41,595 nt of DNA, from the IMG/VR virus record IMGVR_UViG_2541047952_000001; one strand, given 5' to 3'. Position numbers and translations under genes: made by a program. How positions within the stretch are numbered: the stretch's first letter is position 1; each line of letters opens with the position of its first letter. This document shows, piece by piece, positions 1 to 41,595 of the stretch. The notes beneath the pieces were generated by a model that worked only from the letters and a program-made list of their open reading frames with translations, ran no database searches and was not told the DNA's origin. The stretch is from a virus. Lineage: Duplodnaviria > Heunggongvirae > Uroviricota > Caudoviricetes.

Positions 1-358
1 CTGCCGGGATCCCCTGACGCACCAGCATCTGCATCATGTTCTGGAAATCAGCCGTTGTACCGGGTAGCTGGTTACCCAGGCCAATAGCCAGTTTATTGAT
101 GTCCTGAAAGCTCTTTCCAACCTCGCCGTTCGCATCCATCATGGCGACTTTCAGCCCGGTGGCGGCGTTTTCCTGATCGGCATAAGATTTCAGGGAAAGC
201 GTCAGACCCGCTGCCAGTCCGCCACCAAGCGCCAGCCCACCCTGTGACGCTTCTTCCGCCTGGCGTTTAAATCCCCGGATTTTCTTTTGCATTTTCGACA
301 GCGCGGGAGAAAGCCTGTCGACACCGGTGATCAACGCCTTAAGCTCAAATTCAGCCAT
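1..358 (-). CDS. tail tape measure protein, N-terminal part (gene continues past the left window edge)
   Basis: Reverse-strand ATG at 358..356 overlaps the stop of the chaperone frameshift product (ATGGCTGA). Hand translation MAEFELKALITGVDRLSPALSKMQKKIRGF...GTTADFQNMMQMLVRQGIPA resembles tape-measure N-termini, and the gene sits directly after the tube and chaperone genes. Confidence 0.65.
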   Translation of the reverse strand, partial: MAEFELKALITGVDRLSPALSKMQKKIRGFKRQAEEASQGGLALGGGLAAGLTLSLKSYADQENAATGLKVAMMDANGEVGKSFQDINKLAIGLGNQLPGTTADFQNMMQMLVRQGIPA

Positions 359-769
359 GTGTGCGTTTCTCCTGCTCTATCCTGTTTGCCTGACTGACCA
401 GCAAGGGAATTTCACTGATCGGCATATTCAGCAATTCGAAGGGATTAATGCGCCAGTAACTGGCGCAGTCAAAGAAGCGATCAGTGAGGTATTCAGCCGT
501 CAGGCCTGGAGGAAAAAACCGGCCACAAGCCACGCCGCTGCATTCAGGTCTGCCGGAGACATCTGGTCGACAGAGCTTTGCGGCACTTTCGCCAGCCGCA
601 CGATGTATTTCGATACCACATGCGCCAGAAGTCTGACGGACTCATCCTGATTCATCTGGTAGGGATATCCCAGCTCGCGGACATCTTTCCCGGTGGGCTC
701 ATCAAACTCCAGTACGGAGAGTGTCTCGCCATGAGCGGTAATCGGTTTCTTTAACTCAAGCTCTTTCAT
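351..769 (-). CDS. tail assembly chaperone, long form by programmed -1 frameshift (G/GT-like)
   Basis: Reverse-strand heptamer T-TTT-TTC at plus 512..518 lies 3 codons before the zero-frame stop. A -1 slip joins the 500..769 frame to the 351..533 frame (continuing ...GFF then PPGLTAEYLTDRFF...), and the fusion stop overlaps the tape-measure ATG. Confidence 0.5.
500..769 (-). CDS. tail assembly chaperone, short form
   Basis: 89-aa ORF between the tube and tape-measure genes; ends ...AAWLVAGFFLQA with a slippery heptamer just before its stop. Confidence 0.6.
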   Translation of the reverse strand: MKELELKKPITAHGETLSVLEFDEPTGKDVRELGYPYQMNQDESVRLLAHVVSKYIVRLAKVPQSSVDQMSPADLNAAAWLVAGFFLQA

Positions 770-1125
770 TACTGGTAATCCCCTTCTTCACCGTGGAACT
801 CAAGATCGACCGTGCCTTCTTCGGCATTATGGTTCGCTTCGCCGTGCAGCCAGGCAGACGACAGTACATAGACCTGACCGTTTGCCAGCTCGGCAGTGAT
901 GGTCATCTCATCAGACGAGGTGATTTTGCTCACCGGAAAATTCTTCGGCACCTTGAAGGTCCCTTTGACATAAGGCGCACGGTGAGTTTCCTTGCGGTCC
1001 ACTGAACCGTCCAGGCCGATGATGTCATCATTGACCGTCCTGTTCATGGGCACCTCAATGCCGCCGGTCAGCGATAGCTGCTGACCGTCAATTTTGAAAT
1101 AACAGGTTCCCCCGATACGGGCCAT
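769..1125 (-). CDS. contractile tail tube protein (Mu gpM-like)
   Basis: 118-aa ORF directly downstream of the sheath gene with the start/stop overlap typical of a coupled sheath-tube pair; size matches Mu-type tube proteins. Confidence 0.65.
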   Translation of the reverse strand: MARIGGTCYFKIDGQQLSLTGGIEVPMNRTVNDDIIGLDGSVDRKETHRAPYVKGTFKVPKNFPVSKITSSDEMTITAELANGQVYVLSSAWLHGEANHNAEEGTVDLEFHGEEGDYQ

Positions 1126-2618
1126 TATGCAGACTCCTCTGAATACTGAAGACGGAACTGGTTAACCACGGCAAAGACACGCAACTGGTTAACATAGTCA
1201 GGCGGGAACAGCGTGTTCAGGCGGTTCGGATCGCTGGCATCACGCTCCACAACCAGGTACTGCTTAAACAGTTCGTAGTTTTCCACGATCCCCGCACGCT
1301 CAAGCTGACGGTAGGTTGCCAGCAGTTCCCCTTTGATCACCGCCGGGGTGACAATCGCCTGACCGGGACCAAAGCGGGTACCGTCACTGGCAAGCTTGTG
1401 ACGCCCGTACTTACTGGTAATGACGGATTTCAGTTTGCGCAGTACATACGCGCTGGTATGCAGTGTCTCACTGTCGAGGTAGCTGTTATCCGCAACCCCG
1501 TAAGCGTTTTTCCTGTACGTGGTGACATCACGCTGAATGCGCAGTACCCCGCTTTCGACATACGCCGTTGCCACGCCATGAGACAGCAGGGTCTGTTGTT
1601 CGGTCATCGTGAACCGTTTCCCCTTCGGCGCAGGCAGCATACCCACCAGCTCACCGGTCTGCGTGGGACGTGCCGGATCGTTGCGAATAAACACCGCTGC
1701 GCGGGCGGTACGGCTTGCCGCCAGCTCGTCGGCAGGCGTCTGGGTCTCTTTTTCGTATCCCGCCAGGGTAATGTGCTGCTGGTTAAACTGGTCACCTGCG
1801 GTCACCAGTTCTGACAGCGTGCCGATCTTTGCCGTATACACATGACCATACAGCTGACGCGCATAGCTCCAGCGACCGCTGGTATCGTTCATCTCGGTCA
1901 CCAGCGTGTTAACGGAGGCTGTGTCGTTGAACGGCAGGCCGATATAATCAAACGGCTCATCCGCCATTGCAGCCACCGCGCCGGTGAGAACAGGAGCGCC
2001 CGTTCCGGCGGTACCCGTCGCCACGGCAATCTGTACGCCCGCTGGCAGCACTTCGCCCCCACCAAAGCCGTAGTAATTGAGGCTGACAGGAATTTCATTC
2101 CCGCAAAGCCCCTTATGACGCGCGTTCAGTGTGACCACGCCTGCCGAAGATGAGGCAGTAAACGGCAGGGTCGGAACGGCATTGATGGCATCCTGGATAC
2201 TGCTGGCAATCGTCGCGACGTTATCGCCGTTGGTCACCGGTGCCTGCACGCGGGTACGTCCCACATAAACATTCACCGTGCCGGTTTCGGTTGCCGCGCC
2301 GGTCACCGTCAGCGTAACTGTTGCCGCCGCGCCCGTGGATTCAGGAACGGCAATCACATACAGTTCACCAAACGGGTCGGTCTGGCGATAAGCCTCGACC
2401 ATACGCGCCAGCTGACTTCCCGCACCACAAATCTGGCGTGCATAGTCTGCCGATGGCATCAGCACCAGACTGTTGGCAACAATCTCTGCACCGTTATTGG
2501 CATGACCAATCAGCAGCGATGCTCCGCTGTCCTGTGCAGTATTCGCCGCCTGGTTATCCATTTCCGCATAAAAAATCGGAACCAGCGTATTCGACGGAAT
2601 GGTGTTAAAGCTCGTCAT
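1125..2618 (-). CDS. contractile tail sheath protein (Mu gpL-like)
   Basis: 497-aa ORF (MTSFNTIPSNTLVPIFYAEMDNQ...), size and position typical of Mu-like sheath proteins; followed by tube, chaperone and tape measure. Confidence 0.8.
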   Translation of the reverse strand: MTSFNTIPSNTLVPIFYAEMDNQAANTAQDSGASLLIGHANNGAEIVANSLVLMPSADYARQICGAGSQLARMVEAYRQTDPFGELYVIAVPESTGAAATVTLTVTGAATETGTVNVYVGRTRVQAPVTNGDNVATIASSIQDAINAVPTLPFTASSSAGVVTLNARHKGLCGNEIPVSLNYYGFGGGEVLPAGVQIAVATGTAGTGAPVLTGAVAAMADEPFDYIGLPFNDTASVNTLVTEMNDTSGRWSYARQLYGHVYTAKIGTLSELVTAGDQFNQQHITLAGYEKETQTPADELAASRTARAAVFIRNDPARPTQTGELVGMLPAPKGKRFTMTEQQTLLSHGVATAYVESGVLRIQRDVTTYRKNAYGVADNSYLDSETLHTSAYVLRKLKSVITSKYGRHKLASDGTRFGPGQAIVTPAVIKGELLATYRQLERAGIVENYELFKQYLVVERDASDPNRLNTLFPPDYVNQLRVFAVVNQFRLQYSEESA

Positions 2619-2772
2619 CGGTATTCACCTTTTCATTCACGCGCCGGATATCACCCGCTGCTTCACGGCGCAGCCAGTAGTTGTTCTCATCAACATTTCG
2701 CCCCTCGGCGGGCAAAAGGTCTCCGCGGGCAGGGTCAGGAACTGACCGCCCTTTAACAGGTTTCACAAACAT
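2605..2772 (-). CDS. small hypothetical protein (55 aa) between tail-completion and sheath genes
   Basis: Hand-translated ORF MFVKPVKGRSVPDPARGDLLPAEGRNVDENNYWLRREAAGDIRRVNEKVNTDDEL; its stop overlaps the sheath start. Below the 60-aa cutoff of the supplied ORF track. Confidence 0.3.
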   Translation of the reverse strand: MFVKPVKGRSVPDPARGDLLPAEGRNVDENNYWLRREAAGDIRRVNEKVNTDDEL

Positions 2773-2780
2773 GAAGATTC

Positions 2781-3341
2781 TCAGGAAGGAAGGGTTATTT
2801 CGGTGTGATGTTCGATATCGCCGTCAGGCCCGTTACCGGGATCGAGATAATCAACATCAATCGCCAGCGTTCGCAGTTCATCCAGACTGTTCAGGTCATC
2901 CTGCTGGCGGGTATCGTCTTCGGTCAGCTCGCTGATGACCGAAAAATCGAACTGATAAATCAGCTCATGACGATTCAGATCCAGCAGCGTGCCGCCGTCA
3001 TAGGTAATCGGGTTACCGCACGCTTCCGGGTTCCAGCCCAGCAGAGCCTTAAAGAGCATCTGCCGGACATCGTCCACCACATCATACGAGGCAAACTGAC
3101 CGCGCTCATCACGCCCGTTACTCAGTATGACAACCACGGAGAAGCCCTCTTTCAGCTCCTGCCAGTAGTCGGTCTGGCTTTTGTTTTCTCCCGGAGAGTC
3201 ATCACCCGGTACCACATACGCCGCCGGGAGTCTCAGCTTTCCGACCTCCGGCAGATTTTTGAACTGTGCCGCGCCTGCCACCCGGTTTTCAAAATACGGG
3301 CAGCGGGCACGCAGCGCAGCAATAACAGGCGTCAGTTTCAT
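2781..3341 (-). CDS. putative tail completion / neck protein
   Basis: 186-aa ORF in the head-to-tail joining block, overlapping the upstream gene by 4 nt. Function inferred from position only. Confidence 0.5.
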   Translation of the reverse strand: MKLTPVIAALRARCPYFENRVAGAAQFKNLPEVGKLRLPAAYVVPGDDSPGENKSQTDYWQELKEGFSVVVILSNGRDERGQFASYDVVDDVRQMLFKALLGWNPEACGNPITYDGGTLLDLNRHELIYQFDFSVISELTEDDTRQQDDLNSLDELRTLAIDVDYLDPGNGPDGDIEHHTEITLPS

Positions 3342-3844
3342 CTGTGTCGTCGCTCCGGCTTCAGTGATTTACGCAATTCCCGCGCCAGAAAATAGCGTGT
3401 CCAGCTGCGGTTCTTTTCAAGCGTTTCCACCATAAAGTTATTACGTGGAGCCAGCCGCCAGCCGCTGCCACCGGATGCACCACGATGATGACTACGACGA
3501 CGTTTTGCTCCTCCCCGGACACCAAAAAACAGAAACGCCGGATAGAAGTCACCAGAGATCATCCGGTTCCCCTTCCCGTTGCGCTGGTTAGGGGCAATGC
3601 GTGTCATAAAACCGGCTCGCTTTTTACTGGCTCTCGGCACCATGTAACCAATCGAACGAGCCAGGCGTCCGGTCTGATAACCGGGGTTTTCACCCGGTAC
3701 CGACCGCGCACGGCGCATCACCAGCCGACGGGCATCACGCATATGACGCTGCCCAATCGTGACAAACGCCCGCCGGACACGGGCGCGGTTAAAGCGCATC
3801 TCCGCGGGCTGCTGAACATCAACGTGAAAAAAGGGAGTCGCCAT
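3338..3844 (-). CDS. HK97 gp10-like head-tail joining protein
   Basis: 168-aa basic ORF in the block between capsid and tail genes; tightly packed with its neighbours. Confidence 0.55.
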   Translation of the reverse strand: MATPFFHVDVQQPAEMRFNRARVRRAFVTIGQRHMRDARRLVMRRARSVPGENPGYQTGRLARSIGYMVPRASKKRAGFMTRIAPNQRNGKGNRMISGDFYPAFLFFGVRGGAKRRRSHHRGASGGSGWRLAPRNNFMVETLEKNRSWTRYFLARELRKSLKPERRHR

Positions 3845-4229
3845 TGCTGCCTCCGTGACTCTGCGTAAATTCGCCCAGTTCCGTACACTCCAGCAGCAGA
3901 AAGCGCCGCGCCCCGTTCAGATCGCGCTGACGTTTCACCCGGTACACACTGTCATCACAGACCACCTCATAATCAGCAGTGATCCCCCGGCGGTAGCGAA
4001 TGGTGATGTAATGGGTGATGGCGTCTCCGGTCTGCGCGGTTTCCTGCCAGGTGGTGGCACTGGTCTGGATAACCTTCGCCCATGCCCGGAACGCAACCGG
4101 GTATTGAGGCTCCACGCCAAAGTTATCCGCGGGCATATCCACCCGCTGGCGGATCAGGACGCGTTTATTCAGTTCGCCGGGATCCGGCAGAATGTAGGTT
4201 GCGCTGGTCTGCGCCTGACGAATTTTCAT
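3819..4229 (-). CDS. head closure / head-tail adaptor protein
   Basis: 136-aa ORF immediately downstream of the connector gene; assignment by position and size. Confidence 0.55.
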   Translation of the reverse strand: MKIRQAQTSATYILPDPGELNKRVLIRQRVDMPADNFGVEPQYPVAFRAWAKVIQTSATTWQETAQTGDAITHYITIRYRRGITADYEVVCDDSVYRVKRQRDLNGARRFLLLECTELGEFTQSHGGSNGDSLFSR

Positions 4230-4549
4230 AGTGGTATAAGGCGATAAGGAACAACCAACCAGTTAAAACTCATTGGCAACTCCATTTTCTCAACGTCTGT
4301 AACCGTTGAGCGGTTTTCGTAGAAATGGCTGACAAGTAGCAGAAGCGCCAGCTTCACATCATCAGATATCACAAGCCCATCAGGATCATCCGCAGGCCTG
4401 TCATCTGCGGTTGCATACAACTTACGGTTAAGGAAGTTTTCCGTACGACTCTGAGCGGCCTTACCAAGCAGTTCAAGCAACTCATCTTCATCAGAGAAAT
4501 CATCATCCAGACGGAGCTGAAGCTTAATCTCTTCCATTTTTAACAGCAT
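4226..4549 (-). CDS. head-tail connector protein (gp6-like)
   Basis: First gene after the capsid gene. Preferred start is the ATG at 4549 (MLLKMEEIKLQ...) preceded by AGGAGG; the ORF track starts it at 4594. Confidence 0.6.
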   Translation of the reverse strand: MLLKMEEIKLQLRLDDDFSDEDELLELLGKAAQSRTENFLNRKLYATADDRPADDPDGLVISDDVKLALLLLVSHFYENRSTVTDVEKMELPMSFNWLVVPYRLIPL

Positions 4550-4581
4550 AAAACCTCCTGTGCCCGCCAGAACGCGGGCAC

Positions 4582-4601
4582 AAAAAAACCGCATTACGCG
4601 G
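4582..4601 (-). terminator. intrinsic terminator-like hairpin after the major capsid gene
   Basis: Reverse strand reads CCGCgtaatGCGG followed by TTTTTTT, then a second perfect hairpin GTGCCCGCgttctgGCGGGCAC (4560..4581) just before the connector RBS. Confidence 0.5.
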
Positions 4602-4627
4602 CGTGCTGTATTACGTAAAAAGACTAA

Positions 4628-5857
4628 TCAACCACCAACGCTACCTTTCCCCACCAGCGCTTTAATGGCAGAGGTGTCTTCCAGGATACAGTCAAAACGA
4701 TGGAAGGCCAGAAAACCGGTCTGATCATATTCCGCGTAACGCTCAACCAGACGTTTAAGAATCATGTATCGCACACGACGGATAATGAAGCGATCAAAGT
4801 CACCACAGAACATGAATTTTTTACCCGCCCCGATATCATCAATTTCCTGATCAATGACATACGGTACATTCAACACTGAAGCAGGTGCCACACCAACAAT
4901 ATCCGGCAACCATAAAGGGCGTCCCTGACCGTCTTCCATCTCACTGATCAGTTTCAGCGTATTATCGTTAAACGCCAGGCGGAATTTCGGCCCGCGACGA
5001 TATGCAGGATCAATGCTGTGTTTCAGAGCCAGAATTTCCTGCCACTTCACCGTATTTACCGCGGCAGTCTGTGTTGTGCCGGTCACAGATGCGACCAGCC
5101 CTTTGGGTTGTTTAGGCGTACCAGCACCAGTTCCCTGAATCAGATAACGGGCTTCACCACGACCAATACGTTCAGCAATGCGACGGGCAAGATAAGCGTC
5201 CATATCGATCGCGCTGTCCTGCAGCAACTCATTAGACACACGAATGATTTTCGATGTCATTTTGAGCGCCCCAAGACTTCCCATACCGAAATCGGTGTCT
5301 TCTTCACCGGCTTCTTCATTTTCGCCCAGCAGAACACCAACTTCGGAAGTACCATCAGCTGTTGCCCACTCCATAGTGCGACCGTCAGAAGTGGTCAGAA
5401 TCTGCGCCACACTGGCGATGCCACCGTAGGATTTCATCTTCTCAACAACTTTCGCCAGGAATGTTTCTGGTACGGTATATCCGCCCTTTTCATCCTGAGC
5501 TACACCCTGGGCACGAAGTTCACGCAACGCCTTTCGTTCTTCTGATGTCAGCTCACTGGCACCGTGACGCATCCACTTATCAAAAACCTGAGCTCGTTTC
5601 TCATCCTGTTGCGAATTGTTTTCCGGATCAAGATTCTGACGCTGCTCTTCCTCATTGCTTTCAATGTACGCCTGATCCTGACGACGCAGTTCTTCTTCGC
5701 GTGCAATTCGTTCATCAAGCGCTTCCAGTTCGGATTTTGCTTTGTTCCACTCAGTGCGCTGCTCTTCCGTCCATGCGTTATCACCAATTTTTTCATTCAG
5801 GGCGCGCATGTCAGTTGCGATAGTATTACGTTTCTGTTTCAGTTCATGCAGTTTCAT
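4628..5857 (-). CDS. major capsid protein, HK97 fold, with N-terminal delta (scaffold) domain
   Basis: 409-aa ORF with a charged coiled-coil N-terminus (MKLHELKQKRNTIATDMRALNEK...EELRRQDQ) then a capsid-like body; follows the prohead protease. Confidence 0.85.
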   Translation of the reverse strand: MKLHELKQKRNTIATDMRALNEKIGDNAWTEEQRTEWNKAKSELEALDERIAREEELRRQDQAYIESNEEEQRQNLDPENNSQQDEKRAQVFDKWMRHGASELTSEERKALRELRAQGVAQDEKGGYTVPETFLAKVVEKMKSYGGIASVAQILTTSDGRTMEWATADGTSEVGVLLGENEEAGEEDTDFGMGSLGALKMTSKIIRVSNELLQDSAIDMDAYLARRIAERIGRGEARYLIQGTGAGTPKQPKGLVASVTGTTQTAAVNTVKWQEILALKHSIDPAYRRGPKFRLAFNDNTLKLISEMEDGQGRPLWLPDIVGVAPASVLNVPYVIDQEIDDIGAGKKFMFCGDFDRFIIRRVRYMILKRLVERYAEYDQTGFLAFHRFDCILEDTSAIKALVGKGSVGG

Positions 5858-5867
5858 GATGTTTCCT

Positions 5868-6470
5868 TTACGCGTTAAGAAGGGTCAGGACGCGTTCACG
5901 CGCCATACGTTGATTAATGGCTTTCTGTAGCGCGCCGCTGTTGCGCGCCTCCTGCCATGCTTTCATGGAGCGAACAGCCGAGTCAGCCTCCTGATAGGCA
6001 GGATATGTCACAGGACTGACATCCAGCAGACGGGAAAAGCGGGTTATCTCGCGAATAACAACCCCGTCCTCATCCTGATACCACTCCTCACCGTCACGGG
6101 CGACACGGAAAGCGAAAGATGACTGGTTAATATCTCCACGTTGCATCGGGGCCAGCACCAGATCACGAATGGTCTGTGTCTCCGGAGCCTGGATGTCATA
6201 GCGTAATCCGCGCTCATCAACTGAAAGATTCAGCGTGCCTGCTGCACTACGCCCAAGAATAAAATTAGGATCGTGGTTAAACAGTGCGCGTACATCATCA
6301 CCAAGCACATCGTCAAAAGCGCCGGGCCGGATGATTTCGCGGAATGAACCGAATATCAGCTCAGAACGACAGTCAAACACCGATCCATAACCGATAATGT
6401 GCGCCGGGTTATCGTCATGCCTCTCAGCACGCACCTCACCGCTGTAACAACGGATTTCACGGTCATTCAT
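5868..6470 (-). CDS. prohead protease (HK97 family)
   Basis: ORF between portal and capsid genes. Preferred start is MNDREIR at 6470, which has a GAGGGA RBS; the ORF track offers 6527. Confidence 0.75.
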   Translation of the reverse strand: MNDREIRCYSGEVRAERHDDNPAHIIGYGSVFDCRSELIFGSFREIIRPGAFDDVLGDDVRALFNHDPNFILGRSAAGTLNLSVDERGLRYDIQAPETQTIRDLVLAPMQRGDINQSSFAFRVARDGEEWYQDEDGVVIREITRFSRLLDVSPVTYPAYQEADSAVRSMKAWQEARNSGALQKAINQRMARERVLTLLNA

Positions 6471-7689
6471 TGGTTTTTCCCTCATCGTTTTTTGGGGGCT
6501 TAAAATCTCCTGCCGGGTTAGCAGCATTCACGCTTACCAGCATCTCGTCCAGCCCTTCAACCGGATTCATATCCTCGAATGCGCGGGCCTCATTACGGCT
6601 CATCCATCCATCGGTAATAGCGAAGTGATAGAATTGCGCGCGCTCCTGCGGAGTTCCGCGTAAAAGCCCCGTCAGATTGAACCTGACGTAATACCCGGCG
6701 GCTAACTCAGCGCGGGTAAACAAGCGACGGTTAAGCTCCTGCTCCCAGTTCGTCACCCACGGCATCATCGTGTAGCGGACAAACTGAATCGCCTGCGCAG
6801 AAATATTGGAGAAGGTGGCTTTTTCGAGGTCATTAATCATGTGCGCAGGAATATTGAAAATACCGGCGATCATTGAACGGTTCAGCTTCATCATGTCAAT
6901 GATCTGAGCGTCAACTGGCGACACAGTCAGTGCCTTGTAATCCAGATCGGCTGGCAGCAGCATGGTTTTGTTTTCCTGGCGGCGTAACGCCTGCGATGCC
7001 TTCTGCCACTGATCTTTAAGCCAGCCCCAGCTTTCCTTATTGAGTCCGCTTTTAACGGATACTATCCCCGCCGGACGGGCATTACCGCTGAAGAAGCTTT
7101 CTGTGTACTTCTGACCGCTCATCCCCATGCCTATTGTTTCGGCATGTTGCATAATCGGACTCAGCCCCATCTTCTGATTATTACCCAGCGCACGGATGTG
7201 GATCATATCGTCCGGACTGATCGCAAACGCCCCATATTCGTTGTACAAACCGTAGGTATATCGGCCACCAGTATTCATCAGCGTCGTTTCCCACGGCATA
7301 CAGCAATCCAGGGATATGACTTCACCGCGACGATTACGTTTCACCCAGGTATACCCATTCCCCCAGCCAAGGATGTGACGTTGCTTCAGTTCGCGCCATT
7401 TGTAGCTGGTTTGCCAGGTATTGGGCTCATCATGAACCAGATAAAACGCCGGATGATCGCGTGCGGGTTCAACCTTCCCCTTGTGCCTGCGCATAACATG
7501 CAACGGCATCTGGGCAAGGCTGGAAGACAGGACATAGATACAGGAATACACCGCAGCCAGTTTCATCGCAGTCTCAGGACTGACATAAACGTCTGCCCGG
7601 AACAGCCCATCAGTATCAACGGCATCACCGGTTATCGGGGTGGAAGGATTCTCCAGTGATTTACTTCTGAACAGAGCATCAAGCAGCAC
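6463..7689 (-). CDS. portal protein (HK97 family)
   Basis: About 408 aa, downstream of the large terminase. Preferred start is GTG at 7689 ([15 protein letters not shown]..., AGGGGG RBS); the ORF-track start at 7737 would overlap a small hydrophobic ORF. Confidence 0.8.
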   Translation of the reverse strand: MLLDALFRSKSLENPSTPITGDAVDTDGLFRADVYVSPETAMKLAAVYSCIYVLSSSLAQMPLHVMRRHKGKVEPARDHPAFYLVHDEPNTWQTSYKWRELKQRHILGWGNGYTWVKRNRRGEVISLDCCMPWETTLMNTGGRYTYGLYNEYGAFAISPDDMIHIRALGNNQKMGLSPIMQHAETIGMGMSGQKYTESFFSGNARPAGIVSVKSGLNKESWGWLKDQWQKASQALRRQENKTMLLPADLDYKALTVSPVDAQIIDMMKLNRSMIAGIFNIPAHMINDLEKATFSNISAQAIQFVRYTMMPWVTNWEQELNRRLFTRAELAAGYYVRFNLTGLLRGTPQERAQFYHFAITDGWMSRNEARAFEDMNPVEGLDEMLVSVNAANPAGDFKPPKNDEGKTNE

Positions 7690-7840
7690 GCGTCCCCCTT
7701 CTGGCCATAGCCAGTGCGCCCACCAGCAGTAAAGCACCGGACAAAATCAGAGCCGGAGCCATACCAAACTGCAGGTAAACCCCGCACGTAAGCAGGCCAA
7801 AACCAGCCAGCCCGATAACATCAGCAATTAGTGATTTCAT
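7679..7840 (-). CDS. small hydrophobic protein (53 aa) between large terminase and portal
   Basis: Hand-translated [53 protein letters not shown]. Its ATG overlaps the terminase stop (ATGA) and its stop overlaps the proposed portal GTG; two predicted hydrophobic segments. Confidence 0.3.
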
Positions 7841-9570
7841 AGAATTAAGAGATCATCGTCCGGATCAAGAGATGAGAGGAAATCGTCAGGTTCTTTGAGC
7901 ATTGCCCGACCGATCGTCATAATCAGTGCAACCGCACCATCGATTTTGTTTTCCGCCTGCTCCTTGACGGGCTTCACTAAATCATCGTTACCTGGCATGT
8001 TTTTGCCGACCACATTGCCGATACACCAGGTCATGATGGGATTGCCGTCATGATGAAAGCGTCCCGATTCAATCGCTGCTTCCAGCTCTTTCATCGGATC
8101 GGACATATTGGCGAAGTTCTGGACGATAGTGACGGGATTCAGATCTTCATCAGCAAGGTCATGTGACAGCCCGGTCGCCCCGAAGGGGTCGATGGGTGAC
8201 TCACTGACCGGGCTGATTTTGTTCGCCGCTTTGGCCTCCTCGAGGATGTAGCGATAATCCACCTCTGCACCATCGGTAACGGTCAGGACGCCCATTTCCA
8301 CCCATTTCTGAAAGCGTTCGGCTGTCCGTCTATCTTCATTTTTCTCGACGCTGTACACCGTGTCATACGGTACCCAGAAGCGCGGGGCCACACTGTAGTA
8401 ATGCGTTTTACCGTCAATCTCGCGGGTATAAAGTCGCGCCATGCTGTTCATATCCAGCTTACGCGCCAGGTCAAAGGCCAGAATGCACGGCTGCCCCTCG
8501 AACTGCTCAAGGGTCAGTGATTTATCCTCGCAGCTCTGCCAGCTCACCAGGTTGAAATACGCCGAACGCGCCGACACCCAGATATTGAGGTGTTTTGTTT
8601 TAAAGACGTTTGCCAGACGGGCGTTATTTTTCGCACGCTGCTGCTGACTTAACAAAAATTCGCGATAAACCGACACGCCAATATTTGGATTGGCTTTTTC
8701 CAGCACCTGCGGGTCGGTCCAGTCGTCACCTTCATCAACGGTATAGATGATCCCGAACAGTTCATCGTTAGGCACCGAGCCGTTGAGCATCTCGATGACT
8801 TCCCGCCGCTTGTCGTAGCACGGCCCCTCAATGTTGTACCCGGCGGTGGTGATGGCCCACATCAGTGGCTGACGTCGCGCCCCCATCCCGGTAAGCATTG
8901 TGGTATAAAGCGCATCGGTGGCATGCTCGTGATATTCATCAACCACGGCACAGTGGGGCGATGAACCATCACCTGGGTTGCCGATCAGCGGTTCAAACCG
9001 CGCGCCATCCTCCGGACGGTTCATGTTTGAGGCGTTAACCTCAATCCCGAACGCTTCCGTCAGCATGGGTGTGCGTTTACACATCAGTCGTGCCGGACGA
9101 AAGACTTCCCATGCCTGTTTCTCCGTCGTGGCACCGGAATACACTTCCGCGCCGAACTCGTTATCACAGGCAAAACAATACAGGGCAACACCGGCAGAGA
9201 TTGCCGATTTGCCGTTCTTACGGGGGATTTCGGTATACACCTCCCGGAAGCGGCGCAGCCGGGAGCCTTTATTGACCCAGCCAAACGCGCAGCAGATCAC
9301 AAAGAGCTGCCACGGCTCCAGCGTGATGGGCATCCGTTTGAATGCCCACTCACCCTTGGTGTGCGGCAACAGCTGAATAAATTTCGCGGCCCGTTCAGCC
9401 TGGTCCTTGTCGAAGCGGTAACGAAACGACTTACTTTTTTCCGCCATCAGGTCATCAAGATGGCGCTGGCAGGCCTGAATCACAAACTGGCAGGCCACAA
9501 TCTTTCCGCGCACGACATCACGGGCATACTGATTGGCAGCATTTACGTTGGGGTAAGATTTCCGGCTCAT
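7837..9570 (-). CDS. terminase large subunit
   Basis: 577-aa ORF ([23 protein letters not shown]...) downstream of the small terminase with an ATGA overlap. Confidence 0.9.
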
Positions 9571-10061
9571 GATTCGATGATTTTCAGAAACGGGTTAGTG
9601 GCTTTCTTCTGCCCCGCCAGGCCAATCAGACGCTGGCGGCTGCTGGGGTCGAGTCCGAGCATTGCCCCCGTGCTGCTCATCTCGGACTCCTGTTCTTTCT
9701 TGGCGGTCAGCTCCGGATTTTTGACCATGCCACCCATTGCACCGGTGATGGTGTTGCCCTGTCTGGCAATATTTTTCACGGCACGTCGCCAGAACTCATA
9801 GGCCACGCACCACCGCTCAAGTACCGCCAGGTCAGTCACGCACAGCAGGCCCTGACCGCAGAGTTCTTTGGTTGTCAGTTGCCACATGATCGTGGCGAGA
9901 GGGAGATCTTCTTCAGCGAACCACTCCGGTGGCTCAACACCTTTGATGGGCGTAAAAACAGGTTCATCTTTATTCAGGGCTCGCTTGCCGGGGTTTCCGG
10001 CCAGCGCCTTGCGCGCCGTTGGCTTGGGGCGACGCCCGGAACGCCCCGCCGTTCCAGCCAT
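9567..10061 (-). CDS. terminase small subunit (P27-family-like)
   Basis: Preferred start is ATG at 10061 ([18 protein letters not shown]...) with an AGGAG RBS; the ORF-track start at 10070 is a GTG. Basic N-terminus typical of small terminases. Confidence 0.75.
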
Positions 10062-10070
10062 ATGCGGCAC

Positions 10071-10186
10071 TCCTGGTTAAATTTCATTTTTCGCGGGTAT
10101 AAAAAAACGATGGGGCGGGCAGTCCGGAAGACGTCAGGTCACAGGTATTTGACCCGCCCCTCCCCTCTGGCAGTGGGAACTGGTTC
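10071..10186 (-). other. putative cos/packaging region with terminator-like structure
   Basis: Non-coding stretch between HNH and terS, where HK97-like phages place cos. Contains an inverted repeat GGGGCGGG...(about 34 nt)...CCCGCCCC followed on the reverse strand by a T-run. Confidence 0.25.
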
Positions 10187-10537
10187 TTACTTCAGCCGTT
10201 CACGGGCCGTCTTCGCCTTATGACACGGCCAGCACAAACTCTGCAGATTGCAGTCGGCATCAGTGCCGCCATGCGCTTTAGCGATGATGTGGTCAACGGT
10301 TTTCGCCTCACGCACCACACCAGCACGCAGACATAACTGACACAGGCCTTTGTCACGCTTCAGCACACGCACGCGGATAACATCCCACTTCGAACCATAA
10401 CCGCGCTGATGACGGGACTGACCTGGCTTGTATTGCTTCCAGCCTTCGCTTTTGTGTAGCTCGCAGTAGCCTGATGAATCGGTTGTCGTGTTGCGGCAGC
10501 CTCTTGCTCTGCAAGCCTTTGGTGTGCGTGGTGGCAT
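10187..10537 (-). CDS. HNH homing-type endonuclease
   Basis: 116-aa ORF with several Cys/His zinc-binding pairs (CRARGC...CELH...DHIIAKAHGG...CWPCH) directly upstream of terS. Confidence 0.8.
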   Translation of the reverse strand: MPPRTPKACRARGCRNTTTDSSGYCELHKSEGWKQYKPGQSRHQRGYGSKWDVIRVRVLKRDKGLCQLCLRAGVVREAKTVDHIIAKAHGGTDADCNLQSLCWPCHKAKTARERLK

Positions 10538-10734
10538 TGTCCGCCCTTCTGTTATGTGTTTTTTGCAGGGAGCATAGTAGTGCTCATGTTAAGCCATTAC
10601 GATGGATCCGCCCATTGTGATGACTATAAAAATGCTTGTAGACAGATTAAGTAGCATTTACTCAAAGACGACAGCGATATAGTATTTAGTTATAGAAAAT
10701 GTGAGCCACAACAATTCTGGAAATATTCTTTATA

Positions 10735-10763
10735 TTTTTACGTGGCTAGTGATATAAAATAGA
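10735..10763 (+). promoter_or_regulatory. candidate sigma70 promoter for the plus-strand moron
   Basis: TTTACG, 17-nt spacer, TAGAAT in a very AT-rich tract about 35 nt upstream of the 10796 start; RBS AAGGA before the ATG. Confidence 0.3.
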
Positions 10764-10795
10764 ATTTATTTTTCATCTGATAAAGGAAAGTATTA

Positions 10796-11146
10796 ATGAC
10801 ATTAACATTAATTGGTGGCCGTATTAAAGGTAATGGCGGTGATGGCATTAGAGTCGAGGCCGGTAATCCTTTAGATTTAGTCATAATAGGTACTGATATC
10901 TCTGAAAATGAAGGACACGGAGTCAACTATAAAGATAATATCCAGGCTCTTCATGCAGCAGGAATTAGAGCTGAAACGCCTCTGGAACAACTAAAGCAGG
11001 CATATGAAGAGCTGGTAAGTAGCAAAGCTACTACTGAACAAGAGCAGCTAACTGTATTTGATAGAATAGGGTTTACAAAATACCTATCTTATGGGGCAAA
11101 TATTGCTACGATATGTAGCCTTCTATTTCAGATCTTCAATAAATAA
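10796..11146 (+). CDS. hypothetical moron protein (116 aa), unknown function
   Basis: Only plus-strand gene inside a minus-strand late operon; AT-rich with its own promoter-like sequence. Gly-rich N-terminal segment (GGRIKGNGGDGIRVEAGN) and hydrophobic C-terminus (GANIATICSLLFQIF). Confidence 0.5.
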   Translation: MTLTLIGGRIKGNGGDGIRVEAGNPLDLVIIGTDISENEGHGVNYKDNIQALHAAGIRAETPLEQLKQAYEELVSSKATTEQEQLTVFDRIGFTKYLSYGANIATICSLLFQIFNK

Positions 11147-11153
11147 GATTAGC

Positions 11154-11189
11154 TTTGACATGGCTTTTGAGATTGTTAGCCATGTCAAA
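11154..11189. terminator. strong hairpin between convergent genes
   Basis: Perfect 11-bp inverted repeat TTTGACATGGC / GCCATGTCAAA with a 14-nt loop, between the moron stop (11146) and the 67-aa gene stop (11258). Confidence 0.35.
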
Positions 11190-11257
11190 TGCTCGCTTCC
11201 GATACTATACAAATTTGCTATATCTCATACACTCAGTGAATGACTGCTGTAATGCCG

Positions 11258-11461
11258 CTAGTCGTCGAGTTGCAACACACCGCGCTCAAGTGACTCTGAG
11301 TAGGCGATCAGTCCTGTGTATTCAGGGATAATCTCGCCATCTTCTGCTTCGAATTTCGGGATTGTCCCGGTGGTGATGGTGTACTTGGGCTGGCCATCTT
11401 CTTTTGCGAAGGCTGACAGGTCTTCAATCTGTTTTGCTGTAAGAACTACTGTCATGCTCAT
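11258..11461 (-). CDS. hypothetical protein (67 aa)
   Basis: Acidic small ORF downstream of the spanin genes; no family recognised. Confidence 0.4.
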   Translation of the reverse strand: MSMTVVLTAKQIEDLSAFAKEDGQPKYTITTGTIPKFEAEDGEIIPEYTGLIAYSESLERGVLQLDD

Positions 11462-11484
11462 TCCTCAGTTGTTAAAAAACCCCA

Positions 11485-11742
11485 CTATTGCGAGGATCGT
11501 GATTGCTCAATCGTTCTAATATCTTCTTTATCCCTGTTACACATTCCCAGCGCCCCCATCAGACTCACATTCAGCTCCAGACTGGCACCATACGTCAGCG
11601 GATTAGGTATAAACGGTACAGGAGTATCAGAAGTCAGGCTGGGTGGCAGTGGTGCCACCGGAACGCTCACGTAAACTGTCCGCGTACTTCCGCAACCGGT
11701 CAGCAGCGGCAGCAGGCACAGCACGTGAAGCACAATCATCAT
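11485..11742 (-). CDS. o-spanin (Rz1-like outer-membrane lipoprotein)
   Basis: Internal start MMIVLHVLCLLPLLTGC gives a signal peptide with lipobox LLTGC and a Pro-rich mature part; it begins in the +1 frame inside the Rz-like gene and extends past it. Confidence 0.5.
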   Translation of the reverse strand: MMIVLHVLCLLPLLTGCGSTRTVYVSVPVAPLPPSLTSDTPVPFIPNPLTYGASLELNVSLMGALGMCNRDKEDIRTIEQSRSSQ

Positions 11743-12019
11743 CCGCAACAGCCATTTTGATATCTTCCTGGGTTCTCTGTGACCCCAGTGCGATCTGCTG
11801 TTTTGCATGCTGGTTAGCCTCCAGAACTGTATTGACGATTTGCAGTGATTGCAGGACGTTATTGGTAATGACAGTTGCCGATTTGGCATTTTGTACAGCC
11901 TCATCAGCACGTTTCTTTTCGTGCTGATATTTGCTGTAGTAGTGGTTGGCAGACCAGATGAAAGAACCGATGACAGTAAAGAAGAATGCAGCGATAACCA
12001 ACTTATAGCTCAACTTCAT
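11627..12019 (-). CDS. i-spanin (Rz-like)
   Basis: 130-aa ORF with an N-terminal transmembrane segment (KLVIAAFFFTVIGSFIW) and a coiled-coil periplasmic part, directly after the endolysin gene. Confidence 0.7.
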   Translation of the reverse strand: MKLSYKLVIAAFFFTVIGSFIWSANHYYSKYQHEKKRADEAVQNAKSATVITNNVLQSLQIVNTVLEANQHAKQQIALGSQRTQEDIKMAVADDDCASRAVPAAAADRLRKYADSLRERSGGTTATQPDF

Positions 12020-12479
12020 TTACCACCCCACCAGCCTCTTTAAACCGGGCAATCAGATCACCGATTTTATGTTCATACTGACCGTAACCAGCACCCGGCA
12101 ATGAAGCCCAGATATTGCTGCAACGGTCGATTGCCTGACGGATATCACCGCGATCAATCATCGGCAAAGCGCCACGCTCTTTAATCTGTTGCAATGCCAC
12201 AGCGTCCTGACTTTTGGGAGAGAAGTCTTTCAGGCCAAGCTGATTACGGTAGGCATCCCACCAACGGGAAAGAAGCTGGTAACGTCCGGCGGCTGTTGAT
12301 TTGAGTTTGGGGTTTAGCGTGACAAGTTTGCGAGGGTGATCGGAGTAATCAGTAAACATTTCACCACCGACAATAACATCATAACCGTGGTTACGTGTCG
12401 GTTGTCGCCCGTTATCCGTTCCTTCTGACCATGCAACCATATCCAGGAAAGCTTTACGCTGGGAATTTAGTACCTGCAT
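12003..12479 (-). CDS. endolysin (lambda R-type lytic transglycosylase)
   Basis: 158-aa protein MQVLNSQRKAFLDMVAWSEGTDNGRQPTRNHGYDVIVGG...SLPGAGYGQYEHK, recalled as nearly identical to lambda R. Confidence 0.9.
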   Translation of the reverse strand: MQVLNSQRKAFLDMVAWSEGTDNGRQPTRNHGYDVIVGGEMFTDYSDHPRKLVTLNPKLKSTAAGRYQLLSRWWDAYRNQLGLKDFSPKSQDAVALQQIKERGALPMIDRGDIRQAIDRCSNIWASLPGAGYGQYEHKIGDLIARFKEAGGVVNEVEL

Positions 12480-12482
12480 AAA

Positions 12483-12833
12483 TTACTCCTTAGAGCCACC
12501 AAACTTGTTACCGATTACTCTCATTGCAGCCCCACGAATAGCATCGACACCGATCAACCCAACGCCACCACCAATGGCAACAGAAAGCGATTTAGGCCAT
12601 CCGACATACTCAAGAGCGGATGCAAAAGTCAGCGTCAGAGCGCCGCAGAGCAAAATCTCGAGCGTTTTTCGCTTCCAGCCACCACCACCGCCAAAATAGG
12701 CAATGCGCAAGCCAGCCATAACGATCGACATAATTACTGCGCCCAGCGGTGTGTCTCCACGCCACCAGCTCTGTAACAATTCAAGTAAGTCAGACCAGGA
12801 ATGAGGATCGTTATGCATTTTCATAATTCCCAC
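12483..12833 (-). CDS. holin (lambda S-like, three predicted TM segments; possible dual-start motif)
   Basis: 116-aa ORF directly upstream of the endolysin; N-terminus MGIMKMHNDPH has closely spaced Met codons as in holin/antiholin pairs. Confidence 0.75.
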   Translation of the reverse strand: MGIMKMHNDPHSWSDLLELLQSWWRGDTPLGAVIMSIVMAGLRIAYFGGGGGWKRKTLEILLCGALTLTFASALEYVGWPKSLSVAIGGGVGLIGVDAIRGAAMRVIGNKFGGSKE

Positions 12834-12911
12834 CTCCGGTTATCGGAAGTGCAACGAGTGAAGGGAAAGAAGCTGGTTATAGCGCTGAGTCGCAAAAGTT
12901 GCGTAGTGCAC

Positions 12912-12944
12912 AAAAAAGGCCGCCCACAGGCAGCCTCTTTTTAT
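12912..12944. terminator. hairpin flanked by A-run and T-run (bidirectional terminator-like)
   Basis: AAAAAA-GGCCGCCcacaGGCAGCC-TCTTTTTAT between the Zn-ribbon gene stop (12956) and the holin start (12833). Confidence 0.4.
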
Positions 12945-12955
12945 AATTCATTGAG

Positions 12956-13198
12956 TTAACAACATTTAAATGCTGGTGGTATAGAAGGTTTTTCACCAGA
13001 ACGACAAGCCGGACACCATGACTGAACGATATGCCTTCCGTCTCCCATATCCCTATAACCAAAGTCTATTGTTTTATAAAAAACGTGCACTCCGGCATCA
13101 GCAGAACATTTTGGGCAAGATTTATATTCAACGCCATCTTGTTCAACTTCTCGTGAATAACTTAATGACTGCTCACAAACAGAACAACGCTCCACCAT
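12956..13198 (-). CDS. small Cys-rich (zinc-ribbon-like) protein, first gene after tR'
   Basis: 80-aa ORF with three CxxC pairs (CSVC, CPKC, CPAC) and a terminal CC; RBS AGGAGAG; occupies the Q-to-holin slot. Confidence 0.5.
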   Translation of the reverse strand: MVERCSVCEQSLSYSREVEQDGVEYKSCPKCSADAGVHVFYKTIDFGYRDMGDGRHIVQSWCPACRSGEKPSIPPAFKCC

Positions 13199-13352
13199 AT
13201 ATGCTCTCCTGTTTTTGATAGAGATTTATGGGTAGCAATTCCATTCAAAAGAAACATTGAAGGGTGTCACTTTTTCAAAATGAGCGTAGCTGGCTGCCAG
13301 TTTTTTGTACAACACACTTTAAGGAAGGAGAGCCTTAAAAACACAATTGACA

Positions 13353-13380
13353 TCAATAAAAAACCGCTCGGTGGCGGTTT
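13353..13380 (-). terminator. tR'-like intrinsic terminator downstream of Q
   Basis: Reverse strand reads AAACCGCcaccgaGCGGTTT followed by TTTTTTATT, about 100 nt downstream of the Q stop. Confidence 0.55.
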
Positions 13381-13486
13381 CTTGAAGATTATCAACGGTA
13401 GACACACAAAGCCCATCGTTAGGAGAATCCTAACCAAATTTTTTGAAAAATGCAAGAATCATGTCGCCATCTTCGGCGAAAATCAT
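13381..13486 (-). promoter_or_regulatory. late promoter (PR'-like) and candidate Q-utilisation region
   Basis: Between the Q stop and the tR'-like terminator; contains the perfect palindrome GTTAGGAgaaTCCTAAC (13418..13434) and promoter-like hexamers on the reverse strand. Confidence 0.35.
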
Positions 13487-14266
13487 TTATCTCGTCACTT
13501 TTCTTAATTGCGCCTCAGCATATGCTTCTTCCTGCCAGCACTTTGTCACCAGTTTATCAATGACATCTGCATATCCTTTGTACCACTGATAATCCGTCAG
13601 GTCTGGTACCAGCTTCTGGACATGATGCCGCGCCAGTGTGGTTGGTAAACGGCTAAACCGATTTCCATTGCAACGCCCACAAATCTTATAAACAGGCGTG
13701 CCATGAAGCCGGGTCCTTTTTTCATCCAGGACAATACCTTTACCCTTACACCCTCTGCACGCTGTGCTGACTTCTCCCTTACCATGACAATGCTGACATA
13801 GTTCCTTCACCCACTCTTCCTTGATAACAGATTCCCCGCTTCTGGAGTGTTTCACCACTTCGCGCAATACATTATGAAATCCAGTACCAGCACAATGCTC
13901 ACAGCGAGCCTTACTTGCCGCAGACCTGGAATAATCAGCAAAGGCAAAATTCACAAGGTAAGGAATAATCTGTAGCCGGGTTTCTTCACTCAATTTATTC
14001 AATGTCGGGTTATCCAGTGCCATCGCGTAATTGAGCAGACCTTCAATCGCAAACTGAGGATCCTGAACACCAACTTTTGCCAGGAATAAGGCAAACCCAA
14101 GCGGTGCTTTCGACTGCACCATCCCCTGCGCAGCCATCACATCCGTAATTGTTAAACCACCAGAGCCTGTCGCCGGTGCGTCATCGCTCAATTTTGGAGA
14201 TTTTGGGGAGTAATATTTCGGTAAGGCTTCAAGGTTCATGCTCGTTCTCCACTTACGCCAGTACAC
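13487..14266 (-). CDS. late antiterminator Q (zinc-finger type)
   Basis: 259-aa ORF with Cys clusters (CEHCAGTG...CQHCHGKG...CRGCKGKG...CGRCNGN) directly upstream of PR'/tR' and the lysis cassette. Confidence 0.7.
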   Translation of the reverse strand: MYWRKWRTSMNLEALPKYYSPKSPKLSDDAPATGSGGLTITDVMAAQGMVQSKAPLGFALFLAKVGVQDPQFAIEGLLNYAMALDNPTLNKLSEETRLQIIPYLVNFAFADYSRSAASKARCEHCAGTGFHNVLREVVKHSRSGESVIKEEWVKELCQHCHGKGEVSTACRGCKGKGIVLDEKRTRLHGTPVYKICGRCNGNRFSRLPTTLARHHVQKLVPDLTDYQWYKGYADVIDKLVTKCWQEEAYAEAQLRKVTR

Positions 14267-15248
14267 CTATTGCCAGCGCACGATCGATAAAACGAAATAT
14301 CAGCTCCAGCTGGGAGCCATACTTCTCTTCAAATGCCACGGTATCCGCATGCAGCTCGTCGTGATGCTTTCTGCACAAAGGCAACACAAAGAGGTCATGC
14401 CCTTTTGTTCCCATTCCACCCTGACCGTGACCTATCAGGTGGTGGGGATCATCAGCAGGCTTTCCACAACATGCACACGGCTGTGTCTTAACCCAGCGCG
14501 TGTACTTTTCATTAACCCAGCGGCGACGTTTTGGGCGTAACATAAAAGACTCCGGCGACTCCGGATCCACTTTCAGCGCCAGCACCTTTTTCGCCTTATC
14601 CTGGATGATGCTGGTGGCAGGAACCGAAGGCACAAGGTCACTTTCCCGGGTGACAGACGGCACAACAGGATTCGGTAATCTCAGTGCCTTACGGGCTGCA
14701 CTTTCCGGTAAGGCGTCCGCCAGGTCATTACGAATCAGCCACCAGCACAGTTCCGGCATTGTCACAACGTGACTGTCATCAAAACCGAGATCCCGACGCA
14801 CAACAGACAACACCCAGCGGGCACAGTTATCCGTTGCCATTGATTCCAGCCGTTCCGTGAACTGATCGCGCAGCTGGTTATCGCAGTGCCAGCACAGACG
14901 GATTGCGCCCGGAGCGTGTCGCATTGTTGTCATGTTCTCGCTGTGCCAGTCGGAATGAAGCCACTGGCAGCCTTTTTCACGAAGTAACCAGCTTTCAAGA
15001 CATTCCACGCCACCAGCACGACGGATCACTGCCTCATTGCGGAACACGGCCCGAACGGCAGGATCATCCGCCAGCGGTTGTGATGCCGCGGGAACGGCAC
15101 CACTGGCGAAAGATGAATAACGTTCCGGCTCAGGCTCCAGCAGGACACGCCCCTGCATAAACAAGGGCATCAGCTCTGAACCTGGCCTGAACAATACGAT
15201 CCCCATACGCGGGGCAATTTCAGGGGTCAGTAGTGCTCTCACGGTCAC
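14253..15248 (-). CDS. NinG/Rap-like protein with C-terminal HNH-like zinc motif
   Basis: 331-aa ORF in the nin-type region; C-terminal CACCGKPADDPHHLIGHG...CRKHHDELH resembles the Zn/HNH motif of lambda NinG-type recombination nucleases. Confidence 0.55.
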   Translation of the reverse strand: MTVRALLTPEIAPRMGIVLFRPGSELMPLFMQGRVLLEPEPERYSSFASGAVPAASQPLADDPAVRAVFRNEAVIRRAGGVECLESWLLREKGCQWLHSDWHSENMTTMRHAPGAIRLCWHCDNQLRDQFTERLESMATDNCARWVLSVVRRDLGFDDSHVVTMPELCWWLIRNDLADALPESAARKALRLPNPVVPSVTRESDLVPSVPATSIIQDKAKKVLALKVDPESPESFMLRPKRRRWVNEKYTRWVKTQPCACCGKPADDPHHLIGHGQGGMGTKGHDLFVLPLCRKHHDELHADTVAFEEKYGSQLELIFRFIDRALAIGVLA

Positions 15249-15249
15249 C

Positions 15250-16092
15250 TCAATGAACGGTATCGAGCAGCTTTAACAGCTCTGGGAATCGGGATTCGAA
15301 GAAATGCGGCTGCGTCTCGCGCGGATTTGCGGGACTGGTGATGTTCTTGCCGAACATGCAGCCTTTCGCTGTCAGCGACCAGAATTTTTTGATGTTGTTA
15401 ATCGCGGTACGGCTGTATCGTTCGCGCTGCTCGACGATCCCCAGCTTCACCATCTGGTGATATGCCTGATTAGCCGTCAGGCGGATACCATACTGTTTCA
15501 GCAGTGCACTCAGCGACAGCGTGGGGCGACTTGAGCCATCAGGCGCGTCAGCAGGAGCCTCAATGGCATAGCGCGGTGCCAGATTCGGTAAGCCAACAGC
15601 CTCCTGGAGTTTCTGACAGGCACCAAGCACAGATGAGTTAGACAGGTTTAACTCCCGACGCATAAAGTCCAGCAGAATCACACCAGCCTGCATCTTGTCA
15701 GCAGCCTGCCCGGATAATTTTTCCGGTGCGCTGGTTACCATATCGAAAGTACGGATCACCTTCAGATGGAATGACGGACTGATCCACATTGCATAGGCAT
15801 ACACCAGTTCTTTGCAGACATACGTTCCCCGTTCATTGCCCCCATGAATCACACTCACCGGGTCAACACCCAAATTCTGGGTGTTGGTCAATTCATGAAC
15901 AAGCTCAACAGTTTGTTGGCTGGAAAGAAACTTTCCTGGCTCCTTGGTTCTGGCATTTGCACCAGATGCTACTGCTGCGCGATGCAGATCGTTCAGGCTG
16001 TAACGCCCATAAGCATCACAACGAACTTCAATACCATCAATGACCATCAGATTATTCATACTTCGTTTCTCCTCTTGATCAGGCGGCTGCAC
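15250..16092 (-). CDS. KilA-N domain protein
   Basis: 280-aa ORF; N-terminal region (NLMVIDGIEVRCDAYGRYSLNDLHRAA) resembles KilA-N domains; nin-region position. Confidence 0.55.
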   Translation of the reverse strand: MQPPDQEEKRSMNNLMVIDGIEVRCDAYGRYSLNDLHRAAVASGANARTKEPGKFLSSQQTVELVHELTNTQNLGVDPVSVIHGGNERGTYVCKELVYAYAMWISPSFHLKVIRTFDMVTSAPEKLSGQAADKMQAGVILLDFMRRELNLSNSSVLGACQKLQEAVGLPNLAPRYAIEAPADAPDGSSRPTLSLSALLKQYGIRLTANQAYHQMVKLGIVEQRERYSRTAINNIKKFWSLTAKGCMFGKNITSPANPRETQPHFFESRFPELLKLLDTVH

Positions 16093-16468
16093 CCGCCGTT
16101 TTCTCGTACTTACTGATAGTGATCTCGACCTTCCCTTCCGGGATAACCGATCCCCACTCCACCAGCATTCTTTTCACCTGACTGTCGTCTTCCCACACCC
16201 CCGCGTGGGTCAGGGCGTCAAACAGCGCCTTGTTATAGTTGTCCAGATCGCGGATCCTGTTATCCGGAGGAAACAACACGATCTCCACTGAAGCAGGTGC
16301 CGACGTTGGTTTCGGCAGACGACGTAACTGCTCAACTATTGCTGCGCACGCCGCGCTCTGGAATTTTCGCCCCGCCGCGCTTATCAGGCTCTTACCAGCA
16401 AACGCCCCTTTGTTGGGGTGTCGCCAGTACGTGTTCACGCTGGGTGGAAAAGGCAGGATCAGCTTCAT
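16079..16468 (-). CDS. rusA: Holliday junction resolvase RusA
   Basis: 129-aa protein MKLILPFPPSVNTYWRH...RDLDNYNKALFDALTHAGVWEDDSQV, matching conserved RusA motifs. Confidence 0.85.
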   Translation of the reverse strand: MKLILPFPPSVNTYWRHPNKGAFAGKSLISAAGRKFQSAACAAIVEQLRRLPKPTSAPASVEIVLFPPDNRIRDLDNYNKALFDALTHAGVWEDDSQVKRMLVEWGSVIPEGKVEITISKYEKTAGAAA

Positions 16469-16791
16469 ACTTTCAGGCCCCTCTCATGTAACCAGTGGGT
16501 TGCACGCAGCCTTGCGTTTTCCTCACCGGCAAGCAGTGAGCGGATAATCCCGACCGCCTCGCTGTCGTCGTCCTTCACCGCGGTATGAAGCGTGATGCCC
16601 CGGGCCACGCCACGCTTTATCGTGATGACGCCTTTTTTCTCCAGTGCGCGAAGATGCTCCACCGCTGCATTCACTGAACGGTATCCCAGCATGGTTGCCA
16701 CCTCCTGATTGGTTGGCGGGAAGCCACGTTCTTTCTGATAAGAAATCAGCATATCCAGCACCTGCTGCTGGCATTGAGTTAACGTCGTCAT
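16465..16791 (-). CDS. LexA N-terminal DNA-binding-domain protein (no peptidase domain)
   Basis: 108-aa ORF QQQVLDMLISYQKERGFPPTNQEVATMLGYRSVNAAVEHLRALEKKGVI resembles the LexA winged-helix domain; no S24 catalytic region follows. Confidence 0.6.
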   Translation of the reverse strand: MTTLTQCQQQVLDMLISYQKERGFPPTNQEVATMLGYRSVNAAVEHLRALEKKGVITIKRGVARGITLHTAVKDDDSEAVGIIRSLLAGEENARLRATHWLHERGLKV

Positions 16792-17441
16792 GCCGCCATC
16801 TCCCTGACCAGTTTTTCTGCCTGCTGGCGAACCTGCGCCAGAAAGGCCTCACCACATGCCTCAAGTTCATCGCGCCCGATGTAGCTGATTGCCGGTCCCT
16901 TCCAGGTCTTGTCGAAAACAGCAATAGCACCAGCGAAGAAAGCGCCTGTCGGCACCTGCTTCTCATCCTTCGGGATAAACCAGGCAGGCAGTTCAAAACC
17001 AATACGCCCGCGAATAAAAGCAATATGATCTGCATCTTCCGGCCACCACACTTCGCTGGTGGCAGCTTTGATCAGGAAAACATAGCGCCCGCCTTTATCA
17101 CGCATGGCACTGGCATGCTTCATGATGTAACGCATGCCGGTAATGTATTGCCCCTCATGCTGACTGGCGCGGCTGTATGGGGGATTACCAAAGGCAGCAC
17201 CTTTAAGCTCCGCAAGGCGTTCTGACCAGTCATGCGCCAGCGCGTTGTCTTCCGCCGTGTAATACGCAGCACATTTGGCGTTATCACCGTCAGTGAACAG
17301 ATCCAGAACAAACGGGCCAAACAGGGTGTTAATTCCCCAGAAAATGTTGTCCGGCGTGCGCCACTGATCGCCCACTTCCTTCAGTTCATGGGCTGGTTTG
17401 TTCCGCAGTTCCGCCAGCGCCTGGCAATATTTATTACTCAT
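16788..17441 (-). CDS. phage DNA N6-adenine methyltransferase (Dam-like)
   Basis: Contains FGNPPY. Preferred start MSNKYCQ at 17441 is translationally coupled (TAATG) to the upstream gene; the ORF track begins at 17474. Confidence 0.75.
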   Translation of the reverse strand: MSNKYCQALAELRNKPAHELKEVGDQWRTPDNIFWGINTLFGPFVLDLFTDGDNAKCAAYYTAEDNALAHDWSERLAELKGAAFGNPPYSRASQHEGQYITGMRYIMKHASAMRDKGGRYVFLIKAATSEVWWPEDADHIAFIRGRIGFELPAWFIPKDEKQVPTGAFFAGAIAVFDKTWKGPAISYIGRDELEACGEAFLAQVRQQAEKLVREMAA

Positions 17442-17935
17442 TAAGCCCCCACGTAATTCCCTGAGAGATACCACTCTTCACCTGATGCAGCCTGCTTACT
17501 GCTTTTCCGTAAACACCGTTCACGACGCGCCAGAAAATTGTTTCGTTCTGGCTGGGAGTGGCTTTCACGGAATGCCGCCATCCACACGGTTGCAGCACGA
17601 CGGTATAAGCCCCTGGACTCCAGTTCTTCAGCCTGGCGGGTCAGGCACAAAATCACCCGGGGATCGTTAGTGCCGACATAGAAATTGCGCACAGGTCTGG
17701 TTTCTCGAACTGGTTGTGGTTCCGGTTCCTGCGCTCTCTCAGTCAGGCGCGGGAAATGTCTGCGTGTATCTCCTTCACAACGGTGAGCCACACGCCCACT
17801 CTGACGTAACTTGCTTGCTGACTGCAGAACGCGCTGCCGTGAGTAACCTGCAAAAGCATCCGCAATGTCTCCGGAAGTACATCCCGGATGGGCTTCAATG
17901 AATTTCTGAACTTCATTCAAAAGACTCATTATCAC
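17441..17935 (-). CDS. putative regulatory protein (PerC/ANR-like C-terminal region)
   Basis: 164-aa ORF overlapping the replication gene stop by 4 nt; C-terminal LESRGLYRRAATVWMAAF is reminiscent of PerC-family activators. Weak assignment. Confidence 0.4.
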   Translation of the reverse strand: MIMSLLNEVQKFIEAHPGCTSGDIADAFAGYSRQRVLQSASKLRQSGRVAHRCEGDTRRHFPRLTERAQEPEPQPVRETRPVRNFYVGTNDPRVILCLTRQAEELESRGLYRRAATVWMAAFRESHSQPERNNFLARRERCLRKSSKQAASGEEWYLSGNYVGA

Positions 17936-26006: not shown

Positions 26007-27046
26007 AGGCTGAAGCATGGCGGGTCAGCAAACTTGGTGAAATACCTGATATAACGTTCGAGGAAGCGTGTGTCAGGTGGCTTGAAGAGAAAGCACATAA
26101 AAAATCACTGGACGATGACAAAAGCCGGATCGGATTCTGGCTTCAACATTTCGCAGGAATGCAACTAAGAGACATTACTGAATCAAAAATTTATTCAGCA
26201 ATGCAGAAAATGACGAACCGGCGTCATGAGGAAAACTGGAAACTCAGGGCAGAAGCATGCAGAAAAAAAGGGAAACCTGTTCCAGAATACACGCCAAAAC
26301 CAGCGTCCGTTGCAACGAAGGCTACGCATCTTTCATTTATAAAGGCCCTACTAAGAGCCGCAGAGCGTGAATGGAAAATGCTGGATAAGGCACCAATTAT
26401 TAAAGTGCCTCAACCAAAGAATAAACGGATCCGCTGGCTGGAGCCCCATGAAGCACAAAGGCTGATTGATGAATGTCCGGAGCCATTAAAGTCTGTTGTT
26501 GAATTTGCACTGGCAACAGGCTTAAGACGCTCGAACATCATCAACCTTGAATGGCAACAAATAGATATGCAGCGCCGGGTGGCATGGATAAACCCGGAAG
26601 AGAGTAAATCAAACCGCGCAATTGGCGTTGCGCTGAATGATACTGCATGTCGCGTATTGAAAAAACAAATCGGGAATCATCACCGTTGGGTATTTGTGTA
26701 CAAGGAAAGCTGTACCAAACCAGACGGAACGAAAGCGCCAACAGTAAGGAAGATGCGGTATGACGCAAACACAGCCTGGAAAGCGGCGCTGAGACGGGCT
26801 GGTATTGATGATTTCAGATTTCACGACTTGAGACACACCTGGGCAAGTTGGCTGGTTCAAGCCGGAGTCCCGTTGTCAGTTTTACAGGAAATGGGAGGCT
26901 GGGAGTCTATCGAAATGGTTCGTCGATATGCTCACCTTGCACCTAATCACCTTACCGAACACGCACGGCAAATAGACTCGATCCTGAACCCATCGGTCCC
27001 AAATTTGTCCCAGTCAAAAAATAAGGAAGGTACTAATGATGTGTAA
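25883..27046 (+). CDS. int: tyrosine integrase (prophage, thrW-targeting)
   Basis: 387-aa [25 protein letters not shown]... with C-terminal catalytic-region motifs ([10 protein letters not shown]...RRYAHL); stops 15 nt before the thrW 3' fragment. Confidence 0.9.
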
Positions 27047-27060
27047 CTTATTGATTTTAA

Positions 27061-27109
27061 TGGTGCCGATAATAGGAGTCGAACCTACGACCTTCGCATT
27101 ACGAATGCG
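27061..27109 (-). tRNA. thrW: partial tRNA-Thr(CGU) thrW: 3' 49 nt only (attachment-site core), not an intact tRNA
   Basis: Reverse complement CGCATTCGTAATGCGAAGGTCGTAGGTTCGACTCCTATTATCGGCACCA matches the anticodon arm to CCA end of thrW as recalled; no D-arm or 5' acceptor strand upstream. Confidence 0.75.
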
Positions 27110-27293
27110 ATGTTAATGCATTTTTAACTACTTGAGCAATCAATCAAAACAACATACTTTATATTATAAAACACCAAGTTATAGCAATAAACCCGTTGAT
27201 TGAAATTAACAAAAGTTGATGTTTATTCCCTCCATTTACTTACACCAGCAGTTACATTATTGTAAGACAGCAATTCTCAACTGGAGCCGAAAA

Positions 27294-28619
27294 ATGGCGC
27301 TTTCAAGACAAAAATTTACCTTCGAAAGACTTCGCAGATTCACCTTACCGGAAGGGAAAAAACAAACTTTTCTTTGGGATGCAGATGTAACAACCCTGGC
27401 ATGCCGAGCAACTAGCGGAGCAAAAGCCTTTGTATTCCAAAGCGTATATGCGGGGAAAACCCTTCGCATGACTATTGGCAACATTAACGACTGGAAGATT
27501 GATGATGCGAGAGCCGAGGCAAGACGGTTACAAACATTGATCGATACAGGGATAGATCCACGAATTGCTAAGGCTGTAAAAATCGCAGAAGCAGAATCCC
27601 TGCAGGCAGAATCACGTAAAACAAAAGTGACTTTCTCCGTCGCCTGGGAAGACTATCTTCAAGAATTGAGAACCGGTATCAGTGCAAAAACTAAACGCCC
27701 ATATTCTACTCGATACATTGCCGATCACATTAACTTGTCCAGTCGTGGAGGCGAAAGTAAAAAAAGAGGCCAAGGCCCGACTTCGGCTGGACCATTGGCT
27801 AGTTTGCTCAACCTGCCGTTATCGGAGCTAACCCCAGATTACATAGCAGCGTGGCTGAGTACAGAAAGGCAAAATAGACCTACCGTCACTGCTCACGCTT
27901 ATCGCCTACTACGTGCTTTCATCAAATGGAGTAATTATCAGAAAAAATATCAAGGGATCATTCCTGGCGATCTGGCACAAGATTACAACGTAAGAAAAAT
28001 GGTTCCCGTGTCAGCGAGTAAAGCTGATGATTGCCTGCAAAAGGAACAACTAAAAAGCTGGTTTAGTGCCGTGCGTAGCCTCAATAATCCTATTGCATCG
28101 GCCTATCTCCAAGTACTTTTGCTCACTGGTGCTCGGCGTGAAGAAATTGCGTCGCTTCGCTGGTCAGACGTAGATTTCAAATGGTCAAGCATGCGAATTA
28201 AAGACAAGATCGAAGGTGAACGTATCATCCCTCTCACTCCTTATGTTTCTGAATTGTTAAATGTACTAGCGCAATCCCCAAATTCTGACGTAAATAAGGA
28301 GGGTTGGGTTTTCAGAAGTAACAGTAAAAGTGGCAAAATTATTGAGCCGCGTTCAGCGCACAACAGAGCGTTAGTGCTGGCTGAGTTACCACATATCAGC
28401 CTTCACGGTTTACGTCGTAGTTTTGGTACTTTGGCCGAGTGGGTTGAAGTTCCCACTGGTATTGTTGCTCAAATTATGGGACACAAACCCAGCGCTCTTG
28501 CCGAAAAACACTATCGCCGTCGTCCGTTAGATCTGTTACGAAAATGGCACGAGAAAATTGAGACATGGATCTTAAATGAAGCAGGTATTACCATAAAAAA
28601 CAACGTTGATATGCGTTGA
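27294..28619 (+). CDS. P4-type tyrosine integrase of a second integrative element (CP4-6 IntF-like)
   Basis: Preferred start MALSRQKFTFERLRRF at 27294 with GGAG RBS (track: 27216); C-terminal HGLRRSFGTLAEW...KHYRR catalytic-type motifs. Confidence 0.85.
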   Translation: MALSRQKFTFERLRRFTLPEGKKQTFLWDADVTTLACRATSGAKAFVFQSVYAGKTLRMTIGNINDWKIDDARAEARRLQTLIDTGIDPRIAKAVKIAEAESLQAESRKTKVTFSVAWEDYLQELRTGISAKTKRPYSTRYIADHINLSSRGGESKKRGQGPTSAGPLASLLNLPLSELTPDYIAAWLSTERQNRPTVTAHAYRLLRAFIKWSNYQKKYQGIIPGDLAQDYNVRKMVPVSASKADDCLQKEQLKSWFSAVRSLNNPIASAYLQVLLLTGARREEIASLRWSDVDFKWSSMRIKDKIEGERIIPLTPYVSELLNVLAQSPNSDVNKEGWVFRSNSKSGKIIEPRSAHNRALVLAELPHISLHGLRRSFGTLAEWVEVPTGIVAQIMGHKPSALAEKHYRRRPLDLLRKWHEKIETWILNEAGITIKNNVDMR

Positions 28620-28735
28620 TTCCATTAAAAATCAACATATTACAAAATATCATCAACTATTGATCAAGATAGATTTTCATGTATCGTAATACACAGTTTA
28701 GTCAATGATACAGCAACTACACAGGAGATAAGCCA

Positions 28736-29176
28736 ATGGCAACCCCAGCAACTGTATCCATAGAACCCACTCTGGCAGCTATCAGAGCTCGCTGGTGTAT
28801 TAATTCAAGTAAAACAACTCAATCCTTTAACGATCCTGCGTCCATGGAAGAGGTTGTCGAGTATCTCAAAGGAACATACTCAGCTCTTCGCAAGTCTGTC
28901 GCATGCGCCAAACTGAAAATTTTACATCTTAAACAAAGAATGCAAAATGCTACTAACTTTCTCGCGCGTCTGATGTCATGTAAAAATCAGGCATCCAGAT
29001 CGCATCACAGTACGGCTAAATCAGCTAAAAGTGCCTTATCATCAGATTCAGGTGATGGTAGTGACCCCGACCCCGAGCCCGAAACGTTTCCTTCTGCCTT
29101 CATTACTACCCCTACTAATTCAATAATGCTTAAAGCTTTCTTTGCCAATATCTCAATCACTGAGGTGGCAAAATGA
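28736..29176 (+). CDS. hypothetical protein (146 aa, YagN-like)
   Basis: First cargo gene after the integrase, translationally coupled to the AlpA-like gene by a 4-nt overlap; acidic Ser/Asp-rich C-terminal region. Confidence 0.45.
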   Translation: MATPATVSIEPTLAAIRARWCINSSKTTQSFNDPASMEEVVEYLKGTYSALRKSVACAKLKILHLKQRMQNATNFLARLMSCKNQASRSHHSTAKSAKSALSSDSGDGSDPDPEPETFPSAFITTPTNSIMLKAFFANISITEVAK

Positions 29177-29397
29177 GCGCATTCAAACTCCCGGATACAT
29201 CTCAATCACAGCTCATTTCAACAGCTGAGTTAGCTAAAATCATTAGCTACAAATCTCAAACCATTCGTAAATGGCTTTGTCAGGACAAATTGCCTGAGGG
29301 GCTACCTCGCCCAAAACAAATCAATGGCCGCCATTACTGGTTACGTAAAGATGTCCTCGATTTTATAGATACATTTTCTGTACGAGAAAGTCTGTAA
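29173..29397 (+). CDS. AlpA-family HTH regulator / excisionase-like protein
   Basis: 74-aa ORF LISTAELAKIISYKSQTIRKWLCQDKLP...INGRHYWLRKDV, typical AlpA-type fold signature. Confidence 0.65.
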   Translation: MSAFKLPDTSQSQLISTAELAKIISYKSQTIRKWLCQDKLPEGLPRPKQINGRHYWLRKDVLDFIDTFSVRESL

Positions 29398-29515
29398 TAA
29401 ATTACAGATTTAATTTTATTGATTTATAGCGATGTTGCCCCGAGAAAAATGGGGCAACACTGAGAAATTTCAGATAGTAGTTTTATATTGAGATAACAAA
29501 GAGGTTTCCTTAAAA

Positions 29516-30370
29516 ATGTCTAATAGTGTTACTAATTTTGAGATGAGCAGCGTTCTACCAGGAAAAAAACCTTGTCAAGGCAAAAACAATGAGTCACAGG
29601 TAGTACAGACTACTCCCATAAAAAAACACTCAGTCACGTTCAAAAATCAATCTTCATTAGGAGTAATTGATCATTATGCCAGACTAACAAATAAATCTCA
29701 CTCTTCCGTAATAGCGGAAGTTGTGGATTTGGCTATCCCTATATTAGAAAAATGCAATCGTCATAACTGGTCAATAAATGAAATAAAAAATGACCTGTTA
29801 AAGTTCTCTATAAAAGAAAGCATCAATCGAAGCCGAGGTAAAACAGAAGTAACTCTGGAAGAGTACTGTTCGTTAATCTGGAAAACGAACATCATGAGTC
29901 CATTAAAAATCCCCATTGCAGATTACTTTCAACTGAACGCTAATGATGAATTCATGGGGAAAGATGAAAAAACAGTTATACGTGAAAGGCTATCCTCGCT
30001 AAGGGAAAATTACGATATGGAAAAAGCCATTTACATTTACAATCAAAGACATTTTGATGTAAAGCATCAAAGTGTCTCAGGATATTCAAACATTATTCTT
30101 ATTCATAGAACAACCTTTGAGGGTTATTACTTTGATGCCGGGCAGGCTCTACTCTTGTCAACATCCCAATTGATTATATTCGGGATAAATGAAGTTCTTA
30201 GAAGAAAGGGGATTGTTATGCCTTATCCGGTTGTTTGTTGGATTGATATTTACCATGTCAATGAAATGGTGGTTATGCTGCCAGTGCTCCGCAAAACAGA
30301 TGTTTCCAACCGTGTTAATGTACCGGATGACATCATTATAAACCCATACTCACAAGAGAGCAGAACCTAA
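29516..30370 (+). CDS. hypothetical protein (284 aa, YagM-like)
   Basis: AT-rich ORF; no recognisable catalytic motif; size equals my recollection of CP4-6 YagM. Confidence 0.5.
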   Translation: MSNSVTNFEMSSVLPGKKPCQGKNNESQVVQTTPIKKHSVTFKNQSSLGVIDHYARLTNKSHSSVIAEVVDLAIPILEKCNRHNWSINEIKNDLLKFSIKESINRSRGKTEVTLEEYCSLIWKTNIMSPLKIPIADYFQLNANDEFMGKDEKTVIRERLSSLRENYDMEKAIYIYNQRHFDVKHQSVSGYSNIILIHRTTFEGYYFDAGQALLLSTSQLIIFGINEVLRRKGIVMPYPVVCWIDIYHVNEMVVMLPVLRKTDVSNRVNVPDDIIINPYSQESRT

Positions 30371-30396
30371 GAGGTAACAAAGAAGGACAAACAATT

Positions 30397-31095
30397 ATGA
30401 GAGGTAAAATACTACTTTACCAGTTAAAGTATCGCTGGCAATCACTCTCTATTTTTGGTTGTTTTTTATGCAAAATGACATTATTCAGGTATCAAAAAAT
30501 AATTTATGACACCGGAGTGCATCAGATGCGTTCATTTTTTTACACCATATGCAGTAGCGAACAGCAAGAAAGCATTACAGATCATCACTCACTTGCTGAG
30601 ATATGCCAAAAATTTAATATTCTACCTGAACATGTTGTGATCGAGCAGGTAGATATTAAAGAGGTTGTTTCAGAGCAACGTTTACTCAGACAATTGATTC
30701 ATCATGAAATGAACCGGCAGGACACGCTTGTCATTCCAGATCTAAGCTGTCTTGGCAGAACTGTGGAGGACTTACAGAATATTTTATTTTTTTGCCTTCA
30801 AAAAGAAATGTTTATCTACAGCTACCATCCAGCTTCAAGGATAGAGCCTTCTGCTGAAAGTTGCTTGTCTTTTTTGATTGCTCGTCAGGATACGATTGAC
30901 ATTCACAATCTGAAATCAACTAAAAGCCGATATCGACATGTTAAGAAGAAATTAGGACGAAAGGAGGGAAGCAAATACCGACGTGATATCACAATACTTA
31001 AGAAAGGTGGATTTACTCAGGCTGAGATTGCAAAGAAATTGAGTATCAGTTTATCGACTGTGAAGCGGCACTGGAATAACGGAATCATCGGTTAA
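30397..31095 (+). CDS. degenerate serine-recombinase-like DNA-binding protein (YagL-like)
   Basis: Resolvase-like layout: YTICSSEQQ resembles YARVSTxQQ but lacks the Arg; DTLVIPDLSCLGR resembles D.LVV.KLDRLGR; C-terminal HTH GFTQAEIAKKLSISLSTVKRHW. Possible internal start at 30526. Confidence 0.55.
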   Translation: MRGKILLYQLKYRWQSLSIFGCFLCKMTLFRYQKIIYDTGVHQMRSFFYTICSSEQQESITDHHSLAEICQKFNILPEHVVIEQVDIKEVVSEQRLLRQLIHHEMNRQDTLVIPDLSCLGRTVEDLQNILFFCLQKEMFIYSYHPASRIEPSAESCLSFLIARQDTIDIHNLKSTKSRYRHVKKKLGRKEGSKYRRDITILKKGGFTQAEIAKKLSISLSTVKRHWNNGIIG

Positions 31096-31199
31096 TTCCA
31101 GAAGCTAATTGCAGAGTAACTTTTTAACAGCCATCACAGGCTGGGGCTACCTTCGTCTCAAATTTAGATGTTGGATAGGTATTATATAATGGCATTGTG

Positions 31200-31358
31200 T
31201 ACTCTTACTACCTGTATTCACCAGTAAGAGTAGTAATCAGATCAGTATGTCCGTACTAAAATCTGATACCAGTATATACCGACAACAGTGACCAGGAATA
31301 GCCCTGCCTGTATGGCATCCCTGTACGGTCTGCTATAGACCGTAGGACCAAATACAGG
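31200..31358. repeat. cluster of nested inverted repeats upstream of the yagK-like gene
   Basis: TACTCTTACT / AGTAAGAGTA (31200..31209 and 31223..31232), TACGGTCT / AGACCGTA (31324..31331 and 31337..31344) and CCTGTAT / ATACAGG (31307..31313 and 31352..31358); consensus TATAAT at 31185..31190. Confidence 0.35.
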
Positions 31359-31366
31359 TATATATT

Positions 31367-31696
31367 ATGAAAACATATCAAGGTACTCATGGAGTACATA
31401 TCCTCGAATATCAGAGTAAGATTAATAAATTATTATGTTATTTGACTAACCGGTATCCTAGGTTAATTGCTGTACGTGTCGATCTCCACTATCCCAAAAT
31501 AGTTGATAACGGTGACAATATCTGTTGCTTCCCTAACCTGGAACCTGGGGTGATATCCCGGATGCGTGAATCCCTCAGAGCTAAGCTGGAGGCTGACCGT
31601 ACCCGTAAGGTGCGTGAGGATAAACGCATTTACCGTTGCCCTTTATTTATTATATGGGCGAAAGAGTATTCTGAATCAGGTAAATGCCACTATCAC
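31367..31696 (+). pseudogene. yagK-like gene truncated by IS1
   Basis: Reading frame runs from ATG 31367 straight into the IS1 left inverted repeat; the last 8 codons of the track ORF (GDAANLLI) are IS1 sequence. Confidence 0.5.
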
Positions 31697-31751
31697 GGTG
31701 ATGCTGCCAACTTACTGATTTAGTGTATGATGGTGTTTTTGAGGTGCTCCA

Positions 31752-32027
31752 GTGGCTTCTGTTTCTATCAGCTGTCCCTCCTGTTCAGCTACTGACGGGG
31801 TGGTGCGTAACGGCAAAAGCACCGCCGGACATCAGCGCTATCTCTGCTCTCACTGCCGTAAAACATGGCAACTGCAGTTCACTTACACCGCTTCTCAACC
31901 CGGTACGCACCAGAAAATCATTGATATGGCCATGAATGGCGTTGGATGCCGGGCAACAGCCCGCATTATGGGCGTTGGCCTCAACACGATTTTCCGCCAT
32001 TTAAAAAACTCAGGCCGCAGTCGGTAA
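31752..32027 (+). CDS. insA: IS1 InsA
   Basis: 91-aa product [43 protein letters not shown]... Confidence 0.9.
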
Positions 32028-32449
32028 CCTCGCGCATACAGCCGGGCAGTGACGTCATCGTCTGCGCGGAAATGGACGAACAGTGGGGATACGTCGGGGC
32101 TAAATCGCGCCAGCGCTGGCTGTTTTACGCGTATGACAGGCTCCGGAAGACGGTTGTTGCGCACGTATTCGGTGAACGCACTATGGCGACGCTGGGGCGT
32201 CTTATGAGCCTGCTGTCACCCTTTGACGTGGTGATATGGATGACGGATGGCTGGCCGCTGTATGAATCCCGCCTGAAGGGAAAGCTGCACGTAATCAGCA
32301 AGCGATATACGCAGCGAATTGAGCGGCATAACCTGAATCTGAGGCAGCACCTGGCACGGCTGGGACGGAAGTCGCTGTCGTTCTCAAAATCGGTGGAGCT
32401 GCATGACAAAGTCATCGGGCATTATCTGAACATAAAACACTATCAATAA
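31946..32449 (+). CDS. insB: IS1 InsB (expressed as InsAB' transposase by -1 frameshift)
   Basis: 167-aa ORF in the -1 frame relative to insA, overlapping its 3' end. Confidence 0.85.
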
Positions 32450-32531
32450 GTTAGAGTCATTACCGAAGTGATCGTATAACCAAGGGAGTAACCCGAGTAA
32501 CTGAGCGCCGAAATATTACGACTGGACGCCA

Positions 32532-32708
32532 GATGAATTTACGTCTGACGGGACTTGATGATGATGCTTTGTCGATGCTAGTTGAAAAGGTTCAGGAAAA
32601 ACTTCCAAATAAAAATGTAACACGCTCGCGCGTTCTGCGAGCAGCTTGCTATCTTCAAGACGATAAACTGCTTCAAAAGCTTGCACAGTCACTACTTGAA
32701 AACACGTA
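32532..32708 (+). CDS. small hypothetical protein (58 aa)
   Basis: Hand-translated MNLRLTGLDDDALSMLVEKVQEKLPNKNVTRSRVLRAACYLQDDKLLQKLAQSLLENT; helical and charged, followed by a TATATA-rich tract. Preferred over the antisense 80-aa track ORF 32516..32758. Confidence 0.3.
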
Positions 32709-33046
32709 ATGTATATATATTTATATATACAAAATTTAGTGTGAAATGCTCTTGCCAAATTTGTTATACTGGATTGGTGGTATATGCTTTTGTATATACA
32801 TTTTTAGTATTTTCATTAATTAAATTAATTTGTTAGATTCCTGTTCGAGAGTTTTGGATGGTCGTAGTATATTTCGCTTAAGCGGCCATTCCAGATTGAC
32901 TTCCTGACCTTGCAAGCCAGAGTTTCCTTCGCTAGAGGCTGATGCTTTTTTACAGGACTAGGGCAGGGGGGGGATGAAAAACCCTCTCCCCTAAGTGCTG
33001 TAGCAGTCACAACTGGAGGTGAGGAAACCCGAAAATAATTTGTTAG

Positions 33047-34318
33047 TCATAACCGGGCTATGGGCAAATCAGTCCACCTGGTTGTATAAGCGGGAGAAAG
33101 GATCTCCCGCTTCATCTGCCATTCAGGCGCAATTCCCCGCCCCGCAAACCAGACTTTCCCCAGGCCGGAATGGTTGATGCCGTCGAGCACCTTCATCAGC
33201 TTATCACTGTGTGCTCTGGGCTGTACGTCATCAAACAGATTCAGCTGAGAGACGCCGGTCGGGGAGAAATCGTTCAGCATGATGCCGGCTTTGGCATAGC
33301 GATGGCCGGAGACCCAGATCCTGTCCAGCGCTCTGACTGCAGCAGTAATAATGTCCCGGGTGTCCCGCGTGGGTGTCATCAGTTTCTCTGTTGCCAGATT
33401 GCCGTAATAGGGCTCGTTGATGGCGAACGGCGAAGTTTTAATGAAAGCCGAGATATGCCGGCAGTACTGGTGCTCTCCGCGCAGCTTCTCCGCAGCGCGT
33501 TCTGCATGCTGACAGATGGCCTGACGCATGGCTTCATACGTTGTGACGCGTTCTCCGAAAGAACGGCTGCAGACAATCTGCTGTTTTGGCGGGGGTGCTT
33601 CTTCCAGCAAAATGCACGGTTCTCCGTTCAGTTCACGAACCGTTCTCTCCAGTACCACGTTGAAGTTTTTCCGGATGAAGGTTGGATTCGCGCGCGCCAA
33701 CTGCAGCGCAGTGGTGATACCCATTGTCCCCAGCGTCTTCGAAATTCTCCGGCCCACACCCCAGATTTCTTCCACCGGCTGCAGTGAGAGCAGTTTCTCC
33801 GTCCGGTGGGGATTGCCCGGGGTCAGGGCCAGAACGCCGCCAAATTGTGGCCATTCTTTTGACGCCCATTGAGCGCTTTTAGCCAGCGTTTTCGTGGGGC
33901 CCATGCCGACACCGATGGTGAGTCCCGTACCGTTACCAACATGGACACGCAGCTGCCGACCAAAGTCTTCAAAGTCAATACAGCGGTTGATGCCCCGGAT
34001 ATCGAGGAACATCTCGTCAATGGAATACTGTTCCACGCGCGGCGCCAGCTCTTCCAGATGAGTCATCACCCTGGCGGACATCGAGGCGTACAGCTCATAG
34101 TTGCTGGAGAACACGTGCAGCTTCTCGGGAAACTGTGCGTCCTTCAGCTGGAACCACGGTACGCCCATTTTGATGCCAAGTAGTTTTGCTTCTTTTGAGC
34201 GGGCGATAACGCAGCCGTCGTTGTTGCTCAGCACGACAACCGGTTTACCCCGCAGGTCAGGGCGAAACACCTTCTCGCAGCTGTCATAGAACGAATTGAC
34301 GTCGGCCAGGGCAAACAT
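33047..34318 (-). CDS. umuC: Y-family translesion DNA polymerase subunit UmuC (UmuC/MucB family)
   Basis: 423-aa [48 protein letters not shown]... with clear UmuC-type N-terminal and internal motifs. Confidence 0.9.
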
Positions 34319-34395
34319 CAGTCCGCTCCACGCGTCTTATGGATAAACGCGGTCACCACACCAAAAATCTGCAGCGTCTCCGGGTCAGGGTGAAG
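34318..34395 (-). pseudogene. umuD 3' remnant (truncated; no S24 peptidase domain, no LexA box seen)
   Basis: Only the last roughly 25 codons (...[29 protein letters not shown]) resemble the UmuD C-terminus; the stop overlaps the umuC ATG (TGATG). Upstream sequence is unrelated and carries a REP-like element. Confidence 0.55.
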
Positions 34396-34573
34396 GGCAG
34401 GGTATCGCAAGGTGTGGCGACCTGCCAGCGGGAAAGGTAGCAGCATTAATAGAGTGGAAAGAGAAGACCTGGCAGACAGGGAGTCAAATTGCTGACAACG
34501 GTTATACTGTGCGGCACTTCGCCTGAACAGGCTATGGTATAAAAATAACGCACTGATATTAATATACTTTAAA

Positions 34574-34600
34574 GCCGGATAATGCGAAGCCGCATCCGGC
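34574..34600. repeat. REP-like palindromic unit
   Basis: GCCGGATaatgcgaagccgcATCCGGC, a typical enterobacterial extragenic palindrome form. Confidence 0.5.
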
Positions 34601-34675
34601 AAAACGGCATATAAAAGAGTAAAATCAGACTTACCATCAGTCTGACGCCCCCGGCAGACAGGGGCGAAATCATGC

Positions 34676-35608
34676 TCAGGGTACCGGCGTCACCAGCGGC
34701 AAACCGGCGAACCATGCCTCAACGTTTTCCAGTACCAGACGCGACATTTCCCGACGCGTTTCCCAGGTTGCGCTGGCCATATGTGGCGTGATCACCACGT
34801 TGTCGCGCTTCTGCAACGATACGGGAACGTGCGGCTCGTGGGCAAAGACATCCAGCGCAGCACCGGCGATGGTGTTATTTTCCAGTGCGGCTATCAGCGC
34901 GTCCTCATCCACCACGCTGCCGCGCGAGATATTGATCAAAATGCCCTCCGCGCCCAGCGCCTCCAGCACAGATTGATTGATCAGCGCTTTGGTTCCTTCA
35001 CCGCCCGGCGCGCAAACCATCAGAAAATCGCTGTTTTGCGCCAGGGCCTGTAGATCGGGAATGTAATTCCATATCAGTGCATTATTTTTCTGGCGGTCGC
35101 TGTAAGAAATCTCCATATCGAACGCTGCCGCCCGTCTGGCTATGGCCTGCCCGATGCGTCCCATGCCAAGGATACCCAGACGTTTGCCGGAAACTTTACG
35201 CGTCCACTGAAAACCGCTGTTCTGCCAGCCAGCCTGTTCAATAAATTTCTGCGCAGCGACAATTTTGCGTGAGACGGCAAGCATGAGCCCCATCGCCAGA
35301 TCGGCAACATCGTCGGTTAATACGCCTGGCGTATGAGTAACGTCTACTCCGGCATCACGCGCGGCGGCGACATCCACTCCGTCATACCCCACACCAAACA
35401 CGGCAATCAACTTCAGTGCGGGTAGTGTATTAATAAATTCACGCGTGACTACTGCCTCACCGTTGGTAATCACCACGGCGATCTCGCTGGCAACGGCTTG
35501 CAATTCTGTATCAGACAGAAGAGCGAGATCGTATAAATCGTAACGCTGGCTAAGCTCCCAGGTCAGCGCATCCGGTAAATAGGCTTGTTTGAGTACTTTC
35601 TGTTTCAT
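34676..35608 (-). CDS. D-isomer-specific 2-hydroxyacid dehydrogenase (NAD-binding)
   Basis: Preferred start MKQKVLKQAYLPDAL at 35608 (track: 35722); Rossmann GxGxxG motif GILGMGRIGQAIARR and conserved catalytic-region residues. Confidence 0.8.
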   Translation of the reverse strand: MKQKVLKQAYLPDALTWELSQRYDLYDLALLSDTELQAVASEIAVVITNGEAVVTREFINTLPALKLIAVFGVGYDGVDVAAARDAGVDVTHTPGVLTDDVADLAMGLMLAVSRKIVAAQKFIEQAGWQNSGFQWTRKVSGKRLGILGMGRIGQAIARRAAAFDMEISYSDRQKNNALIWNYIPDLQALAQNSDFLMVCAPGGEGTKALINQSVLEALGAEGILINISRGSVVDEDALIAALENNTIAGAALDVFAHEPHVPVSLQKRDNVVITPHMASATWETRREMSRLVLENVEAWFAGLPLVTPVP

Positions 35609-35621
35609 AGCGTTTCCAATA

Positions 35622-36932
35622 TTAAGAGAGACGAGAGGCAGGATCTTCAGATACCCGCAATGGCGCAGGACGCGAAACCAGGATGCCAATGATTCCCCCG
35701 ATGATGAGCGCCACAGCAACAATCAGCAGCCCGTAGTGATAGCTGTTCGTCGCATCTTTAATTTTGCCAAGCAGCGGTGGTAAACCGAGGCCCACGAAAT
35801 TTGCGACAGTATTGATAAATGCAATAGAAGCCGCCGCTGCGACGCCCGCCAGTTTCTCGGTCGTTACCGCCCAGAAGATTGGCGTGAGGGCAAAGTTAAA
35901 GCCCACGGTCAGTACGAGCAGGACATAGGCCACCAGCAGATTGCCGGAATAAATCGCGATCGCCAGCGACAGTCCGGAGAGGATCAGCGGCAGACCTAAG
36001 TGCCATGAACGTTCGTTAGTGGTATCTGAATGTCGACCGTTGATATACATAAATAAGCATGCTGCGATAAACGGCACGGCGGAAAGCAGGCCGATCACAA
36101 TATTGCTCTGATCGCTGGCCATACTTTTAATGATTAGCGGTAAAAAGAGCGTGATCCCGATCGAACCAAATGCCTGTAAAAACCACACCAGACTTAATAA
36201 CAATACGGTTTTATTTTTCAGGGCACCGATCCAGCTATGGTTGGCCCCGACTTCCACGCTCGCGTTATCACGCGCCAACTGCGCTTTTAGCCAGCCTTTT
36301 TGTTCGGTCGAAAGCCAGGCCGCATGGTCGGGGGATTGCGGCAAACGCCACAGAACCAGTACGCCAAGTACAATAGCCGGAATACCTTCAATGGCGAATA
36401 GCCAGCGCCAGCCTGCGATATCCGCGATACCATGCATATTCAGGATGGAACCGGAAATCGGCAATCCAATAATGGAGGCCATTACCGATCCCATATAAAA
36501 GAATGACATGGCACGCGCGCGGTTGCTTTTCGGAAACCAGCAGGAAATATAATAAATGATGCCCGGCGTAAACCCGGCTTCTGCCATGCCGAGTAAGAAT
36601 CGCATAACATAGAGTTGCGTGGGTGTGTGTACCAGCGACATCCCGGCACTGACAATGCCCCAGGTGATCATAATCCTGGCAATCCACAACCGGGCCCCTA
36701 CTTTCGTCATAATAACGTTGCTGGGAATTTCGAAAATAATATAGGAAATATAAAACATCCCAACACCGAGACCATACATACTGGCGCTCAGCCCTAAGTC
36801 AGCGTTCATTTGCAGCGCAGCAATAGAGATGTTGGTTTTATCCAGATTAGCAACAAAATAGCAGATAATAATAAACGGAATTATCTTCGCATTAAGCTGC
36901 CGTAATGTTGAAGAATACAGATCGGTATTCAT
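35622..36932 (-). CDS. MFS transporter (sugar-acid permease; occupies the dgoT position)
   Basis: 12-TM-type hydrophobic profile; preferred start MNTDLYSS at 36932 with GAGGA RBS; directly downstream of the dgoD-like gene. Confidence 0.8.
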   Translation of the reverse strand: MNTDLYSSTLRQLNAKIIPFIIICYFVANLDKTNISIAALQMNADLGLSASMYGLGVGMFYISYIIFEIPSNVIMTKVGARLWIARIMITWGIVSAGMSLVHTPTQLYVMRFLLGMAEAGFTPGIIYYISCWFPKSNRARAMSFFYMGSVMASIIGLPISGSILNMHGIADIAGWRWLFAIEGIPAIVLGVLVLWRLPQSPDHAAWLSTEQKGWLKAQLARDNASVEVGANHSWIGALKNKTVLLLSLVWFLQAFGSIGITLFLPLIIKSMASDQSNIVIGLLSAVPFIAACLFMYINGRHSDTTNERSWHLGLPLILSGLSLAIAIYSGNLLVAYVLLVLTVGFNFALTPIFWAVTTEKLAGVAAAASIAFINTVANFVGLGLPPLLGKIKDATNSYHYGLLIVAVALIIGGIIGILVSRPAPLRVSEDPASRLS

Positions 36933-37030
36933 AACAGAATCCTCACTCTGCTGCCTCATGATAAAGGGATACCCTCCGCCATCAGGCAGCCGATCGTTAT
37001 TGATTATTTTAACTATTTAAAAGAACGCTA

Positions 37031-38179
37031 TTACCACTCAGCAACCGTACCGTCTGCGTGACGCCACAACGGGTTACGCCAATCCTGGAAATGTTTACTC
37101 AGTTCATGAACCTTCTCTTCATCAATTTCCACACCCAGGCCGGGTTTCATCAGCGGTTTGAAGAAGCCGCCTTCCATACTGAAGTCTTCTTTGTTTTTCA
37201 CGAAGTCGAGCAGTTCGGCACCTTTGTTGTAGTGAATGCCCATGCTTTGCTCCTGGAATACCGCATTGTGCGACACAAAGTCGACGTGCAGACAGGCGGC
37301 CAGCGCAATCGGCCCGAGCGGGCAGTGTGGTGCCAGCGCTACATCGTAAGCCTCTGCCATACCAGCGATTTTATAGCATTCGGTAATCCCACCCGCGTGC
37401 GAGAGATCCGGTTGCAGAATTGCCACGCCACCCGCTTCCAGCACCCGTTTGAACTCAAAGCGAGTGAACATTCGCTCACCGGCCGCAATGGGAATATGCG
37501 TTTGTGCGGCCAGACGCGGATAATATTCTGCCTGTTCGGCTAATACTGGCTCCTCAATAAATAGCGGGCGATATTGTTCCAGCTCTTTAATTAACACTTT
37601 GGCCATCGGTGCGCTGACACGGCCATGGAAATCGAGGCCGAACTCAATTTCATTACCAAAGGCTTCGCGAATTTGCGCCGCGGTATTTACCGCCGCATCT
37701 ACTTTCCGTGAATCATCAATAATGCCTAATTCTTCACAGCCGTTTAATTTAAAGGTATCAAAGCCAATTTTACGTAGTGTGGAAATACCGGCGATAGCTT
37801 CCGCCGGACGATCACCGCCGACCCAGCTATAGGCTTTGATTTTGTCGCGCACCAGGCCGCCCATCAGTTGCCATACCGGCGCGTTATGCACTTTTCCTTT
37901 GATATCCCAGAGCGCCTGGTCAATACCGGCAATAGCGCTCATCAGAATCGGGCCACCGCGATAAAAACCAGCGCGGTACATCACTTGCCACAAGTCGTTA
38001 ATGCGTGCGGGATCCTGACCAATCAAATACTCGCCCAGCTCGTGTACTGCGGCTTCCACGGTGCGCGCGCGCCCTTCAATCACGGGTTCGCCCCATCCCA
38101 CCACGCCTTCGTCAGTCTCTATTTTGAGGAACATCCAGCGCGGGGGTAAACGATATGTGGTGAGTTTGGTAATTTTCAT
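37031..38179 (-). CDS. dgoD: D-galactonate dehydratase (enolase superfamily)
   Basis: 382-aa [52 protein letters not shown]..., characteristic DgoD sequence and length. Confidence 0.9.
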
Positions 38180-38793
38180 TTCACTGCCTCTCGATACGCT
38201 TTCACAAATGCGGCAGCCTGCTGTGCCGTGCGCTCAACGGGCTGCCCGGCGCGATAGAGATCGCTGCCCAGCCCGGCGCCAAGACAGCCGGCATCAATCC
38301 ACTGTTTTAAGTTCTCCGGCGTAACCCCGCCAACGGCGAATACCGGGATCTCAGGTGGCAATACGGCCTTCAGAGCCTTGATATAATCCGGGCCAAACGC
38401 CGAAGACGGGAAAATCTTCAGCGACTGCGCGTCCGCGTCAATGGCATCAAAAGCCTCCGTGGCCGTGGCGCAGCCGGGGCAGACGGTCATACCGTGTTCC
38501 ACCGCCCGGCGGATCAGTTCCGGTTGAATGTTTGGCGTCACCATTAGCGTACAGCCCATAGCGGCAAGTTGATCAACCTGCTCCAGCTTCAGCACAGTGC
38601 CTGCTCCAATCAGTGCTTTATCGCCAAACGCTTTCACCATCGCCGGAATGGTTTTTTCCCACTCCGGGGAGTTCAGCGGGATCTCAACGGCTTCAAATCC
38701 CGCTTCAATGAGCGCTGCCACATGGGCATGTGCCTCATCGGGTTTGATGCCGCGAAGGATGGCGATAAGCGGAAGTTTATTTTGCCACTGCAT
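38176..38793 (-). CDS. dgoA: 2-dehydro-3-deoxy-6-phosphogalactonate aldolase
   Basis: 205-aa KDPG/KHG-aldolase-family ORF in operon position between the kinase and dehydratase genes. Confidence 0.85.
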
Positions 38794-39655
38794 AAGCGAT
38801 GCTCCTTATTCCTACCTGAAATGCGTCGTCACCGCTGAGCGCCTGACTTTGACGCCCGAATAGCGCAAATGCTCGCTGATAGCGTGCGGTTAGTGACGGA
38901 CTGGCGACGAGGGTGACGGTCTGCCACACCGGGATATACTCGCCCATGCTGGCAACTTCGCTGCCAATCAGCAGACCGGAGAGAAATTCACTGACCTGTT
39001 CGCGAGGCCGCACGCCCAGTACATATGAGGCACGGACTTCGAACAACCGGGGCAAGATCGCGGGGGATTGCAGGCCGCATTCCAGCCCGGCGTTAAAGGC
39101 CTCCGGCGAATCGGTTTGTTGCGGCAGGCCCGTGCCGACCAGCGTGTGCGTCAGCAGTACGTGATGAAGCTCGCCGGTCATCACCGTGCGAAAATCTTCT
39201 ACCCGATCGCCATCGACCCGAACCCATTTACAGTGCGTGCCAGGCATTACATACAAGGCGGAAGGCCTCAGTGTATGTGCGCCGACCAGTTGTGTTTCTT
39301 CACCGCGCATGACGTTATGGTTATCGGCATTATTGATGCACAGACCCGGCACAATCCAGACGTTGTCTTTCACGCGGGTCAGATGCCTGCCGATATCGTT
39401 AAGGCGTGCAGGACAGGGAAGATAAGGGACGTTTACCCAGCCCGCGTTACTTCCTACCATTCCCGCCATTACAACCGGCGTATTTTCCAGCATCCAGCCT
39501 TCGGTGATCTCCGACAGCACCGCCTCAAACGTGCGGCCATTAAGCCGGGTGATCCCGGCCTCCGATTTCCGGCTCTCCAGACACTTTTCACTCTGGTAAA
39601 GCCAGGCACGAAGATTGGTCGACCCCCAATCGATAGCAATGTAGCGTGATGTCAT
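38777..39655 (-). CDS. dgoK: 2-dehydro-3-deoxygalactonokinase
   Basis: 292-aa ORF MTSRYIAIDWGSTNLRAWL... (sugar-kinase-type N-terminal motif) between the regulator and aldolase genes. Confidence 0.85.
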   Translation of the reverse strand: MTSRYIAIDWGSTNLRAWLYQSEKCLESRKSEAGITRLNGRTFEAVLSEITEGWMLENTPVVMAGMVGSNAGWVNVPYLPCPARLNDIGRHLTRVKDNVWIVPGLCINNADNHNVMRGEETQLVGAHTLRPSALYVMPGTHCKWVRVDGDRVEDFRTVMTGELHHVLLTHTLVGTGLPQQTDSPEAFNAGLECGLQSPAILPRLFEVRASYVLGVRPREQVSEFLSGLLIGSEVASMGEYIPVWQTVTLVASPSLTARYQRAFALFGRQSQALSGDDAFQVGIRSIAYAVAK

Positions 39656-40341
39656 GTGATGTCTTTTAACCTTGTGGTTGAGCTGGCGATCATCGTCAGC
39701 GCCGCCTGTTCTGCTGCGTTACTGTCCTGATGCCGTATCGCATCAAACAGCGCCTTATGTTCCTGAAGCGTTTTCGGCATGTTGGCCTCGTCGCCCATCC
39801 AGGTACGCTCAAATACCGCACGCTGTAGCGAACTTATTGCCCCGCTTAACTGCTGTAATACCGGATTATGCACGGCGTTCAGCACCGCTTCGTGATAACG
39901 GATGTCCGCTTCGTTGAATGCATACCGATCCTGGTTATTGGCGATCATGTCGTTTAGGGCTGCCTCAATCTGCGCCAGTTCGCTGGAGGTGGCGCGCTCT
40001 GCCGCCCAGCGAGCGATCGCTGGCTCCACCAGGTTACGCACTTCACTCATCGCGCTAATCAGTCGCGGATCATAGTCATTCTCCAGCACCCATTGCAGCA
40101 CCTCGGTGTCGAGGTAGTTCCACTGGTTGCGGGCGGCAACAAACGCGCCGCGATAACGCTTCATCTCAATCAACCGCTTTGCCGTCAGGGAGCGGAACAC
40201 CTCTCTGATAATATTGCGCGAAGTTTCAAACTCGTCGCATAAATCGGCCTCTGAGGGCAGCGCCGCACCAGGCACATATTTGCCGCTGACAATCTGCCGC
40301 CCGAGGGTAAAGGTAATGCGGTCTGTTTTGGTAATGGTCAT
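39652..40341 (-). CDS. dgoR: GntR/FadR-family transcriptional regulator
   Basis: 229-aa ORF with N-terminal GntR-type HTH (EADLCDEFETSRNIIREVFRSL) and a FadR-type C-terminal domain; first gene of the dgo-like operon. Confidence 0.85.
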   Translation of the reverse strand: MTITKTDRITFTLGRQIVSGKYVPGAALPSEADLCDEFETSRNIIREVFRSLTAKRLIEMKRYRGAFVAARNQWNYLDTEVLQWVLENDYDPRLISAMSEVRNLVEPAIARWAAERATSSELAQIEAALNDMIANNQDRYAFNEADIRYHEAVLNAVHNPVLQQLSGAISSLQRAVFERTWMGDEANMPKTLQEHKALFDAIRHQDSNAAEQAALTMIASSTTRLKDIT

Positions 40342-40908
40342 TGAAAGTCCTTAATGCGTTTTCGCTACCATTACTTTATCCCTGTTGTCGTAAAAATCCC
40401 CAGCATTGAAGTTCAAAATTGCAGAGTATTCAGCGTTTCATGGGTTAATAGTAGTACGATTAATATATTTGGTACTACAACTTGGATCACAAAAACAACA
40501 ATCGATAAAAAAATTCGTTAAACCATTTTAAGCTCCGGCTTCCTGTTTCCACTTCACGTAGACTTCACTTCCGCCAAATAACGTTGCGCCATGGCAACTT
40601 AATCCGGTGAAAAAATGGAGCATTTCGGCGTAGCAATCATCGGGTTGGCTCGGCCGCTTGCAGGTAAGAAGCAGGTGATTGCGCTCAATAAGAAGCGGCA
40701 GCCCGCTGGAAGGGATCAGCTATGCGCTGGACAGCGCGGAGCGATTAGGCGATGTGCTGATAGTAGTAAAGTCTCACGCTGGCCCGCAACACGCGCGTTA
40801 CGGCGGAAGGAGGCTACTGAGGAAAATTTGCCTGGTAAATCTGCTGACACAGCCACGACTCCGCCGGGCAATAATGCGTAGCCGCATCAGCAATATTACG
40901 GTGCGAGC

Positions 40909-41145
40909 TTAACTCAGCGCAAACTTCTCAATGGCATATGCCACGCCATCTTCAAGGTTGGATTTGGTGACAAAGTCGGCAACGTCTTTAGCCGATGGGA
41001 TGGCATTTTCCATTGCGACACTCATTCCGGCATATTCAATCATCGCGATGTCGTTTTCCTGATCGCCGAGGGTCATCACCTCTTCCGGTTTGATGCCCAG
41101 TTTGCCTGCCAGCTTCGGCTTATCTGTGGGTAGCGGCTGTCCCAT
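40909..41145 (-). pseudogene. 3' fragment of a Cof-type HAD sugar phosphatase gene (yidA-like)
   Basis: ...KLGIKPEEVMTLGDQENDIAMIEYAGMSVAMENAIPSAKDVADFVTKSNLEDGVAYAIEKFALS matches the HAD C-terminal region only; the N-terminal two-thirds is missing. Confidence 0.55.
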
Positions 41146-41312
41146 ATGCTGGCGAATGTGTCCAGCGCCTGTAATGCTGCCTCTTCCGTGGGTGCCTGAT
41201 AGATGGCCTTCAAATCACGGGTGACTGCCTTGTAGTCCTTCCAGGACACGAACCGCAGGCTGTTGCGCACCATGTGGACGATACACAGCTGTATCCGGGC
41301 CTGCGGATACAC
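41076..41312 (-). pseudogene. internal fragment of an IS256-family (mutator-type) transposase gene
   Basis: RIQLCIVHMVRNSLRFVSWKDYKAVTRDLKAIYQAPTEEAALQALDTFASIWDSRYPQI resembles the central region of IS256-family transposases; truncated at both ends. Confidence 0.5.
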
Positions 41313-41351
41313 TGCATTAATGGCATCCGGAAAGCCTTTCAGGCCATCAAC

Positions 41352-41379
41352 TGAACCGCCCCGGAAAACCGGGGCGGTT
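41352..41379. other. perfect 12-bp stem hairpin
   Basis: GAACCGCCCCGG-aaaa-CCGGGGCGGTTC between the transposase remnant and the second IS1 copy. Confidence 0.3.
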
Positions 41380-41500
41380 CACCCTGCGCTGGAAATTACC
41401 ATCACCGTGTCCCGGTCCGCATGAACTGGCATCCGAAGTGGTGGAGGCCGGACAGCCTGCGCCCGGATCCATTATGTCGCGCTGGGTGGCGGGCGCCGGG

Positions 41501-41595
41501 GGTGATGCTGCCAACTTACTGATTTAGTGTATGATGGTGTTTTTGAGGTGCTCCAGTGGCTTCTGTTTCTATCAGCTGTCCCTCCTGTTCAGCTA
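41501..41595 (+). mobile_element. IS1, second copy (left end only; continues past the right window edge)
   Basis: The last 95 bp of the window are identical to the first 95 bp of the IS1 at 31697, in the same orientation. Confidence 0.85.

Follow-up and report, generated by a model that had tools for sequence, protein, structure and literature searches.

A conserved T_TTT_TTC heptamer and a predicted P2-like -1 frameshift in the tail assembly chaperone gene of an SfV-type Escherichia coli prophage

Described systems and layout of the locus

Both products of a tail assembly chaperone pair of the G/GT paradigm are made at a fixed ratio, are needed for tail assembly and are absent from virions. 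The frameshifted pair is said to have been presented as the G/GT paradigm by Xu et al. in 2004. In phage lambda, gpG and gpGT are encoded between the major tail and tape-measure genes, as is the pair described below, and likewise comprise a short abundant product and a rare C-terminally extended one (PMC5009743). A -1 translational frameshift yields gpE and gpE+E' in phage P2 (PMC3091744), which is the closest known system to the present locus, and a -2 frameshift has been described for gp41 of phage Mu (PMC2628397, PMC5009743).

The window (the whole stretch of DNA that was analysed, 41,595 nt of IMG/VR record IMGVR_UViG_2541047952_000001) comes from an SfV-type E. coli prophage. As in the G/GT paradigm, two overlapping frames lie between the tail tube and tape-measure genes (tube 1125..769, chaperone 769..500, extension to 351); the features are listed in table 1. 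By direct reading of the minus strand and by scripted translation, the 89-aa chaperone ends in AAWLVAGFFLQA followed by its stop. The last codons are GGT TTT TTC CTC CAG GCC TGA, with the zero-frame TGA at 502..500, and X of the heptamer is the third base of the GGT codon, which sets the X_XXY_YYZ phase (phase 2) and leaves three sense codons (CTC CAG GCC) before the stop. When C512 is re-read in the -1 frame, translation runs on through PPGLTAEYLTDRFFDCASYWRINPFELLNMPISEIPLLVSQANRIEQEKRTHG (53 aa) to the TGA at 353..351, so that the fusion, encoded on the minus strand as join(769..512, 512..351), is 86 + 53 = 139 aa long. The fusion, with its stop, overlaps the tape-measure ATG (358..356) within the string ATGGCTGA. 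Scripted translation thereby reproduced the geometry claimed in the earlier note, namely an in-phase T-TTT-TTC (located at 518..512) three codons before the chaperone stop, a fusion of about 140 aa reached by a -1 slip into the 351..533 frame, and a fusion stop overlapping the tape-measure ATG. The 89-aa zero-frame product is presumably the short, abundant form and the equivalent of P2 gpE or lambda gpG, and the -1 extension is the equivalent of P2 E' or lambda T.

Table 1. Features of the tail region of the window and the basis of each entry.
Feature	Coordinates	Strand	Details
Mu-like tail sheath gene	1125..2618	minus	PF04984 and PF17482
Tail tube gene, directly upstream of the chaperone gene	769..1125	minus	PF10618 Tail_tube, E 2.4e-33; phrog_185
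Zero-frame tail assembly chaperone ORF, 89 aa	500..769	minus	ORF list and scripted translation
Slippery heptamer T_TTT_TTC	512..518	minus	X_XXY_YYZ phase, codons GGT TTT TTC
-1-frame extension	351..512	minus	53 codons 512..354 and stop TGA 353..351
9-bp inverted repeat CACUGAUCG / CGAUCAGUG	478..486 and 413..421	minus	perfect pairing, inside the extension coding sequence
8-bp hairpin UGCGCCAG-UUA-CUGGCGCA	449..467	minus	86% paired across 20 relatives
Tape-measure gene, 5' part	1..358	minus	ATG 358..356, leaves the window; phrog_28 and other tape-measure PHROGs

The chaperone matched PF10109 (Phage_TAC_7, titled 'Phage tail assembly chaperone proteins, E, or 41 or 14') with 60.3 bits and E = 1.9e-16 (cut-off 25), and among the PHROGs it matched phrog_166 ('tail protein') with E = 7e-24. 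In RefSeq it is labelled 'phage tail assembly protein' and the tape-measure gene 'phage tail tape measure protein'. The PF10109 match and the place between the tube and tape-measure genes bear out the earlier identification of the ORF as a tail assembly chaperone. The extension matched phrog_32181 (E = 4e-40), a family without known function that is made of separately called small ORFs; its domain has no Pfam or NCBIfam model, and searched alone against PF06528 of Pfam it lay below reach and gave no direct match. None of the NCBIfam models matched the chaperone, the fusion or P2 E+E', and a PDB sequence search with the chaperone gave no solved relative at E up to 1. The sheath is 36% identical to Mu gpL over 499 aligned positions (E = 6e-89). 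The locus had previously been read as a G/GT-type arrangement in a Mu-like module; the arrangement and the Mu-like sheath stand, and the chaperone and recoding site were reassigned to the P2 E/E+E' type.

Conservation of the heptamer and of the -1 frame

Relatives were collected as 23 genomic loci, 20 of them distinct, with approximately 40-100% protein identity, from Enterobacteriaceae, Erwiniaceae, Edwardsiella and the beta-proteobacterium Derxia. Phages AH07, ST64B and BgVeeders33 were added to the 20 genomic relatives to give 23 distinct relatives at the DNA level; IMG/VR scans returned only sequences identical or near-identical to the queries. Loss of the heptamer in relatives had been named beforehand as an observation that would speak against the site. 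When checked, an in-phase T_TTT_TTN was kept in 23 of 23, mostly as GGT TTT TTC and with a T7 instead of a T6 run in L019, L024 and ST64B. In all 23 the zero frame stops 3-23 codons past the heptamer and the -1 frame provides an extension of 50-59 aa. The end of this extension, as seen in the printed sequence contexts, overlaps the presumed tape-measure start codon or lies within about 10 nt of it, often in the string ATGGCTGA; the presumed start was matched to annotation for the window, AH07 and ST64B only.

The extension is conserved as a protein, with the consensus ..YFDCAxYWRINPxELLxxPxSxxxLLxxQANRI.. and the motif FDxAxYWRxxP...QAxRI. Among the 12 relatives that aligned without gaps, the mean pairwise difference over the 150 nt upstream was 0.16, 0.11 and 0.51 at codon positions 1, 2 and 3, and downstream of the zero-frame stop it was 0.24, 0.15 and 0.45 at positions 1, 2 and 3 of the -1 frame. 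The substitution periodicity changes from frame 0 to frame -1 at the heptamer, and the -1 frame is under purifying selection from the heptamer onward. The nine bases GG-TTTTTT-C are invariant in the same 12 relatives, three wobble positions included, compared with the upstream third-position mean of 0.51. Across the relatives Z of the heptamer is C or T (G in P2) and X is always T; that Z varies but X never does fits the prediction of tandem slippage.

Between the upstream stop and the conserved part, the -1 frame holds no ATG, GTG or TTG in 12 of the 20 relatives, and where a start codon is present it is a by-product of a conserved Trp codon. No Shine-Dalgarno sequence for the extension was found in any of the 20. 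The downstream frame is coding yet lacks independent initiation, and the conserved -1 protein, the periodicity and the missing start of its own together identify the extension as a coding region that is reachable only by a frame change at the T run.

A total of 176 homologues of the chaperone were found in databases, nearly all of those listed being 84-100 aa long, and no natural in-frame fusion of chaperone and extension was apparent among them. Six longer homologues (107-139 aa; P0001, P0002, P0005, P0006, P0007 and P0116, from metagenome or Logan assemblies) were considered as natural fusions and rejected, since their residues are locally scrambled around the T run in a manner resembling homopolymer or indel errors of assembly. 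P0119 and P0120 (Candidatus Williamhamiltonella defendens; Logan contig), of 95 and 122 aa, carry one Phe more at the slip site and end in ...AGFFFPG, which may reflect lengthening of the T run or decay of the site in an endosymbiont prophage.

Alternative explanations and the mechanism of the frame change

The heptamer could merely encode Gly-Phe-Phe, with the open -1 frame as a fortuitous non-coding spacer. T6 runs are indeed common (43 start positions on the minus strand of the 41.6 kb), and 3 of 55 other gene-like ORFs of the window have an in-phase heptamer within their last 25 codons and then at least 40 open -1 codons, the open frame in these three controls probably being due to a downstream gene in that frame, judging by ORF coordinates. 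The sequence pattern alone is weak evidence, and conservation decides: in both gamma- and beta-proteobacterial relatives the -1 frame is conserved as protein and shows codon periodicity, and with the wobble bases of the heptamer invariant as well, a coincidence is left with next to no probability. A separate gene of 60 aa with a GTG start at 351..533 is a slightly better candidate, though still very improbable; it is present in the ORF list as GTG-initiated, ON470584 lists its product as a hypothetical protein in its own right, and similar small ORFs deposited as hypothetical proteins make up phrog_32181. This GTG, however, lies at -15 without a Shine-Dalgarno sequence and is a by-product of the conserved frame-0 Trp codon, the 12 relatives mentioned above have no start codon before the conserved part, and conservation of the -1 frame starts at the heptamer and not upstream of it.

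The frame change itself could occur in transcription, RNA polymerase adding one U in U6 and normal translation then giving the same GFF-PPG fusion. The product of such slippage, as reasoned from the sequence, is identical to the -1 ribosomal product, and since both mechanisms give ...GFFPPG..., peptide mass spectrometry cannot separate them. The site is a homopolymer of T6, or T7 in the three relatives named above, no ribosomal stimulator was found near the heptamer, and UUUUUUU is under-represented in all three frames of E. coli genes, possibly via transcriptional slippage (PMC4066793). Efficient slippage by bacterial RNA polymerase, however, has been described for runs of about 9 A/T (PMC5009743), a length that the T6 here and the T6-T7 runs among relatives do not reach. 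The codon before the run has T at its wobble position without exception, and the run always stands in X_XXY_YYZ phase, an argument confounded by the shared GFF protein homology. PMC3091744, referring to Christie 2002 and Xu 2004, describes the homologous P2 site as translational. Low-level slippage of RNA polymerase may occur on short runs; because of the short run and the P2 precedent, transcriptional slippage is less likely than ribosomal frameshifting and is given a low probability.

The three control ORFs are 25572..26006, 29516..30370 and 31752..32027 (all on the plus strand), with the heptamers TTTAAAC, AAACCCA, and AAAAAAC and TTTAAAA, respectively. Their -1 frame is apparently the next gene, e.g. 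the integrase gene 25883..27046, and the heptamers are likely coincidental.

A minority -1 ribosomal slip at U_UUU_UUC very probably gives the 139-aa fusion beside the 89-aa chaperone, and we infer a ribosomal rather than a transcriptional shift. Most ribosomes would stop at the TGA at 502..500 and release the 89-aa chaperone, and a minority would slip back one base with two tRNA-Phe on UUU (P site) and UUC (A site). The tRNAs would re-pair on UUU UUU and decoding would resume with CCU CCA GGC... in the -1 frame, yielding the 139-aa fusion that ends at the tape-measure start. U_UU.U_UU.Y belongs to the efficient class of E. coli -1 motifs, and U_UU.U_UU.C is among the motifs employed by IS elements (PMC4066793). 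In an E. coli reporter, frameshifting at UUUUUUC was 0.12% for the heptamer alone and rose to 0.89% and 7.6% when the IS911 stimulators and the IS3 pseudoknot, respectively, were present (PMC4066793, supplement).

Stimulatory elements were sought on both sides of the heptamer. Across 20 relatives the RNAalifold consensus reached -3.9 kcal/mol and placed no helix beside the site; neither a hairpin nor a pseudoknot was found to be conserved downstream. No structure stood out on folding of the 35 and 50 nt downstream in 22 family members and P2 (mean z -0.23 and +0.15 versus same-gene windows), and in the window's own clade the downstream region folds worse than control windows. No upstream Shine-Dalgarno-like element is conserved in the alignment, GGAGG being present in L017 only. 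For the 119 nt after the heptamer in the window, a fold z-score of -3.6 was obtained, due mainly to a 9-bp long-range helix (486..478/421..413) and in addition to the 8-bp hairpin at 467..449. The helix begins 25 nt downstream of the heptamer; 8-9 of its 9 pairs are kept in the closest clade and also in L016, there via several both-side (compensatory) changes, and it is lost (2-3 of 9 pairs) in L014, L015, L017, L018, L022 and L023. As a classical stimulator it was rejected, being too distant and absent from most other relatives. The hairpin was likewise rejected as too distant, lying approximately 45 nt beyond the heptamer; as it codes for CASYWR, a conserved motif of the extension, selection on the protein alone may account for its conservation.

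Relatives as far apart as Enterobacteriaceae, Burkholderia and Derxia keep the site unchanged, along with its invariant flanks (GG on the 5' side, C-U on the 3' side), and the nascent peptide before the slip, ...DLNxAxWxVAGFF, is strongly conserved. Shifting at a bare heptamer is about 0.1% in E. coli reporters and no canonical stimulator is conserved, yet the site has not changed, so that use of an unrecognised frameshift stimulator by the SfV-type family is conceivable, if rather unlikely. Were it to exist, the nascent peptide, the flanking context or the clade-specific helix 486..478/421..413 could set the ratio of the two products.

By analogy with lambda G/GT and P2 E/E+E' (for lambda, PMC5009743), the shared N-terminal domain would coat or bind the tape-measure protein, and the extension, present on a small fixed fraction, would recruit tube protein, upon which tube and sheath would polymerise with the tape measure at their core. 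The assembly role of the extension is drawn from this analogy; neither chaperone product would be expected in the finished virion, and the 139-aa fusion is likely to be essential. An AlphaFold model of the fusion, calculated from a 30-row alignment, was of low confidence (mean pLDDT 59.8, pTM 0.44) and suggests a beta-hairpin/alpha N-terminal part that is joined to a helical extension by an ill-defined linker, residues 86-90, located at the slip site.

Distribution, annotation and comparison with known systems

The region is 98-99% identical to the Shigella/E. coli phages SfV, SfI and SfII, which are Shigella serotype-converting phages carrying the tail region, and 100% identical to prophages in many E. 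coli chromosomes. The tail region (window 1..1200) was matched in 1104 of 5426 complete E. coli genomes, in up to 4 places per genome; 14 places were on plasmids. Homologous chaperone-extension regions are also found in SfIV, ST64B and phiP27. At the presumed prophage end, tandem tyrosine recombinase (PF00589) genes were found at 25883..27046 and 27216..28619 (both on the plus strand), and a search of the whole window with ARAGORN detected no tRNA. In E. coli strain 127, the single integrase of a closely related prophage adjoins tRNA-Thr and proA; compared with that prophage, the two integrases and the lack of a tRNA indicate that the window prophage may be at a different site or may adjoin a second integrated element.

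In the records inspected, the 89-aa protein is followed by a blank of approximately 140 nt or by a lone 60-aa 'hypothetical protein', and a joined fusion CDS is absent from all of them (NZ_CP023377.1, U82619, ON470584, MZ501270, OK665841 and AY055382). RefSeq leaves 351..499 blank, with locus tags skipping from RS20075 to RS20085, and the separately called protein in ON470584 is the 60-aa form. In the open-access literature no paper was found that ties SfV or ST64B to a chaperone frameshift, and a literature search for experiments on frameshifting in the SfV-type phage family found none; Xu et al. 2004 or Christie et al. 2002 may already list the family in their tables. The SfV-family site is an unannotated member of a known recoding class and is conceptually not new; its value is mainly for annotation, the 139-aa fusion being missing from the inspected public records.

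The P2 system resembles that of the window in several respects. Its N-terminal domain likewise belongs to PF10109 (47.8 bits for P2 gpE versus 60.3 for the window protein, both over profile positions 2-78), and its site is likewise GGT TTT TTN, encoding Gly-Phe-(Phe/Leu) in the same phase and close to the 3' end (GTC GGT TTT TTG, locus position 679, phase 2). The products are 91/142 aa in P2 and 89/139 aa in the window, and the P2 fusion stop likewise overlaps the tape-measure start, E+E' ending at 858 and T starting at 851, that is 8 nt inside gene T. Both phages have contractile tails, and P2 likewise has no convincing downstream structure (folding in this work; PMC3091744 for P2 and P2-like phages). 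The differences are that Z is G in P2 and C in the window, and that the surrounding sheath in the window is Mu-like and not P2-like.

At the protein level, the fusion gave no significant match to P2 E+E' or Mu gp41 in pairwise BLAST. An extension profile was built from 50 remote relatives collected by exhaustive HMMER search, 1 of which matched PF06528 (Phage_P2_GpE) at 1.2e-4. Aligned with hhalign, this profile was colinear with P2 E' at a probability of 68% (E 4.9e-5); against a GpE alignment of 24 sequences the probability was 63% (E 7e-5), again in colinear fashion and with the FF of the slip site aligned. These profile comparisons suggest that the window extension is probably a remote homologue of P2 E'. 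The N-terminal domain and the site context are common to the window and P2, and the recoding device is, as judged from sequence, P2-like.

Lambda gpG/gpGT differ in their heptamer (G_GGA_AAG), in protein family and in a non-contractile tail, and the ratio of approximately 30:1 and the function were shown by experiment for lambda, whereas for the window phage they are drawn from comparison. E. coli dnaX and IS3/IS911 likewise have tandem-slippage heptamers read by E. coli ribosomes; they differ in that they depend on an SD-like element upstream, on a hairpin or pseudoknot downstream, or on both, and no such element is conserved in the window family.

Mu has a tail module of the same type as the window, with the same order of sheath, tube, chaperone and tape-measure genes. 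Mu gp41 differs in length (144 aa) and in family, matching PF23746 (Gp41_Mu) with 119 bits and PF10109 below threshold only. Its extension aligns weakly but colinearly with that of the window (hhalign P about 1e-3) and is in the +1/-2 frame after CGG GGG CGA, as opposed to -1 at the T run; the extension ORF ends approximately 24 nt upstream of the gp42 start and, unlike that of the window, does not overlap it. Assignment of the window chaperone to the Mu gp41 type was rejected, since the window protein matches PF10109 only and its extension is in the -1 frame. Mu-like tail modules would thus use at least two recoding solutions, a -1 shift at a T run as in the window and a -2 shift at a G run as in Mu.

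Follow-up and report, generated by a model that had tools for sequence, protein, structure and literature searches.

Morons are stretches of extra DNA that lie between genes adjacent in related phages, a definition by Juhala/Hendrix that is restated in PMC3594210 together with further criteria: a deviating composition, horizontal spread as a unit, the presence of an own promoter and terminator, and expression from the repressed prophage. A classic lysogen-expressed moron is bor of phage lambda (PMC3594210). A second example is gp15 of HK97, a small moron of foreign composition that consists of one gene and brings its own transcription signals; its inner-membrane product protects the lysogen from superinfection (PMC3594210). 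More recently, He et al. 2024 (PMC11364771) described the taiEcA/atiEcA genes of phi80 as the Tai (tail assembly inhibition) defence. The taiEcA moron precedes the packaging module, from which it diverges, and breaks up the late operon controlled by Q, an arrangement termed a "non-contiguous operon"; its expression in the lysogen, and the lowering of this expression by Q-driven transcription, have been shown experimentally (PMC11364771).

The lysis-packaging junction of lambdoid prophages has thus given Bor and, recently, Tai. In this work, we describe what appears to be a third, unrelated cargo family in the same slot, represented by a 116-aa protein encoded in a 41,595-nucleotide stretch of viral DNA (IMG/VR record IMGVR_UViG_2541047952_000001, hereafter the window), which corresponds to an SfV/HK97-like E. 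coli prophage. The gene lies in a small cassette that is very probably a moron, and its product combines an unusual, minimal two-rung beta-helix with a helical domain found here in no other protein context. No paper on this protein family was found in the literature.

The locus and the mobile cassette

The gene occupies positions 10796..11146 of the plus strand, starts with ATG (ORF call) and encodes a product of 12.6 kDa with a pI of 5.1. In RefSeq, an identical E. coli prophage carries the same protein as WP_021574410.1, annotated as a hypothetical protein. One strain with this prophage is E. coli Res13-Sevr-PER07-33 (NZ_CP062811, 3840030-3840749). All the genes flanking it, namely those for TerL (7837-9570), TerS (9567-10070), an HNH endonuclease, a 67-aa protein, Rz/Rz1, endolysin, holin and Q, are encoded on the minus strand (RefSeq/ORF list), so that ORF calls and RefSeq agree with the preliminary description of a lone plus-strand gene among minus-strand neighbours. 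The genes for the CI-like repressor and the integrase are on the plus strand as well. The HNH gene (10187..10537; Pfam HNH E = 5.7e-14, also annotated in RefSeq) belongs to the packaging module and is the final late gene ahead of cos and TerS. On the other side lies the 67-aa late-operon gene (11258..11461; PHROG 9518, function unassigned, E = 3.6e-37).

The AT-richness noted in the preliminary description is equally evident, as a GC trough of 0.33-0.39 across 10550-11300, with values of 0.55-0.59 on the left side and of about 0.46-0.52 on the right. The ORF itself has 38% GC against 47-55% in its flanks, and the same holds for ten of ten homologous loci, where the gene has 35-42% GC and the flanks 46-56%.

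The gene is part of a cassette of 668 bp (10589..11256) common to other prophages with different flanks. The whole of it is 87% identical to the corresponding DNA of lineages L005 and L007, and its positions 10594-11215 are 84% identical to that of L004, a lineage with a lambda-like head module; in the three cases, the sequence likeness stops at both cassette borders (BLASTN, MAFFT). The cassette is therefore present, at 84-87% identity, both in HK97-like and in lambda-like (GpA, gpW, portal_2) prophages. Neither the HNH gene nor the 67-aa gene belongs to the shared unit: the stop codon of the latter abuts the right cassette border, and unrelated genes replace it in the other lineages. Related phages display the junction without the insertion. 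In SfV-type phages, Rz/Rz1 is followed by HNH with no intervening cassette; in phage 720R4, the interval from Rz1 to HNH measures 100 bp, versus 1007 bp in the window (10538-11544); and phage 689R6 has an unrelated minus-strand gene at the cassette position. At the borders, terminal inverted or direct repeats are limited to short imperfect matches (GCCATTAC/GTAATGCC-like), not beyond chance. Together, these alignments indicate horizontal transfer of the 668 bp in one discrete piece between prophages whose lysis and packaging modules differ. It is rare, the gene being carried by three of 5426 complete E. coli genomes.

A conserved slot in diverse prophages

In all of the 11 lineages with readable context, whose proteins range from 26 to 99% identity, the gene comes between the lysis genes and the packaging genes that follow them, and runs against the late operon. 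Although the phages are very different and their hosts, where named (E. coli, Citrobacter and Enterobacter), span at least three enterobacterial genera, neither the place nor the direction of the gene varies. The packaging genes beside it include TerS/TerL with HNH, GpA/DUF1441, Terminase_6C and Terminase_3, and the lysis partners vary as well, comprising the lambda-type S/R/Rz set, holin_3_7 and holin_8 with GH108 or GH19, and u-spanin-like proteins. The convergent gap to the last lysis gene is reduced to 0-4 bp in L017 and L029, and in three lineages the gene adjoins glycosyltransferase-like genes. An all-against-all BLAST of the neighbouring genes retrieved no conserved partner or antidote gene, and no satellite, PICI or defence-island context was seen for any family member.

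Lambda bor, which likewise consists of one small gene, has the same location and direction: it comes right behind Rz/Rz1, ahead of cos and the packaging genes, and is read against the late operon. However, Bor is a secreted outer-membrane lipoprotein with another fold, whereas the N-terminus of the 116-aa protein (MTLTLIGGRIKGNGG, read directly) shows neither a signal peptide nor a lipobox cysteine, and no homology to Bor was detected (no Pfam hit at E <= 1; hhalign probability 0.06%). The slot and orientation also coincide with those of phi80 taiEcA, but TaiEcA has 204 aa and is unrelated in sequence, since the comparison with this protein (phi80 orf63) yields a BLASTP E of 9.5 and a family-profile hhalign probability of 0.1%. 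The 67-aa neighbour is in turn unrelated to AtiEcA (E = 3.8). Moreover, Tai is also found in PICIs and P4 satellites, where the present family was not seen. With HK97 gp15, the gene shares the condition of small single-gene moron of foreign composition in an HK97-type prophage. The two are set apart by location and probably by topology: gp15 belongs to the tail operon and encodes an integral membrane protein, whereas the gene described here sits in the lysis/packaging slot and its product has a hydrophobic helix that stays under the usual transmembrane threshold and is modelled within a helical bundle.

Candidate signals for expression

All the genes upstream of the 116-aa gene are on the opposite strand and, hence, an own promoter of some kind is logically required. 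The promoter-like sequence TTTACG-17-TAGAAT previously pointed out is indeed present (10737..10765, plus strand), and a scan rates it as a candidate sigma-70 promoter with 9/12 matches; such matches are, however, no more frequent than chance predicts, as the two promoter-like sites found compare with 2.8 +/- 1.9 expected in shuffles. In L004, L005 and L007, the aligned position holds weaker promoter-like equivalents (8-9/12 matches, spacer of 16-19), and a simple scan gave no suitably placed promoter in most of the distant lineages. The ribosome-binding site AAGGA, also part of the preliminary description, is read directly on the plus strand at 10783..10787, 8 nt before the ATG, and is kept as AAGGAAA or AGGAAA in L004-L010.

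Eight nucleotides past the stop codon, an inverted repeat on the plus strand (11154..11189) forms a hairpin with a perfect stem, TTTGACATGGCT/AGCCATGTCAAA, and a 12-nt loop. The inverted-repeat search corrects the length of the stem from the 11 bp first reported to 12 bp. The predicted free energy is -20.6 kcal/mol (z = -4.1), and the structure is retained in L004 and L005 with one mismatch beside the loop. L020, L023 and L025 have analogous hairpins of unrelated sequence behind the stop codon, and two other lineages have none. At 11154..11189 there is no U-tract, and the terminator scan made no call there; the hairpin would thus probably define or stabilise the 3' end rather than act as a canonical terminator. 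There is no Rfam match within 10400-11500. One arm of the hairpin agrees at 10 of 12 positions with the -35 region of the putative promoter, which we take as chance because the resemblance is not conserved in L004.

According to the model that we propose, transcription would start at the weak candidate sigma-70 promoter, some 30 nt upstream of the ribosome-binding site, and the transcript would end at, or be stabilised by, the 3' hairpin. The orientation of the gene leads us to infer expression from the repressed prophage, and we predict, with reasonable though by no means full confidence, that the gene is expressed in the lysogen. After induction, converging late transcription would damp it, following the "non-contiguous operon" logic of phi80 taiEcA. 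The locus thereby offers a further test case for the idea that an antisense placement in the late operon times the expression of prophage cargo.

The initial reading of the locus as a moron is upheld in part, namely as regards the extra DNA, the foreign composition, the discrete horizontal spread, the purifying selection described below, and the slot and orientation seen in lambda bor and phi80 taiEcA. As to the transcription signals, the promoter is statistically unremarkable and the hairpin is not a canonical intrinsic terminator.

A protein family with a mini beta-helix

Single-sequence searches of Pfam, NCBIfam and PADLOC with the window protein gave no match, and PHROGs returned only a weak one, to phrog_36866, of unassigned function. 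Megablast and tblastn searches of 50,697 phage records, for which the window protein and two distant members served as queries, were equally negative, INPHARED contains no cultured phage with a family member, and a scan of species-representative genomes found no relative. The defence models of PADLOC-DB v2 gave 0 matches for the window protein and all 20 family members.

The close homologues (81-99% identity) all have 116 aa, and 17 further diverged proteins of 112-154 aa present the same architecture, which is kept down to 26% identity. This architecture comprises two domains. The N-terminal domain (residues 1-47; 10796..10936), with the motif GNGGDGIRV...ENEGHGVNY, is the Gly-rich segment of the preliminary description, and both profile and AF2 model identify it as two parallel beta-helix (PbH1) repeats. 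Pfam Beta_helix PF13229 matches 15 of the 20 family members, with a best E of 5.4e-8, even though the window protein alone falls below threshold, and the family profile matches the beta-helix of the AlgE4 mannuronan epimerase with E = 1.5e-6. The C-terminal helical domain (residues 48-116; 10937..11143) is delimited by alignment A2 and the AF2 model, and contains the conserved motifs AG..ETP, A.EEL, IGF.K and GAN(I/L)ATI.SL..QIF (alignment A2).

A first AF2 run with five near-identical sequences gave a pLDDT below 50 for the N-domain, which was remedied by the use of a 20-sequence alignment, the resulting model reaching a pLDDT of 88.3. It predicts strands at residues 2-11, 18-22, 27-36 and 43-47 and helices at residues 48-55, 63-76, 81-90, 93-96 and 103-114, the latter with pLDDT values of 80-93. 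The strands build two rungs (residues 2-47), with two to four across the family, and the model has no extended many-rung solenoid with a substrate groove. The hydrophobic C-terminus reported at first is real, with a Kyte-Doolittle maximum of 1.28 over 19 residues and of 1.59 over 15; the 19-residue maxima of the family lie between 0.7 and 1.9, mostly below 1.6. The last helix is modelled with a pLDDT of 80-91; the hydrophobic segment would form part of the helical domain, and a membrane-spanning reading is not supported.

The N-G-x-D-G-I-x-I motif and the predicted three-strand rungs are shared with known PbH1 proteins (PF13229/NosD), such as the AlgE mannuronan C5-epimerases and phage tailspikes. 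Contrary to these enzymes and spikes, which have about 7-15 rungs, the protein described here has two (up to four in the family), lacks a catalytic groove and a secretion signal, and carries its repeats fused to a helical domain. For this second domain, no significant fold match was obtained, nor any to an effector. An exhaustive search for it in larger proteins retrieved none save one repetitive TPR protein, which was judged spurious. PDB sequence searches with the single protein gave noise only. With the family profile, some J-domain-like matches were dismissed for being sub-threshold and devoid of an HPD motif, and otherwise only beta-helix repeats appeared. The homology and structure search suggested earlier thus points to a new family with PbH1 repeats and no significant match beyond them; as judged from alignments and model, the protein belongs to an undescribed family formed by a mini beta-helix and a conserved helical domain of about 70 aa.

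The whole-gene dN/dS is 0.11 versus L005 and 0.38 versus L004, values that indicate purifying selection on the 116-aa product. The N-domain, with a dN/dS of 0.27-0.78 against 0.06-0.18 for the C-domain, is the faster-evolving part of the protein, a difference based on few substitutions.

Possible functions of the 116-aa protein

The product would be a soluble or peripherally membrane-associated cytoplasmic protein of benefit to the lysogen, and its most likely activity would be interference with superinfecting phages. We put forward this anti-phage function tentatively and with more doubt than confidence. The considerations bearing on it are confined to position, orientation, mobility and evolutionary pattern. 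Within such a function, the variable beta-helix domain may recognise the target, the constant helical domain being responsible for oligomerisation or output. Taken as a whole, the explanation that the locus is a mobile moron, expressed in the lysogen and likely anti-phage, seems to us rather probable, with the weight placed on the moron and the lysogen expression.

A more specific version, which we regard as unlikely, would be that of a stand-alone prophage-encoded anti-phage protein that uses its fast-evolving two-rung beta-helix as a recognition or templating surface and its helical domain as output. The beta-helix could stack end-to-end with itself, or onto an invader's own beta-helical tail fibres or spikes, poisoning their assembly, and the helical domain, with its amphipathic C-terminal helix, could act by oligomerisation or membrane attack. 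The switch-off of the gene by convergent late transcription upon induction of its own prophage would then explain its confinement to one slot. In practical terms, a single 351-bp gene in its native 668-bp cassette is well defined and could be screened for defence or exclusion at little cost. Should the protein turn out to be inert or merely accessory, the loss would be small, as what remains is an ordinary moron.

In 11 lineages the gene strictly adjoins the final gene for lysis, with the minimal gap of L017 and L029, which could alternatively denote a lytic-cycle accessory, either a regulator of holin/spanin timing or a guard against premature lysis. Such a link would explain why the gene always comes directly after the lysis cassette, and the conserved amphipathic hydrophobic C-terminal helix could touch membrane proteins. 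Nevertheless, co-transcription with the lysis genes is impossible because the gene and the late operon lie on opposite strands, the lysis partners differ between lineages and therefore no specific partner is conserved, and related phages manage without the gene, all of which makes a lysis accessory quite improbable. The position and orientation shared with lambda bor would also suit a role in lysogenic conversion or virulence at the cell surface, for example in serum resistance or other envelope properties, all the more so as beta-helix repeats often bind or process polysaccharides and three lineages have glycosyltransferase-like neighbours. The absence of signal peptide, lipobox and Bor homology, the predicted cytoplasmic location and a number of rungs far too low for a catalytic beta-helix leave this Bor-like role with a small probability.

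Another alternative is cargo of a selfish or addictive kind, for example a small toxic protein, or an element kept through hitch-hiking alone, either of which would benefit neither phage nor host. The rarity of the gene among E. coli genomes, its high mobility and the lack of both a partner gene and a recognisable function would fit such cargo, but the low dN/dS of the C-domain and an architecture preserved to 26% identity point to a selected function, and no antitoxin-like neighbour is conserved; we give this alternative only a very slight chance. There is next to no room for a chance origin of the ORF in an AT-rich spacer, or for the decay of a beta-helical protein (tailspike, depolymerase or epimerase) to a fragment. 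The remnant of a structural protein contemplated in the preliminary description does not materialise, since more than 20 diverged proteins keep both domains, the length and the invariant start codon M1, with a dN/dS below 1, and the exhaustive search matched no large protein to the C-domain other than the spurious TPR one. Both readings are effectively refuted; as for chance, shuffling the cassette 5000 times gave an ORF of at least 116 aa, in any of the six frames, on only 30 occasions.

A lone antisense gene between the lysis and packaging modules

The window is an SfV/HK97-type lambdoid prophage, in which TerL (7837-9570), TerS (9567-10070), an HNH endonuclease (10187-10537), a 67-aa gene of PHROG 9518 (11258-11461), Rz1/Rz (11485-12019), endolysin (12003-12479), holin (12483-12833) and a Q-type antiterminator (13487-14266) all occupy the minus strand. 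The preliminary description singled out one plus-strand ORF amid these genes (10796-11146), and both the gene order and the annotation of E. coli NZ_CP062811, which contains the identical stretch and lists this ORF as the hypothetical protein WP_021574410.1, bear it out. The AT-richness was likewise recovered, with a GC content of 0.33-0.39 over 10550-11300 versus 0.55-0.59 to the left and about 0.46-0.52 to the right.

Regarding the local signals, the proposed AAGGA ribosome-binding site is present at 10783-10787. The promoter-like TTTACG-17-TAGAAT lies at 10737-10765, but such a match does not exceed chance, 2 sites having been found where 2.8 +/- 1.9 are expected. The hairpin is a perfect inverted repeat (11154-11165 / 11178-11189), with a stem of 12 bp instead of the 11 bp originally given, a free energy of -20.6 kcal/mol and z = -4.1 against shuffles; it has no U-tract, and the terminator scan makes no call there. 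When 10736-10759 is set against 11166-11189, the candidate -35 region (TTTTACGTGGCT) resembles the hairpin arm TTTGACATGGCT, which contains a perfect TTGACA, at 10 of 12 positions. This likeness is not conserved in the related locus L004 and is probably due to chance.

A mobile 668-bp cassette

By definition, a moron is extra DNA relative to related phages that deviates in GC content, brings its own promoter and terminator, and is expressed while the prophage is repressed (PMC3594210). The slot does vary among related phages: Rz1 and HNH are separated by 100 bp in vB_EcoM-720R4 and by 1007 bp in the window (10538-11544), and the equivalent slot of vB_EcoM-689R6 holds an unrelated 168-aa gene on the minus strand. 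Close homologues of the window protein, all of 116 aa and 81-99% identical, were traced to their contigs. DNA alignment gave 87% identity to window 10589-11256 for the Citrobacter loci L005 and L007, whose lysis cassettes differ from the window's, and 84% to 10594-11215 for L004, a lambda-like prophage with GpA terminase, gpW, a portal_2-type portal and gpD. Since similarity ends abruptly at both sides in these alignments, the unit can be delimited to the ORF with about 205 bp in front of it and about 110 bp behind it, the hairpin lying in the latter. On the right, the unit directly meets the stop codon of the preceding late gene, in the window as in L005; on the left, 51 nt separate it from the start codon of HNH in the window, and 12 nt in L005. 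The 720-bp region is rare: 3 of 5426 complete E. coli genomes contain it, and none of 50,697 phage records matched.

The gap in 720R4, the GC contrast and the 84-87% identical unit thus match a moron in additional DNA, in composition and in horizontal transfer, and the element is very probably one, residing in the bor/Tai slot. The original observation was sound and its interpretation mostly correct. The 67-aa gene, from a PHROG without functional assignment, is located between Rz1 and the cassette, outside the shared 668-bp unit; it and the cassette account for the 1007 bp absent from 720R4.

A two-domain family confined to one slot

An exhaustive HMMER search with a profile of the close homologues against 1.84 billion representatives (E <= 1e-3) matched 23 proteins. 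Besides P0002, which represents the close homologues, 17 small proteins (112-154 aa) align over their full length at 26-44% identity. Five large proteins make up the remainder, and in four of these the match is mainly to the N-terminal repeats; the only large one with its best match in the C-terminal part, a repetitive TPR protein, was judged spurious. The N-terminal part of the family consists of two PbH1 parallel beta-helix repeats, three or four in some members; Pfam Beta_helix matches 15 of 20 members, and the family profile matches the AlgE4 epimerase beta-helix with E = 1.5e-6. In the C-terminal part, about 70 residues form a conserved helical domain that carries the motifs AG..ETP, A.EEL, IGF.K and GAN(I/L)ATI.SL..QIF. 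The AF2 model of the window protein (20-sequence alignment, pLDDT 88.3) places four strands in two rungs at residues 2-47 and helices at 48-55, 63-76, 81-90, 93-96 and 103-114. The hydrophobic C-terminus is the last of these helices; the Kyte-Doolittle maximum over 19 residues is 1.28, and mostly below 1.6 in the family, so that these values do not support a transmembrane anchor. The protein is acidic (pI 5.1).

In every member with readable contig context, the gene follows the last lysis gene, precedes the packaging genes and is oriented against both. Identities to the window protein, which itself represents an E. coli clade (100%), are 90% for P0002 (L005-L010, Citrobacter), 81% for P0004 (L004), 43% for P0006 (L030-L032), 42% for P0005 (L029), 35% for P0010 (L035), 33% for P0022 (L017-L019, Enterobacter) and P0030 (L025-L027), 30% for the 139-aa P0027 (L013-L016, Citrobacter) and P0029 (L023-L024, Enterobacter), and 28% for P0021 (L020-L022). 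Two short contigs (P0007, P0016) reveal no more than that the gene's neighbours on either side are encoded on the other strand. The packaging modules include HK97-type TerS/TerL with HNH, lambda-type GpA, Terminase_6C and Terminase_3, and the family ORFs all have 35-42% GC, with flanks of 46-56%. No neighbour is conserved across the lineages, and the family is therefore a stand-alone gene. Stable hairpins of unrelated sequence directly follow the stop codon in L020, L023 and L025; L013 and L017 have none. Searching the literature by accession or keyword brought up no publication on the family, which is uncharacterised and shows unusually strict positional conservation.

Three different alleles (P0029, P0030 and P0006) adjoin the same minus-strand pair, a 485/486-aa GT2-like glycosyltransferase and a 196-aa protein, which separates the family gene from the packaging genes (L023 3893-5925; L025 3895-5927; L030/L031 3296-5325). 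This may reflect either a functional link or just a common phage backbone. In the P0006 lineage (L030-L032), the antisense unit has two genes, with a 180-aa gene (5416-5958, plus strand; Pfam PF27329 Rv1289) 43 bp upstream of the family gene.

Possible roles of the product

The cassette is mobile, under selection and antisense, and its single gene encodes a small two-domain protein devoid of an export signal. ORFs as long as this one are uncommon, arising in 30 of 5000 shuffles of the same composition over six frames. The dN/dS values are 0.11 (window versus L005) and 0.38 (window versus L004), the N-domain evolving faster (0.27-0.78) than the C-domain (0.06-0.18), with few substitutions underlying both ranges. 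Judging from these comparisons, the ORF is a real gene under selection and no remnant; a remnant or chance ORF is extremely improbable.

Both lambda bor and phi80 taiEcA share the slot and orientation of the reported ORF. The window protein shows no similarity to Bor and carries neither signal peptide nor lipobox, and a Bor-like surface or virulence role appears very unlikely. As for taiEcA, He et al. described its expression in the lysogen, its reduction upon Q expression and its antidote atiEcA, adjacent in the late operon (PMC11364771). We detected no homology to TaiEcA (BLASTP E = 9.5; hhalign probability 0.1%), nor between the 67-aa neighbour and AtiEcA (E = 3.8), and no match to the PADLOC models. 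A lysis-linked accessory function would fit a gene next to the lysis genes; the lysis cassettes themselves vary among the family loci, and we regard this role as unlikely. Selfish cargo would fit the mobility of the cassette, and is more unlikely still than a Bor-like role.

The gene shares its strand with a CI-like repressor (20176-20862; HTH_3 and Peptidase_S24 domains) and an integrase (25883-27046). Given its orientation and the phi80 precedent, its own weak promoter would drive it in the lysogen, where expression is fairly probable, and late transcription running towards it would damp expression once the prophage is induced. The variable-N/constant-C pattern, together with the gene's position, mobility and rarity, suggests that the product would benefit the lysogen. 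Interference with superinfecting phages is the most likely way, although we propose this anti-phage role only tentatively. Elements of this type are textbook material, yet the protein family, restricted as it is to a single slot, merits a simple defence screen.

Other cargo-like loci

A second AT-rich stretch (12834-13486, GC 0.39-0.44) lies between holin and Q, the stretch downstream of Q being a usual cargo position. Its 80-aa ORF (12956-13198, minus strand) has two zinc-ribbon-like CxxC pairs and no Pfam match. At 20845-21765 (minus strand), DNA of 39% GC encodes a 305-aa protein that has a BRCT domain at its C-terminus (Pfam E = 1.4e-6). Its gene is convergent with the CI-like repressor gene, their ends overlapping by 18 nt, and could be a further cargo or defence gene of the prophage. 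Tandem tyrosine integrase genes (25883-27046 and 27216-28619, plus strand) are followed by AT-rich DNA (28700-31100, GC 0.37-0.42) with a gene of weak resolvase/HTH matches (30397-31095), which suggests that a second integrative element adjoins the prophage. In the Enterobacter prophage L023, a 657-aa SMC_N/AAA_15/AAA_21 ATPase gene (9205-11178, plus strand) is flanked by the holin genes and Q, to which it runs antisense, and looks like a defence-type gene in the other classic moron slot.

Follow-up and report, generated by a model that had tools for sequence, protein, structure and literature searches.

The 41,595-nt stretch of DNA analysed here (hereafter the window) is an SfV-like Escherichia coli prophage displaying 99.8-100% identity to NZ_CP062811.1, in which a cargo unit constituted by an AT-rich leader, a gene for an 80-aa Cys-rich protein and a terminator appears to have been inserted between a lambda-type late switch and the lysis cassette. 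This architecture follows the known SfV/Stx-type cargo plan, and its passenger is new, belonging to an undescribed zinc-ribbon family. The preliminary description of the region is, in essence, borne out. We propose that the gene is a late-operon moron whose product, a double-zinc module that binds nucleic acid, is connected with DNA modification and restriction, a composite reading whose chances we consider evenly balanced, and whose parts are of different strength, as set out below.

All the genes of the whole region lie on the minus strand, and coordinates refer to that strand unless otherwise indicated. In the order of transcription, a DUF968/HNHc_6 gene (14253-15248) precedes the antiterminator gene Q of the lambda-Q family (13487..14239, 250 aa according to RefSeq, WP_015967852.1; the mechanical ORF reaches 14266), followed by a 134-nt stretch occupied by a promoter and a terminator, and by an AT-rich leader of 155 nt and 37% GC (13199..13352) with a Shine-Dalgarno (SD) sequence, AGGAG, at 13206-13210. 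The ORF for the 80-aa protein comes next (12956..13198; WP_001306866.1, phrog_7682), with an ATG start located 7 nt downstream of AGGAG. Past a hairpin, the lysis cassette includes a holin of the lambda S family with a Met-Lys-Met dual start (12483..12824; Pfam PF05106, E = 5e-28), a lambda R-like GH24 endolysin (12003..12479) and Rz/Rz1 (11627-12019).

The preliminary description had read the region downstream of Q as a lambda-like succession of PR', short RNA and tR', and this is borne out both by the homology of Q and by alignment of the promoter region. The Q protein of the window matched Pfam PF03589 (E = 1e-53), which corresponds to the Q-lambda family according to the Ebright laboratory (10.1101/651190), and displayed 35% identity to lambda Q by BLASTP (E = 5e-42), from which it differs by a 48-aa Cys-rich insertion. 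In a four-way alignment of the window, lambda, SfV and E. coli E7476, the -35 hexamer, the 17-nt spacer, the -10 hexamer and AACGATGGG occupy the same columns: TTGCAT (13450..13455) aligns with lambda TTGACT, and TAGGAT (13427..13432) with TAAATT in lambda, TAAGAT in SfV and TAGTAT in E7476. AACGATGGG itself is identical in all the aligned sequences (4/4) and sits at the site of the sigma-dependent pause element of lambda, which we take to be AACGAT. In the window, the corresponding -10-like AACGAT (13415..13420), aligned with lambda, SfV and E7476, is a putative element of this kind, as conceived in PMC9191641. Further upstream, between the stop codon of Q and the -35 hexamer, the hairpin TCGCCgaagaTGGCGA (13464..13479), which is devoid of a T-run, is kept in SfV and E7476, and its lambda version bears the compensatory change TTGCC/GGCAA.

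The strong intrinsic terminator that had been placed at 13353..13380 was likewise recovered by its folding energy. This tR' (13355..13380) is formed by the stem AAACCGC/GCGGTTT at 13380-13361 and a T-tract extending to about 13355, and folds at -17 kcal/mol (z = -4.6), with 0/200 shuffles equally stable; furthermore, the homologous SfV position carries a terminator annotation, and the stem shows a compensatory change in SfV. A consensus terminator scan missed both tR' and the second terminator described below because the T-tract pairs into the stem, and direct folding was used for both. Three features of a lambda-type Q antitermination cassette were found, namely a Q of this family, a PR' with its putative pause element, and a terminator before the late genes; binding of Q at the QBE and Q-dependent read-through of tR' would be expected to accompany them. 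Thus, by sequence comparison, the Q/PR'/tR' layout is lambda-like through homology, beyond mere resemblance, since Q matches PF03589 and lambda Q, and the PR' elements together with AACGATGGG align with those of lambda. The likeness to the lambda late cassette extends to the S/R/Rz-type lysis genes. The differences lie in the leader RNA, 194 nt long in lambda and predicted to be about 65 nt in the short PR' RNA of the window, in the insertion within Q, and in the presence of a cargo gene and a second terminator between tR' and S.

A palindrome in the promoter region had also been pointed out in the preliminary description. GTTAGGAgaaTCCTAAC does occur at 13418..13434 (no strand assigned), but no significance could be demonstrated for it. 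It incidentally overlaps the -10 hexamer and the transcript start, covering TAGGAT (13432-13427) and the first bases of AACGAT (13420-13415); perfect palindromes with a 7-bp arm and a 3-nt loop occur 3 times in the window vs 2.6 in shuffles, and GTTAGGAgaaTCCTAAC is lost both in SfV (TAAGAT) and in E. coli E7476 (TAGTAT). As a candidate operator or regulatory site it was therefore rejected, given its chance frequency and its lack of conservation in SfV or E7476.

The boundaries of the cargo unit emerge from comparison with related phages. Homology between the window and SfV, whose prophage backbone the window resembles, is about 92% through the end of Q, PR' and tR', and stops exactly past the T-tract of tR'. 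In Shigella phage SfV the order is Q, terminator, orf47, the orf48 DNA methyltransferase, terminator and S, so that in both phages the cargo is bracketed by tR' and a second terminator before S; in contrast, the SfV cargo consists of a small wHTH-like ORF and an N6_N4 methyltransferase, whereas the window carries the 80-aa zinc-ribbon gene. The second terminator of the window showed no homology to that of SfV. In phage phiSTEC1575-Stx2k, which shares synteny with the window from PerC through DUF968 to Q, tRNAs and stx2AB lie between Q and the holin. The proposal that toxin cargo such as Stx sits in this position in related phages is confirmed by this arrangement, and the slot of the window is, by synteny, the Stx slot. 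The window and the Stx phages have the slot and its Q-dependent logic in common, although the cargo of the window is not a toxin. The Q-to-holin slot carries Shiga toxin and other conversion genes, and the identity and expression of its other passengers matter for our understanding of prophage cargo.

The unit ends in a terminator of its own. As anticipated, three CxxC pairs in the ORF (C5xxC8, C28xxC31 and C62xxC65) are followed by a downstream hairpin: the second intrinsic terminator (12912..12942) begins 14 nt past the stop codon and folds at -19.6 kcal/mol (z = -4.2). A hairpin with a T-run was present 15-45 nt after the stop in 42/55 distinct homologue loci, whatever gene comes next, and its stems vary in a compensatory manner (GGCTGCC/GGCGGCC, GGCTCAC/GTGGGCC, GGTTCGC/GCGAGCC and AGCCCTGGC/GCTGGGGCT). 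The unit recurs in E. coli E7476, where the gene, the roughly 124 nt of leader that precede it and the terminator are found behind two other genes, which end in a terminator of their own. Gene and terminator thus move together as one unit, as far as can be read from these loci. The GC content of the unit (40%) departs from that of the flanking genes (47-55%), and among 1,150 E. coli genomes matching part of the 801-bp region only 24 have the gene. SfV and Stx2 phages likewise possess this Q/PR'/tR' but lack the gene, their slot being filled by other cargo.

Presence or absence among close relatives, an own terminator and a deviant base composition are traits shared with lambdoid morons, a concept reportedly introduced by Juhala, Hendrix and colleagues in 2000 for HK97/HK022 to denote an additional gene flanked by a promoter and a terminator of its own. 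The unit of the window appears to depart from them in that no convincing promoter of its own was detected, and its relatives appear to borrow PR'. That the gene is a real, dispensable late-operon moron is, in our judgment, very probable.

The alternative that the ORF is a chance reading frame in an untranslated late leader deserves virtually no credence. The ORF was found once in each of 24 of 5,426 complete E. coli genomes; in NZ_CP062811.1, WP_001306866.1 is named 'hypothetical protein'. The chance reading would fit the absence of a Pfam family and the fact that PGAP leaves the ORF unannotated in 7/24 of the carrier genomes. Yet the ORF is intact in 24/24 carriers, and the five loci that were translated were all open, four of them being among those unannotated by PGAP. 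The SD is strong, with a 7-nt spacer, and the median dN/dS is 0.15 (56 distinct homologous coding sequences, 268 pairs). An exhaustive profile search retrieved 277 clusters at 50% identity from several phyla, with the Cys invariant, most members being free-standing proteins of 70-100 aa, and the AlphaFold (AF2) model of the 80-aa protein is confident (mean pLDDT 84). The chance-ORF reading is refuted by this conservation.

The protein contains the cysteines C5xxC8, C28xxC31, C62xxC65 and C79C80. In the close family, C5, C8, C28, C31, H38, C62, C65 and C79 show little or no variation. Across 150 diverse representatives, C28 and C31 are Cys in 148/148 aligned sequences, C62 in 142/145 and C65 in 139/145, and almost every sequence that aligns at the columns of C5, C8 and C79 has Cys there; the motifs KSCPxCS, FG.R and QS[WYH]CxxCR are near-universal in this set, and the family signature reads CxxC...KSCPxCS...H.FY...FG.R...QSWCxxCR...C. 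Paired CxxC knuckles with near-invariant ligands, as expected of the zinc-ribbon class, were therefore observed, and a zinc ribbon is the likely identity of the protein. Regarding the earlier proposal of a small Zn-binding protein, the invariance of the Cys and His positions stands, and it is from these positions that we infer zinc binding itself. The protein is predicted to hold two zinc sites in one compact domain, the first probably constituted by C5/C8/C28/C31 and the second by H38/C62/C65/C79.

A search against profile databases, as the preliminary description had suggested, placed the protein in PHROG 7682, a family of unknown function, and retrieved no Pfam, NCBIfam or PADLOC family, only sub-threshold matches to generic zinc ribbons (Zn_ribbon_TFIIB, E = 0.017; FmdB zinc-ribbon, E = 8e-4). 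The family is thus undescribed in curated databases. A tblastn search of the protein against 50,697 INPHARED phage genomes found nothing, the best match of the family profile to PDB sequences was no lower than E = 0.29, and neither a solved nor a viral fold was significant. Literature searches on the gene, on the Q-to-holin slot as its site, or on DUF6996/6997/7226 found nothing relevant. The weak TFIIB and FmdB scores would suit an RNAP-binding zinc ribbon (an Ogr- or TFIIB-like late transcription factor), or else the protein might be a degenerate beta-beta-alpha-Me (HNH-like) nuclease; these scores are all below significance or curated cut-offs, neither a fold or profile match nor a conserved catalytic His-Asn-His set was found, R66 sits right after the last CxxC, and the gene occurs with two unrelated Q families. 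We regard either identity as highly improbable. Since the gene co-occurs with these two Q families, it does not act as a Q-specific partner.

The domain is also found fused to larger proteins, and these fusions, together with the gene neighbourhoods, are informative as to its role. It lies N-terminal to HNH nucleases, McrA-like by PDB sequence match, and to a NOV_C/PD-T4-1-like REase domain, and C-terminal to a DGQHR DndB/DpdB-like protein; further fusions involve an XRE HTH and DUF3553. PADLOC matches were obtained only in the fused partners (DpdB/DndB, PD-T4-1 and mREase_IV). Furthermore, 17 distant loci were inspected, which come from Firmicutes, Bacteroidota and other MAGs, and 11 of them have a Dam-family methyltransferase within 3.4 kb of the gene. 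This methyltransferase mostly shares an operon with the gene and is accompanied by DpnII or DUF6996/6997/7226, and often by a second N6_N4 methylase; these Dam/DpnII-type associations span at least 5 architectures. In several lambdoid loci the zinc-ribbon gene adjoins an SfV-type late methyltransferase, although this adjacency may reflect only a common cargo slot. The domain thus appears as the N-terminus of McrA-like HNH type IV enzymes and as a separate small gene in operons of Dam with DpnII (or DUF6996/6997/7226), whereas the window protein is the bare domain without an adjoining nuclease or methylase, the nearest such gene being an N6-adenine methyltransferase in the nin region, about 3.6 kb off. 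A role in modification or restriction is proposed because the fusions and the neighbours of the distant homologues share that denominator, the association resting on distant homologues of 30-50% identity. As a tentative assignment, to which we give somewhat less than an even chance, the family would bind nucleic acid, probably DNA, and act on DNA methylation and restriction as an accessory or a regulator; contacts with RNA or with other proteins are an equally plausible task for the domain.

A related reading takes the protein for a Com-like RNA-binding zinc ribbon that activates translation of a late DNA-modification gene or otherwise acts on the late transcript. The comparison is with Mu Com, a zinc-finger protein of 62 aa that activates translation of the DNA-modification gene mom; Mu Com is likewise small and late, has a Cys4-type N-terminal ribbon and belongs to a family associated with DNA modification. 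The N-terminal CxxC-x19-CPxC of the window protein resembles CxxC-x16-CPRC of Mu Com, the family is tied to DNA-modification genes, and 'phage FluMu protein Com' is the source name of two homologues. On the other hand, Mu Com lacks the second conserved half of the 80-aa protein (H.FY..FG.R..QSWCxxCR), and PF10122, which recognises Mu Com at 2.7e-9, failed to match any member of the 80-aa family that was tested, even the two bearing the name Com. With no PF10122 match and an hhalign probability of 7%, membership in the Mu Com family was rejected. Moreover, no modification gene lies downstream in the window, where the holin is next, past the terminator, and a methyltransferase follows the gene in only some relatives. 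RNAalifold on 20 leaders returned no consensus pairs and neither an SD-sequestering nor any other conserved RNA structure, and an Rfam search of 12700-13700 yielded nothing near any gathering score. A Com-like activity is therefore decidedly unlikely.

The position of the gene raises the question of a contribution to lysis. In Enterobacterales it is always found between Q and the lysis cassette, sometimes with other genes intervening, and its context includes Q proteins of two unrelated families, PF03589 and PF06530, and holins of at least 3. A lysis-associated factor, such as a regulator of holin timing, would agree with the holin being the next gene in many of these loci. Nevertheless, an intrinsic terminator stands between the gene and the holin, a methyltransferase or ORFs of 140-350 aa intervene in many loci, and no membrane segment is predicted in the protein. 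Lysis proceeds in SfV, SfII and lambda, none of which carries the gene, and its distant homologues belong to restriction-modification operons that have no lysis genes in their vicinity. This role is very unlikely, and we propose neither a lysis nor a structural function for the 80-aa protein.

With regard to expression, the claim that the first late gene is the 80-aa protein and not the holin holds: it is the first ORF past tR' and has its own terminator, and it would be the first late ORF transcribed by Q-modified RNA polymerase. Because it lies downstream of tR' without a credible promoter of its own, the gene would be made mainly by the Q-modified, terminator-resistant enzyme. Judging from this anatomy, the modified polymerase would then pass the terminator of the gene into the holin, endolysin and Rz genes, and without Q the two serial terminators would hold the lysis genes silent. 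A consensus promoter scan found none on the coding strand, and the leader shows no convincing sigma-70 promoter; at the left edge of the conserved leader there is a weak candidate, TTGTAC-18-TACGCT, and therefore expression in the lysogen from a weak promoter of its own is possible in the window.

A different arrangement was found in the majority of the relatives, namely those with a Q21/933W-family Q (PF06530), represented by a set of 31 distinct zinc-gene loci. In these loci, 1-2 kb of antisense cargo directly follows Q, for instance an M78 peptidase with an HTH protein, GmrSD with HEPN, or RelA_SpoT with NA37. After this cargo, and about 150 nt ahead of the zinc-ribbon gene, there is a conserved block, CTAACGCGTACGCAAAAACTATCGTAAcCTGTTAAGAGTGG, which includes CTAACGCGTACGC. 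The block is also present in phages SfII and Stx2a_WGPS2, where it makes up all the intergenic DNA separating the antisense genes from the late ones, with a terminator hairpin following within about 70 nt; because of this position and of the terminator that follows, the block is most probably the PR' of the Q21/933W-type Q, as far as its sequence context indicates. Wherever the flank was long enough to tell, loci with the block carried a PF06530 Q, and the block was absent from every locus with a Q of the lambda type. The search for a remnant of this block in the leader of the window gave nhmmer E = 0.48, which is not significant, and the candidate was discarded.

No terminator was detected between the block and the gene in 27/31 loci, with the same detector that finds tR' in SfII and Stx2a_WGPS2, so that the first terminator in these loci is the one after the zinc-ribbon gene; in the window, in contrast, tR' stands ahead of the gene. 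In Stx phages PR' is constitutively active (PMC7547250), and since no terminator precedes the gene, the Q21/933W-type relatives should make the zinc-ribbon protein in the lysogen. If so, they would provide an example of a gene using an always-on PR' leader for expression in the lysogen.

This placement bears on the possibility of a conflict factor expressed in the lysogen, acting in superinfection exclusion, anti-restriction or Ral/Lar-like alleviation, for instance as a decoy or dominant-negative copy of a defence-nuclease domain. The placement of the gene between the PR' block and the first terminator in 27/31 Q21/933W-type relatives agrees with such a factor, as do the occurrence of the domain in McrA-like, PD-T4-1-like and DGQHR defence proteins, and a neighbouring cargo that often consists of defence genes. 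It is at odds with tR' preceding the gene in the window, with the absence of a PADLOC match for the protein, with the lack of significant Lar/Ral similarity (Lar_restr_allev, E = 0.63 in one homologue), and with the expectation that an anti-restriction protein be made early and not late. We hold this function to be unlikely, and it fits the Q21-type relatives better than the window. Should the module of the window turn out to be an anti-restriction factor or a regulator tied to DNA methylation, restriction-modification biology would gain a new accessory component.

The more interesting leads lie outside the window, in the probable placement between PR' and the first terminator in most relatives and in the putative ties with Dam/DpnII and modification-dependent nucleases. 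Taken to its furthest extent, the family would be a new zinc module tied to DNA methylation, as its reader or as a regulator in the manner of Com, made in every lysogen from the PR' leader of Q21/933W-type prophages and overproduced when Q fires, thereby coupling the modification/restriction state to the late programme or protecting progeny DNA; this is a long shot. It would make the gene a protein-coding counterpart of lambda 6S RNA and of StxS. The latter, a PR'-derived sRNA, illustrates how a PR'-tR' leader that is always transcribed can yield a functional product (PMC7547250); the zinc-gene relatives would differ in yielding a protein, instead of an sRNA, from the unit extending from PR' to the first terminator.

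In lambdoid phages and prophages with a Q21/933W-type Q, antisense cargo of 1-2 kb parts the Q gene from a putative PR' block (L002-L006, L073, and the loci of Stx2a_WGPS2, L114, and SfII, L115), and the stretch between Q and its promoter in this family looks like an insertion hotspot. Examples of the cargo include an M78 peptidase with an HTH protein, GmrSD with HEPN, and RelA_SpoT with NA37, while two hypothetical genes occupy this position in SfII and Stx2a_WGPS2. The conserved block, CTAACGCGTACGCAAAAACTATCGTAAcCTGTTAAGAGTGG (L002:4846-4890 and 30 other loci; L115:2005-2090; L114:2505-2590), has ACGC as a direct repeat together with the motif TGnTAAGAG, and we infer that it constitutes the PR', Q-binding and pause region of a Q21/933W subfamily. 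A tR' hairpin lies downstream of the block in SfII and Stx2a_WGPS2; in the loci carrying the zinc-ribbon gene, it is this gene, and not the tR' hairpin, that comes after it.

The zinc-ribbon gene was also found in a conserved operon (L035:3827-6255; also L034, L044, L046 and L047), preceded in order by a Dam-family methyltransferase gene and a gene encoding a 432-aa DUF6996/DUF6997/DUF7226 protein, with an N6_N4 methyltransferase gene convergent with the operon. The 432-aa protein is possibly an uncharacterized GATC restriction enzyme; a literature search on DUF6996/DUF6997/DUF7226 returned nothing. In E. coli E7476, the slot from tR' to the zinc-ribbon unit harbors two hypothetical genes (L113:2272-3855; 335 and 187 aa), which have no match in Pfam or NCBIfam and are closed by a terminator of their own.

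In the window, a hairpin (TCGCCgaagaTGGCGA, 13464-13479, minus strand) lies between the Q stop codon and the PR' -35 element, and no T-run follows it. Sequence alignment showed that both SfV and E7476 keep this hairpin, and the lambda version, TTGCCacggaTGGCAA, differs from that of the window by a compensatory C:G to T:A change. Compared with lambda Q, the window Q itself (13487-14239, minus strand) contains an insertion of 48 aa, bearing extra CxxC pairs and displaying a sub-threshold DnaJ_CXXCXGXG-like match.

Regarding annotation, the 80-aa zinc-ribbon ORF is missing from the RefSeq/PGAP records of 7 of the 24 E. coli genomes that carry it (H79, H80, H83, H89, H94, H95 and H97). H89 and H90 have identical assembly sequences, the ORF being annotated in only one of the two records, and it was open throughout in all four unannotated loci that were translated.

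Further along the window, the holin start, ATG-AAA-ATG (Met-Lys-Met; 12816-12824, minus strand), is the holin/antiholin dual-start motif known from lambda S. A 116-aa HNH endonuclease (10187-10537, minus strand) is encoded directly ahead of the P27-family small terminase, which is the order of an HK97-type packaging module. A tail-sheath gene is present as well, so the morphogenesis of the prophage is SfV-like and myovirus-type.

Follow-up and report, generated by a model that had tools for sequence, protein, structure and literature searches.

What does a protein that resembles only the DNA-binding domain of LexA do when it is encoded by a prophage? This question is raised by a gene on the minus strand of the window, by which we mean the whole 41,595-nucleotide stretch of phage DNA analyzed here (IMG/VR record IMGVR_UViG_2541047952_000001). 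An earlier annotation made from the letters of the DNA, hereafter the sequence-only reading, proposed that the 108-aa product could occupy SOS boxes without being cleavable, or titrate LexA partners. The reading frame it marked agrees exactly with the ORF list (Table 1), and its placement of the gene in a nin-type region is borne out by the gene order, which runs O-like, PerC/YfdN-like, Dam, LexA-like, RusA, KilA-N, DUF968/HNH and Q. The ends of the genes from O-like to Q mostly overlap along the minus strand. The LexA-like gene is translationally coupled to both dam and rusA, sharing an ATGA with each, and GGGAG lies 8 nt 5' of its ATG on the minus strand (16800–16804). Neither promoter-like nor terminator-like sites were found on the minus strand between ~20230, the early promoter region, and the gene, so that expression as part of the early-right operon is the simplest reading. 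An internal promoter for lysogenic expression was considered and rejected, with no promoter-like site on the minus strand across 12800–20300. Transcription would start at the rightward early promoter and include the other delayed-early (nin) genes, so that the protein would appear after induction or infection and be absent from the quiescent lysogen. The prophage also encodes a CI-type repressor with its own HTH and S24 domains, which is its own RecA-cleavable switch and separate from the LexA-like gene; the induction switch is therefore independent of this gene.

Table 1 Features of the window around the LexA-like gene, with the number of loci, among 80 IMG/VR loci carrying a 98–100% identical allele, that share each segment
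Feature	Position	Strand	Basis	Shared by (of 80 loci)
Immunity region	20000–22000			3–4
Prophage CI-type repressor, HTH_3 + Peptidase_S24	20176–20862	plus	Pfam	
O-like replication gene	17932–18873	minus		
PerC/YfdN-like gene, same operon	17441–17935	minus	Pfam PF06069	76
Phage Dam N6-adenine methyltransferase, upstream neighbor	16788–17474	minus	Pfam PF05869, E=1.2e-45	54
Upstream junction, dam stop/LexA-like start overlap ATGA	16788–16791	minus	Sequence reading	
LexA-type DNA-binding protein gene	16465–16791	minus	ORF list: 108 aa, ATG start, TGA stop at 16465–16467	
Winged helix-turn-helix, LexA N-terminal-domain fold, residues 1–69	16585–16791	minus	AF2, Foldseek, LexA identity	
Recognition helix, residues 40–52	16636–16674	minus	Residue table	
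Two-helix C-terminal tail, residues 74–103	16483–16572	minus	AF2 helices, family conservation	
Downstream junction, LexA-like stop/rusA start overlap ATGA	16465–16468	minus	Sequence reading	
RusA Holliday-junction resolvase, downstream neighbor	16079–16468	minus	Pfam PF05866	80
KilA-N protein	15250–16092	minus	Pfam	74–77
DUF968/HNH protein	14253–15248	minus	Pfam	74–77
DUF968–KilA-N–RusA–LexA-like segment	14250–16790			74–80
Q (allele)	13487–14266	minus		30
Region between Q and lysis genes				3

The N-terminal part of the protein is a complete LexA DNA-binding domain. Residues 1–65 cover the whole Pfam LexA_DNA_bind profile (PF01726, positions 1–65 of 65; E=2.9e-19, 69 bits against a cut-off of 23.7), and judged by this match the identity is far beyond chance. 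The top PDB sequence matches are E. coli LexA chains (E ~1e-15). Aligned without gaps to residues 1–69 of E. coli LexA, the phage protein is identical at 35 of 69 positions (51%), the LexA sequence used agreeing with the PDB alignment over residues 2–86. The AlphaFold2 (AF2) model, which was computed from a 32-sequence family alignment and has a mean pLDDT of 81, consists of helices 6–22, 28–35 and 40–52 and a two-strand wing (56–58 and 66–68), followed by a low-confidence linker that leads to the C-terminal helices. Its best Foldseek match in the PDB is the LexA–DNA complex 3jso_A, with r.m.s.d. of 0.9 Å over 67 residues and 51% identity. The resemblance to the LexA N-terminal winged helix claimed by the sequence-only reading is thus confirmed, and a check for a different winged-helix family lacking a LexA-like recognition helix returned the LexA fold instead. 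These data demonstrate the DNA-binding fold of the protein, which is the winged-helix fold of E. coli LexA (PDB 1lea, 1jhh, 3jso).

The likeness ends with this domain. E. coli LexA continues into a hinge with the cleavage loop and an S24 domain with the catalytic Ser119/Lys156, whereas the phage protein lacks all of these: no Pfam match to Peptidase_S24 was found, and the chain terminates at residue 108. The autopeptidase domain is therefore absent, as had been claimed. Against the NCBIfam lexA equivalog TIGR00498 the protein reaches 70.8 bits, short of the cut-off of 110.95, and is aligned with profile positions 1–91 of 203 only; by this score and the absent S24 domain, the protein would not be classified as a LexA repressor proper. 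Instead, all 108 residues align with PHROG 362, annotated as 'transcriptional repressor' (profile 1–106 of 106, E=1.1e-59, 200 bits). Since there is no catalytic domain, RecA* cannot inactivate the LexA-like protein, and since there is no S24 domain, neither RecA-dependent inactivation nor LexA-type dimerization applies to it. A relic of the LexA Ala84-Gly85 cleavage site was also considered, with the HMMER alignment to LexA reaching 'AGE' (query residue 90, LexA residue 86) and this allele carrying Ala88-Gly89 within 'LLAGEE'. However, other family members have AEEPG, NGEDQ or ERESD, among others, at this place, and a helix is predicted for the segment, so the Ala-Gly pair is regarded as coincidental; as it is unconserved in the family, RecA-stimulated self-cleavage is not expected. 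Together, the missing S24 domain, the score below the TIGR00498 cut-off and the unconserved Ala-Gly demonstrate, at the level of sequence, that the protein is non-cleavable, and this part of the earlier proposal holds.

In place of the hinge, cleavage site and S24 self-cleavage/dimerization domain of LexA stands a two-helix tail. The AF2 model places its helices at residues 74–88 and 93–103 (pLDDT ~85) as a predicted helical hairpin. The tail is conserved down to ~40% identity, with Ala97 invariant and Ala93 and Leu101 nearly invariant. We infer that it is a candidate dimerization or partner-binding element. Searches for homology of the tail gave no Pfam match above threshold (only sub-threshold NIL matches) and no PDB sequence below E=1; a HEAT-like repeat, which was also considered, found no support in either search.

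Next, we compared the residues that read DNA. The recognition helix is RSVNAAVEHLRAL in the phage protein vs RSPNAAEEHLKAL in E. coli LexA. According to a secondary source (PMC3091678), LexA contacts DNA through Ser39, Asn41, Ala42, Glu44 and Glu45. The phage protein keeps four of the five, namely Ser39, which directly precedes the recognition helix, Asn41, Ala42 and Glu45; His46 and the wing residues Arg64-Gly65-Ile66 are also as in LexA. The fifth contact, Glu44 in LexA, is Val44 here. This replacement is a property of the whole family. Among 132 relatives bearing the C-terminal tail, gathered by exhaustive HMMER and profile searches, none has Glu at position 44 (V 55, A 19, N 17, T 16, L 14, F 8), while 10 of the 12 S24-bearing LexA proteins in the same match lists do. 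Position 45 is E in 78 and D in 36 of the 132, L in 10, and otherwise T, G, I or other residues. The family alignment shows no variation at Ser39, Asn41, Arg64, Gly65 and Ile66, and positions 42–46 diversify between subfamilies, whose recognition-helix variants include SVNAAVEH, SPNAANDH, SPNAATDM, SSNAVLLH and SPNAAAEH. The hosts of these subfamilies (Enterobacterales) share one SOS-box consensus. As position 45 and its neighbors vary despite this shared consensus, a constraint to bind the SOS box does not hold for the whole family. These alignments set the tail family apart as a lineage of its own among LexA-derived DNA binders, one whose recognition helix is systematically altered and diversifying.

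What such a protein could do to LexA-controlled DNA is illustrated by the 1–84 fragment that remains after LexA cleavage, likewise a LexA DNA-binding domain without the C-terminal domain. This free N-terminal domain is reported to keep some SOS-box binding and residual repression (PMC10584840). By analogy, the fragment is a natural precedent for the proposed uncleavable occupant of SOS boxes. The phage protein differs from it in its end, Gly-Leu-Lys-Val, and in its extra conserved tail. The LexA fragment is reportedly short-lived: cleavage is said to expose a C-terminal Val-Ala-Ala degron, and ClpXP to remove the fragment. The phage protein also differs from LexA itself in its gene, which lies in a phage early operon, whereas lexA is an autoregulated host gene.

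The reading that we prefer, tentatively and at rather less than an even chance, is that the protein is a non-cleavable regulator acting on CTGT-type, SOS-like operators. It would be a RecA-proof, sequence-specific DNA-binding regulator whose tail probably mediates dimerization and which probably recognizes CTGT-type, SOS-box-like half-sites. The most likely consequence would be that, after the destruction of host LexA, SOS-type operators are occupied again, those of the host and, among relatives, phage-borne ones as well. A stronger version, in which the phage carries an SOS off-switch, that is a RecA-proof LexA mimic which, upon induction of the prophage, re-imposes repression on the SOS operators of the host and of co-resident elements, or on a shifted CTGT-like set, is unlikely; its effects would include the silencing of SOS-induced functions and rival prophages during the lytic cycle. 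The regulator of CTGT-type operators is supported by its likeness to host LexA in fold and sequence, the four kept contacts, non-cleavability, the LexA-fragment precedent and a portable target (see below). Against it stand the family-wide loss of Glu44, the variable position 45, a prophage without an SOS box and the precedent of the Bacillus phage protein gp6. The interpretation of the sequence-only reading is thus plausible and partly supported: the four contacts and the portable target speak for an uncleavable occupant of SOS boxes, whereas the replacement of Glu44 in 132 of 132 members, the variation at position 45 and the boxless prophage speak against it.

The operator searches gave the following results. 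The sole exact CTGT-N8-ACAG in the window, at 29392, belongs to a second integrase island and not to the prophage. No SOS boxes were found within the prophage. Matches to CTGT-N8-ACAG with at most one mismatch occur at chance level (14 found vs 13.4 expected). A de novo palindrome scan of all non-coding intervals of the prophage returned terminator-like and unrelated palindromes and no repeated CTGT-like operator. Canonical-looking SOS boxes are present in other modules of the 80 related loci, in counts that cover gene-carrying loci alone and make no claim of enrichment: AATACTGTTTTTACATACAGTATT falls within the stretch of a different cI gene that encodes the linker (24 loci, including those with a spacer variant of one base). 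GATACTGTATTTATGAACAGTGTA is found where an alternative KilA-N gene begins, directly after rusA in three of the five loci having it, and AATACTGTAAAAATAAACAGTGTT spans the first codons of a late-region DNA methyltransferase (24 loci). The phage-borne boxes in relatives read TACTGTTTTTACATACAGTA, TACTGTATTTATGAACAGTG and TACTGTAAAAATAAACAGTG. The phage pool that carries the LexA-like gene therefore does use SOS boxes, which counts in favor of the regulator of CTGT-type operators.

The only characterized phage protein made of a LexA DNA-binding domain is gp6 of the Bacillus tectivirus GIL01, and it points to another kind of function. This truncated LexA homologue, 44% identical to Bacillus LexA and with Lys38 in its recognition helix, activates the late promoter P3 from a non-LexA palindrome, GaCACAC-GTGTGaC, at -43.5 of this promoter (PMC6182141). 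The LexA-like protein might likewise be a phage transcription factor that has drifted from LexA specificity. Instead of SOS boxes it would bind a palindrome of its own, on phage or host DNA, and thereby switch particular promoters on or off in lytic development; we regard this as somewhat unlikely. Both proteins are non-cleavable and made early in the lytic program, the timing of the phage protein here being that expected from its operon. The constant replacement of Glu44, the diversification of positions 42–46 in the manner of phage regulators of different specificities, and the wide occurrence of stand-alone LexA-DBD proteins in phages fit such a function. Other observations weigh against it. 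This allele keeps four of the five LexA contacts, the palindrome scan yielded no candidate operator in non-coding DNA of the prophage, and the stretch from O to Q leaves no intergenic space because its genes overlap. Furthermore, gp6 is a 66-aa domain without the additional conserved tail of 35–40 residues; it resembles Bacillus LexA, whereas the phage protein resembles gammaproteobacterial LexA, and BLASTP finds no alignment between the two at E<=100, so that the Pfam domain alone is in common. The settings differ as well, for the gp6 palindrome adjoins LexA boxes in a LexA-controlled phage, while the prophage here has an S24-type CI and no SOS box.

The linkage of the gene provides a further means to weigh the two readings. 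We mapped 80 IMG/VR loci with a 98–100% identical allele onto the window (Table 1). The segment from DUF968 to the LexA-like gene is common to nearly all of them, and the modules carrying the immunity switch and the late genes are exchanged, so that the LexA-like allele rides with many different ones and its target does not depend on any one switch or late promoter. None of the non-coding intervals of the prophage is common to more than ~40% of the 80 loci. An operator in the immunity switch or in a Q-specific late promoter would be expected to co-travel with its regulator, and none does; the late-promoter linkage of the gp6 type is not seen, with the Q allele in 30 and the region between Q and the lysis genes in 3 of the 80 loci. 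This disfavors a gp6-like activator of late promoters. The mosaic test, in which all 80 loci are close relatives and BLAST would miss short operators in otherwise diverged DNA, favors a portable target, which could be host DNA, a protein or a sequence within the conserved coding module. For the regulator of CTGT-type operators, host DNA would be such a target.

The conserved neighborhood also suggests a third function, in which the protein is a DNA-binding accessory that tethers or targets the nin-region recombination nucleases (RusA, DUF968/HNH, NinG) with little sequence specificity. Homologues at 37–47% identity likewise lie downstream of the replication genes and before Q, beside RusA, DUF968 or NinG. 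The order is LexA-like–RusA–DUF968 in mEp390 and LexA-like–67 aa–DUF968 in a Klebsiella element; in an Edwardsiella element the gene lies directly 5' of DUF968, and a Proteus element has the module LexA-like/NinF–NinG, also present in Citrobacter. RusA and DUF968 are co-inherited with the allele in 74–80 of the 80 loci, and variability of the recognition helix would be tolerable if sequence specificity were unimportant. Nevertheless, we consider such an accessory quite improbable, since nin regions keep a fixed gene order anyway and adjacency is weak evidence, while the invariant Ser39 and Asn41 suggest base reading. One LexA_DNA_bind–DUF968 fusion (P0158) was evaluated as Rosetta-stone evidence and given little weight, being a tail-less singleton on one contig that may be a deletion artefact.

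RecA* and phage gp7 bind the C-terminal domain of LexA, and the ClpX signal of the LexA N-terminal fragment, a new C-terminal Val-Ala-Ala, is exposed by LexA cleavage only. That the protein does not act on DNA and is instead a decoy titrating LexA-binding factors (RecA*, ClpXP or phage co-repressors) is highly improbable: the general resemblance to the LexA N-terminal domain and a tail without known homology, leaving room for a partner-binding role, are all that can be cited for it, whereas the domain through which LexA dimerizes and is bound by RecA* and gp7 is absent, the chain ends Leu-Lys-Val, unlike the ClpX signal, and Ser39, Asn41 and Arg64-Gly65, which contact DNA, do not vary in the family, so that the earlier suggestion of titrated LexA partners finds no support.

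The regulator of CTGT-type operators would be a widespread one. The gene occurs in 61 phage records, including SfV, SfII, SfIV, cdtI, mEp460 and many Stx2c phages, under the names 'LexA DNA binding domain protein', 'LexA-like protein' and 'transcriptional repressor', and in 2233 of 5426 complete E. coli genomes (~40%), where PGAP names it 'LexA family transcriptional regulator' (e.g. WP_000210170.1); the identical protein is on at least 1000 contigs. The proteins annotated as PHROG 362 or 'LexA family transcriptional regulator' in SfV, SfII, SfIV, cdtI, mEp460 and Stx2c phages belong to the same family, being 95–100% identical and in the same dam–lexA-like–rusA context, with annotations made by similarity. 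Relatives are found in Citrobacter, Salmonella, Cronobacter, Klebsiella, Enterobacter, Atlantibacter, Kosakonia, Raoultella and Hafnia, and the family is conserved across Enterobacterales down to ~40% identity. In the literature we found catalogue mentions, such as pham 237 listed in 15 Stx phages (PMC8136144), and no functional study of a PHROG 362-type LexA-like protein. The gene is thus very common and already annotated, and it belongs to a known class, the LexA homologues that phages encode without the protease. Within this class it is set apart by the conserved two-helix tail and the altered position 44. The sequence-only reading interprets an annotated gene correctly but does not amount to a discovery. 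A known defense-system component was also considered and rejected, as PADLOC gave one weak generic winged-helix match.

The 80 loci contain 47 distinct DNA alleles, nearly all with 2–10 synonymous and 0–2 non-synonymous differences from the window, a sample chosen by protein identity and hence with dN biased low. These differences are consistent with purifying selection; conservation of the domain and the tail across genera is the stronger argument for function. If binding to SOS operators is true, induced phages would be able to override the DNA-damage response of their host through a very common prophage gene, which several Stx-converting and Shigella serotype-converting phages carry too. 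This would have consequences for mutagenesis, for the cross-induction of prophages, Stx prophages among them, and for the effects of antibiotic-triggered SOS. If the protein has its own operator, it would provide a second worked example, independent of GIL01 gp6, of a LexA DNA-binding domain recycled as a private regulator. Unless it does act on the host SOS regulon, we rate the interest of the gene as moderate to low.

Among distant relatives, the architecture around the LexA domain varies and the tail is not universal. The homologue of an Edwardsiella phage has 71 aa and consists of the domain only, and that of a Proteus phage has an N-terminal extension and a NinF-like C-terminus. Some distant matches carry two LexA_DNA_bind domains in tandem, which is another route to two reading heads.

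In L006, one of the 80 IMG/VR loci that share the LexA-like allele at 98-100% identity, a near-perfect SOS box, AATACTGTTTTTACATACAGTATT (3045-3060), lies within the coding sequence of a CI-type repressor (HTH + S24) unlike the cI of the window's prophage. The same sequence or a one-base spacer variant was found in 23 other loci of this set. Specifically, the box falls in the linker-coding part of the repressor gene, between the HTH and S24 domains, and a chance origin of 12 specified palindromic bases within a gene is unlikely. Additionally, we observed two canonical-looking boxes at gene starts in loci with the same allele. One (L024 8116-8131; 5 loci) sits at the 5' end of an alternative KilA-N gene, which directly follows rusA in three of the five, and the other (L007 11002-11017; 24 loci) covers the opening codons of a DNA methyltransferase gene in the late region.

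The prophage of the window contains no such canonical-looking box. The sole exact CTGT-N8-ACAG of the whole window, CTGTAATAAATTACAG at 29392-29407, is located in a second integrative island (27216-34602) that adjoins the prophage. This island also encodes a UmuC-like Y-family polymerase, upstream of which an SOS box was not seen.

Features of the second integrative island and two genes of the prophage (window coordinates)
Feature	Coordinates	Strand	Remark
Integrase, P4-type	27216-28619		opens second island
ORF without Pfam match	29516-30370		second island; about 110 bp downstream of CTGTAATAAATTACAG box
Resolvase/sigma-like ORF	30397-31095		second island
YagK/YfjJ-like fragment			second island
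IS1 transposase	31946-32449		second island
UmuC-like Y-family polymerase	33047-34318		second island
Short ORF	34318-34602		directly upstream of UmuC-like polymerase
PerC-family (YfdN-like) protein	17441-17935	-	Pfam PF06069
306-aa ORF, C-terminal BRCT domain	20845-21765	-	Pfam E=1.4e-6

The LexA_DNA_bind domain is joined to differing C-terminal pieces among phages. The Proteus homologue of phage vB_BPM-V3 (L005 3878-4357; 159 aa) consists of an N-terminal extension, the LexA_DNA_bind domain and a NinF-like motif, the last scoring 27.7 bits against a cut-off of 27.5, and its gene is followed by NinG. In P0158, a 240-aa protein, the domain lacks the tail and is fused to the HNH portion from the C-terminus of DUF968. 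Since this fusion is a singleton from one ENA contig, it may not be functional but may instead have arisen by deletion as a prophage decayed. P0132, P0156 and about 16 other distant matches contain a tandem pair of LexA_DNA_bind domains without S24, with recognition helices of the SPNGVMCH type; such a pair would be an alternative means of giving a palindrome two reading heads.

Within the prophage, the PerC-family gene belongs to the same operon as the LexA-like gene, two genes upstream, and 76 of the 80 loci with the LexA-like allele have inherited it too; the family is annotated as transcriptional activators. The BRCT-domain ORF shares its terminal bases with the end of the cI gene of the prophage, which is encoded on the opposite strand, and shows a weak PADLOC match to PDC-S48; an accessory or defence role is possible. 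The O-like replication gene contains 4.3 copies of a 15-bp unit, CAGATTTTGACGGGT, at 18501-18564. These repeats, which encode a low-complexity SDPSK/SDASK stretch, are probably replication-origin iterons.

Follow-up and report, generated by a model that had tools for sequence, protein, structure and literature searches.

The integrase-proximal end of the CP4-6 island in decayed form: a candidate excision, regulation and replication backbone

Introduction

Are the genes directly behind the second integrase of this DNA cargo, perhaps an unrecognised regulatory or defence module, or do they belong to the machinery of the element that carries them? The window is the whole stretch of DNA analysed (41,595 nt, IMGVR_UViG_2541047952_000001), and the genes in question occupy positions 27110-31696. 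An earlier note had regarded them as uncharacterised cargo. The reading that we favour, with moderate confidence and as judged from sequence, is that the interval represents the part of the CP4-6 backbone nearest the integrase, which would serve excision, regulation and replication, rather than cargo or an anti-phage system, and that it is decayed here.

Identity and state of the segment

[quoted passage not shown] This part of the E. coli K-12 CP4-6 cryptic island, its integrase-proximal end, is well catalogued, and the names yagN, yagM, yagL and yagK, which the earlier note had proposed from gene sizes, are therefore correct. The segment is carried by roughly 370-380 E. coli genomes, most of which are K-12 derivatives. 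Its features are listed in Table 1.

Table 1 Features of the CP4-6 segment and its borders (window coordinates).
Feature	Position	Strand	Basis
Partial tRNA-Thr-like sequence, ptwF-type att remnant	27064-27137	-	Rfam tRNA match, 45.5 bits
intF, P4-type tyrosine integrase	27219-28619 (alternative start 27216)	+	Pfam Phage_integrase and Arm-DNA-bind_3
yagN promoter, TTAAAA-17-TATCAT	28625-28653	+	Consensus scan
yagN, 146-aa basic protein	28736-29176	+	ORF call, pI 9.27
ykgV, 74-aa HTH_17 excisionase/regulator-like protein	29173-29397	+	Pfam HTH_17, PHROG 66
yagM, 284 aa	29516-30370	+	ORF, 36% GC
yagL, 232 aa as annotated	30397-31095 (probable true start 30526)	+	Weak Resolvase and HTH matches
Hyper-conserved non-coding block (~90 nt)	31104-31190	+	Nucleotide identity peak; ends in yagK promoter
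Inverted 10-mer ACAGGCWGGG, left copy	31136-31145	+	Inside conserved block
yagK promoter, TTTAGA-16-TATAAT	31163-31190	+	Consensus scan
Hairpin 1, 10-bp stem, predicted 5' end of yagK transcript	31200-31232	+	Fold; inverted repeat
Hairpin 2 (ATCAGAT...ATCTGAT, inner AGTA/TACT stem)	31236-31267	+	Fold; inverted repeat
Long-range helix 31271-31280/31357-31366, enclosing hairpin 3 (31324-31344)	31271-31366	+	MFE fold
Inverted 10-mer, right copy (CCCTGCCTGT on + strand)	31302-31311	-	Inside yagK leader
yagK', first 110 of 208 codons, YagK/YfjJ HUH Rep-like	31367-31696	+	Pfam YagK_YfjJ_C, 3e-23
IS1 copy cutting yagK	31697-32464	+	Junction sequence

The copy in the window differs from K-12 CP4-6 at both ends. 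Upstream, a phage-type integrase (25883-27046) and its prophage abut the att remnant, which lies between that integrase and intF, 82 nt upstream of the latter; ARAGORN calls no tRNA at these positions, and we take the sequence to match the 3' half of thrW. Downstream, IS1 truncates yagK at codon 110, in agreement with the truncation that had been proposed, and yagJ, argF and everything onwards to thrW are absent. The yagK' reading frame runs straight into the IS1 end (GGTGATGCTGCC at 31697), and the cut falls inside the HUH motif (...KCHYH|), leaving a product that stops at residue 110 without the Tyr motif. Because the flanking 9-mers differ, the IS1 copy marks a deletion or a rearrangement and not a simple insertion. 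IS1 has removed the remainder of the island together with the catalytic half of yagK, so that the module in this strain is a dead, non-functional remnant.

In K-12, these genes are silenced by H-NS and Rho. The promoter hexamers found here in the intF-yagN and yagL-yagK spacers both appear in a genomic-SELEX table of constitutive RpoD promoters, where both are flagged HNS (PMC3946193), and the strongest Rho-dependent terminators include sites upstream of yagM and of yagL (PMC9160355). Decay of the kind that the earlier note had taken to speak against a module is found in part: besides the truncated yagK here, several relatives (L003/L033, L017, L021, L030, L038, L015/L041 and L020) carry a frameshifted or decayed yagL or yagM. 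However, at the family level all genes of the segment are under purifying selection (dN/dS 0.1-0.45). Individual values are 0.08-0.09 for intF, 0.31-0.45 for yagN and 0.12-0.16 for yagL, and for yagM, yagL and yagK the values are 0.1-0.25 across elements with saturated synonymous sites.

Integrase, YagN, YkgV and YagM

The IntF protein is 100% identical to K-12 IntF and has the domains of a P4-type integrase (PF00589 Phage_integrase, 4e-17; PF13356 Arm-DNA-bind_3, 1e-10). YagN had been described as acidic, but it is a basic protein in which an acidic linker or patch is limited to residues 103-116. AF2 predicts a long helix at residues 34-89, in a model of poor quality (pLDDT 53.6). Only 13 YagN clusters are present among 5.8 billion proteins, and yagN occurs only with IntF-type integrases, co-occurring with IntF and YkgV.

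The proposed translational coupling of yagN to an AlpA-type HTH gene holds as far as the arrangement is concerned, since the ykgV start overlaps the yagN stop by ATGA and YkgV does contain an HTH, but the family assignment does not. YkgV matches PF12728 HTH_17 (27.8 bits, cut-off 27.0) and PHROG 66, "excisionase and transcriptional regulator" (1.4e-6), and these profile matches, together with its place just after the integrase, point to a putative excisionase-type small regulator of the HTH_17/MerR-like kind. No match to Phage_AlpA (PF05930) was obtained at E <= 1, and BLASTP against AlpA of CP4-57 detected no similarity (E = 8.3), whereas AlpA of ssrA-type islands does match PF05930 (1.4e-21); membership of the AlpA family was therefore rejected. 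Expression of the YkgV protein has been shown in K-12 (PMC6001520).

YagM is the AT-rich 284-aa protein that had been noted. It consists of a disordered N-terminus, a ribbon-helix-helix (RHH) domain at about residues 38-106 with the beta-alpha-alpha fold of the CopG/Arc/MetJ type, and an orphan alpha/beta C-terminal domain.

YagK and its upstream region

Full-length K-12 YagK matches Pfam YagK_YfjJ_C (PF11726) with 227 bits and, over the HUH region, weakly matches REP_ORF2-G2P. Its full-length relatives carry RVD, HYH-ICLLFN and DYLTK, i.e. all three motifs of HUH rolling-circle Rep proteins. Among eight family members, HYH (108-110) and DYLTK (184-188) are invariant, as are the patterns K-x-H-x-H-xx-L-x-F-N, D-Y-x-T-K and RVD. 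YagK is thus a putative HUH protein on the strength of its motifs and Pfam family; no Rep structure was matched when the PDB was searched with a profile, and no nick site or origin was identified from the sequence. On plasmids, YagK-like genes sit on large, mostly conjugative replicons and not on small rolling-circle plasmids.

The non-coding block upstream of yagK is 82-97% identical between relatives, compared with 40-65% in the flanking genes, and reaches 98.6% over 70 nt in one of them (L013). In at least five divergent lineages its conservation greatly exceeds that of the neighbouring coding DNA. In L026 the gene in front of the block is yfjI and not yagL, and the block persists where yagL has decayed (L038, L015/L041). 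Some of this conservation could be due to recombination between islands and not to constraint. The block had gone unmentioned in the earlier note.

The palindromes that had been described as nested before the IS1-cut gene are real (31200-09/31223-32, 31209-18/31351-60, 31236-42/31261-67 and 31324-31/31337-44) and are located in the 5' leader of yagK, downstream of a promoter that RNA polymerase binds. They are partly conserved, with some compensatory changes, but the outermost repeat (31209-18/31351-60) is not conserved in relatives. The leader region folds better than 200 of 200 shuffled sequences (z = -3.6), and in the MFE fold the long-range helix pairs the yagK ribosome-binding region. Across relatives, five pairs of hairpin 1 are changed on both sides, 93-96% of cells are paired in hairpin 2 (22 sequences), and the corresponding values are 86% for the long-range helix and 94% for hairpin 3, with one-sided changes being mostly G-U. 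For the leader structure as a whole, 89% of cells are paired, compared with 22-43% when the structure is slid. Ten pairs show double changes as opposed to 3.7 in shuffles; this covariation is modest, and the structure tested came from one of the sequences in the alignment. Rfam 15 covariance models gave no match in the yagL-yagK spacer; the sole match within 27000-31800 is the tRNA-like element of Table 1.

These observations bear on whether anything functional is left, or whether the segment consists of decaying, H-NS/Rho-silenced island leftovers whose repeats and conserved block reflect shared ancestry and recombination. For this strain such a reading is essentially true and already part of the explanation that we favour. 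It draws on the truncated yagK and the missing other island end in this window, on the frameshifts in several relatives, on the strong silencing in K-12 and on the predominance of K-12 derivatives among the carriers. As a full account it is nevertheless improbable, given the dN/dS values of yagM, yagL and yagK, the conservation of the block relative to adjacent coding DNA, and the compensatory changes in the leader hairpins.

YagL and the inverted 10-mers

The homologues of YagL are 189-190 aa long, which makes M44 the probable true start. Among named families, YagL is closest to the Mpi invertases (NCBIfam, 7.9e-11 over residues 49-225), while the match to Pfam Resolvase (PF00239, 7e-4) is below the gathering score; a YagL family profile matched Tn3 resolvase (6e-4) and gamma-delta resolvase (7e-3) in the PDB. 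These matches show homology to serine recombinases over both the catalytic domain and the C-terminal HTH. It had been proposed that the catalytic arginines are replaced and the HTH retained. In an alignment with reference resolvase and Hin sequences (the DRLGR region being confirmed by PDB alignment), R8 is I, R68 is C and D67 is S in this copy, but R71 is still there, as is Ser10. In the family, position 8 is I, L, A or Q and never R, position 10 is S in some members only and otherwise A, Q or K, and "DRLGR" is replaced by SCLGR, NNLGE or KSLGK. The catalytic set of serine recombinases (Ser10, Arg8, Asp67, Arg68, Arg71) is not conserved across the YagL family, in which the recognition helix of the HTH ("STVKRHW") is invariant. 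YagL is thus a catalytically degenerate serine-recombinase homologue that keeps its HTH. In published work, the one activity described for YagL is that it binds RNA non-specifically and acts as a chaperone in vitro (PMC11587861).

In 13 of 13 yagL-yagK loci, the 10-mer of the spacer occurs twice and no more, as an inverted pair separated by 164-200 bp; it is nearly invariant in 22 distinct sequences, and its spacing varies without helical phasing. A synthetic flipped query found a contiguous match in none of 368 E. coli genomes, and all 22 distinct relatives are collinear. An invertible promoter (inverton) was rejected, as a single orientation is seen in every genome.

A fossil form of such a switch was also considered, in which YagL, derived from an invertase of the Mpi/Hin type that had used the two 10-mers on either side of the yagK promoter as its sites, and having lost catalysis, would still bind and bridge both 10-mers and switch yagK without inversion. 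In serine-invertase invertons such as those of Bacteroides Mpi and Salmonella Hin, as here, the recombinase gene adjoins a short promoter segment bounded by inverted repeats; unlike them, the YagL family does not conserve the catalytic Ser and Arg. The relationship of YagL to Mpi and the resolvases, the conserved inverted 10-mer around a promoter segment of roughly 160-200 bp, and the invariant recognition helix all fit, but the flipped allele is absent from the 368 E. coli genomes and the 22 relatives alike. Furthermore, the site spacing is unphased, and the sites persist without an intact yagL (L026, L038, L015/L041), so that a link between YagL and the sites is unproven and may be wrong. 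We consider this fossil switch unlikely.

A probable backbone rather than cargo

At more than 20 distinct loci, yagM-yagL-yagK keep their position as a block immediately behind the integrase/excisionase genes of two types of island, IntF/YagN/YkgV at thrW and IntA/AlpA at ssrA, although these two sets are unrelated. Variable defence-rich genes begin only after yagK (type III R-M, helicase/methylase, AAA ATPases and BRO-N; AbpAB in CP4-57). This is the behaviour of backbone, and the description as cargo is not borne out.

An anti-phage or toxin-antitoxin-like module, with YagM as an RHH antitoxin-like sensor or regulator and YagL or YagK as effector, is very unlikely. In its favour, the block sits next to an integrase in defence-carrying islands, the N-terminus of YagM is similar to RHH antitoxins and HUH nucleases could in principle be effectors. 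Against it, the position of the block is invariant and it is the recognisable defence genes downstream of it that vary, no toxin-like partner is present, the families are tiny and restricted to Enterobacterales islands, and PADLOC-DB 2.0 yielded nothing above noise (no matches for IntF, YagN, YagM or YagK; generic HTH matches for YkgV and YagL, the best being 3e-4 to mad1, and CARF/CasR HTH regions). A regulatory role for the module is plausible.

Discussion

In the backbone reading, IntF and the excisionase-like YkgV, possibly with the translationally coupled YagN, would carry out island integration and excision. YagK would be an HUH-type nuclease of the rolling-circle Rep kind that nicks within or close to the conserved region upstream of its own gene, allowing the excised circle to be replicated or processed. 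Its synthesis would be set by a sigma-70 promoter, by the upstream block with its inverted 10-mer pair, and by a leader that hides the ribosome-binding site. YagM, through its RHH domain, and YagL, as a dead recombinase with only its DNA-binding helix kept, may act as DNA-binding regulators or accessory factors, for which CopG with RepB and the RHH accessory proteins of HUH relaxases are analogues.

A more specific version is that yagM-yagL-yagK and the spacer form a switch, not described before, for replication or processing in defence islands integrated at tRNA or tmRNA genes, in which the synthesis and target site of the HUH protein YagK are governed by the RHH protein, by a dead invertase that recognises fossil-inverton 10-mers and by an RBS-sequestering leader. 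We give this version a low probability. If true, such a switch would account for how the excised circle is amplified, or made ready to hijack a phage, in islands that lack transfer genes.

The rolling-circle module of pMV158-type plasmids combines the RHH repressor CopG, the HUH initiator RepB, an upstream double-strand origin with hairpins, and leader control. Both systems have RHH and HUH-motif proteins in one unit, and in both the HUH gene is directly preceded by inverted repeats and a regulated leader. However, pMV158 is a small plasmid and not an integrated island, YagM has an extra domain of roughly 170 aa, and here a dead recombinase gene lies between the RHH and HUH genes.

In one class of Pseudomonas tmRNA defence islands (I23/I44/I55 class; VPI-1-like), the proposed core is intY, alpA, an HTH protein, RadC and an "inovirus Gp2-like" protein, of which the tyrosine integrase, the AlpA-type regulator, the HTH protein and the Gp2-like protein are the functions comparable to those of the islands considered here (bioRxiv 10.1101/2024.08.29.610337). 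These islands carry variable defence cargo and no autonomous transfer genes, but they belong to another genus, their alpA and Gp2-like genes lie at the far end from int, and homologues of YagM or YagL are not reported for them; their transfer by a jumbo phage has been demonstrated (bioRxiv 10.1101/2024.08.29.610337).

CP4-57 (intA-yfjH-alpA-yfjI-yfjJ, then AbpAB) likewise has an integrase, a small HTH protein, one or two genes and then a YagK/YfjJ gene, and as in the islands related to this one defence genes follow the YagK/YfjJ-family gene, in CP4-57 on the opposite strand. It differs in that YfjI (DUF3987-type) takes the place of YagM and YagL, that its AlpA has no detectable similarity to YkgV, and that the yfjI-yfjJ spacer is without the conserved block found upstream of yagK. 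YfjJ itself is 43% identical to YagK and shares all YagK motifs.

Identity and state of the interval

Throughout its 4587 bases the interval at 27110-31696 shows 100% identity with a segment of the E. coli K-12 cryptic prophage CP4-6, which in the K-12 annotation carries intF, yagN, ykgV, yagM, yagL and yagK. The open reading frames called in the earlier note were borne out by ORF analysis. We found the segment in approximately 370-380 of 5426 complete E. coli genomes, the majority of which are K-12 derivatives. The window as a whole is best matched by the pig isolate Res13-Sevr-PER07-33, in which, as here, IS1 comes after a yagK annotated as a pseudogene that is truncated at its C-terminus. 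The 9-mers flanking IS1 (31688-31696 and 32465-32473) are unlike each other and form no target-site duplication, so the event was an IS1-mediated deletion or rearrangement rather than simple insertion. Beyond IS1 lie a 58-aa ORF, a Y-family polymerase gene (33047-34318, minus strand) and a truncated peptidase fragment, all unrelated to CP4-6. Two different regions are joined by IS1, and since the catalytic half of yagK and the far end of the island are both missing, the module cannot work in the window. The interval is thus real but known, catalogued K-12-type DNA, present here as a truncated remnant; its existence is not new.

Features mapped or predicted in the window
Feature	Position	Sequence or strand	Remark
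Phage-type integrase	25883-27046		Adjoins att remnant
Partial tRNA-Thr-like sequence	27064-27137	Minus strand	Rfam match; between phage-type integrase and intF
yagN promoter	28625-28653	TTAAAA-17-TATCAT	Consensus scan
10-mer, left copy	31136-45	ACAGGCWGGG	Within conserved block
yagK promoter	31163-31190	TTTAGA-16-TATAAT	Consensus scan
Hairpin 1	31200-31232		Extreme 5' end of leader
Hairpin 2	31236-31267
Long-range helix	31271-80 with 31357-66		Covers ribosome-binding region
10-mer, right copy	31302-11	ACAGGCWGGG, inverted	Within leader
Hairpin 3	31324-31344
IS1	31697-32464		Starts directly 3' of yagK codon 110

Gene order in relatives

Gene order was compared across 10 reference-genome loci gathered with the YagL profile, 25 metagenome or viral-contig loci gathered with the conserved-spacer pattern, and several E. 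coli records. Two architectures recur. One is IntF-YagN-YkgV-YagM-YagL-YagK, adjoining thrW, and the other is tmRNA-IntA-(a 257-aa gene on the other strand)-AlpA-YagM-YagL-YagK. YagM-YagL-YagK is common to both, and YagN and YkgV accompany IntF. The genes after yagK vary by locus and usually run in the opposite direction. Mixta has type III restriction-modification genes there, EC2641 a methylase/helicase/GIY-YIG set, VE-V10-F a TrlF-type ATPase and Pseudocitrobacter a 1283-aa ATPase, and BRO-N proteins turn up at several loci. In the CP4-57 island, the AbpAB defence genes directly follow the yagK paralogue yfjJ. A constant block followed by variable genes is the pattern of a backbone with a cargo hotspot, so the genes that the earlier note took for cargo are better described as backbone, with the cargo beginning after yagK. 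The same block heads island families with anti-phage cargo in Enterobacterales. A defence role for the module itself, as had been suggested, found no backing from PADLOC models, which matched the interval's proteins only through generic HTH similarity; the alternative suggestion of a regulatory module is plausible as a hypothesis. A parallel comes from a preprint on Pseudomonas tmRNA islands, in which the integrase, AlpA, an HTH protein, RadC and an 'inovirus Gp2-like' protein are named as the probable core, with defence cargo that varies around it (bioRxiv 10.1101/2024.08.29.610337).

Decayed copies were also seen, with yagL frameshifted or fragmentary at L003/L033, L017, L021, L030, L038 and L015/L041, and yagM at L020; some of those from metagenomes may stem from errors in sequencing. 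Comparisons among intact copies, however, show purifying selection on yagM (dN/dS 0.19-0.25), yagL (0.12-0.16), yagK (0.10-0.24), ykgV (0.12-0.18) and yagN (0.31-0.45); a comparison of intF with L031 was set aside for its faulty coordinates. An outlying locus in Photorhabdus akhurstii (L014, 9441-11566) holds a divergent yagM fragment, a yagL (37% identical), and a yagK fragment. Its neighbours resemble phage tail or baseplate ORFs by size and order only, no integrase lies nearby, and no counterpart of the conserved spacer can be recognised.

Predicted functions of the encoded proteins

YagL matches the NCBIfam Mpi invertase family over nearly its full length (7.9e-11), and its family profile matches Tn3 and gamma-delta resolvase in the PDB. 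Across 15 family members, however, the catalytic residues are lost: Arg never occupies position 8, only some members have Ser at position 10, and the 'DRLGR' motif has become SCLGR, NNLGE or KSLGK. The C-terminal helix-turn-helix, including 'STVKRHW', is almost invariant. The family is thus a conserved one in which the recombinase scaffold serves a purpose that is not strand exchange. The one activity published for YagL, seen in vitro, is to bind and chaperone RNA non-specifically (PMC11587861). Its homologues measure 189-190 aa, or 189-193 aa when other genera are considered, where they start at the equivalent of Met44, and a candidate start at 30526 has GGAG 8 bases upstream. Given this length and a resolvase-like region that runs from Met44, the true start is probably 30526, and the annotated 232-aa YagL (30397) probably begins 43 codons too early.

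The YagK protein is a member of Pfam YagK_YfjJ_C, a family once named 'Inovirus Gp2'. Three motifs of rolling-circle HUH proteins (RVD, K-x-H-Y-H-I-C-L-L-F-N and D-Y-L-T-K) are invariant in its full-length relatives, and the HUH region gives a weak REP_ORF2-G2P match; no match to solved structures was obtained from sequence alone or by profile. In the window, the IS1 cut falls just after the second histidine and the tyrosine motif is gone. The sole match in the phage collection is one unverified 4.5-kb contig, and YagK-like genes in plasmids are on large replicons, a setting that says little about function.

The remaining proteins belong to small families. YagM forms 15 clusters in a set of 5.8 billion proteins, and an exhaustive HMMER search gave 37 representatives. 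The YagM AlphaFold model (22 sequences, pLDDT 81.7) has a disordered N-terminus, a ribbon-helix-helix (RHH) unit and an alpha/beta C-terminal domain, and has no match in a viral structure library. The YagN family is tiny (13 clusters), its predicted structure is unreliable (pLDDT 53.6), and neither YagN nor YagM matches PADLOC, PHROGs or NCBIfam. The 146-aa YagN had been called acidic, but its pI is 9.27 and an acidic patch is confined to residues 103-116. The stop of yagN and the start of ykgV overlap as ATGA. The AlpA-type label given to YkgV does not hold: the protein matches generic HTH_17 only (27.8 bits, cut-off 27), along with PHROG 66 ('excisionase and transcriptional regulator'), with no match to Pfam Phage_AlpA and no pairwise similarity to AlpA of CP4-57. 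YkgV protein has been detected in K-12 (PMC6001520).

A conserved spacer block upstream of yagK

The strongest conservation signal, which had gone unnoted, is a block of ~90 nt (31104-31190) running from past the yagL stop to the -10 box of the yagK promoter. It is 82-97% identical where flanking genes are 40-65% identical and synonymous sites are saturated, and reaches 98.6% where the proteins are ~50% identical; relative to an Enterobacter wuhouensis element it has one mismatch in 70 nt. Its reach upstream of the -35 box exceeds what a promoter alone explains. Within it lies a 10-mer whose sole other copy in each ~20-kb locus is inverted and 164-200 bp downstream, a pair present in 13 of the 13 yagL-yagK loci first examined and in nearly all later ones. 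Because the 10-mers show no covariation and the left copy lies upstream of the promoter, we read them as candidate protein-binding sites in DNA and not as an RNA helix.

With a recombinase-like gene next to a short promoter segment that inverted repeats enclose, the locus resembles an inverton. Present-day inversion is nevertheless ruled out, since none of 368 E. coli genomes gave a contiguous match to a synthetic flipped query, all relatives are collinear, and the catalytic residues of YagL are missing. Control of an HUH Rep by a dead invertase and an RHH protein through a fossil inverton has some support, with direct evidence against the link from YagL to the site. The block and both 10-mers are present where a yfjI-type gene replaces yagL (L026) or yagL has decayed (L038), which indicates that these cis elements belong to yagK rather than to yagL. 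Both are absent from the yfjI-yfjJ spacer of CP4-57. The L026 locus (L026 493-2575; metagenome contig OIFN01000217.1) is itself a mosaic, in which a CP4-6-type block and a YagK 96% identical to that of K-12 come after a YfjI-type gene (73% identical to CP4-57 YfjI); the recombination breakpoint is the left edge of the block.

Promoters, leader structure and silencing

The exact hexamers of the yagK and yagN promoters are tabulated for the yagL-yagK and intF-yagN spacers among K-12 constitutive sigma-70 promoters from genomic SELEX, where both are flagged as H-NS sites (PMC3946193). Sites upstream of yagM and yagL are among the strongest Rho-dependent terminators in K-12 (PMC9160355). Besides the proposed leader and promoter control, the K-12 genes are thus subject to host silencing via H-NS and Rho.

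The position of the yagK promoter places the nested repeats described earlier (31200-31358) in the yagK 5' leader. The inner repeats are real, and the outermost pair (31209-18/31351-60) is not conserved. The leader RNA (31197-31375), with a transcription start predicted near 31197, folds at -52.2 kcal/mol, with none of 200 shuffles folding as well (z = -3.6). Across 22 distinct sequences, 89% of cells are paired, compared with 22-43% when partners are slid. Two-sided changes occur in 10 pairs, compared with 3.7 in shuffles (0 of 500 reach ten), and one-sided changes in the stems mostly yield G-U. These results favour structure at the RNA level, with support that is modest owing to limited diversity and a structure derived from one aligned sequence. 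No Rfam family matched the yagL-yagK spacer or leader. A further RNAalifold pairing (31131-46/31302-17) was rejected as an RNA helix, its left arm lying upstream of the promoter and showing no covariation.

In most relatives a GATC (Dam) site is present in each arm of hairpin 2 (31239-31242 in the window; alignment columns 212-215 and 238-241). The right-hand site is lost in the window and K-12 (AAAATC instead of AAGATC). Dam methylation control of this region is possible. Early in yagK, a promoter-like TCGACA-16-TAGGAT (31455-31482, minus strand; consensus match only) is aimed back over the leader and could yield an antisense RNA.

A model for the intact island

The identity of the interval, its constant place in the backbone, the domains assigned and the conservation of cis elements are observations; how the parts function together is a hypothesis. 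Integration and excision would fall to IntF and YkgV, perhaps joined by YagN. YagK would act as an HUH nuclease, nicking near its own conserved upstream region and so replicating or processing the excised circle. Proteins bound close to the promoter would keep its expression low, as would a leader in which the ribosome-binding site is concealed, and YagM and YagL would be DNA-binding regulators or accessory factors. Plasmid pMV158 pairs CopG (RHH) with RepB (HUH), and HUH relaxases have RHH accessory proteins; YagM and YagL may play a comparable part. If YagK replicates or processes the excised island under control of YagM, YagL and the spacer, this would fill a gap in how integrase-only islands move and would assign a function to four K-12 orphans. 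The mapped cis elements are concrete targets for binding, nicking and reporter work.

Tandem integrases at a tRNA-like att remnant

ARAGORN found no tRNA in the window, including at the Rfam-matched tRNA-Thr-like sequence. This sequence is an att remnant used by both integrase-bearing elements, the phage-type integrase and then the island integrase lying in tandem (25883-27219) on either side of it. The same order occurs at Mixta and Pseudocitrobacter loci (L008, 3881-6588; L011, 4742-7518), suggesting that the att copy regenerated by the island is a repeated target of phage integration.

Follow-up and report, generated by a model that had tools for sequence, protein, structure and literature searches.

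Two IS1 copies enclose 9,036 bp of cargo within a cryptic prophage of Escherichia coli, and the question is how this cargo came to lie there: did it arrive as a transposon, or was it left behind by other IS1-mediated events? The window analyzed here (the whole stretch of 41,595 nucleotides) belongs to the chromosome of E. coli Res13-Sevr-PER07-33, a pig E. coli, and to its cryptic prophage CP4-6. A first-pass annotation had seen the two direct IS1 copies around positions 32465-41500, as indeed they are, and had proposed that the structure could mobilize as a composite IS1 element, a suggestion that found no support in the present analysis. The features of the region are as follows.

31367-31696, plus strand: yagK', first 110 of 208 codons of CP4-6 yagK, interrupted by IS1 #1 and annotated as partial
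31697-32464, plus: IS1 #1, complete, 768 bp, IS1B-like, with insA at 31752-32027 and insB at 31946-32449
32465-33046, plus: plasmid partition remnant (last 7 nt of parA, a 58-aa ORF at 32533-32709 and an AT-rich spacer)
33047-34318, minus: umuC, intact, 423 codons, 65% identity to K-12 UmuC
34318-34404, minus: umuD' stub, the 28 final codons with the stop, which overlaps the start of umuC
34405-34659, no strand: spacer containing a REP-like palindrome and, at 34646-34624, a terminator-like hairpin, at the junction between plasmid DNA and chromosomal block
34676-35608, minus: D-isomer-specific 2-hydroxyacid dehydrogenase (GhrB-like), 310 aa, Pfam 2-Hacid_dh_C at 5e-52
35622-36932, minus: MFS transporter, 436 aa, 98% identity to Superficieibacter electus
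37031-38179, minus: dgoD, intact, NCBIfam galactonate dehydratase, 686 bits
38176-38793, minus: dgoA, intact, NCBIfam aldolase, 323 bits
38777-39655, minus: dgoK, intact
39652-40341, minus: dgoR, intact
40440-40500, minus: dgo promoter region with DgoR-type inverted repeats (TTGTAGTAC ... GTACTAC)
40615-40909, plus: cbrA-like remnant, internally deleted (residues 1-36 and 281-353 retained), annotated as partial
40909-41112, minus: 3' fragment of a yidA-like HAD phosphatase, last 67 codons, Pfam Hydrolase_3 positions 194-255 of 255
41091-41351, minus: internal fragment of an IS256/Mutator-family transposase, Pfam Transposase_mut positions 245-316 of 379, without IS ends
41351-41500, plus: leading-region ORF', 5' 150 nt of a 112-aa plasmid ORF, interrupted by IS1 #2
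41501-41595, plus: IS1 #2, first 95 nt in the window, at the K-12 IS1B site at afuB'

Alignment to related genomes, which had been suggested as a check on the flanks, placed both of them in CP4-6: the DNA to the left of the first IS1 copy and that to the right of the second are collinear with K-12, at 99.9% identity. The cargo stands where K-12 has the IS1-bounded argF segment, yagJ and the 3' part of yagK, and K-12 positions 279,931-292,618 (IS30'/ISX, yagB to argF, IS1C, yagJ and yagK 3'), amounting to approximately 12.7 kb, are absent. On the left, yagK' follows K-12 at 99.9% identity up to K-12 position 292,619 and ends after 330 of its 627 nt (Pfam YagK_YfjJ_C, positions 2-75 of 170). On the right, the IS1|afuB' junction is that of K-12 IS1B, base for base and in the same orientation. 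This junction is common to 451 of 5,426 E. coli genomes, and in 311 genomes the argF segment adjoins IS1B there, which is the probable ancestral arrangement.

The K-12 argF segment is a close point of comparison. It lies in the same island, shares the right-hand IS1 and its junction with afuB', and also consists of two direct IS1B-type copies around approximately 10 kb of foreign metabolic genes, target duplications being absent at either IS1 in K-12 as here. The two loci differ in cargo (yagB to argF in K-12, plasmid umuC and a dgo block here) and in the position of the left IS1, which in K-12 lies between ykgS and yagJ and here lies inside yagK, with loss of yagJ and the yagK 3' half. The K-12 locations of IS1B and IS1C are also given in PMC12428005.

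IS1 #1 carries the left inverted repeat GGTGATGCTGCCAACTTACTGAT, a right inverted repeat with one G>A change, the insA and insB reading frames and the frameshift motif TTAAAAAAC. IS1 #2 is also complete in the source genome (768 bp; L001, 22502-23269) and differs from IS1 #1 at two positions, while the 95 nt within the window are an exact direct repeat (31697-31791 and 41501-41595). Comparison of the 9-bp flanks, CACTATCAC and GAAGTGATC for IS1 #1 and GGCGCCGGG and GGGCCAAAT for IS1 #2, revealed no target duplication at either copy, nor at the outer ends of the pair (CACTATCAC versus GGGCCAAAT); this covers both places, 31688-31696 and the sequence past IS1 #2, where the first-pass annotation had advised looking. 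Since IS1 #1 has no duplication and truncates yagK, as had been noticed, its outer side is a junction formed by rearrangement or deletion. InsA has L81F in both copies; this IS1B/C type is reported to be nearly immobile.

Allele comparison suggests that IS1 #2 is of mixed ancestry. At position 127 it has the C of the three plasmid copies and not the T of the two chromosomal IS1B copies, whereas at positions 704 and 757 it has the chromosomal A and G (two of two) and not the plasmid T and A (three of three), which are found in IS1 #1. IS1 #2 therefore appears to be a hybrid, its left part being of plasmid type and its right part of IS1B type, a pattern of 3-4 sites in which K-12 and strain 504239 serve as proxies for the ancestral IS1B of this strain. 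IS1 copies are heavily mosaic among themselves, and gene conversion could mimic such a pattern.

We then consider the cargo itself, both ends of which resemble plasmid DNA. A K. oxytoca IncFII plasmid that carries parA, orf58 and umuCD matches the stretch 32465-34404 at 97% identity, and the partition remnant is 97-98% identical to K. oxytoca IncFII plasmid NZ_CP144732.1, where parA, the 58-aa ORF and umuC are likewise present; this remnant was not found in any other of the 5,426 E. coli genomes searched. At the opposite end, the 112-aa ORF cut by IS1 #2 is whole in E. coli ECC-1470, lies directly downstream of psiB-psiA in Klebsiella conjugative plasmids, and occurs on 208 plasmids, 200 of them conjugative. 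We note that this ORF is mis-labelled 'theronine dehydrogenase' in the annotation. With parA'-orf58-umuC-umuD' on the left and an ORF from downstream of psiA on the right, the 9,036-bp cargo is, judging from these matches, a leftover of an F-like plasmid leading region.

The umuC gene is intact, as had been proposed: the UmuC profile is matched over its full length (1-422 of 422, 799.7 bits), and the catalytic residues D6, D101 and E102 and the QLNLF clamp motif are retained. The description of umuD as a 3' stub without S24 domain also holds, although its length is 28 codons (Y114-D141 of the 141-aa UmuD) rather than roughly 25; the stub has no start codon and no S24 catalytic or cleavage region. 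The K. oxytoca homologue, in contrast, has a full-length umuD with a typical LexA box upstream. No LexA box (CTGT-N8-ACAG) was found anywhere in the IS1-bounded interval, in line with the earlier reading. The sole CTG-N10-CAG site near umuC, at 34642, belongs to a GC-rich hairpin and was rejected as a LexA box. By its gene context, umuC thus appears to be a stranded passenger, with neither a UmuD partner gene, nor a LexA box, nor an upstream translated gene for coupling.

Between the plasmid ends, positions 34660-41113 are collinear with the S. electus chromosome at 87% nucleotide identity, and collinearity stops at 41113. The dgo cluster, an additional set of galactonate-utilization genes, had been described as chromosomal-type dgoRKAD; it is indeed present and intact, but it is not of E. 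coli's own type, with nucleotide identities of 78% to the E. coli operon and of 87% to the S. electus chromosome. At the amino acid level, DgoD, DgoA, DgoK and DgoR are 91, 82, 68 and 88% identical to K-12 and 98, 97, 84 and 96% identical to S. electus, and the 2-hydroxyacid dehydrogenase is 93% identical to its Superficieibacter homologue. The cluster shares with E. coli dgoRKADT the order dgoR-K-A-D, overlapping genes and DgoR-type inverted repeats upstream, which were aligned by eye with the K-12 dgoR upstream region (K-12 IR1 sequence from PMC12288454). It differs in the extra dehydrogenase and in an unrelated MFS protein, rejected as a DgoT orthologue (22% identity to K-12 DgoT; TIGR00893 score 287, below the cutoff of 395), and it is syntenic with chromosomes of Superficieibacter, Franconibacter and Pseudescherichia, unlike E. 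coli dgoRKADT. The block yidA'-cbrA'-dgoRKAD-MFS-dehydrogenase can thus be assigned to the chromosome of a Superficieibacter-like bacterium. At its right end, the cbrA-like remnant was delimited by tblastn with the S. electus cbrA-like protein as query, and the yidA-like fragment (78% identity to K-12 YidA residues 204-270) abuts the IS256-family transposase fragment, as had been recognized.

The same mosaic recurs at 99.9-100% identity on IncFIA/FIB plasmids, including pRHB31-C01_3 and pAH21, in the chromosomes of E. coli ECC-1470 and CFSAN051542, and in two metagenome contigs (OLXV01001838 and OLOT01000426); the shared stretch is 8,544 bp in the two chromosomes and shorter elsewhere. Copies that retain the umuD' region all have the same stub junction, those that retain the right end have the same cbrA', yidA' and IS256' scraps, and the spacer at 34405-34659 is seen only in copies of this mosaic. 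All copies whose sequence reaches that far contain dgoDAKR (that of L068 ends within dgoD). The umuC end, in contrast, varies, with four different points of truncation or removal: it is cut at 33124, 34191 or 34278, or missing altogether from pAH21. The umuD truncation and all internal fragment junctions, which are common to plasmids and other chromosomes, therefore predate the CP4-6 locus. The outer junctions of the other copies differ from those of the window (an IS5 remnant, ISSen4, IS1 elsewhere or an inverted IS1); among all copies only the window keeps 32465-32957, and only ECC-1470 and CFSAN051542 keep 209 bp past 41500. The cargo|IS1 junction at 41500/41501 is nevertheless identical on IncFIA/FIB plasmids pRHB31-C01_3, RHB31-E3-C04 and pAH21 and on one metagenome contig.

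Taken together, we favor, with a probability of roughly 60%, the view that the cargo reached CP4-6 by IS1 homologous recombination together with cointegration or adjacent deletion, and not by composite transposition. In an earlier event, the 5' part of umuD, together with the LexA box and the plasmid genes that come next, had been swapped for the Superficieibacter-like block and the IS256-family scrap. A plasmid carrying this cargo and a right-end IS1 would then have undergone recombination between that IS1 and the IS1B resident at afuB', generating the hybrid IS1 #2. The left junction would derive from the left IS1 of the plasmid, by cointegrate formation into yagK or by a later adjacent deletion; either way, plasmid backbone, argF segment, IS1C, yagJ and the yagK 3' half would be lost and no target duplication would be left. 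The order and type of the two steps are not distinguishable from the end product. Searches of PLSDB and of complete E. coli genomes, and a metagenome scan, yielded no plasmid carrying the left junction IS1|parA', so the immediate donor is unobserved.

A less probable course of events, and one we consider doubtful, is that the mosaic was already in a CP4-6-type island such as that of ECC-1470 and entered by recombination of island DNA; the sequel, equally doubtful, is that adjacent deletions by the resident IS1B and a second IS1 formed both junctions and that plasmids acquired the cargo|IS1 junction later. In ECC-1470 and CFSAN051542 the cargo does lie in an island of this kind, with yagK on one side and GTPase/WYL genes on the other, and their 209-bp extension corresponds to the state before IS1 insertion; IS1 adjacent deletion yields no duplication, as seen, and IS1 mosaicism weakens the argument from the hybrid copy. 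However, the flanks here are K-12-type at 99.9%, while flanking island DNA in the two strains is only 95.6-97.2% identical to the window (97% for the ECC-1470 backbone), yet the cargo differs by less than 0.1%, which suggests that it was transferred recently and independently of the island backbone. ECC-1470 moreover lacks 32465-32957, which the window has in common with the Klebsiella plasmid, the alleles of IS1 #2 change from plasmid type to IS1B type, and the 311 genomes with the argF segment beside IS1B represent the probable ancestral state. A plasmid-to-chromosome direction for the shared cargo|IS1 junction is favored, though not proven.

Mis-joining of contigs across the 768-bp IS1 repeats is very improbable: IS1 occurs in multiple copies and neither outer junction is seen outside this assembly, but the record is that of a closed chromosome, two differences between the IS1 copies show that each was resolved individually, and both flanks come from the same CP4-6 neighborhood in the right order and orientation, which is not expected of a random mis-join. 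Least probable of all is whole transposition of a 10.6-kb Tn9-type unit into CP4-6. Such a course might be suggested by the two complete IS1 copies in direct orientation, whose outer ends are intact, and by a shorter IS1-bracketed dgo version on pAH21. Against it stand the absence of a unit duplication, a right outer junction that pre-exists in K-12, the missing K-12-type DNA, the L81F type of both copies and the fact that, across 5,426 E. coli genomes and 72,556 plasmids, the unit together with its two outer junctions is unique.

Tn9 is an IS1 composite transposon, and the likeness to such elements would lie in direct IS1 copies flanking a passenger segment and in the intact outer inverted repeats; the present unit lacks both a 9-bp duplication and a second insertion site, includes one resident IS1, and has a transposase type that is reported to be poorly active. 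A further parallel is found in IS-bounded 'pseudo-compound' structures and Hfr-type integration, where a plasmid segment is fixed in the chromosome by IS recombination and cointegrate or deletion steps, and which share with this locus hybrid IS copies and a lack of duplications; the present case differs in its element (IS1), its cryptic prophage target and its unobserved donor plasmid. The IS1-cargo-IS1 unit most likely did not arrive as a transposing composite, and its intact part, the DgoR-regulated dgo cluster, is probably functional. The arrangement is an ordinary structure, most likely a product of IS1 recombination and deletion rather than a newly transposed element.

The final part of the window (31000-41595) matched, at 100% identity and over its full length, the chromosome of E. 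coli Res13-Sevr-PER07-33 (NZ_CP062811.1), a strain from pig faeces in Quebec. The second IS1 copy and the DNA beyond the window end were read from the source-genome stretch L001, which includes 12 kb extra on either side (window coordinate = L001 coordinate + 18,999). The left flank of the first IS1 (intF-yagN-ykgV-yagM-yagL-yagK') and the K-12-collinear right flank of the second (afuB'-afuC(fbpC)-mmuM-mmuP-IS5) are both 99.9% identical to K-12, and both are assigned by sequence to cryptic prophage CP4-6. The comparison with related genomes proposed in the first-pass annotation also showed that the junction between the second IS1 and afuB' (…CATTACC/GGGCCAAATCG…) is the same as that of IS1B, the resident K-12 IS1 at afuB', and is found in 451 of 5,426 complete E. 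coli genomes. K-12-type DNA adjoins the IS1 at this site in 311 genomes (within 600 bp to its left, 311 of the 451), so that the left flank of IS1B is variable in approximately 140 genomes, some of which may be laboratory deletion strains. In K-12, IS1B and IS1C are direct repeats around IS30'/ISX-yagB-yagA-yagEFGH-xynR-argF, and the argF unit is also present between two IS1 copies in one non-K-12 human isolate.

At the other end, window positions 1-27046 carry a prophage with a myovirus-type tail, an HK97-type capsid, a P27-type small terminase and lambda-like lysis and antitermination genes, which extends past the window start. Since its integrase (25928-27046) lies back-to-back with the CP4-6 integrase intF (27219-28619), the arrangement suggests that it integrated in tandem at the end of CP4-6.

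Both IS1 copies, described previously as bracketing the cargo in direct orientation, are complete: an exact direct repeat of 95 nt starts at 31697 and at 41501, and each element measures 768 bp (the second in the source genome), carries IRL GGTGATGCTGCCAACTTACTGAT and has the imperfect terminal inverted repeats of ~23 bp that define IS1. IRR is canonical in the second copy and has one G>A change in the first. InsA (91 aa) and InsB (167 aa) are intact, the A-run -1 frameshift site TTAAAAAAC is present, and both copies carry InsA L81F, as in K-12 IS1B and IS1C, a type for which transposition is reported to be extremely infrequent (PMC12428005). The two elements differ only at positions 704 and 757.

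Target duplications were sought beside both elements, and no 9-bp match was found between the flanks of the first copy (CACTATCAC left, GAAGTGATC right), between those of the second (GGCGCCGGG left, GGGCCAAAT right), or around the whole IS1-cargo-IS1 unit (CACTATCAC versus GGGCCAAAT). Their absence reflects secondary rearrangement and is no argument against the elements being IS1. The junctions read CACTATCAC/GGTGATGCTG (yagK'/IS1), GAGTCATTACC/GAAGTGATCG (IS1/parA') and GGCGCCGGG/GGTGATGCTG (cargo/IS1); among 5,426 E. coli genomes, 72,556 plasmids and one metagenome scan, the first two occur in the source genome only. The earlier suggestion that the first IS1 cuts the yagK-like gene and marks a rearrangement or deletion junction is borne out: yagK retains 330 of its 627 nt, and K-12 positions 279,931-292,618 (the argF segment, IS1C, yagJ and the 3' 297 nt of yagK) are missing, replaced by the first IS1 and 9,036 bp of cargo. 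The cargo is composed as follows:

32465-34404: plasmid-derived left end (last 7 nt of parA, a 58-aa ORF, umuC and the umuD 3' end), 97% identical to a K. oxytoca IncFII plasmid
34405-34659: spacer with a REP-like palindrome and a terminator-like hairpin, seen only in copies of the mosaic
34660-41113: chromosomal dgo block, collinear with the Superficieibacter electus chromosome (87% nucleotide identity)
41091-41351: internal scrap of an IS256-family (Mutator) transposase gene, from a profile match
41351-41500: 5' part of a 112-aa ORF, of plasmid leading-region context

Neither the 58-aa nor the 112-aa ORF gave a match in Pfam or NCBIfam, and the latter was assigned by gene context: it is a conserved leading-region gene of Klebsiella conjugative plasmids, in which it comes immediately downstream of psiB-psiA. 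The similarity of the left end to the K. oxytoca IncFII plasmid and the leading-region origin of the right-end ORF indicate that both cargo ends are F-like plasmid DNA, as judged from homology. The 112-aa ORF was not found beside umuD within the 12 kb of the K. oxytoca plasmid examined. Further copies lie in the ECC-1470 chromosome (L003, 17395-17733) and in sequence L066 (6994-7317), and its 'theronine dehydrogenase' label appears to be a propagated annotation error. The 58-aa ORF is an orphan that follows the 7-nt parA remnant, and next to it comes an AT-rich stretch with repeats of the TATATA type (32533-32860 for the two together); they may be what is left of a plasmid partition system whose ATPase is gone, namely its small partner protein and a centromere-like site.

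The chromosomal dgo block is spliced between these plasmid ends, deleting the 5' part of umuD and its LexA box. In S. electus the gene order is yidA, a convergent cbrA-like gene, dgoR-K-A-D, an MFS transporter and a 2-hydroxyacid dehydrogenase, with the same synteny in Franconibacter, Siccibacter and Pseudescherichia. In the cargo the cbrA-like gene is shortened by an internal deletion and only the last 67 codons of yidA remain; the yidA-like 3' fragment and the IS256-family transposase fragment reported earlier were recovered as HAD and Mutator/IS256-family matches, respectively. As the closest match of the block among available genomes, that of S. electus, reaches only 87%, the true donor species lies outside the genome collection.

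The umuC gene, previously called intact, encodes a full-length protein (NF002955, the NCBIfam UmuC model, 1-422/422 at 799.7 bits) that is 65% identical to K-12 UmuC and keeps the catalytic residues D6, D101 and E102 as well as the clamp-binding QLNLF motif. Of umuD there is, as described, a 3' stub only, although its size is 28 codons rather than ~25 (residues 114-141 of a 141-codon gene); the S24 peptidase domain and the cleavage site are absent, and Pfam finds nothing in the stub ORF. The cargo interval holds no CTGT-N8-ACAG, in agreement with the reading that no LexA box is recognizable, and the sole nearby CTG-N10-CAG is a GC-rich hairpin; the intact Klebsiella homologue has LexA box AACTGTATTTATATACAGTAA upstream of umuD. 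Over the whole window, CTG-N10-CAG occurs 24 times versus 9.4 expected from shuffles (0/100 shuffles reach 24), which is probably a codon-usage effect (CTG and CAG codons) and not a set of LexA sites. A promoter scan upstream of umuC was at chance level (3 found versus 2.7 expected).

The umuC start codon overlaps the umuD stop codon, so that umuC translation is normally coupled to that of umuD; in the window there is no umuD start codon upstream, and a terminator-like hairpin separates the dgo genes from umuC. Polymerase V requires UmuD'2 together with UmuC. On this sequence evidence we regard the window umuC as a stranded remnant of no demonstrated significance. Given the 99.9% identity among copies of the mosaic, that umuC is intact in the window is uninformative on selection.

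The dgoRKAD cluster is present as first described, with all four genes intact and DgoD and DgoA above the NCBIfam cutoffs. Over their full length, the products are 91% (DgoD), 82% (DgoA), 68% (DgoK) and 88% (DgoR) identical to those of K-12, and proteins of the block are 84-98% identical to S. electus. The cluster differs from the K-12 dgo operon by its transporter (MFS, non-DgoT) and by an extra 2-hydroxyacid dehydrogenase; there is no DgoT orthologue in the cargo, whose MFS protein is 22% identical to DgoT and scores under the TIGR00893 cutoff. Upstream of dgoR, TTGTAGTAC...GTACTAC inverted repeats occupy a position equivalent to K-12 IR1/IR2 and are candidate DgoR operators. Since the dgo genes are all intact and the candidate operator region is conserved, the block is probably a working DgoR-controlled sugar-acid module.

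The same mosaic occurs elsewhere. Two chromosomes, those of ECC-1470 (from bovine mastitis) and CFSAN051542 (from cheese), share positions 32958-41500 at 99.9% identity, within a CP4-6-like island that in its backbone reaches only 95.6-97.2% identity to the window. There, an 89-bp remnant of an IS5 end, at CTAG, forms the left junction, and the right end continues for 209 bp, completing the 112-aa ORF, before an inverted IS1. In both chromosomes (L003 for ECC-1470 and L004 for CFSAN051542, 1656-9000 in each) the cargo is preceded by BRO-N, a GIY-YIG nuclease, a DEAD/DEAH helicase and a 2.8-kb SAM-dependent DNA methyltransferase, and then by the IS5 remnant; the four-part module from BRO-N to the methyltransferase looks defence-like.

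On IncFIA/FIB plasmids of cattle-farm E. coli, 33124-41500 and an identical cargo/IS1 junction are present, and umuC is cut by ISSen4. Plasmid pAH21 carries IS1-dgoDAKR…-IS1 with the same right junction as the window, and its bracketed unit shows no 9-bp duplication. This unit (NZ_CP081712.1, 6001-12206; IS1-dgoD-dgoA-dgoK-dgoR-scraps-IS1, without umuC, the dehydrogenase and the MFS gene) has sopAB as its neighbour; pAH21 is of IncFIA type and comes from Alberta. In two metagenome contigs the cargo is 100% identical, and umuC breaks off at 34278 in one and at 34191 in the other. One of these two, OLOT01000426.1 (3686-6867), gives another independent context, where the cargo, with umuC down to 128 nt, abuts 742-aa and 283-aa proteins, the former of which, judged by eye, might combine an E1/ThiF-like with a JAB-like part in one fusion. 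Each context shows its own erosion of umuC, and dgoDAKR is kept in every copy long enough to include it. From these alignments, the umuD' junction and all scraps are judged to predate the IS1 bracket.

The structure is an IS-bounded, plasmid-derived mosaic, most likely fixed in the chromosome by IS recombination and deletion, one more instance of a well-known kind. In the second IS1, the left junction is of plasmid type and the right one of K-12 type. This copy has C at position 127, as do 3/3 plasmid copies at this junction (T in 2/2 chromosomal IS1B copies), and A at position 262, as do 2/3 plasmid copies (C or T in chromosomal copies); positions 704/757 are A/G, as in 2/2 chromosomal IS1B copies (T/A in 3/3 plasmid copies). 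The first IS1 has 704T/757A. Recombination of a plasmid IS1 with the resident IS1B, by a single crossover somewhere from position 263 to position 703, would generate exactly the second copy. For the left junction, the left IS1 of the plasmid could have formed a cointegrate in yagK, followed by recombination between IS1 and IS1B; otherwise, the plasmid could have integrated at IS1B, after which an IS1 made an adjacent deletion that reached into yagK. We infer these steps, and either route would give the observed product, with the plasmid backbone and argF segment lost and no duplication left. Because IS1 copies at equivalent junctions are themselves mosaic, the argument from the hybrid second IS1 is supportive, not decisive, and the direction of transfer is only partly readable from IS1 polymorphisms. 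A donor plasmid with the IS1/parA' junction was not found in PLSDB, complete E. coli genomes and one metagenome scan, and the argF IS1 transposon name 'Tn2901' gave no match in the literature collection searched.

A chromosomal beginning, in which resident IS1 copies generated adjacent deletions in an ECC-1470-like island, is in our view improbable. Mis-assembly is unlikely, since the assembly distinguishes the two IS1 copies and the flanks are the neighbours expected in CP4-6. Transposition as a Tn9-type composite unit, the one claim of an otherwise accurate first-pass annotation (small corrections apart) that is not supported, would draw on two IS1 copies with usable outer ends around a passenger segment and on intact transposase ORFs, but it is effectively excluded by the lack of a duplication around the unit, the old right junction shared with K-12 IS1B, the 12.7 kb missing at the site, the L81F type of both copies, and the uniqueness of the unit, which was not seen at a second target site in 5,426 E. 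coli genomes, 72,556 plasmids and one metagenome scan.

The region is a clear-cut case from nature of plasmids depositing metabolic cargo in the chromosome by way of IS1 copies, here in the IS1-bounded slot that holds the classic argF segment in K-12. Missing target duplications combined with a shared 'old' junction mark recombination and deletion, not transposition, and current understanding is unchanged by the structure. A broader proposal, which we put forward tentatively and hold to be rather doubtful, is that CP4-6-type islands have a recurrent landing pad in their IS1B-anchored interval, where IS1-bearing plasmids swap cargo with the chromosome by IS homology, and that the plasmid-borne sugar-acid module of dgoRKAD, non-DgoT transporter and 2-hydroxyacid dehydrogenase is spreading by this route among livestock-associated E. 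coli through a gut-nutrition advantage. Retention of the orphan UmuC through working with host UmuD' would be a still less likely addition to this proposal. According to PMC12288454, D-galactonate metabolism has been implicated in gut colonisation and virulence of enteric bacteria, which is why a second dgo-like cluster, and a mobile one, may matter ecologically in E. coli of farm animals.
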